From the sequence record SRR31156797_10354: DNA of 20,000 nucleotides; one strand, 5' to 3'. The notes under the pieces were generated by a model. The model worked only from the letters and a program-made list of their open reading frames with translations. It searched no databases and was not told the origin of the DNA. The position numbers and the translations under genes were made by a program. Below are positions 1-20,000 of the stretch, piece after piece (the stretch's first letter is position 1; each line of letters opens with the position of its first letter).

Positions 1-459
1 GAAATCTATGATTCATTCACCGTTAAAAATTTGGAGATTTCATTAACAAAGGCGTATCACCTTTGGCAAAATGAGACGACAAAATTTGACCGTGTCTTCC
101 AAATTGAGGACTATTGCGGCTTTTGGATCGATACTCCGGATGGTTCCTTGTGGATTCCTGGCGATTCTCGTCTTTTACCAGAACAATTAGAGATGCCTCA
201 ACCAGATGCGATCTTATTTGACTTTAACGACAACGCTTGGCATATCGGCTTTGAGAACGCCGTGAAACTGGCAAATACCTATCCTCATGCTGAATTGATC
301 CTCTCCCATTGGGGAACAGTGGATGCTCCGCATATCGATGCTTTTAATGGGGACCCTGAAGCTTTGTACGATCGGATCGTCAATCCGAAACGGATTCGTC
401 TAGTTGCTGCCGGTGAGCCGATCGAATTGAAATCAACCACTTCCAACAATTTAGAATAG
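1..459 (+). CDS. Metallo-beta-lactamase-fold hydrolase, C-terminal part (5' end outside the window)
   Basis: Frame 1 is open from base 1 (EIYDSFTVKNLEISLTKAYHLWQ...). Motifs YCGFWI...WIPGDS, DAILFD and LILSHWGT fit UlaG/MBL-fold hydrolases. Stop is followed by a terminator. Confidence 0.75.
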   Translation, partial: EIYDSFTVKNLEISLTKAYHLWQNETTKFDRVFQIEDYCGFWIDTPDGSLWIPGDSRLLPEQLEMPQPDAILFDFNDNAWHIGFENAVKLANTYPHAELILSHWGTVDAPHIDAFNGDPEALYDRIVNPKRIRLVAAGEPIELKSTTSNNLE

Positions 460-462
460 GGA

Positions 463-496
463 AAAAGGACCACACCGTTTTTGGTGTGGTCCTTTT
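463..496. terminator. Bidirectional intrinsic terminator between the convergent MBL and RpiR genes
   Basis: Perfect 14-bp inverted repeat AAAAGGACCACACC-gttttt-GGTGTGGTCCTTTT with A/T tracts on both sides. Confidence 0.9.
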
Positions 497-1382
497 ATTC
501 TTCTGCCATCTCTTTAAACGTCGTTCTTCGACTCGTTTCTAAATAACGAGCGTTGCTGATTTTCATTTGGATATTCTCCTGATAATCGAGGGAAAAAATC
601 TGAGCAAACAAAACCGTCAAAAGGAATTGAATCGATTCTTCTGTGGAAAAATTTCCGATTTTAGAATATAGTTTTTCTCGGCTAGCAATCGTCAAGACGA
701 TCGTCGAATAGTCCCGCAAATAGTTGTCCCCACCACTCGTAAGACTGATAATTGGCACACCATTTTTCAGCAATGTTTTCACATTTTTCATAGGATAGGT
801 CTCTGAATTATTTCCAGAATAAGAGATAAGAATGGCACAATCCTGCGGGGTCAGCGTTTGGGAAATCAAGCCCGCTTCGTCCGTATCCGCAACAAAGGCT
901 TTTTTATGAATCGTGTTTAAGTTGCGTTTAAACAGCTGCCCGAAATACGAATTTGGACTACGCCCATAGATGACAACGTTTTGAGCGCCATTGATGAGTC
1001 GAGCGGCTTGATTCAGGTCTTTTACCGTCATAAGTGCCGCTGTTTCTTTAATCGTCTGCATGCGTAAGTTCGCCAAGTTTTCAATGATTTCTAATGTGTC
1101 TGCCGCCTCACCAAAAGGGATATTCACATCGATCGTTGCTGAGCCATCATCAAAGTGTGCCAGTTCATGCACGAAGGCATACACAAATTCTTTCCAACCG
1201 GAAAAGCCAAAATATTTTGCAAAACGGACTAACGTCGGCTTTGAGGTATGGGTCAGTTTTGCGATTTCTTCCATAGTATACTCACTGACTTTTTCCCGAT
1301 TGCCTAGTAAAAAATCACCGATCGTCCTTCTTGCATCATTTTGTTTAAACGCTGCTTCTTCAATTTTTTGAAAAAGATACAT
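495..1382 (-). CDS. MurR/RpiR family transcriptional regulator (HTH + SIS domain), 295 aa
   Basis: HTH region TMEEIAKLTHTSKPTLVRFAKYFGFSGWKEF; SIS motifs IYGRSPNS and ILISYSG. Start moved to ATG 1382, which follows SD AAGGGAG. Confidence 0.9.
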   Translation of the reverse strand: MYLFQKIEEAAFKQNDARRTIGDFLLGNREKVSEYTMEEIAKLTHTSKPTLVRFAKYFGFSGWKEFVYAFVHELAHFDDGSATIDVNIPFGEAADTLEIIENLANLRMQTIKETAALMTVKDLNQAARLINGAQNVVIYGRSPNSYFGQLFKRNLNTIHKKAFVADTDEAGLISQTLTPQDCAILISYSGNNSETYPMKNVKTLLKNGVPIISLTSGGDNYLRDYSTIVLTIASREKLYSKIGNFSTEESIQFLLTVLFAQIFSLDYQENIQMKISNARYLETSRRTTFKEMAEE

Positions 1383-1507
1383 CTGGTTCTCCCTTCTGAT
1401 TGCTGCTGTTAGTTTTACACGTCCCATTCATTCACGTTTCTTTCTATCTAAAAGCACTGAAAGTGATGAATTGAAGACAGAAAAGCGTGGAGCACGCCAG
1501 CGTATGC

Positions 1508-2686
1508 CTACCCTCGTTCAAAATACAAAAAGAATTTATTTCCCAAAAGGGCGATCATACCAATCAGACATAGCATGCCCCCTGATAAGATCATCTGCAT
1601 CCCTGCTGTTTCATTGCCGCTGACTAGTATCAGCAAGCGTGATGCATAGGGTGCGAGCGTGACCCCTAAATTGTAAGCAACGATCGAGACGATCGTGCCA
1701 AACTTAGCTTCTGCTTCACCACCAGTGGTCAGCAAGTGGGTGAAAAAAGGCATGATGCTGCGAAAGGCAAAGCCTAATAATAAAGAACAACCCAAGAGTA
1801 GCCCCACTGTCTGCAATGGGTAAGTCAAATAGATGCTGCTTCCTGCAAGCAATGCCGCAATGGGCAGCAACCAGCGATGTAGGCGACTGTATATCAAGCC
1901 AAAGGCATTGCCGGCGATAAATGCTCCCGTCGCAATGGCGGCAATCATGTTACTGCCTTCAGTGGCGTCCCCGATTCCTTTTTCCAATAACAATGGTGTG
2001 ATCTGTAAATTGTAATTAATAAATAAGACAACGATTAGAAACAAGAGCACACCCAGAACGAATGATCGCTGTTTCCGTTCTTTTGAAACCGTGACGTTCG
2101 CCAATAACGTCTCATTAGTCACAGCCTGTGTTTCGTTTGGAATAAACAGCTGGACAAAGAAGAGACTGATCAGGGCAAAGCCATAAACCAAGAAGGACAT
2201 TTCCCAACTGATTTTCACTAGCTGCCCAACCAGCAAAGTCATAAAGATACCACCTAAACCACCAACGGCACTTTCTAATCCAAGAGCTTTGGCTTTCTTT
2301 TGCGGCTCATTTTGAAACAGCAAACTAATCATTTGAATCGCCAAACGATTGAATAAGCCGATCCCGAAGCCAAGAATCCCTCGAGAAAGAAACAAGACGG
2401 GAAAGCTCCCCTGATACCATGCCGGCAGCGTGCCAAAAACCGCCACAATGACCAAGCCGGTGACCATCGTGTATTTTTTGCCGATCCTTTTTTCGATCAT
2501 GCTGGTAGTAAAAATCCCCAGTAAAAGAAACAATGATGGAATCGTGGTCAGTAACCCAATGTAGACCGCATCAACTTCTGGGAAGCTTGCCGCAATCGCT
2601 GGGACATTGGCAGAAATCGCCGGTGCCGAATAGACAACCATTGCCACCGACAGCAGTGCCAACAACTTCATAGAAAAAAATTTCAT
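1508..2686 (-). CDS. MFS transporter, about 12 TM, substrate unknown, 392 aa
   Basis: About 12 hydrophobic segments; motif-A-like IEKRIGKK and SRGILGFGIG. Start ATG 2686 follows SD GGAAAGGGG. Confidence 0.85.
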   Translation of the reverse strand: MKFFSMKLLALLSVAMVVYSAPAISANVPAIAASFPEVDAVYIGLLTTIPSLFLLLGIFTTSMIEKRIGKKYTMVTGLVIVAVFGTLPAWYQGSFPVLFLSRGILGFGIGLFNRLAIQMISLLFQNEPQKKAKALGLESAVGGLGGIFMTLLVGQLVKISWEMSFLVYGFALISLFFVQLFIPNETQAVTNETLLANVTVSKERKQRSFVLGVLLFLIVVLFINYNLQITPLLLEKGIGDATEGSNMIAAIATGAFIAGNAFGLIYSRLHRWLLPIAALLAGSSIYLTYPLQTVGLLLGCSLLLGFAFRSIMPFFTHLLTTGGEAEAKFGTIVSIVAYNLGVTLAPYASRLLILVSGNETAGMQMILSGGMLCLIGMIALLGNKFFLYFERG

Positions 2687-2898
2687 AAATACCCCTTTCC
2701 TTAAAAACACCTTTTCTTCCTTGTCTCTGAACCCAATAGTCCAAGATGACAAAGTGATCCTTTCACTACCTTATTATTCGCTAGATTGTCCTCGTTGACC
2801 AATGCTTAACGCGCTTGGGCTTTATGCTTGAAAAGCATTGGTCTTCTGTATTTTACTAGGTTTCTATGGCGATTGCTGGAACTCATTTATGTTTGTCT

Positions 2899-2939
2899 AA
2901 AAAAAAAGAAACCTTGCAGTATGTTTTCTGCAAGGCTTC
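2899..2939 (-). terminator. Intrinsic terminator of the dxs-like gene
   Basis: Stem GAAACCTTGCAG / CTGCAAGGCTTC followed by a long U tract on the minus strand. Confidence 0.8.
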
Positions 2940-2977
2940 CTTCTTTTCATAAATCGACTGTAACTACTCAGAATGCT

Positions 2978-4744
2978 TTAGTGAATTGATTGCTGTAACT
3001 GTTCCATAACGTCTTTCGTAATTGTCTCAACGGTGATACCAAGTTCAGATAAAACGTCCGCTGCCCGGTAATTATCATAAAATTTCTTTTCTAAGCCATA
3101 ATTTTTGACGACAATCTCACGATCACCCAGGTAGCTGGCAATCATTTGTCCATAGCCACCCTCTCGTATGCCATCTTCCAACGTGACAACGAGTTTGTGC
3201 GATCGTGCCACAGCATCCAACAACTCTTTGTCGACCCCTGAAATAAACTTAGGATTGATCACCGTTGGCGTAATTCCATGTTGCATTTTCAATTGTTCTG
3301 CGATCTCTTCCGCTAACGCATAAAAGTTCCCAACACCGACGATGGCTACCTGCGTGCCAGCTTGAGTCACTTCATTTTTTTGATCACTGTAGTCAGTAGA
3401 GACTGTCACTGCCATTTCGTTGACAGGTCCAACCGGTACCCGGATCGCAACTGGTGCGTTGGTTTGTTCCAGCGACCAATCCAACATTGCCAGATATTCT
3501 TCTTTAGAGGTTGGCGCAAGATAAATAAGGTTGGGAATATGTGCCAAAAATGGAATATCAAAAATTCCCAAATGGCTCTCGTCATTCATGCCGTGAATCG
3601 ATGCACCATATACCAGAATCGTTCCAGGCAGATGATTTAAGGCCAAATCATGGGAAATTTGATCAAAACTACGTTGCATAAAGGTAGAAAAAACGGCCCA
3701 GACAGGTTTTGCTCCATTTTTTGCTAACCCAGCAACCATCGATACCGCATGTTCTTCTGCAATACCTACATCTACAAATTGTTTGCCTGCTTTTTCTCTT
3801 TGTTCCGGAGAAAAAAGCAGCATCGGTGTACCAGCGTTTACTGCCACGACTTTAGGATCTGACGCCATTTTTTCTAATAAATAATCCGTCGTTAAGCTAT
3901 TGTACGTTACTTGATTGCCGCCAGTAGAAATATATTCGCCGGTTTCTAAATGAAAGGGACCGCCTGCATGAAACTTTTCACGATTTTCTTCCGCAAACTT
4001 GAAGCCTTTGCCTTTGATCGTATGAATGTGTAATAAAACAGGATGATCAACATCTTTCACTTTTTCAAATAAAGCAATCAATGCAGCGAGGTCATTTCCT
4101 TCATCCAAATAGTGGTACTCAAAACCAATCGCTTTGAACAGATTGTCTGCTGCTTGCCCATTGGTTTCCCGCAATGCCCGCAAATTCTGATACATCCCCC
4201 CATGGTTTTCTGCGATCGATTGGTCATTGTCGTTGAGGACCACGATGGTATTGGTGCCTAATTCCACGATATTGTTCAAGCCTTCAAACGCTAACCCGCC
4301 TGATAGAGAACCATCACCAATCACGGCAACGACGTTATACGTTTCATTTTTTAGGTCACGGGCTTTCGCCACACCATTTGCCAGCGAAACTGACGTGGAG
4401 GTATGTCCGACCGTAAAGAGATCGTGCTCGCTTTCTTTCGGATTCGTGTAACCAGAAACCGCACCATACTGCGCAGCATCAAGAAAGGCATGGGCGCGTC
4501 CTGTCAGCATTTTATGGATATAAGTCTGATGAGACACATCAAAAATCAGCTTATCTGTGGGGGAATCAAAGACTCTATGCAACGCAATCGTCATCTCAAC
4601 CATCCCCAGATTGGGGCCATTGTGCCCCCCATGGTGACTGATTTTTTCCAATAAAGCAGTTCGTGCTTCTACTACCAGTTCTTGAAGTTGCCCACTGGTC
4701 AATTCTTTTAACGCTTTGGGGCTTTTGATTTTTTCTAATAACAT
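2978..4744 (-). CDS. dxs: 1-deoxy-D-xylulose-5-phosphate synthase-like ThDP-dependent enzyme (divergent short type), 588 aa
   Basis: GGHxGxNLG, DVSHQTYIHKMLTGR, GHTSTS, ThDP motif GDGSLSGG...LNDN, TIKGKG, DVGIAEEH and STFMQR. Start ATG 4744 follows SD AGGAGG. The family call is secure; the activity is doubtful (see findings). Confidence 0.85.
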   Translation of the reverse strand: MLLEKIKSPKALKELTSGQLQELVVEARTALLEKISHHGGHNGPNLGMVEMTIALHRVFDSPTDKLIFDVSHQTYIHKMLTGRAHAFLDAAQYGAVSGYTNPKESEHDLFTVGHTSTSVSLANGVAKARDLKNETYNVVAVIGDGSLSGGLAFEGLNNIVELGTNTIVVLNDNDQSIAENHGGMYQNLRALRETNGQAADNLFKAIGFEYHYLDEGNDLAALIALFEKVKDVDHPVLLHIHTIKGKGFKFAEENREKFHAGGPFHLETGEYISTGGNQVTYNSLTTDYLLEKMASDPKVVAVNAGTPMLLFSPEQREKAGKQFVDVGIAEEHAVSMVAGLAKNGAKPVWAVFSTFMQRSFDQISHDLALNHLPGTILVYGASIHGMNDESHLGIFDIPFLAHIPNLIYLAPTSKEEYLAMLDWSLEQTNAPVAIRVPVGPVNEMAVTVSTDYSDQKNEVTQAGTQVAIVGVGNFYALAEEIAEQLKMQHGITPTVINPKFISGVDKELLDAVARSHKLVVTLEDGIREGGYGQMIASYLGDREIVVKNYGLEKKFYDNYRAADVLSELGITVETITKDVMEQLQQSIH

Positions 4745-4969
4745 GTACGTACCTCCTGTAGAAATGTTTGAATGGTTCGTGTGTTTACTCACAAGGAAAA
4801 AGACACGAAATCGAAATGAGTGGATCGTTCTCTAGAATGAAAAACGTGGCCATCAGAGCTAGACGCTCTTTTTAGAATTCCTGTCAAACCAAGAAATAGC
4901 AAGTTATCCTAAAGGGAAATCGTGATTTTTCTGAGTTTTAACAATCGCTGCTCATTTCTTCTATCTAAA

Positions 4970-5000
4970 AAGATACCACCTAGAGTTGACTTTAGGTCAA
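4970..5000 (-). promoter_or_regulatory. MerR-type promoter with AdhR/NmlR-like operator upstream of the dxs-like gene
   Basis: Minus strand reads TTGACC-(19 bp)-TATCTT. The spacer holds the dyad CCTAAAG-TCAA-CTCTAGG (4979-4996). Confidence 0.8.
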
Positions 5001-5063
5001 GCACTTTTTGTGAATTTATTCTATTTTGATCCTATCTTTACTGCGTGCCCGCCATAATGATAC

Positions 5064-5095
5064 AAAAAAAGATAAGAAGCGCTTGCTTCTTATCT
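5064..5095 (-). terminator. Intrinsic terminator downstream of the zeta-like pair
   Basis: Perfect 11-bp stem AGATAAGAAGC-gctt-GCTTCTTATCT with a U tract on the minus strand. Confidence 0.85.
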
Positions 5096-5152
5096 CGGGT
5101 TTTACTTGTTCAATGGTCATTCTTAAGAAACCTAAATTTTTTCATTGACCAC

Positions 5153-5320
5153 TTATTCTTCTTTCTCTAAGCCAACAAGCACTCGCTGTTTACGGTTCGA
5201 TTCTTCTGCAACAAAGTTTAAAACTGTTTTCAATTCGCTAGGCGTTGCCTTTTTCTGTAAGATCGAGAAGTTTCGATGATATTTTATCATGATTGTTTCT
5301 ACTTTTTCTTTCTCAGTCAT
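5153..5320 (-). CDS. Small 55-aa protein coupled to the zeta-like gene (not in the ORF track)
   Basis: Hand translation: MTEKEKVETIMIKYHRNFSILQKKATPSELKTVLNFVAEESNRKQRVLVGLEKEE*. The start overlaps the upstream stop (ATGACTGA), a GGAG SD lies in the upstream coding tail, and a terminator follows. Confidence 0.75.
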   Translation of the reverse strand: MTEKEKVETIMIKYHRNFSILQKKATPSELKTVLNFVAEESNRKQRVLVGLEKEE

Positions 5321-5675
5321 TGAGCTTCTCCTCCAATTCTTCCTTTGTGTATGTTAATGGCAAAGCGAACGATACATTGTCAACTGCCATCAACGTATGA
5401 GAATGGCGATTCTGAAAATCTTTTATAAAAATATTAACGGTCACATTTTCTTTATACAATTCCTTCATTTTAATCAAGTTATATCTTGATTGAAAAAAAG
5501 CATTTATAAAATGTTCTTTAGGAACAAAGCGTCCTTCTATTTTTTCACGTTGCTTCGTATAATTCCAAGCAATAAAAGGATCTTGATAGATATAATAGAT
5601 AAGCACATCATAATTCTTTTTTAAGCATCGCGCAATATTTTGATCAGCTTTTTTAGTGGGTGAAACAAGAATCAT
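5313..5675 (-). pseudogene. 5'-truncated zeta-toxin-family / P-loop kinase-like gene (C-terminal half only)
   Basis: IYYIYQDPFIAWNYTKQREKIEGRFVPKEHFINAF resembles the C-terminal half of zeta-family proteins. There is no Walker A motif, no SD at the ATG, and the segment is AT-rich. Confidence 0.7.
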
Positions 5676-5724
5676 TTATTGCGAGAAGTAAGATGGCAAA
5701 AATTTCTGTTAATGAACTATACGC

Positions 5725-5757
5725 AAAAAAACAGACTACATTTGTCATGCAGTCTGC
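5725..5757 (-). terminator. Intrinsic terminator of the aldo/keto reductase gene
   Basis: Minus strand GCAGACUGCA-UGACAAA-UGUAGUCUGU followed by a U run. Confidence 0.85.
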
Positions 5758-5777
5758 TTTTCCAACTTTTTCTTTAT

Positions 5778-6785
5778 TTAGTGTTTGTCCCACTGTTTTC
5801 CGAAAGATTGTTGTTGTGATTCGACATGTCCTCGATGGCCATATACAGGTATTTGATTCAATTGGTTTTCAATTACTTGAAATTCGGTATCTGTAAGCTG
5901 TACATCCCAAGCAGCTAGATTTTCCAAAATCCTGCCTCGATTTTTTGATCCAGGAATCGGCACTGCATTCGGATACTTGTGAAGCATCCACGCCAATGAA
6001 ATTTGGGCATTTGTCGACTGCTTTGCTTGAGCGACTTCTGCTAGCATATTTAAAATCGGTTGATTGGCTACGAGGTTTTCTTTAGCCAGCTGAGGGACGA
6101 ATTTGCGAACATCATCCCCTTCAAAGGATGTATCTGGTGTGACTTTTCCAGATAAAAACCCACTAGCGATTGGTGAAAAAGGAACGACGGCGATCTCGTT
6201 CTCAAGACAATAGGGGAAAATCTCTCGCTCACAATCACGCTCAACCATTGAATAGAGATTTTGCACAGCACCAACGGGGGTAATCCCATGTGCTTTAGCA
6301 AGTGTCTCCACGGAAACTTGTGAGAGTCCCCATTCTCTGATCATACCTTCTTTGATCAATCGTCCCATCACCTCAGCTATTTCTTCTAAAGAAAGCTGTT
6401 CATTGATTCGATGAAGATAATAGAGATCAACATAATCGGTGCGCAATTTTTCCATTGAAGCAATCAAATGGTTACGGATGGCTGTGTAAAGAGTTGTGCT
6501 TTCATTCACTTCTTTTTCGTCGAGATGATACTTGGTGGCAAGAACAACTTTGTTTCGAAAAGGCGACAGTGCTTTACCCACCAACTCCTCATTATGTCCA
6601 GAATAAAACATTTCTTTTCCATAAGCTTCTGCTGTATCAAAAAATGTACAGCCAAATTCGTAAGCTTTGCGAATAGATGCAATACTCTCTTTTTCTTCTG
6701 GCACCTTTCCATATCCGTGAGAAAACCCCATACACCCCATTCCGATTGGCGAAACTGCTAAACTTCTGATTTTTCTATTCTTCAT
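5778..6785 (-). CDS. Aldo/keto reductase, 335 aa
   Basis: IGMGCMG; catalytic tetrad in FDTAEAY, LATK and YYLHR; PFSPIASGFL; PIPGS...ENL. SD AAGGAGG. Confidence 0.95.
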   Translation of the reverse strand: MKNRKIRSLAVSPIGMGCMGFSHGYGKVPEEKESIASIRKAYEFGCTFFDTAEAYGKEMFYSGHNEELVGKALSPFRNKVVLATKYHLDEKEVNESTTLYTAIRNHLIASMEKLRTDYVDLYYLHRINEQLSLEEIAEVMGRLIKEGMIREWGLSQVSVETLAKAHGITPVGAVQNLYSMVERDCEREIFPYCLENEIAVVPFSPIASGFLSGKVTPDTSFEGDDVRKFVPQLAKENLVANQPILNMLAEVAQAKQSTNAQISLAWMLHKYPNAVPIPGSKNRGRILENLAAWDVQLTDTEFQVIENQLNQIPVYGHRGHVESQQQSFGKQWDKH

Positions 6786-6836
6786 ATTACAATTCCCTCC
6801 TTCATCGATACCTTATGCACTCGTTAAGCTAGCTAA

Positions 6837-6867
6837 ACTTTAGCATCTTCGAGTCACTCGAAGTCAA
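6837..6867 (-). promoter_or_regulatory. MerR-type promoter/operator of the aldo/keto reductase gene
   Basis: Minus strand reads TTGACT-(19 bp)-TAAAGT, with perfect palindrome CTTCGAGT-N-ACTCGAAG at 6847-6863. Confidence 0.88.
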
Positions 6868-6951
6868 GGAGTTTCTAACAATCATTTTTCTTCCACCTTT
6901 TGTCTTTTTGAGGCTCTCAAATAGGAAGCTACTTTTCTCCACAAAATTATC

Positions 6952-6962
6952 TGTGCTATAAT
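6952..6962 (+). promoter_or_regulatory. Extended -10 promoter for the MerR gene
   Basis: TGTGCTATAAT (TRTG-N-TATAAT); the -35 is poor. Confidence 0.65.
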
Positions 6963-7038
6963 ACGCGATATAAAAAGAAAATGATCTACAACAGTTTTTA
7001 CTAATACGTTCAAACGACTTGCTTGACTTCAGCAAATT

Positions 7039-7485
7039 ATGAAAGGCGTGACCAACATTTACTCTATCAAAGAAGCAGCCACGATCACTGAATTGTCTGA
7101 ACACACGATTCGCTATTATACCGATATGGGTTTGGTTCCTAGTTTGATCAGGGACAAAAACAACAGACGGGTTTTTAATCAGACTTCCATCAATTGGTTA
7201 ACTGGTATCAAGAATTTGCGCGAAACAGGCATGTCTTTAGAAGCCATTAAGCATTATATTTCGCTTTGCCTCCTTGGCGATTCGACGATCAAAGAAAGAG
7301 CCGACATCATTCAATCGCAAAAAGAAAAAGCGCTCGTTAAACTTACAGAAGCGCAAAAACGAGTCGCTTATTTAGAAAAGAAAAGCAATACCTATCAAGA
7401 GCTCATCAACCAGAAAACAGCTTCTAACGATCCATTGAATCCGGCAACTTGGGAGGAGGAAGCAGTATTGCGGAATAGAACTTGA
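7039..7485 (+). CDS. MerR family regulator (AdhR/YyaN-like); true start uncertain (ATG 7039, GTG 7048 or ATT 7057)
   Basis: MerR HTH YSIKEAATITELSEHTIRYYTDMGLVP...RDKNNRRVF, then GMSLEAIKHY and a C-terminal coiled coil. Divergent from the AKR gene. Confidence 0.92.
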   Translation: MKGVTNIYSIKEAATITELSEHTIRYYTDMGLVPSLIRDKNNRRVFNQTSINWLTGIKNLRETGMSLEAIKHYISLCLLGDSTIKERADIIQSQKEKALVKLTEAQKRVAYLEKKSNTYQELINQKTASNDPLNPATWEEEAVLRNRT

Positions 7486-7576
7486 ATGAAGATATTTTAC
7501 CAATGATTTGGATCAATAGACACTTAATTTTTTGATGATTATATTCGTATAGTGCTGAAATAGACTATTCATTACT

Positions 7577-7623
7577 AAAAAACTGCCATTAAACAGGATT
7601 CATTCCCTGCTTAATGGCAGTTT
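7577..7623 (-). terminator. Terminator of the pot operon (may be bidirectional)
   Basis: AAACTGCCATTAA-aCAGG...CCTGc-TTAATGGCAGTTT directly after the potD stop. Confidence 0.85.
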
Positions 7624-7625
7624 GC

Positions 7626-8699
7626 TTATTTCCGATACATCTTCAATTCCAAGAACAAATCATTATAGATGCCAAGATACTCAGCACCTAAGTTTTCATA
7701 GACTTCGAGGTGTTCCATCAATTCATCGGATGGGTAGAATTGTTCGTCTTCGGTGATCTCGTCTGGCAGTAAGGCCATGGCTTCTTGGTTAGGTGTGGAA
7801 TAGCCGATGTATTCTGCGTTTTGTGCAGCGTTCTCGGGTTCTAGCATAAAGTTCAAGAAGGCGTAAGCACCGGCTTCGTTTTGTGAGGTCTTAGGAATGA
7901 CCATATTATCGAACCACAGGTTGGAACCTTCCGAAGGGATCACGTAATGAATGTGCTCGTTTTCGTACATCATGTCGGCTGCTTCCCCAGAAAATGTGAC
8001 CGCAACCGATGCTTCTTCATTGGCCATGTACATCTTGATTTCATCTGCGACGATGGCTTTGATATTTGGGGTCATGGTCCGCAGCTTATTGAATGCCTCT
8101 TGCAGTTGATCATCGTCTTTGCTGTTAAGAGAATAGCCTAAGCTGTCCAAACCTAATCCCATTACTTCACGCGCGCCATCGATCAGCATGATGCTGTTTG
8201 CTAATTCGGGTTTCCAAAGATCGTCCCATTGGGTGATCTCACCTTCATCAAAGAATTTATCGTTATAGACGATCCCCAGTGTTCCCCAGAAATAAGGGAT
8301 GGAATATTGATTGCCTGGATCAAAACTCAGGTCTAAAAAGCGAGGGTCGATATTGTCTAGCCCTTTGATTTTGCTGTGATTCAATGGTTTTAAAAGATTT
8401 TGTTCCATCATTTTCTCAATCATGTATTCACTCGGTATGGCGATGTCATAGGACGTACCGCCTTGTTGGATCTTCGTGAACATCGCTTCATTTGAGTCAA
8501 AGGTTTCATAATTGACTTTGTAGCCTGTCTCTTCTTCAAACTTACTGATCAAATCAGGGTCGATGTAGTCGCCCCAGTTGTAGATGTTGACGACCTCAGC
8601 GCCTGCCATACCAGAGGAGCGTTCCAATTGACGGACACCAAAGAGCAAGATCAGGACGATCGCAACAATACCGATAATCAGAGATTGTAGTCGTTTCAT
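7626..8699 (-). CDS. potD: Spermidine/putrescine ABC transporter substrate-binding protein
   Basis: IYNWGDYIDP, FDSNEAM, PYFWGTLGIVYN, EGSNLWFDNMVIP; operon context. Confidence 0.95.
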   Translation of the reverse strand: MKRLQSLIIGIVAIVLILLFGVRQLERSSGMAGAEVVNIYNWGDYIDPDLISKFEEETGYKVNYETFDSNEAMFTKIQQGGTSYDIAIPSEYMIEKMMEQNLLKPLNHSKIKGLDNIDPRFLDLSFDPGNQYSIPYFWGTLGIVYNDKFFDEGEITQWDDLWKPELANSIMLIDGAREVMGLGLDSLGYSLNSKDDDQLQEAFNKLRTMTPNIKAIVADEIKMYMANEEASVAVTFSGEAADMMYENEHIHYVIPSEGSNLWFDNMVIPKTSQNEAGAYAFLNFMLEPENAAQNAEYIGYSTPNQEAMALLPDEITEDEQFYPSDELMEHLEVYENLGAEYLGIYNDLFLELKMYRK

Positions 8700-9532
8700 C
8701 GCAGATTTGCCACCTCCACACGGCGGTTTTTACGCAACTTTTTCGCGCCGTTTTCTTTACTGATAAAGTAATAGCCTACCACCAGGATCATGGAGAATAA
8801 GAAGACAAGTGTGCTTAATGCATTGATTTCTAAACTGATTCCTTGACGTGCTCTAGAATAGATCTCTACCGATAAGGTACTAAAGCCATTGCCTGTCACA
8901 AAGAATGTCACGGCAAAATCATCGAGTGAATAAGTAAAGGCCATGAAATAGCCGGCGATGATGCCCGGCGTCAAGAAAGGCAAAATGATATTTTTAACGA
9001 CTTGAAAATTATTCGCGCCTAAATCACGGGCAGCATCGATCATTGAATCGTTCATCTCTTGCAGTTTCGGCAAGACCATCAAGACCACGATCGGGATACT
9101 AAAAGCGATATGCGAAAGCAACACGCTGAAAAAGCCTAAGCTAAACCCACGGAACAAGTTGCCGATCATCGTGAAGAAAATCAAGAAGCTAGCACCAATG
9201 ATGACATCTGGTGAAACCAACAAAATATTATTCAAACTCAACAATGCTGTTCTTGTTCGGCGTTTGCGGGTATAGTAGATGCCCATCGCACCAAATGTGC
9301 CGATGATCGTTGCCAGTAATGCTGATAAAAATGCCAGCATAAAGGTGTTCAACACGATGATCATCAAGCGGGTATCTTGAAAGACGGATTGGTAATGTTC
9401 AAAAGTGAAACCCGTAAAAGCATTCATGGTGCCTCCTTCATTGAAGGAATAGAAAATCAAATAAAAGATCGGCACGTACAAAAGAATAAAGACGACGATC
9501 AGATAAAGATTCGACCAGCGAAATTTTTTCAT
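8696..9532 (-). CDS. potC: Spermidine/putrescine ABC transporter permease
   Basis: EAA-like loop DAARDLGAN and AFTYSLDDF; 4-nt overlap with potD. Confidence 0.95.
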   Translation of the reverse strand: MKKFRWSNLYLIVVFILLYVPIFYLIFYSFNEGGTMNAFTGFTFEHYQSVFQDTRLMIIVLNTFMLAFLSALLATIIGTFGAMGIYYTRKRRTRTALLSLNNILLVSPDVIIGASFLIFFTMIGNLFRGFSLGFFSVLLSHIAFSIPIVVLMVLPKLQEMNDSMIDAARDLGANNFQVVKNIILPFLTPGIIAGYFMAFTYSLDDFAVTFFVTGNGFSTLSVEIYSRARQGISLEINALSTLVFLFSMILVVGYYFISKENGAKKLRKNRRVEVANLR

Positions 9533-10338
9533 TTACGTTGCCCTCCTTTTTTCTTTTCTCCCGTAAACAGCATCACGAGGAACATAGCGATGATCAAAAT
9601 GACGCCGATGGTCGAACCCATGCCCCAGTTTTGGGTAACGAGAAAGTGCTGCTCGATCGCCGTACCAAGCGTGATTACGCGATTGCCCCCAATCAAACGG
9701 GTCAACATGAAGAGGGAGAGCGACGGAATGAAGACGGCTTGGACGCCGCTTTTTACACCGTTTAACGACAGAGGGAAAATCACTCGTCGAAACGTATCAT
9801 AGCTGTTTGCCCCTAAATCGCGACTGGCACTGATCAAAGAGGGATTCATTTCTTCTAAGGCATTAAAAATCGGCATGATCATAAAGGGCAGTTCGATATA
9901 GACGGCAACCGTCAAAAAGCTAAAGTCGGTAAACAAAATCTGCTTTGGTCCAACACCCATGATTTCTAGAAAATTGTTGACACTACCGTGAATGCCGAAG
10001 ATGCCAATAAACGCGTAGGCTTTTAACAATAAGTTGACCCACGTTGGTAAGATAATCAACAGCAGCCACAAATCTTTGTGACGCAGCTTAGTTAAGAAAT
10101 AGGCTGTCGGGTAGCTGATCACTAAGGTAATCAAGGTGATCAAAAAGGCATACCAAACCGAGTTTAAGGTCATGATCAAATATTTGCCAGAACCTAAGTA
10201 GCTTTGATAATTGACCAGCGAAAAGTTGCCGTTCATATCAAAAAAGGATTGGTAGATGATCAATAAGACTGGTGCAATAACAAATAGCAATAACCAAAAG
10301 ACATAGGGTATCGCATAAAAACGACGCATTTTCGTCAT
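9529..10338 (-). CDS. potB: Spermidine/putrescine ABC transporter permease
   Basis: PTWVNLLLKAYA, LPFMIMPI, ASRDLGA; 4-nt overlap with potC. Confidence 0.95.
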   Translation of the reverse strand: MTKMRRFYAIPYVFWLLLFVIAPVLLIIYQSFFDMNGNFSLVNYQSYLGSGKYLIMTLNSVWYAFLITLITLVISYPTAYFLTKLRHKDLWLLLIILPTWVNLLLKAYAFIGIFGIHGSVNNFLEIMGVGPKQILFTDFSFLTVAVYIELPFMIMPIFNALEEMNPSLISASRDLGANSYDTFRRVIFPLSLNGVKSGVQAVFIPSLSLFMLTRLIGGNRVITLGTAIEQHFLVTQNWGMGSTIGVILIIAMFLVMLFTGEKKKGGQRK

Positions 10339-10350
10339 TAGCTTTCCCTC

Positions 10351-11439
10351 CTAATCTTCGTAGCTCTCTAAACGAGCATCAAAATCTTCTTCGGACTCAT
10401 TGAAACGCATGACGTGGATGTCTTCTGGTTCAAAGGAAAGCCCGATCTTGCTTCCTTCAGTGGCTTTTCTTGTAGAGTGAACCATCCACTCGTTGCCTTG
10501 TTCGTCGTAACAAATGATTTCGTAATGCACGCCTCGGAACAATTGAGTATCCACTTCAACGACTAACTTGCCTTTCTCAACGGTCGTCAAATTCAAATCT
10601 TCCGGACGGATCACGATCTCAACGGCTTCATTCGGACGCATCCCGCCATCGACACATTCAAACTGCTTGCCGACAAACTCCACTAAGTTGTCTTCGATCA
10701 TCGTACCTGTAACGATGTTGCTTTCACCAACAAAATCCGCTACAAAATGGTTGATTGGTTCATCGTAGATATCCACTGGCGTGCCACTTTGGACGATCTT
10801 CCCTTTGTTCATAACGAAAATCTCATCACTCATCGCCAACGCTTCTTCTTGGTCATGGGTGACAAAAATAAAGGTGATGCCTAGTCGCTGCTGCAATTCC
10901 CGCAGCTCGTATTGCATGTCAGTTCGCAATTTCAAGTCCAATGCGGACAATGGTTCATCAAGAAGCAATACTTTGGGTTCATTGACGATCGCTCGTGCGA
11001 TTGCGACCCGTTGGCGTTGACCTCCTGACATTTCGCTGATTTCACGATTCTCATAACCAGGAAGTTGTACTAACCGTAACGCTTCTAAGACTTTTTTATT
11101 CACTTCATCTTTTGGTAATTTTTTGATTCGCAGACCAAATGCCACATTTTCAAAAACGTTCATATGTGGGAATAAGGCATAATCTTGAAAGACAGTATTC
11201 ACTTGCCGTTGATTGGCAGGAACGTCATTAATTCTTTGTCCATCAAAATAAACGTCGCCTTCTGTTGCGTCCGAAAAACCCGCAATGATGCGTAAAATAG
11301 TTGTTTTTCCACAACCTGAAGGACCTAACAATGTATAAAAGCGACCTTCTTCAATATCAAAACTCACTTTTTTCAAAACTGTTTCATCATCATCAAATCG
11401 TTTCACCACATTGTTGAATGAAATTATTGTTTTTCCCAC
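10351..11439 (-). CDS. potA: Spermidine/putrescine ABC transporter ATP-binding protein
   Basis: Walker A GPSGCGKT, signature [15 protein letters not shown]-terminal TOBE-like region; GTG start after AGGAGG. Confidence 0.96.
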
Positions 11440-11455
11440 ACTCTTTCCTCCTGTA

Positions 11456-11998
11456 CTATAAATAAGAATCCGTTACGACTACGAGCACACGGCTTTTTTT
11501 GCCGGCGATATTTTTTAATTGATGCGGCTCAGTCGCCTGATAATAGATCGATTGGCCTTTACGAGCCTTGTACTGCGTTTCTCCTAACGACAACGCCACA
11601 CTGCCCTCTAAGACATAGATAAATGTTTCTGCTAACGATGGTTCAAAGGTCTTGTATTCGCCGGCTTTATCAAAAGTCAGCAAGACTGGCTCCATTTCTT
11701 TTTCATTGGAATCGGGAATCAGCCATTTCAATTCATAGCCATTTTCTTCATCATAATAAAGCGTGCTGTCTTCTTCGCGATAAACCACTTGATGCTGCGC
11801 ATTTTCTTCTCGGAAAAATTCCTCTGGTGTCACGCCTAAAACTTCTAAGATCGTAAAAAAAGTTTCCATAGAAGGCGAACTCAAATCACGTTCCAACTGT
11901 GAGATATAGCCTTTCGTCAAATCGGTCCGCTCGCCTAATTCTTCTTGGGTCAAATTCTTTTGAACGCGCAAATTGCGCAGCTTCTCGCCAATCTCCAT
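11456..11998 (-). CDS. potR: XRE-HTH plus cupin transcriptional regulator (PotR/PuuR-like), 180 aa
   Basis: [11 protein letters not shown]...[28 protein letters not shown] plus cupin C-terminus; first gene of the pot operon; ATG 11998 follows SD AAGGGGG. Confidence 0.88.
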
Positions 11999-12078
11999 GT
12001 TCATTCCCCCTTTTATTGACACAACTGCAAGTAAAAAAGTTTGCTATAAGTAAACTTCATGTTTAATTTCACTTTTTC

Positions 12079-12106
12079 TAGTATACAAATTATTGCAGAA
12101 AACACA
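12079..12106 (-). promoter_or_regulatory. Probable sigma-A promoter of potRABCD
   Basis: Minus strand TTGTGT-(16 bp)-TATACT. Confidence 0.55.
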
Positions 12107-12384
12107 AGCCTTTTTTCTGCATTTCTTTGAATTCTTTTCTTGCTGCTCAAAAAAAGGAGTGACGCTAAACGCTTGTGCTATAAAGGAAAGGATTGGCGGT
12201 CCCGTCATTTTCGCTTTTCACAGGTTTAAAAGAACAACTTCTATTTTAACGAAGAAAAGGTAGATTTAATAATGATCTGTTTTTACTGATTTTTTGATAA
12301 GAAGCCCTGCCTTTTCTTGCTTCACTGGTTAAAAAAATAAAACTTATGGTATTATGAGTACAAACCATCAAAGGAGTGTCTGAA

Positions 12385-13374
12385 ATGACGAATTTCTCTA
12401 CCTTTCGTGTCATGAATGAACCAAATTTTACTGCTTCACTCACAACTGCAACCCTTGACGAGCTGCCAGCAGGCGATGTGCTTGTCCGGGTTGATTACTC
12501 AGATGTCAATTACAAAGATGCCTTGGCAGCAAAAGAAAATGGCGGCGTGATCCGCACGTATCCGATGACGCCGGGAATCGATTTAGCAGGGGAAGTCGTG
12601 GACAGTCAGTCTGCTGATTTTGCCCCAGGCGATCAAGTTTTAGTGACTGGCTATGGCTTAGGGGTTTCTCACCCAGGCGGTTACAGTCAATTTCAACAGG
12701 TCCCGGCCGAGTGGCTCGTGAAACGTTCTGCTGGTTTTTCAGCGAAAGACAGTATGACCTATGGCACGGCTGGGTTCACAGCAGCTTTAGCGGTGCAAGA
12801 ATTAGAGCAGCTGCACTTAGCAAAAGACGCTGCGATTTTGGTGACAGGTGCGAGCGGTGGCGTCGGCAGTGTCAGCATTGCCTTATTGAAAAAACTGGGC
12901 TATACAAATATAGTGGCGCTATCTCGTAAAACCGATGCGCAATGGTTGTTAGACCTAGGCGCAGCAAAAATCATCCGTCCGGATGAAGTGGTACCCGAAA
13001 AGGTCAAACCATTAGCAAAACAATCGTTTGCAGCGGTCATCGATACGGTTGGTGGTCCATTGCTTGCGGCAGTGCTTCCGCAAATCGCTTATGGGGGCGG
13101 TGCCTTCTTATGCGGCAATGCTGGTGGGATCAAAATCGAAACGACTGTCTTACCCTTTATTTTGCGTGGGATTCGCGTAATTGGGATCGATTCAGTCAAT
13201 GTTTCCCATGAGATCCGCACGGCATTATGGGAGAAATTAGCGGGTGAGTGGAATGTGATCGATCAGCTTTACACGAAAGCCATCACTTTGGAAGACTTAC
13301 CAGAAACGTTGGCAGCTTTATTAGCTGGCACGCACCAAGGACGGACGATCGTTGAGGTGTCACAAGGGCAATGA
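12385..13374 (+). CDS. YhdH/YhfP (AcuI, acryloyl-CoA reductase-like) MDR oxidoreductase, 329 aa
   Basis: YSDVNYKDALA, PGIDLAG, GTAGFTAAL, VTGASGGVGS, LPFILRG, GIDSV, GRTIV; ATG 12385 follows SD AAGGAG. Confidence 0.92.
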   Translation: MTNFSTFRVMNEPNFTASLTTATLDELPAGDVLVRVDYSDVNYKDALAAKENGGVIRTYPMTPGIDLAGEVVDSQSADFAPGDQVLVTGYGLGVSHPGGYSQFQQVPAEWLVKRSAGFSAKDSMTYGTAGFTAALAVQELEQLHLAKDAAILVTGASGGVGSVSIALLKKLGYTNIVALSRKTDAQWLLDLGAAKIIRPDEVVPEKVKPLAKQSFAAVIDTVGGPLLAAVLPQIAYGGGAFLCGNAGGIKIETTVLPFILRGIRVIGIDSVNVSHEIRTALWEKLAGEWNVIDQLYTKAITLEDLPETLAALLAGTHQGRTIVEVSQGQ

Positions 13375-14120
13375 GAATTTTGATTACGGCTGGCGGTACT
13401 TCCGAAAAAATCGATGATGTCCGTGCAATCACGAATCATTCCACGGGTTCACTTGGTCAAGCGATTGCCAATGAATGGCTGCGGTACACTGAGGTGACCA
13501 TCGATTACGTTACGACGAAAACTGCCAAGCAACCGCCTACCGATCCACGAGTTACCTGTCATTTCATTGAAGGGACCACGGACTTGTTGGGGCAATTGAC
13601 CGATTTATTGACGACCCATTCGTATGCTGCCGTGATCCACAGTATGGCAGTTAGTGATTTTACCCCTGCTGCTCATTTTTCAGAAGCAGCCTTTTATGAA
13701 GCAATCAACGATGCCCTACCGACTTATGACAACCAGGTCACTCCGGCATTGATGGCACACGTGCTCGAACAATCTGAAGCAACGGCAGGCAAAGTTTCTT
13801 CCAATACGGATCATTTGTTTTTAGTGTTGAAGAAAACCCCGAAAGTGATCCAAACCATCAAAGCATTACAGCCGACAACCTTATTAGTCGGATTCAAATT
13901 ATTAGTAGCCGTCGCGGAAGACGAGTTGTTCGCGGTCGCACGAAAAAGTTTGCTGGCTAGCCAAGCGGATTATGTGTTGGCCAACGACTTGACGCAAATT
14001 TCAGGAAACCAGCATGTTGGCCACCTTTTGACACAAGAAGGACAAATCGGGACTGGTCGCACAAAAGCTGAGATCGCAACCTTGATCGTTGACACATTAC
14101 GCAATGACCTGCGTGCTTAG
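13371..14120 (+). CDS. coaB: Phosphopantothenate--cysteine ligase (stand-alone)
   Basis: ILITAGGTSEKIDDVRAITNHSTG, HSMAVSDF, LVGFKL, ANDL; ATGA overlap with the upstream gene. Confidence 0.93.
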   Translation: MRILITAGGTSEKIDDVRAITNHSTGSLGQAIANEWLRYTEVTIDYVTTKTAKQPPTDPRVTCHFIEGTTDLLGQLTDLLTTHSYAAVIHSMAVSDFTPAAHFSEAAFYEAINDALPTYDNQVTPALMAHVLEQSEATAGKVSSNTDHLFLVLKKTPKVIQTIKALQPTTLLVGFKLLVAVAEDELFAVARKSLLASQADYVLANDLTQISGNQHVGHLLTQEGQIGTGRTKAEIATLIVDTLRNDLRA

Positions 14121-14152
14121 CTAGATGTTTTTTTAGAAAAGGAGAAAGAATC

Positions 14153-14710
14153 ATGAAACAAAAACACGTTCTGCTTGGCGTCAGCGGCAGTATCTCTGCA
14201 TACAAAGCAGCCGACCTGACCAATGAATTAACCAAAAAGGGCTATGCAGTGGATGTCTTAATGACTCAAAATAGCACACAATTTATTACGCCTTTGACGT
14301 TACAGTCATTATCCAAACGCCCGATCCATGTGGATGTTATGCAAGAGCGCCAACCAGATCGGATCAATCATATTGAACTAGCCAAACAAGCCGATCTTTT
14401 CTTGCTCGCCCCAGCCAGTGCTAACAGTATTGGCAAGCTGGCGCATGGGTTAGCCGATGATTTGATCTCAACAGTTGCCTTAGCGTTGCCGTTATCCGTG
14501 CCCCGCTTGATTGCACCAGCCATGAATACCGTCATGTACGAAAACCCGATTGTTCAAAGAAATTTAGGGATTTTGAAAGAAGTCGGCTTCCAAGAGATTG
14601 AACCCCGTGAAGCGTTACTGGCTTGCGGTGATTTCGGCAGAGGCGCATTAGCAGCAACAGAAACGATTCTCGAAAAAGCATTGACTGCTTTGGAAGTACG
14701 GAGTGTCTAA
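14153..14710 (+). CDS. coaC: Phosphopantothenoylcysteine decarboxylase (stand-alone)
   Basis: LGVSGSISAYKA, HIELAK, APASAN, APAMNTVMY, LLACGDFGRGAL. Confidence 0.95.
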   Translation: MKQKHVLLGVSGSISAYKAADLTNELTKKGYAVDVLMTQNSTQFITPLTLQSLSKRPIHVDVMQERQPDRINHIELAKQADLFLLAPASANSIGKLAHGLADDLISTVALALPLSVPRLIAPAMNTVMYENPIVQRNLGILKEVGFQEIEPREALLACGDFGRGALAATETILEKALTALEVRSV

Positions 14711-14712
14711 TA

Positions 14713-15357
14713 ATGAAAAAAATATCAACTTTTGAACTTGTCTTAACAGCTTTCTTTTTAGGAATCTTGATTCTTTTAGCATCGGTACCCTTTCTTGGGT
14801 TTATTCCCTTAGGACCAATCAATGCGACAACGATGCACATTCCTGTGATCATCGCTTCCATTGTATTGGGCCCTCGGATCGGCGGCTTTTTAGGCGGCGC
14901 CTTTGGGATCATCAGTATGGTGCGTTCGACATGGATCATCACCCCGCTTTCTTTTGTCTTCTCTCCTTTCGTACCGATTTATGGGAGTGATCAAGGAAGT
15001 TGGAAAGCAATCCTCGTAGCGCTGATTCCCCGTATTTTGATTGGTGTCGTTCCTTATTTTGTTTATAAAGGCTGTCAAAAAATCTGGAAAAACAAACAGC
15101 AAAGTCTTTCGCTACTGATTGCTGGTGTTGCCGGAGGTTTGACGAATACGATCCTGGTAATGAACTTAATCTACTTCTTGTTCCAGCAAGAATATGCGGA
15201 GGTTGTGGGAAAAGCCGGCAATGCTGTTTACGCAGCGATTTTGGGTGTGATCTTCGCCCAAGGCGTGCCTGAAGCCATTGTAGCGGGAATCGCCACGATG
15301 GCAGTTGGAACCGTTCTTTTGCGCTTAGTCATGAACCGCAAAAAAAATCGAATCTAA
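14713..15357 (+). CDS. panT: ECF transporter S component, pantothenate type
   Basis: GFIPLGPINATTMHIPVII, PRILIG, LTNTILV, PEAI; follows coaBC. Confidence 0.88.
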   Translation: MKKISTFELVLTAFFLGILILLASVPFLGFIPLGPINATTMHIPVIIASIVLGPRIGGFLGGAFGIISMVRSTWIITPLSFVFSPFVPIYGSDQGSWKAILVALIPRILIGVVPYFVYKGCQKIWKNKQQSLSLLIAGVAGGLTNTILVMNLIYFLFQQEYAEVVGKAGNAVYAAILGVIFAQGVPEAIVAGIATMAVGTVLLRLVMNRKKNRI

Positions 15358-15415
15358 AAAATAGCGACCGCCTAAAGTTAGCTTTTTGGCTAACTTAGGC
15401 GGTCGCTTCCCTTTT
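15356..15415. terminator. Bidirectional terminator between panT and the lipoprotein gene
   Basis: About 19-bp stem AGCGACCGCCTAA(A)GTTAGC / GCTAACTTAGGCGGTCGCT between convergent genes. Confidence 0.88.
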
Positions 15416-15422
15416 GAGTGAC

Positions 15423-16643
15423 TCATAAACTTTGTGTCATCTGGAGTGCTTCGACAAGCTCTTGATACTGCTCTTGGGTCAAATACTCTTCATAAAATGT
15501 CAGATAATCATCGATATCTGCTTGGGTCAAATAAGGCAGCTCTTGCTTGATTTGCAGTAGCAGTTCCTCGAACTCCTCATCCGTCAGCATATAAGAAGAC
15601 CAATCATCGGCTTCATCATAGCTATCCCAGTACTCATCATCATAATCATTCTCATACCCATCGTCATAGCTGTCATCCCAGCCATAATCATAGGGAGAAA
15701 ACAATTCTTCTGGGTCAATCAATTCTTCCGCTGTGGGGATCGCAACGGCAGTATCACTTTTCTTTCCTGTAAAAGTCACCGTAGCTCCGATAGTCGTTTG
15801 CAGCTCATCCGCTTGCACGAAGTGAAAAGCCATTTTCTGCTGATTTGTTTTCGTATTGACGGTCATAGCTAAGTCAAACTGCTCGACTTCTTCCAGCATC
15901 GTTTCTAATTCGGCGACTTGCTTTTGATCGGCACCGTGTTCTTGGGCATAGGTTGCATAATCTGCCAATTCTTCTTTGGTAAACGTATGGCTGATCGTAT
16001 CTCCATCTCTTTTGAAAGCATCCGGTTCGAAGGTTTTCAAATAGTCTGCAAACGTCTCATTATGAAAAAGACTGTTCATGGTAAAGAGGTTTTCAGGCGC
16101 TTTTTCTGCTTCGGTTGTCTCCTCGTCGTCCTCTGCAAAAGTTCCTTCGCCAAAGTAAGAATCTAAGGTTTCTTGATCGATGCGCAGGTACTTGCCCTCA
16201 TATTCCCCAGCGTCTGGTGTTGTTCCATAACTGTCATCACCAAATGCGCTGATATACCCTTGCAGTGTTTCATAGATTTCAGCTGACACATACGCTTCTT
16301 GTTTTTCAGGATCGACGATCAGCTTGATCGGCAGCTCCTGCCCCCCATAAGCGACTGCCAGATTGAGTAAAATCGCTTTGGTTTCCTTGTCTTGGACGAA
16401 GTCCCCTTTAAATGACGAGCCGACTAACTGTGACATCAACATAGAGGCATACCTATCGGCTTCTTGACCGTATTCGCTGCTGTTGCCTATCTCAAAGGTA
16501 TCGATCGTCGCTTGGAATTCACCAGCATTCGTTGCTTGCTGATTCGTCAACTGTTCGGCAAACTGTTCTTGCGGTAATTTCGTACAGCCACCGAAAAGAA
16601 AGGCGAACCCAACAAACAAAATGATGCGTCCCCACTTTTTCAT
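15423..16643 (-). CDS. Highly acidic lipoprotein of unknown function, 406 aa
   Basis: Signal peptide MKKWGRIILFVGFAFLFGG-C with lipobox; ATG 16643 follows SD AAGGAGTGA; D/E/Y-rich C-terminus. Confidence 0.8.
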   Translation of the reverse strand: MKKWGRIILFVGFAFLFGGCTKLPQEQFAEQLTNQQATNAGEFQATIDTFEIGNSSEYGQEADRYASMLMSQLVGSSFKGDFVQDKETKAILLNLAVAYGGQELPIKLIVDPEKQEAYVSAEIYETLQGYISAFGDDSYGTTPDAGEYEGKYLRIDQETLDSYFGEGTFAEDDEETTEAEKAPENLFTMNSLFHNETFADYLKTFEPDAFKRDGDTISHTFTKEELADYATYAQEHGADQKQVAELETMLEEVEQFDLAMTVNTKTNQQKMAFHFVQADELQTTIGATVTFTGKKSDTAVAIPTAEELIDPEELFSPYDYGWDDSYDDGYENDYDDEYWDSYDEADDWSSYMLTDEEFEELLLQIKQELPYLTQADIDDYLTFYEEYLTQEQYQELVEALQMTQSL

Positions 16644-16664
16644 CCTGCTCACTCCTTTTCGTTT

Positions 16665-16693
16665 ATTGTACCGAAGACTGCGAAAGCTTACAA
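16665..16693 (-). promoter_or_regulatory. Sigma-A promoter of the lipoprotein gene
   Basis: Minus strand TTGTAA-(17 bp)-TACAAT just upstream of the SD. Confidence 0.7.
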
Positions 16694-16721
16694 TCCTAAG
16701 CTCTTTTTATTAGCTCTCATG

Positions 16722-16752
16722 AAAAAAAGATTGCCCCGGGGGACAATCTTTT
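16722..16752 (-). terminator. Intrinsic terminator of murB
   Basis: Minus strand AAGAUUGUCC-loop-GGGCAAUCUU followed by a U run. Confidence 0.85.
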
Positions 16753-16759
16753 CGCTAAT

Positions 16760-17659
16760 CTATTCTTCACCGATGATTCGGACTTCTGTTTCTAAGGTGA
16801 CATCAAAAGTTTCTTTGATGACTTGTTGGATATGGGCAATCAGTTCAACGTAATCCGTGGCTGTTGCTTGATCGACATTCACGATAAAGCCCGCATGTTT
16901 TTCTGAAATTTGGGCACCGCCCCATTTCAGTCCTTGTAAGCCTGCATCTTGGATCAGCTTGCCGGTAAAATGACCGACTGGACGTTTGAAGACACTCCCA
17001 CAAGAGGGGTATTCTAGCGGTTGCTTCAATTGCCGCAATTCTGTCAGTTCATCCATTCGCTTTTTGATTTGTTCTTGATCACCTTTTGTTAGATCAAAGC
17101 GACTGCTCAAAATGATCATCTTTTGCTCTTGCAACTTGCTATGACGATAAGCAAATTCCATTTCTTCCTTGGTATATGTCACGATTTGACCATCAGCCAG
17201 CAAAACGTCGCAGGACTCAAAGACATCTTGGATCTCGCCATCATAGGCGCCTGCATTCATAAAGACGGCACCGCCGACACTGCCGGGAATCCCGCAGGCA
17301 AATTCAAAACCAGTCAAGGATTCATGCAAAGCGACATAGGTGGTATCGATCAACTTTGCTCCAGCATCGACGATCAAAGAAGTGCCGTCTACCACGATTT
17401 GGTTCATTTCCGACAGCATGATCACCACGCCACGAATACCACCATCACGGACGATCAAGTTGCTGGCGTTTCCTAAGACGATCCAAGGAATCGCTTGTTC
17501 TCGGCAATAATCAAGCAGCTGTTTAGCCTCTTCTGCTGTTTTGGGAAAAGCCAAAATGTCTGCCGGTCCACCAGTTTTTGTATACGTATAGTTCAATAAG
17601 GGTTCATCTTTTAATAAGGCAATTTCAGGGAATTGCGCAATCATCAAGTCTTTATTCAC
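16760..17659 (-). CDS. murB: UDP-N-acetylenolpyruvoylglucosamine reductase, 299 aa
   Basis: TYTKTGGPAD, LGNASNL, GIPGSVGGAVFMNAGAY, QPLEYPSCGSVFKRP, SEKHAGF; GTG 17659 follows SD GAAAGGA. Confidence 0.97.
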   Translation of the reverse strand: MNKDLMIAQFPEIALLKDEPLLNYTYTKTGGPADILAFPKTAEEAKQLLDYCREQAIPWIVLGNASNLIVRDGGIRGVVIMLSEMNQIVVDGTSLIVDAGAKLIDTTYVALHESLTGFEFACGIPGSVGGAVFMNAGAYDGEIQDVFESCDVLLADGQIVTYTKEEMEFAYRHSKLQEQKMIILSSRFDLTKGDQEQIKKRMDELTELRQLKQPLEYPSCGSVFKRPVGHFTGKLIQDAGLQGLKWGGAQISEKHAGFIVNVDQATATDYVELIAHIQQVIKETFDVTLETEVRIIGEE

Positions 17660-17693
17660 GAGAAGGTTTCCTTTCACAATAAACATCTCACTT

Positions 17694-17722
17694 ATTTTAG
17701 CATGTTCAAGGAAAAGTTGCTA
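17694..17722 (-). promoter_or_regulatory. Probable murB promoter
   Basis: Minus strand TAGCAA-(17 bp)-TAAAAT with an extended TG. Confidence 0.6.
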
Positions 17723-17782
17723 CCTCTGGTGAATCAAAGAAAAGCTTAATAATCGAATGACCTGATTAATAAAGAGTAAGCT

Positions 17783-18133
17783 TCAAAAAAAGTGTTTTGT
17801 TATTTCAGATAATCGTTCTTTCATCTCCGTTGTGACTTTATCGACTACTTCTAAGTTGCTGCGATGCAAGAGGTCCACACTGCGAATATGCTGACAAAGA
17901 ATCGTCCCTTGAACTTTATTCTTTTGTGTTTCGGTAACTGTTTGAAACGCATTCGATCGAGCGAATTTTTCTTCTACATATTTTTTTGAGCTACTGATTG
18001 GCATCACTAAGACGGTATTGAAACTCTTGTTATAATAATCATTACTAACCACCACACACGGTCTTTTTTTTGCCATTTCATTTCCTTTGGTGGGATTTAA
18101 GTCAATAAAAAGAATATCTCCTTGTCTTACCAT
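17783..18133 (-). CDS. mazF: Type II TA toxin, PemK/MazF family endoribonuclease
   Basis: QGDILFIDLNPTKGNEMAKKRPCVVVSN, VMPISS, ILCQHIRSVD; 7-nt overlap with the antitoxin gene. Confidence 0.92.
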   Translation of the reverse strand: MVRQGDILFIDLNPTKGNEMAKKRPCVVVSNDYYNKSFNTVLVMPISSSKKYVEEKFARSNAFQTVTETQKNKVQGTILCQHIRSVDLLHRSNLEVVDKVTTEMKERLSEITKHFF

Positions 18134-18402
18134 TCAATATTCTCCTCACCTAAATCTTCTCCAAAAAACATCTCACCTGTATCAAATTTCCCCGTTTCTT
18201 CTACGATCGCTAATTCTTGTTTCCAAAAATCTTCAAAGGAAGGTGCTGCTTTTTCGCCTGTTACCTTGATCTCGCCTTCTGGAGTAAATTCAAAAATTAC
18301 CCGCTGATTCTCTTTTAAGCCTAACTTTTGCCGCACACTTTTTGGAATAGTTATTTGATTTTTCGAAGTCATTTTCGCTGAAACTTGCGCTTTGATCGTC
18401 AT
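18127..18402 (-). CDS. AbrB/MazE/SpoVT family antitoxin
   Basis: KMTSKNQITIPKSVRQKLGL swapped-hairpin motif, acidic tail ending GEENIEW, SD AAGGGGG. Confidence 0.9.
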   Translation of the reverse strand: MTIKAQVSAKMTSKNQITIPKSVRQKLGLKENQRVIFEFTPEGEIKVTGEKAAPSFEDFWKQELAIVEETGKFDTGEMFFGEDLGEENIEW

Positions 18403-18426
18403 GTGAACTGCCCCCTTTTCAAAACG

Positions 18427-18471
18427 ATTGTAACATAAAACGTAAGGAAAAGTAAGGATTTATTAATCCTT
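18427..18471 (-). promoter_or_regulatory. TA operon promoter with candidate autoregulatory operator
   Basis: Extended -10 TGtTACAAT; TCCTTAC direct repeat at 10-bp period; palindrome AAGGATT-N4-AATCCTT at 18454-18471. Confidence 0.65.
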
Positions 18472-18554
18472 TTTCGTACCACAAACGAATTTTCTCTAGC
18501 ATCCAAATTTAATCCTCATTCTTCCTCCTTGTTTTCCTTATTCCGCTCACTTGC

Positions 18555-18583
18555 TTTGCGCTTCTGGCTTTTTTAGGTAAAAT
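18555..18583 (+). promoter_or_regulatory. Probable exoA promoter
   Basis: TTTGCG-(17 bp)-TAAAAT. Confidence 0.55.
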
Positions 18584-18616
18584 GGGAGGCGTAGTGGAAA
18601 ATAAGGAGGAGTCTTA

Positions 18617-19369
18617 ATGAAATTTATTTCTTGGAATGTGAATGGTTTACGGGCCATCGTTAAAAAAAATTTTTCTGAAGTGTTTGAAGCCCTCGATGCT
18701 GATTTCTTTTGTTTACAAGAAACAAAGCTGCAAGAAGGTCAGATCGAATTGGATTTACCAGGCTATCATCAATACTGGAATTATGCGGAGAAGAAAGGCT
18801 ATTCTGGCACGGCGATTTTCGCAAAAGAACCTGCGCTATCCGTCCGTTATGGATTAGGGATCGAAGAACATGATACGGAAGGTCGCGTCATCACGCTGGA
18901 GTATCCTGAATTTTTCTTGATTACTTGCTACACACCGAATTCCCAAAATGAATTGCGCCGCTTGGATTATCGCATGACTTGGGAAGATGCCTTTTTGGCT
19001 TACTTGACTGAATTGAAACAACAAAAGCCAGTGATTCTCTGTGGTGATTTGAATGTTGCCCATAAAAATATCGATATCAAAAACTGGAAAACCAATCAAA
19101 AAAGTGCTGGGTTTACACCTGAAGAACGGGAAAAGTTTTCAACTCTTTTGGCTGCTGGCTTTACCGATACGTTCCGTTATTTCTATCCAGATGCAGAAGG
19201 CATTTATTCTTGGTGGAGCTACCGTTTCAACGCTCGCAAAAACAATGCCGGCTGGCGCATCGATTACTTTGTCGTTTCGGATGACTTAAATGAGCGCTTG
19301 CTAGACGCCAAGATCCATACAGATATCATCGGCAGTGACCATTGTCCGGTGGAACTGGATCTCAACTAA
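18617..19369 (+). CDS. exoA: Exodeoxyribonuclease III / AP endonuclease
   Basis: SWNVNGLRA, CLQETK, GYSGTA, CGDLNVAH, GWRIDYF, SDHCPV; SD AAGGAGG. Confidence 0.97.
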   Translation: MKFISWNVNGLRAIVKKNFSEVFEALDADFFCLQETKLQEGQIELDLPGYHQYWNYAEKKGYSGTAIFAKEPALSVRYGLGIEEHDTEGRVITLEYPEFFLITCYTPNSQNELRRLDYRMTWEDAFLAYLTELKQQKPVILCGDLNVAHKNIDIKNWKTNQKSAGFTPEEREKFSTLLAAGFTDTFRYFYPDAEGIYSWWSYRFNARKNNAGWRIDYFVVSDDLNERLLDAKIHTDIIGSDHCPVELDLN

Positions 19370-19453
19370 CCGTAGGAAAACTTCAGTTTTTCTTAACGTT
19401 TGTTCGCTTTTCATTCTTTGATTTTGTGCTAGAATGGCAATGAGGTGAGTCTG

Positions 19454-19987
19454 ATGAATTTTATCGCAATGGACTTTGAAACAGCAAATTATCAAAAGCA
19501 TAGTGCCTGTTCCCTTGCACTAGTCATGGTACAAGACAGCAAAATCGTGGGCGAATATTACACATTGATCCAACCGGAAACGGAATTTTTTTGGAAAAAC
19601 ATTCAAATTCATGGCATCCGTCCAGAAGATGTGCAAGAAGCGCCTAAGTTTCCTGACGTATGGAAACAAATCCAACAATATTATCAATTAAATAGTCTGA
19701 TCGTTGCGCATAATGCTGGTTTTGATACCGGCGTTTTGGCGGGGTGTCTTGACTATTATGGGTTGTCACAACCAAACTATCTTTCCTTGTGCACGGTACG
19801 AACAAGCCGCAAACTGTATCCAGAATTTACGAACCACAAATTAAATACGGTTTGTGAGCAATTGCAGATTCCTTTACTAAACCACCATGATGCCTTGGAA
19901 GATAGCCGGGCATGTGCCCAAATCTTATTGCGTCAAGAAGAAGAATTTGGCATCGATCCATTAAAAAAATTGGTTTTAGTCAAATAA
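19454..19987 (+). CDS. DEDDh 3'-5' exonuclease (DnaQ/Pol III epsilon-like), 177 aa
   Basis: DFETAN, AHNAGFD, HHDALEDSRAC; ATG 19454 follows SD GAGGTGA; own extended -10 TGcTAGAAT at 19427-19435. Confidence 0.92.
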   Translation: MNFIAMDFETANYQKHSACSLALVMVQDSKIVGEYYTLIQPETEFFWKNIQIHGIRPEDVQEAPKFPDVWKQIQQYYQLNSLIVAHNAGFDTGVLAGCLDYYGLSQPNYLSLCTVRTSRKLYPEFTNHKLNTVCEQLQIPLLNHHDALEDSRACAQILLRQEEEFGIDPLKKLVLVK

Positions 19988-20000
19988 ATAAGAACGTGCG

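Follow-up and report, generated by a model that had tools for sequence, protein, structure and literature searches.

An Enterococcus DXS-like protein of a distinct short-linker clade is probably not a physiological DXP synthase and may be a MerR-controlled ThDP carboligase

The window (the whole stretch of 20,000 nucleotides that was analysed, from record SRR31156797_10354) carries a DXS-like gene of Enterococcus on the minus strand. The gene sits between a predicted promoter and an intrinsic terminator, and an MFS transporter gene lies 3′ of it. The features of the locus, in the direction of the gene, are as follows.

4970..5001, minus strand: predicted MerR-type promoter and operator, with −35 TTGACC (5000-4995), a 19-bp spacer, and −10 TATCTT (4975-4970), read from the sequence
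4997-4978, minus strand: dyad ACCTAAAGT-ca-ACTCTAGGT, inside the 19-bp spacer of the predicted promoter
4745..4969, minus strand: leader of about 225 nt from the predicted promoter to the start codon, with no recognised RNA element
4757-4752, minus strand: ribosome-binding site AGGAGG, 7 nt 5′ of the ATG at 4744, read from the sequence
4744..2978, minus strand: DXS-like gene, 588 aa
2899..2935, minus strand: intrinsic terminator 3′ of the stop codon, with stem CCTTGCAG/CTGCAAGG, an 8-nt loop, and a T-run, read from the sequence
2752-1508, minus strand: open reading frame of the MFS transporter gene, with its start ATG at about 2685
1427-495, minus strand: RpiR/SIS regulator gene, after the MFS gene

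The DXS-like protein showed three Pfam domains, DXP_synthase_N, Transket_pyr, and Transketolase_C, and no flavin or Fe-S domain was found among them. It scored above the thresholds curated for two DXS equivalog profiles, TIGR00204 (494.1 bits, cut-off 465.95) and NF003933 (627.1 bits, cut-off 395), which is the reason that annotation pipelines label the gene dxs. Passing both cut-offs counts against a non-DXS reading. The transketolase profiles gave 41–104 bits (best 104.3) against cut-offs of 488–788. The protein shares the superfamily and the Transket_pyr and Transketolase_C domains with transketolase, but it has the N-terminal domain of DXPS and its domains follow the DXPS order.

Compared with E. 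coli K-12 DXS by BLASTP, the protein showed 33% identity (198/606) with 48 gap columns. The GDG...NDN ThDP motif was intact. E370, R398, H431, and R475 of the E. coli enzyme were kept as E330, R358, H391, and R435, respectively, and a MAFFT alignment of 201 homologues gave the same pairs and also showed H49, H80, D152, N181, and H299 to be kept. The initial annotation had described the ThDP motif, both active-site His motifs, and a Glu and an Arg as intact, which the retained equivalents of H49, H80, H299, E370, and R398 bear out. The linker after NDN lacked about 32 residues relative to E. coli DXS (BLASTP gaps of 12, 15, and 5), in line with the shorter segment claimed at this place.

The acceptor side of the active site showed a different picture from these kept residues. 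In both BLASTP and MAFFT, Y392, R420, D427, and R478 were replaced by F352, G380, N387, and V438, respectively, so that the G, V, F, and N assigned earlier by manual alignment to the positions of R420, R478, Y392, and D427 were confirmed by two methods. MAFFT also showed the replacement of R99 by A91. The motif YGASIHGMNDESH spans residues 379-391 (bases 3610-3572) and RVPVG spans residues 435-439 (bases 3442-3428); the coordinates given earlier for these two motifs were right on re-check. The codons of the replaced residues are the following.

4472..4474, minus strand: codon of A91 (E. coli R99), from MAFFT and a conservation comparison
3689..3691, minus strand: codon of F352 (E. coli Y392), from BLASTP and MAFFT
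3605..3607, minus strand: codon of G380 (E. coli R420, a GAP phosphate ligand lost), from BLASTP, MAFFT, and the conservation comparison
3584..3586, minus strand: codon of N387 (E. coli D427), from BLASTP and MAFFT
3431..3433, minus strand: codon of V438 (E. coli R478, a GAP phosphate ligand lost), from BLASTP, MAFFT, and the conservation comparison

In E. coli DXS, R420, R478, and Y392 belong to the conserved GAP-binding pocket, and the R478A variant has a Km for D-GAP of 1400 µM (PMC11019550, where the role of R99 is also covered). The R420A variant shows very inefficient turnover (bioRxiv 10.1101/2025.03.03.641193). In the conservation comparison, R99, Y392, D419, R420, D427, and G428 were 91–100% conserved in 88 canonical rows and altered throughout a 68-row clade of short forms, inside which positions 392 and 420 varied freely. 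The same clade showed conserved basic residues of its own, R316, K342, K127, and K553. R316, for one, is unlikely to be a new ligand of the pocket, because the E. coli sequence has an R/K pair just one residue from the aligned position.

Arg or Lys was present at both 420 and 478 in 102 of the 201 aligned sequences and not so in the other 99. A single branch with strong support divided the tree, and all but 5 of the R420/R478-less sequences retained in it fell on the same side. With FastTree (161 rows) 68 R-less rows shared this side with a support of 99, and with IQ-TREE on an 81-row subset 46 R-less rows shared it with an SH-aLRT of 100. Forms without R420 and R478 thus group as a clade of their own in two trees, with a branch support of 99–100. 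Judged from these trees, loss of the GAP-pocket residues marks a whole clade of short-linker forms of about 580 residues. The NCBIfam family of this short form is NF008968 (PRK12315), for which the Enterococcus protein scored 838.4 bits against a cut-off of 510.

The AF2 model of the protein had a pLDDT of 93.4. A sequence search of the PDB gave a 705-bit match over 588 residues to 9kpq_A, and the model superposed on 9kpq_B with a TM of 0.98 and an rmsd of 1.1 at 54% identity. The 9KPQ entry, released 2025-08-20, is titled ‘A ThDP-dependent enzyme belonging to the DXPS-like subfamily’. Like the Enterococcus protein it has G at the R420 position and N at the D427 position, with A at R478 where Enterococcus has V, but unlike it, it retains Tyr at the Y392 position. 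Against DXPS structures the TM was 0.81–0.91, with 0.90–0.91 for D. radiodurans DXPS. Canonical DXPS shares the three-domain fold, the GDG...NDN motif, and the H49/H80/H299/E370/R398/H431 equivalents, but differs in its longer linker, its intact GAP pocket, and its place on the other side of the supported branch. Searches of non-subscription literature turned up no paper that deals with 9KPQ, with a ‘DXPS-like’ subfamily in bacteria, or with its physiological role or biochemistry, and nothing linking dxs to NmlR/AdhR.

The DXS-like gene appears to be monocistronic, because the intrinsic terminator at 2935-2899 ends it; a separate search detected the same hairpin on the opposite strand as well. 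The signals read from the DNA delimit a predicted single-gene transcription unit with the MerR-type promoter in front and its own terminator behind. The dyad pattern occurred once in the window and not at all in 200 shuffles. In two of four RNA runs a contig lay over the gene unit alone (2955-5111 and 2943-5055) with a depth figure higher than that of the flanking contigs, although assembled contigs show neither start, level, nor transcription. A riboswitch for TPP or another RNA element in the leader was considered and rejected, as no Rfam match came near the gathering score and the fold z-score was −0.64.

The operator was then compared across relatives. By eye, an operator and promoter of the same type was seen in 11 of 35 upstream regions. 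A PWM, built from the same upstream regions that it later scored, gave 34.9 for the operator of the window. Over 2.79 Mb it made 40 matches at 22 bits or more; every one was in a short-form locus and none in the 14 canonical loci. A match on the same strand within 1.7 kb upstream was found in 22 of 63 non-redundant short-form groups vs 0 of 10 canonical dxs groups. No operator match was obtained in the remaining 41 short-form groups, among them the four-genome g18 group L096, all Gemella groups, and all groups labelled as Bacteroidota; Lactococcus and Bacteroides likewise lack this operator. What is new at this locus is a predicted monocistronic short-form gene behind a MerR-type promoter whose operator recurs at orthologues, and we consider MerR-type control of the gene likely.

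In 7 of 80 loci a MerR gene was no more than four genes away from the DXS-like gene; in five of these seven it was directly upstream, and in locus L022 it was found two genes downstream, after an AKR gene. The best NCBIfam model of the adjacent MerRs was NmlR, at 92–144 bits and so under its cut-off of 175. The NmlR clade conserves a Cys (PMC4776306), and this Cys was kept by all six DXS-adjacent MerRs compared. The clade senses carbonyl and/or oxidative stress according to a review (PMC4776306). The known NmlR/AdhR regulons, those of B. subtilis AdhR (adhA, yraA, yraC) and of H. influenzae/Neisseria NmlR (adhC, estD), likewise have a MerR-type activator promoter with a 19-bp spacer and dyad, and carbonyl-detoxifying oxidoreductases as partners. 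They differ in that no ThDP enzyme is among the members described in the available part of PMC4776306, and the regulators here score under the NmlR cut-off.

The window itself holds no MerR with the conserved Cys, which counts against the main reading. The MerR that it does hold, at 7039-7485, has Asn at the sensor-Cys position and a different operator beside it, at an AKR promoter. It is carried by a segment of about 2.57 kb (5011-7576), which E. innesii and E. casseliflavus relatives lack although they keep the dxs-like promoter. On these grounds (Asn for Cys, a segment missing from relatives, a different operator nearby) it is unlikely to be the regulator. A candidate is MerR C44 of G001, the nearest genome compared; its identity to three of the DXS-adjacent MerRs is 42–46%, and its operator is similar.

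An AKR gene was present in 5 loci. In the Enterococcus locus L020, six operators lay over two MerR genes and MFS, RibD_C reductase, DXS-like, NmrA-like, SDR, AKR, and Zn-ADH genes. The operator, Cys-bearing NmlR/AdhR-like MerRs, and aldo-keto, SDR, and Zn-ADH reductases accompany the orthologues in many Firmicutes.

Several other functions were weighed against carboligation of a non-phosphorylated carbonyl compound. The protein could still be a synthase of DXP (or 1-deoxy-xylulose) with a re-modelled acceptor site, supplying DXP for use outside the MEP, ThiG thiazole, and PdxJ PLP routes. This would agree with the equivalog scores and with the intact catalytic His/Glu set, and one genome, G173, counts against the main reading in that it has Dxr and IspG but no DXS homologue other than the short form. 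However, among five congeners of G173, Dxr was present in 5/5 and IspG in the 4/4 searched, and no DXS homologue was found in any of the five. Dxr in this genus is therefore independent of the short-form gene, and G173 is weakened as a counterexample. The pdxA gene adjoining the short form in two Bacteroidales loci might point to a function connected with DXP in those genomes, but was set aside because both are related Porphyromonadaceae MAGs. The initial annotation had proposed a genome check for dxr/ispG/ispH, thiG, and pdxJ; G001 (100% complete, sharing 28% of the window’s 31-mers, and not its own assembly) showed none of Dxr, IspG, IspH, ThiG, and PdxJ, and had HMG-CoA synthase at 537 bits. 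Among 301 Lactobacillales genomes the short form was found in 30, of which 26 lacked Dxr, and three of the four with Dxr had canonical DXS as well. Listeria-like genomes hold the short form beside canonical DXS in the same genome. Taken with the five replaced pocket residues, the free variation at 392 and 420, and the kinetic defects of the E. coli R478A and R420A variants, these occurrences make a DXP synthase highly improbable. In L. lactis, where the NF008968 profile gave a match as a control, deletion of dxsA (a candidate short form) was viable and shifted MICs at most 2–3-fold, phenotypes which that study read via the MEP pathway (PMC7864038).

An ordinary ThDP enzyme of carbon metabolism, for example one for ketol transfer or cleavage of a sugar-like compound imported with the help of the MFS and RpiR genes and with no stress link, would fit the same-strand order of these two genes downstream and the transketolase-superfamily fold. 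An operon with them was rejected, since the terminator and a promoter-like site at 2801-2773 split the gene from MFS, and the MFS neighbour was found in 3 of 80 loci and RpiR in 2 of 80, all in one species group. The low transketolase score also argues against this function, and what recurs from taxon to taxon is the MerR-type operator rather than sugar genes; we regard this function as improbable, if a little less so than a DXP synthase. A mainly redox enzyme would decarboxylate pyruvate on ThDP and pass the enamine electrons to a quinone, a nitroso compound, or O2 without forming a C–C bond. Canonical DXPS is open to further acceptors, among them nitroso compounds, O2, and other aldehydes, and makes peracetate in an O2-dependent way (bioRxiv 10.1101/2025.03.03.641193). 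Flavodoxin-like, FMN reductase, ABM monooxygenase, and rubrerythrin genes occur among the Bacteroidales and Enterococcus neighbours, with an esterase gene as a further neighbour, and a nitroreductase gene adjoins the six-operator cluster of L020. The protein nevertheless has no domain for flavin or Fe-S, and carbonyl reductases (AKR, SDR, ADH), the partners most often co-regulated with it, better match an acyloin product. A mainly redox role thus stands as a very slight prospect, on a level with DXP synthesis.

We are therefore fairly confident that the protein is not a physiological DXP synthase and belongs to a distinct clade. It would be a catalytically competent member of the DXPS-like subfamily (NF008968/9KPQ) of ThDP enzymes. 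Because the cofactor-binding and carbanion-forming machinery is intact, a 2-oxo donor is expected to be activated on ThDP, and by analogy with DXPS this donor is most likely pyruvate. With A, F, G, N, and V at the positions of R99, Y392, R420, D427, and R478, the pocket for the phosphate and C2-OH of glyceraldehyde 3-phosphate would now be small and uncharged, so the acceptor would be a non-phosphorylated carbonyl compound. A different small carbonyl substrate of this kind is probable because of the separate branch, the lost sugar-phosphate site, the lack of DXP use, and the stress-type promoter. The initial annotation had taken the gene for a different carboligase with a doubtful dxs label, and all computational checks that were run favour it; the pyruvate donor and the choice of acceptor are what we infer.

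The most likely role would be a response to reactive carbonyl electrophiles, because the MerR-type operator, NmlR/AdhR-like regulators, and carbonyl reductases accompany the orthologues. An aldehyde or dicarbonyl would be converted into a less reactive acyloin, which the co-regulated reductases would then reduce. This carbonyl-stress carboligation role is tentative, somewhat short of an even chance on its own. We give about even chances to the whole explanation, a DXPS-like ThDP carboligase that acts on a non-phosphorylated carbonyl compound under MerR control in carbonyl stress. A wider reading is speculative and rather doubtful: DXPS-like enzymes might be a widespread, overlooked defence, in which pyruvate-driven aldehyde-scavenging carboligases under Cys-sensing NmlR/AdhR-type MerRs turn formaldehyde, glycolaldehyde, methylglyoxal, or similar compounds into acyloins, which pass to AKR/SDR/ADH enzymes.

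DXPS is an antibacterial target under pursuit. Paralogues with a different pocket are relevant to the selectivity of DXPS drugs and to the question of which species depend on DXPS. A GAP-independent DXPS scaffold is also of interest for acyloin biocatalysis, and the conserved MerR-type operator offers a route to the substrate of the clade by way of the inducing electrophile. Because the protein passes the DXS equivalog cut-offs and is named dxs, metabolic reconstructions can wrongly credit DXP synthesis to Enterococcus, Lactococcus, Gemella, Listeria, and many gut anaerobes. If the reading as a widespread defence were true, the label ‘dxs’ would be wrong for thousands of genes annotated in lactic acid bacteria, clostridia, and gut Bacteroidales.

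The DXS-like gene of the window lies between a promoter and a terminator, with these elements in the sequence:

5001-4970, minus strand: MerR-type promoter CTTGACC-TAAAGTCAACTCTAGGTGG-TATCTT, with -35 and -10 elements 19 bp apart
7 nt 5' of ATG 4744, minus strand: AGGAGG
4744-2978, minus strand: DXS-like ORF of 588 aa, ATG to stop
2935-2899, minus strand: clear intrinsic terminator 3' of the DXS-like stop

Orthologues in other enterococci showed 70-74% identity to the protein. It scored 838 bits with the NCBIfam 'subfamily' model NF008968 (PRK12315; cut-off 510). It also passed the cut-offs of both DXS equivalog models, TIGR00204 (494 bits, cut-off 466) and NF003933 (627 bits, cut-off 395), which accounts for the automatic dxs label. 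No transketolase model scored above 104 bits, and their cut-offs start at 488. The initial annotation had held that this label is probably wrong and that a non-phosphorylated acceptor is used instead of D-glyceraldehyde 3-phosphate (GAP).

In the pairwise alignment with E. coli K-12 dxs (33% identity), taken as reference and for numbering, E370, R398, H431 and R475 were kept, and Y392, R420, D427 and R478 were changed to F352, G380, N387 and V438, respectively. A MAFFT alignment of 201 sequences gave the same equivalences; H49, H80, D152, N181 and H299 were also kept, and R99 was replaced by A91. The linker after NDN was about 32 residues shorter than in E. coli DXS. The residue equivalences of the initial annotation at R420, R478, Y392 and D427 were confirmed by both alignments, its motif coordinates were right, and the shortened segment after NDN was borne out. 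According to the E. coli study (PMC11019550), R420, R478 and Y392 form the conserved GAP-binding pocket, R99 is an active-site contact, and the R478A variant has a Km(D-GAP) of 1400 µM; a 2025 preprint (bioRxiv 10.1101/2025.03.03.641193) gives very inefficient turnover in R420A. Judged by these residues, the GAP pocket appears to be lost in the window protein, and the ThDP site and the catalytic His and Glu residues are intact.

The same pattern extended beyond this protein. R or K at both 420 and 478 was present in 102 of the 201 aligned homologues, and 99 were without. After near-duplicates were thinned (161 of 201 rows kept), one branch of the unrooted FastTree tree, with a support of 99, separated 68 R-less rows from 88 R-bearing rows and five scattered single-site exceptions. 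A quick IQ-TREE run on 81 rows, hand-picked from the groups of the FastTree tree, placed a 46-row subset of the R-less group on one side of a single branch (SH-aLRT 100, likewise unrooted). The R420/R478-less form is thus a distinct clade in both trees, and its loss of these residues reads as a clade property, not an accident. Thirteen positions were 88-100% conserved in the 88 canonical rows (R99, G103, G252, H257, M346, R362, Y392, D419, R420, D427, G428, Y476 and P537), and all were altered across this clade of about 580-aa proteins (the short form). Positions 392 and 420 varied freely within it, which is expected if ligand binding there is gone. The AlphaFold model of the window protein (pLDDT 93.4) matched PDB 9KPQ with a TM score of 0.98 at 54% identity, whereas DXPS structures gave lower scores of 0.81-0.91. 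In the printed alignment, 9KPQ likewise has R420 replaced by G, D427 by N and R478 by A.

The need for DXP was examined in G001, the nearest genome compared, which is not the window's own assembly (28% of 31-mers shared, 4.0 Mb, 100% complete). Its one full-length DXS homologue was the orthologue of the window gene. The check proposed earlier for dxr, ispG, ispH, thiG and pdxJ found none of Dxr, IspG, IspH, ThiG or PdxJ in this genome, and HMG-CoA synthase (537 bits) indicated isoprenoid synthesis via mevalonate. Of 301 evenly sampled Lactobacillales genomes, 30 carried the short form (807-979 bits), and no Dxr was found in 26 of these. Three of the four Dxr-bearing carriers (genus g16: G025, G113 and G230) have a canonical DXS besides the short form; in G025 and G113 this is a 647-aa frame, whereas in G230 it lies in two pieces at contig ends. 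In the fourth, G173, the short form is the sole DXS homologue beside Dxr and IspG. Dxr was present in five congeners from the family of G001 (genus g5: G037, G165, G181, G212 and G294), where no DXS homologue of either type was found, only split transketolase subunits, so Dxr is not bound to the short form in this genus. IspG was found in all four g5 genomes searched (G037, in pieces, G181, G212 and G294; G165 was left out). This Enterococcaceae genus appears to have an MEP pathway whose DXP source is not recognisable. In L. lactis, deletion of dxsA, which may be either paralogue, is reported as viable with MIC changes of at most 2-3-fold, and its MEP-pathway role is an assumption of the authors (PMC7864038).

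Between the -35 and -10 elements of the DXS-like promoter lies the dyad ACCTAAAGT-ca-ACTCTAGGT; a 19-bp spacer with a dyad is the layout of MerR-activated promoters. The dyad pattern occurred once in the window and in 0 of 200 shuffles. The MFS gene downstream has a promoter-like site of its own; given this site and the terminator at 2935-2899, the DXS-like gene is predicted to be monocistronic behind a MerR-type promoter. MFS and RpiR neighbours, found in 3 and 2 of 80 related loci, respectively, are probably unrelated to it. One assembled RNA-library contig covered just this unit in two of four runs (2955-5111; 2943-5055), which is a weak hint of expression at best. Near-identical sequence to 2400-5700 (at least 99% for most contigs) occurs in X1, X2, X3 and X9, ant-metagenome libraries labelled metatranscriptomic.

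Similar sites were observed 5' of orthologues in E. cecorum, E. columbae, E. gallinarum, 'Ca. E. huntleyi', Listeria-like genomes, Erysipelotrichaceae, Eubacterium and Clostridiales MAGs, and further Lactobacillales genomes. A weight matrix from 22 distinct sites, to that extent circular when scored on the same loci, gave 40 matches scoring 22 bits or more across 2.79 Mb, all 40 inside short-form loci, and none in 14 canonical dxs loci. With proteins grouped at 90% identity, an operator match on the gene's own strand, no more than 1.7 kb upstream, was present for 22 of 63 short-form groups and for 0 of 10 canonical groups. The 41 short-form groups without a match included all Bacteroidota-titled and Gemella groups (by record titles) and the four-genome group of locus L096 in genus g18. 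A register-shifted variant was seen by eye in the Bacteroidota-labelled loci L041 and L070. The g18 loci (L096-L099 and L115) show a long hairpin with a T-run after the end of the preceding gene, then the DXS-like gene; the MerR-type operator is absent there, so control must differ.

In 7 of 80 loci, a MerR gene was at most four genes away from the DXS-like gene. It was directly upstream in L031, L041, L057, L065 and L070, and two genes downstream, after an aldo-keto reductase (AKR), in L022; in L102, from the order sample, a tblastn match to the window's MerR was directly upstream. The best NCBIfam model for the first six was NmlR (92-144 bits, under the 175 cut-off), and all six kept the NmlR/AdhR-clade Cys. 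A review (PMC4776306) describes one absolutely conserved Cys in this clade, which senses carbonyl and/or oxidative stress. AKR neighbours occurred in five loci; Flavodoxin_4, ABM, FMN reductase, rubrerythrin and PF00756 esterase also recurred. In an Enterococcus sp. MAG (L020:4294-12300), six operator copies on one strand mark an island of two MerR, MFS, DUF4440, RibD_C-type reductase, DXS-like, NmrA-like, SDR, AKR and Zn-ADH genes, adjoined by a nitroreductase. DXS-like genes thus occur together with carbonyl reductases and with regulators that resemble NmlR.

The window has a MerR gene of its own, in a segment of about 2.57 kb (5011-7576):

7039-7485, plus strand: MerR-family gene
6836-6869, minus strand: MerR-type AKR promoter, TTGACT, 19-bp spacer, TAAAGT
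6785-5778, minus strand: AKR, divergent from MerR
5313-5675, minus strand: 120-aa ORF, Zeta_toxin family
5155-5320: 55-aa ORF, overlapping the end of the 120-aa ORF
5096-5069: terminator

This MerR is not a likely regulator of the DXS-like gene. The segment is missing from E. innesii and E. casseliflavus relatives that keep the dxs-like promoter, Asn stands at the sensor-Cys position, and the perfect dyad of the AKR promoter, CTTCGAGT-g-ACTCGAAG, differs from the DXS-like operator. In those relatives the dxs-like promoter comes almost immediately after potD. Since its match to the 199-position Pfam model spans positions 110-186 only, the 120-aa ORF is an N-terminally truncated remnant. A pattern search of G001 gave four more related operator sites, three at MerR+SDR, MerR+AKR and AKR+MerR units. 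The C44 MerR of G001 shows 42-46% identity with three MerRs encoded beside DXS-like genes, and the ends ACCTAAA...AGGT are shared by the operator at its own gene; we infer that it is a candidate regulator in this species group.

Housekeeping genes make up the remainder of the window: potABCD together with an XRE/cupin regulator, split coaBC, an ECF S-component, murB, exonuclease III-like and RNase T-like genes. One further pair was found:

17783-18402, minus strand: MazE/MazF (PemK) toxin-antitoxin pair

In the function we propose, the enzyme would use ThDP to activate a 2-oxo donor, probably pyruvate, and would ligate it to a small carbonyl compound that bears no phosphate; co-regulated reductases would then reduce the resulting acyloin, and the physiological setting would be reactive-carbonyl stress. 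Such chemistry has precedent, since canonical DXPS is reported to accept other aldehydes, nitroso compounds and O2 (bioRxiv 10.1101/2025.03.03.641193). A redox role, with the enzyme donating electrons, and an ordinary metabolic role both remain as rivals to this carboligation.

The protein is not a new fold or cofactor chemistry, because the subfamily is already recognised by the NCBIfam subfamily model and by the title of 9KPQ (released 2025-08-20), 'A ThDP-dependent enzyme belonging to the DXPS-like subfamily'. The paper on 9KPQ may already give substrates. In the main texts of non-subscription literature searched, we found nothing on the subfamily's substrates, on the subfamily as distinct from DXS in lactic acid bacteria or on a link to NmlR/AdhR-type regulons. 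What is new here is the transcription unit and regulation of the DXS-like gene, predicted to be monocistronic under a MerR-type operator.
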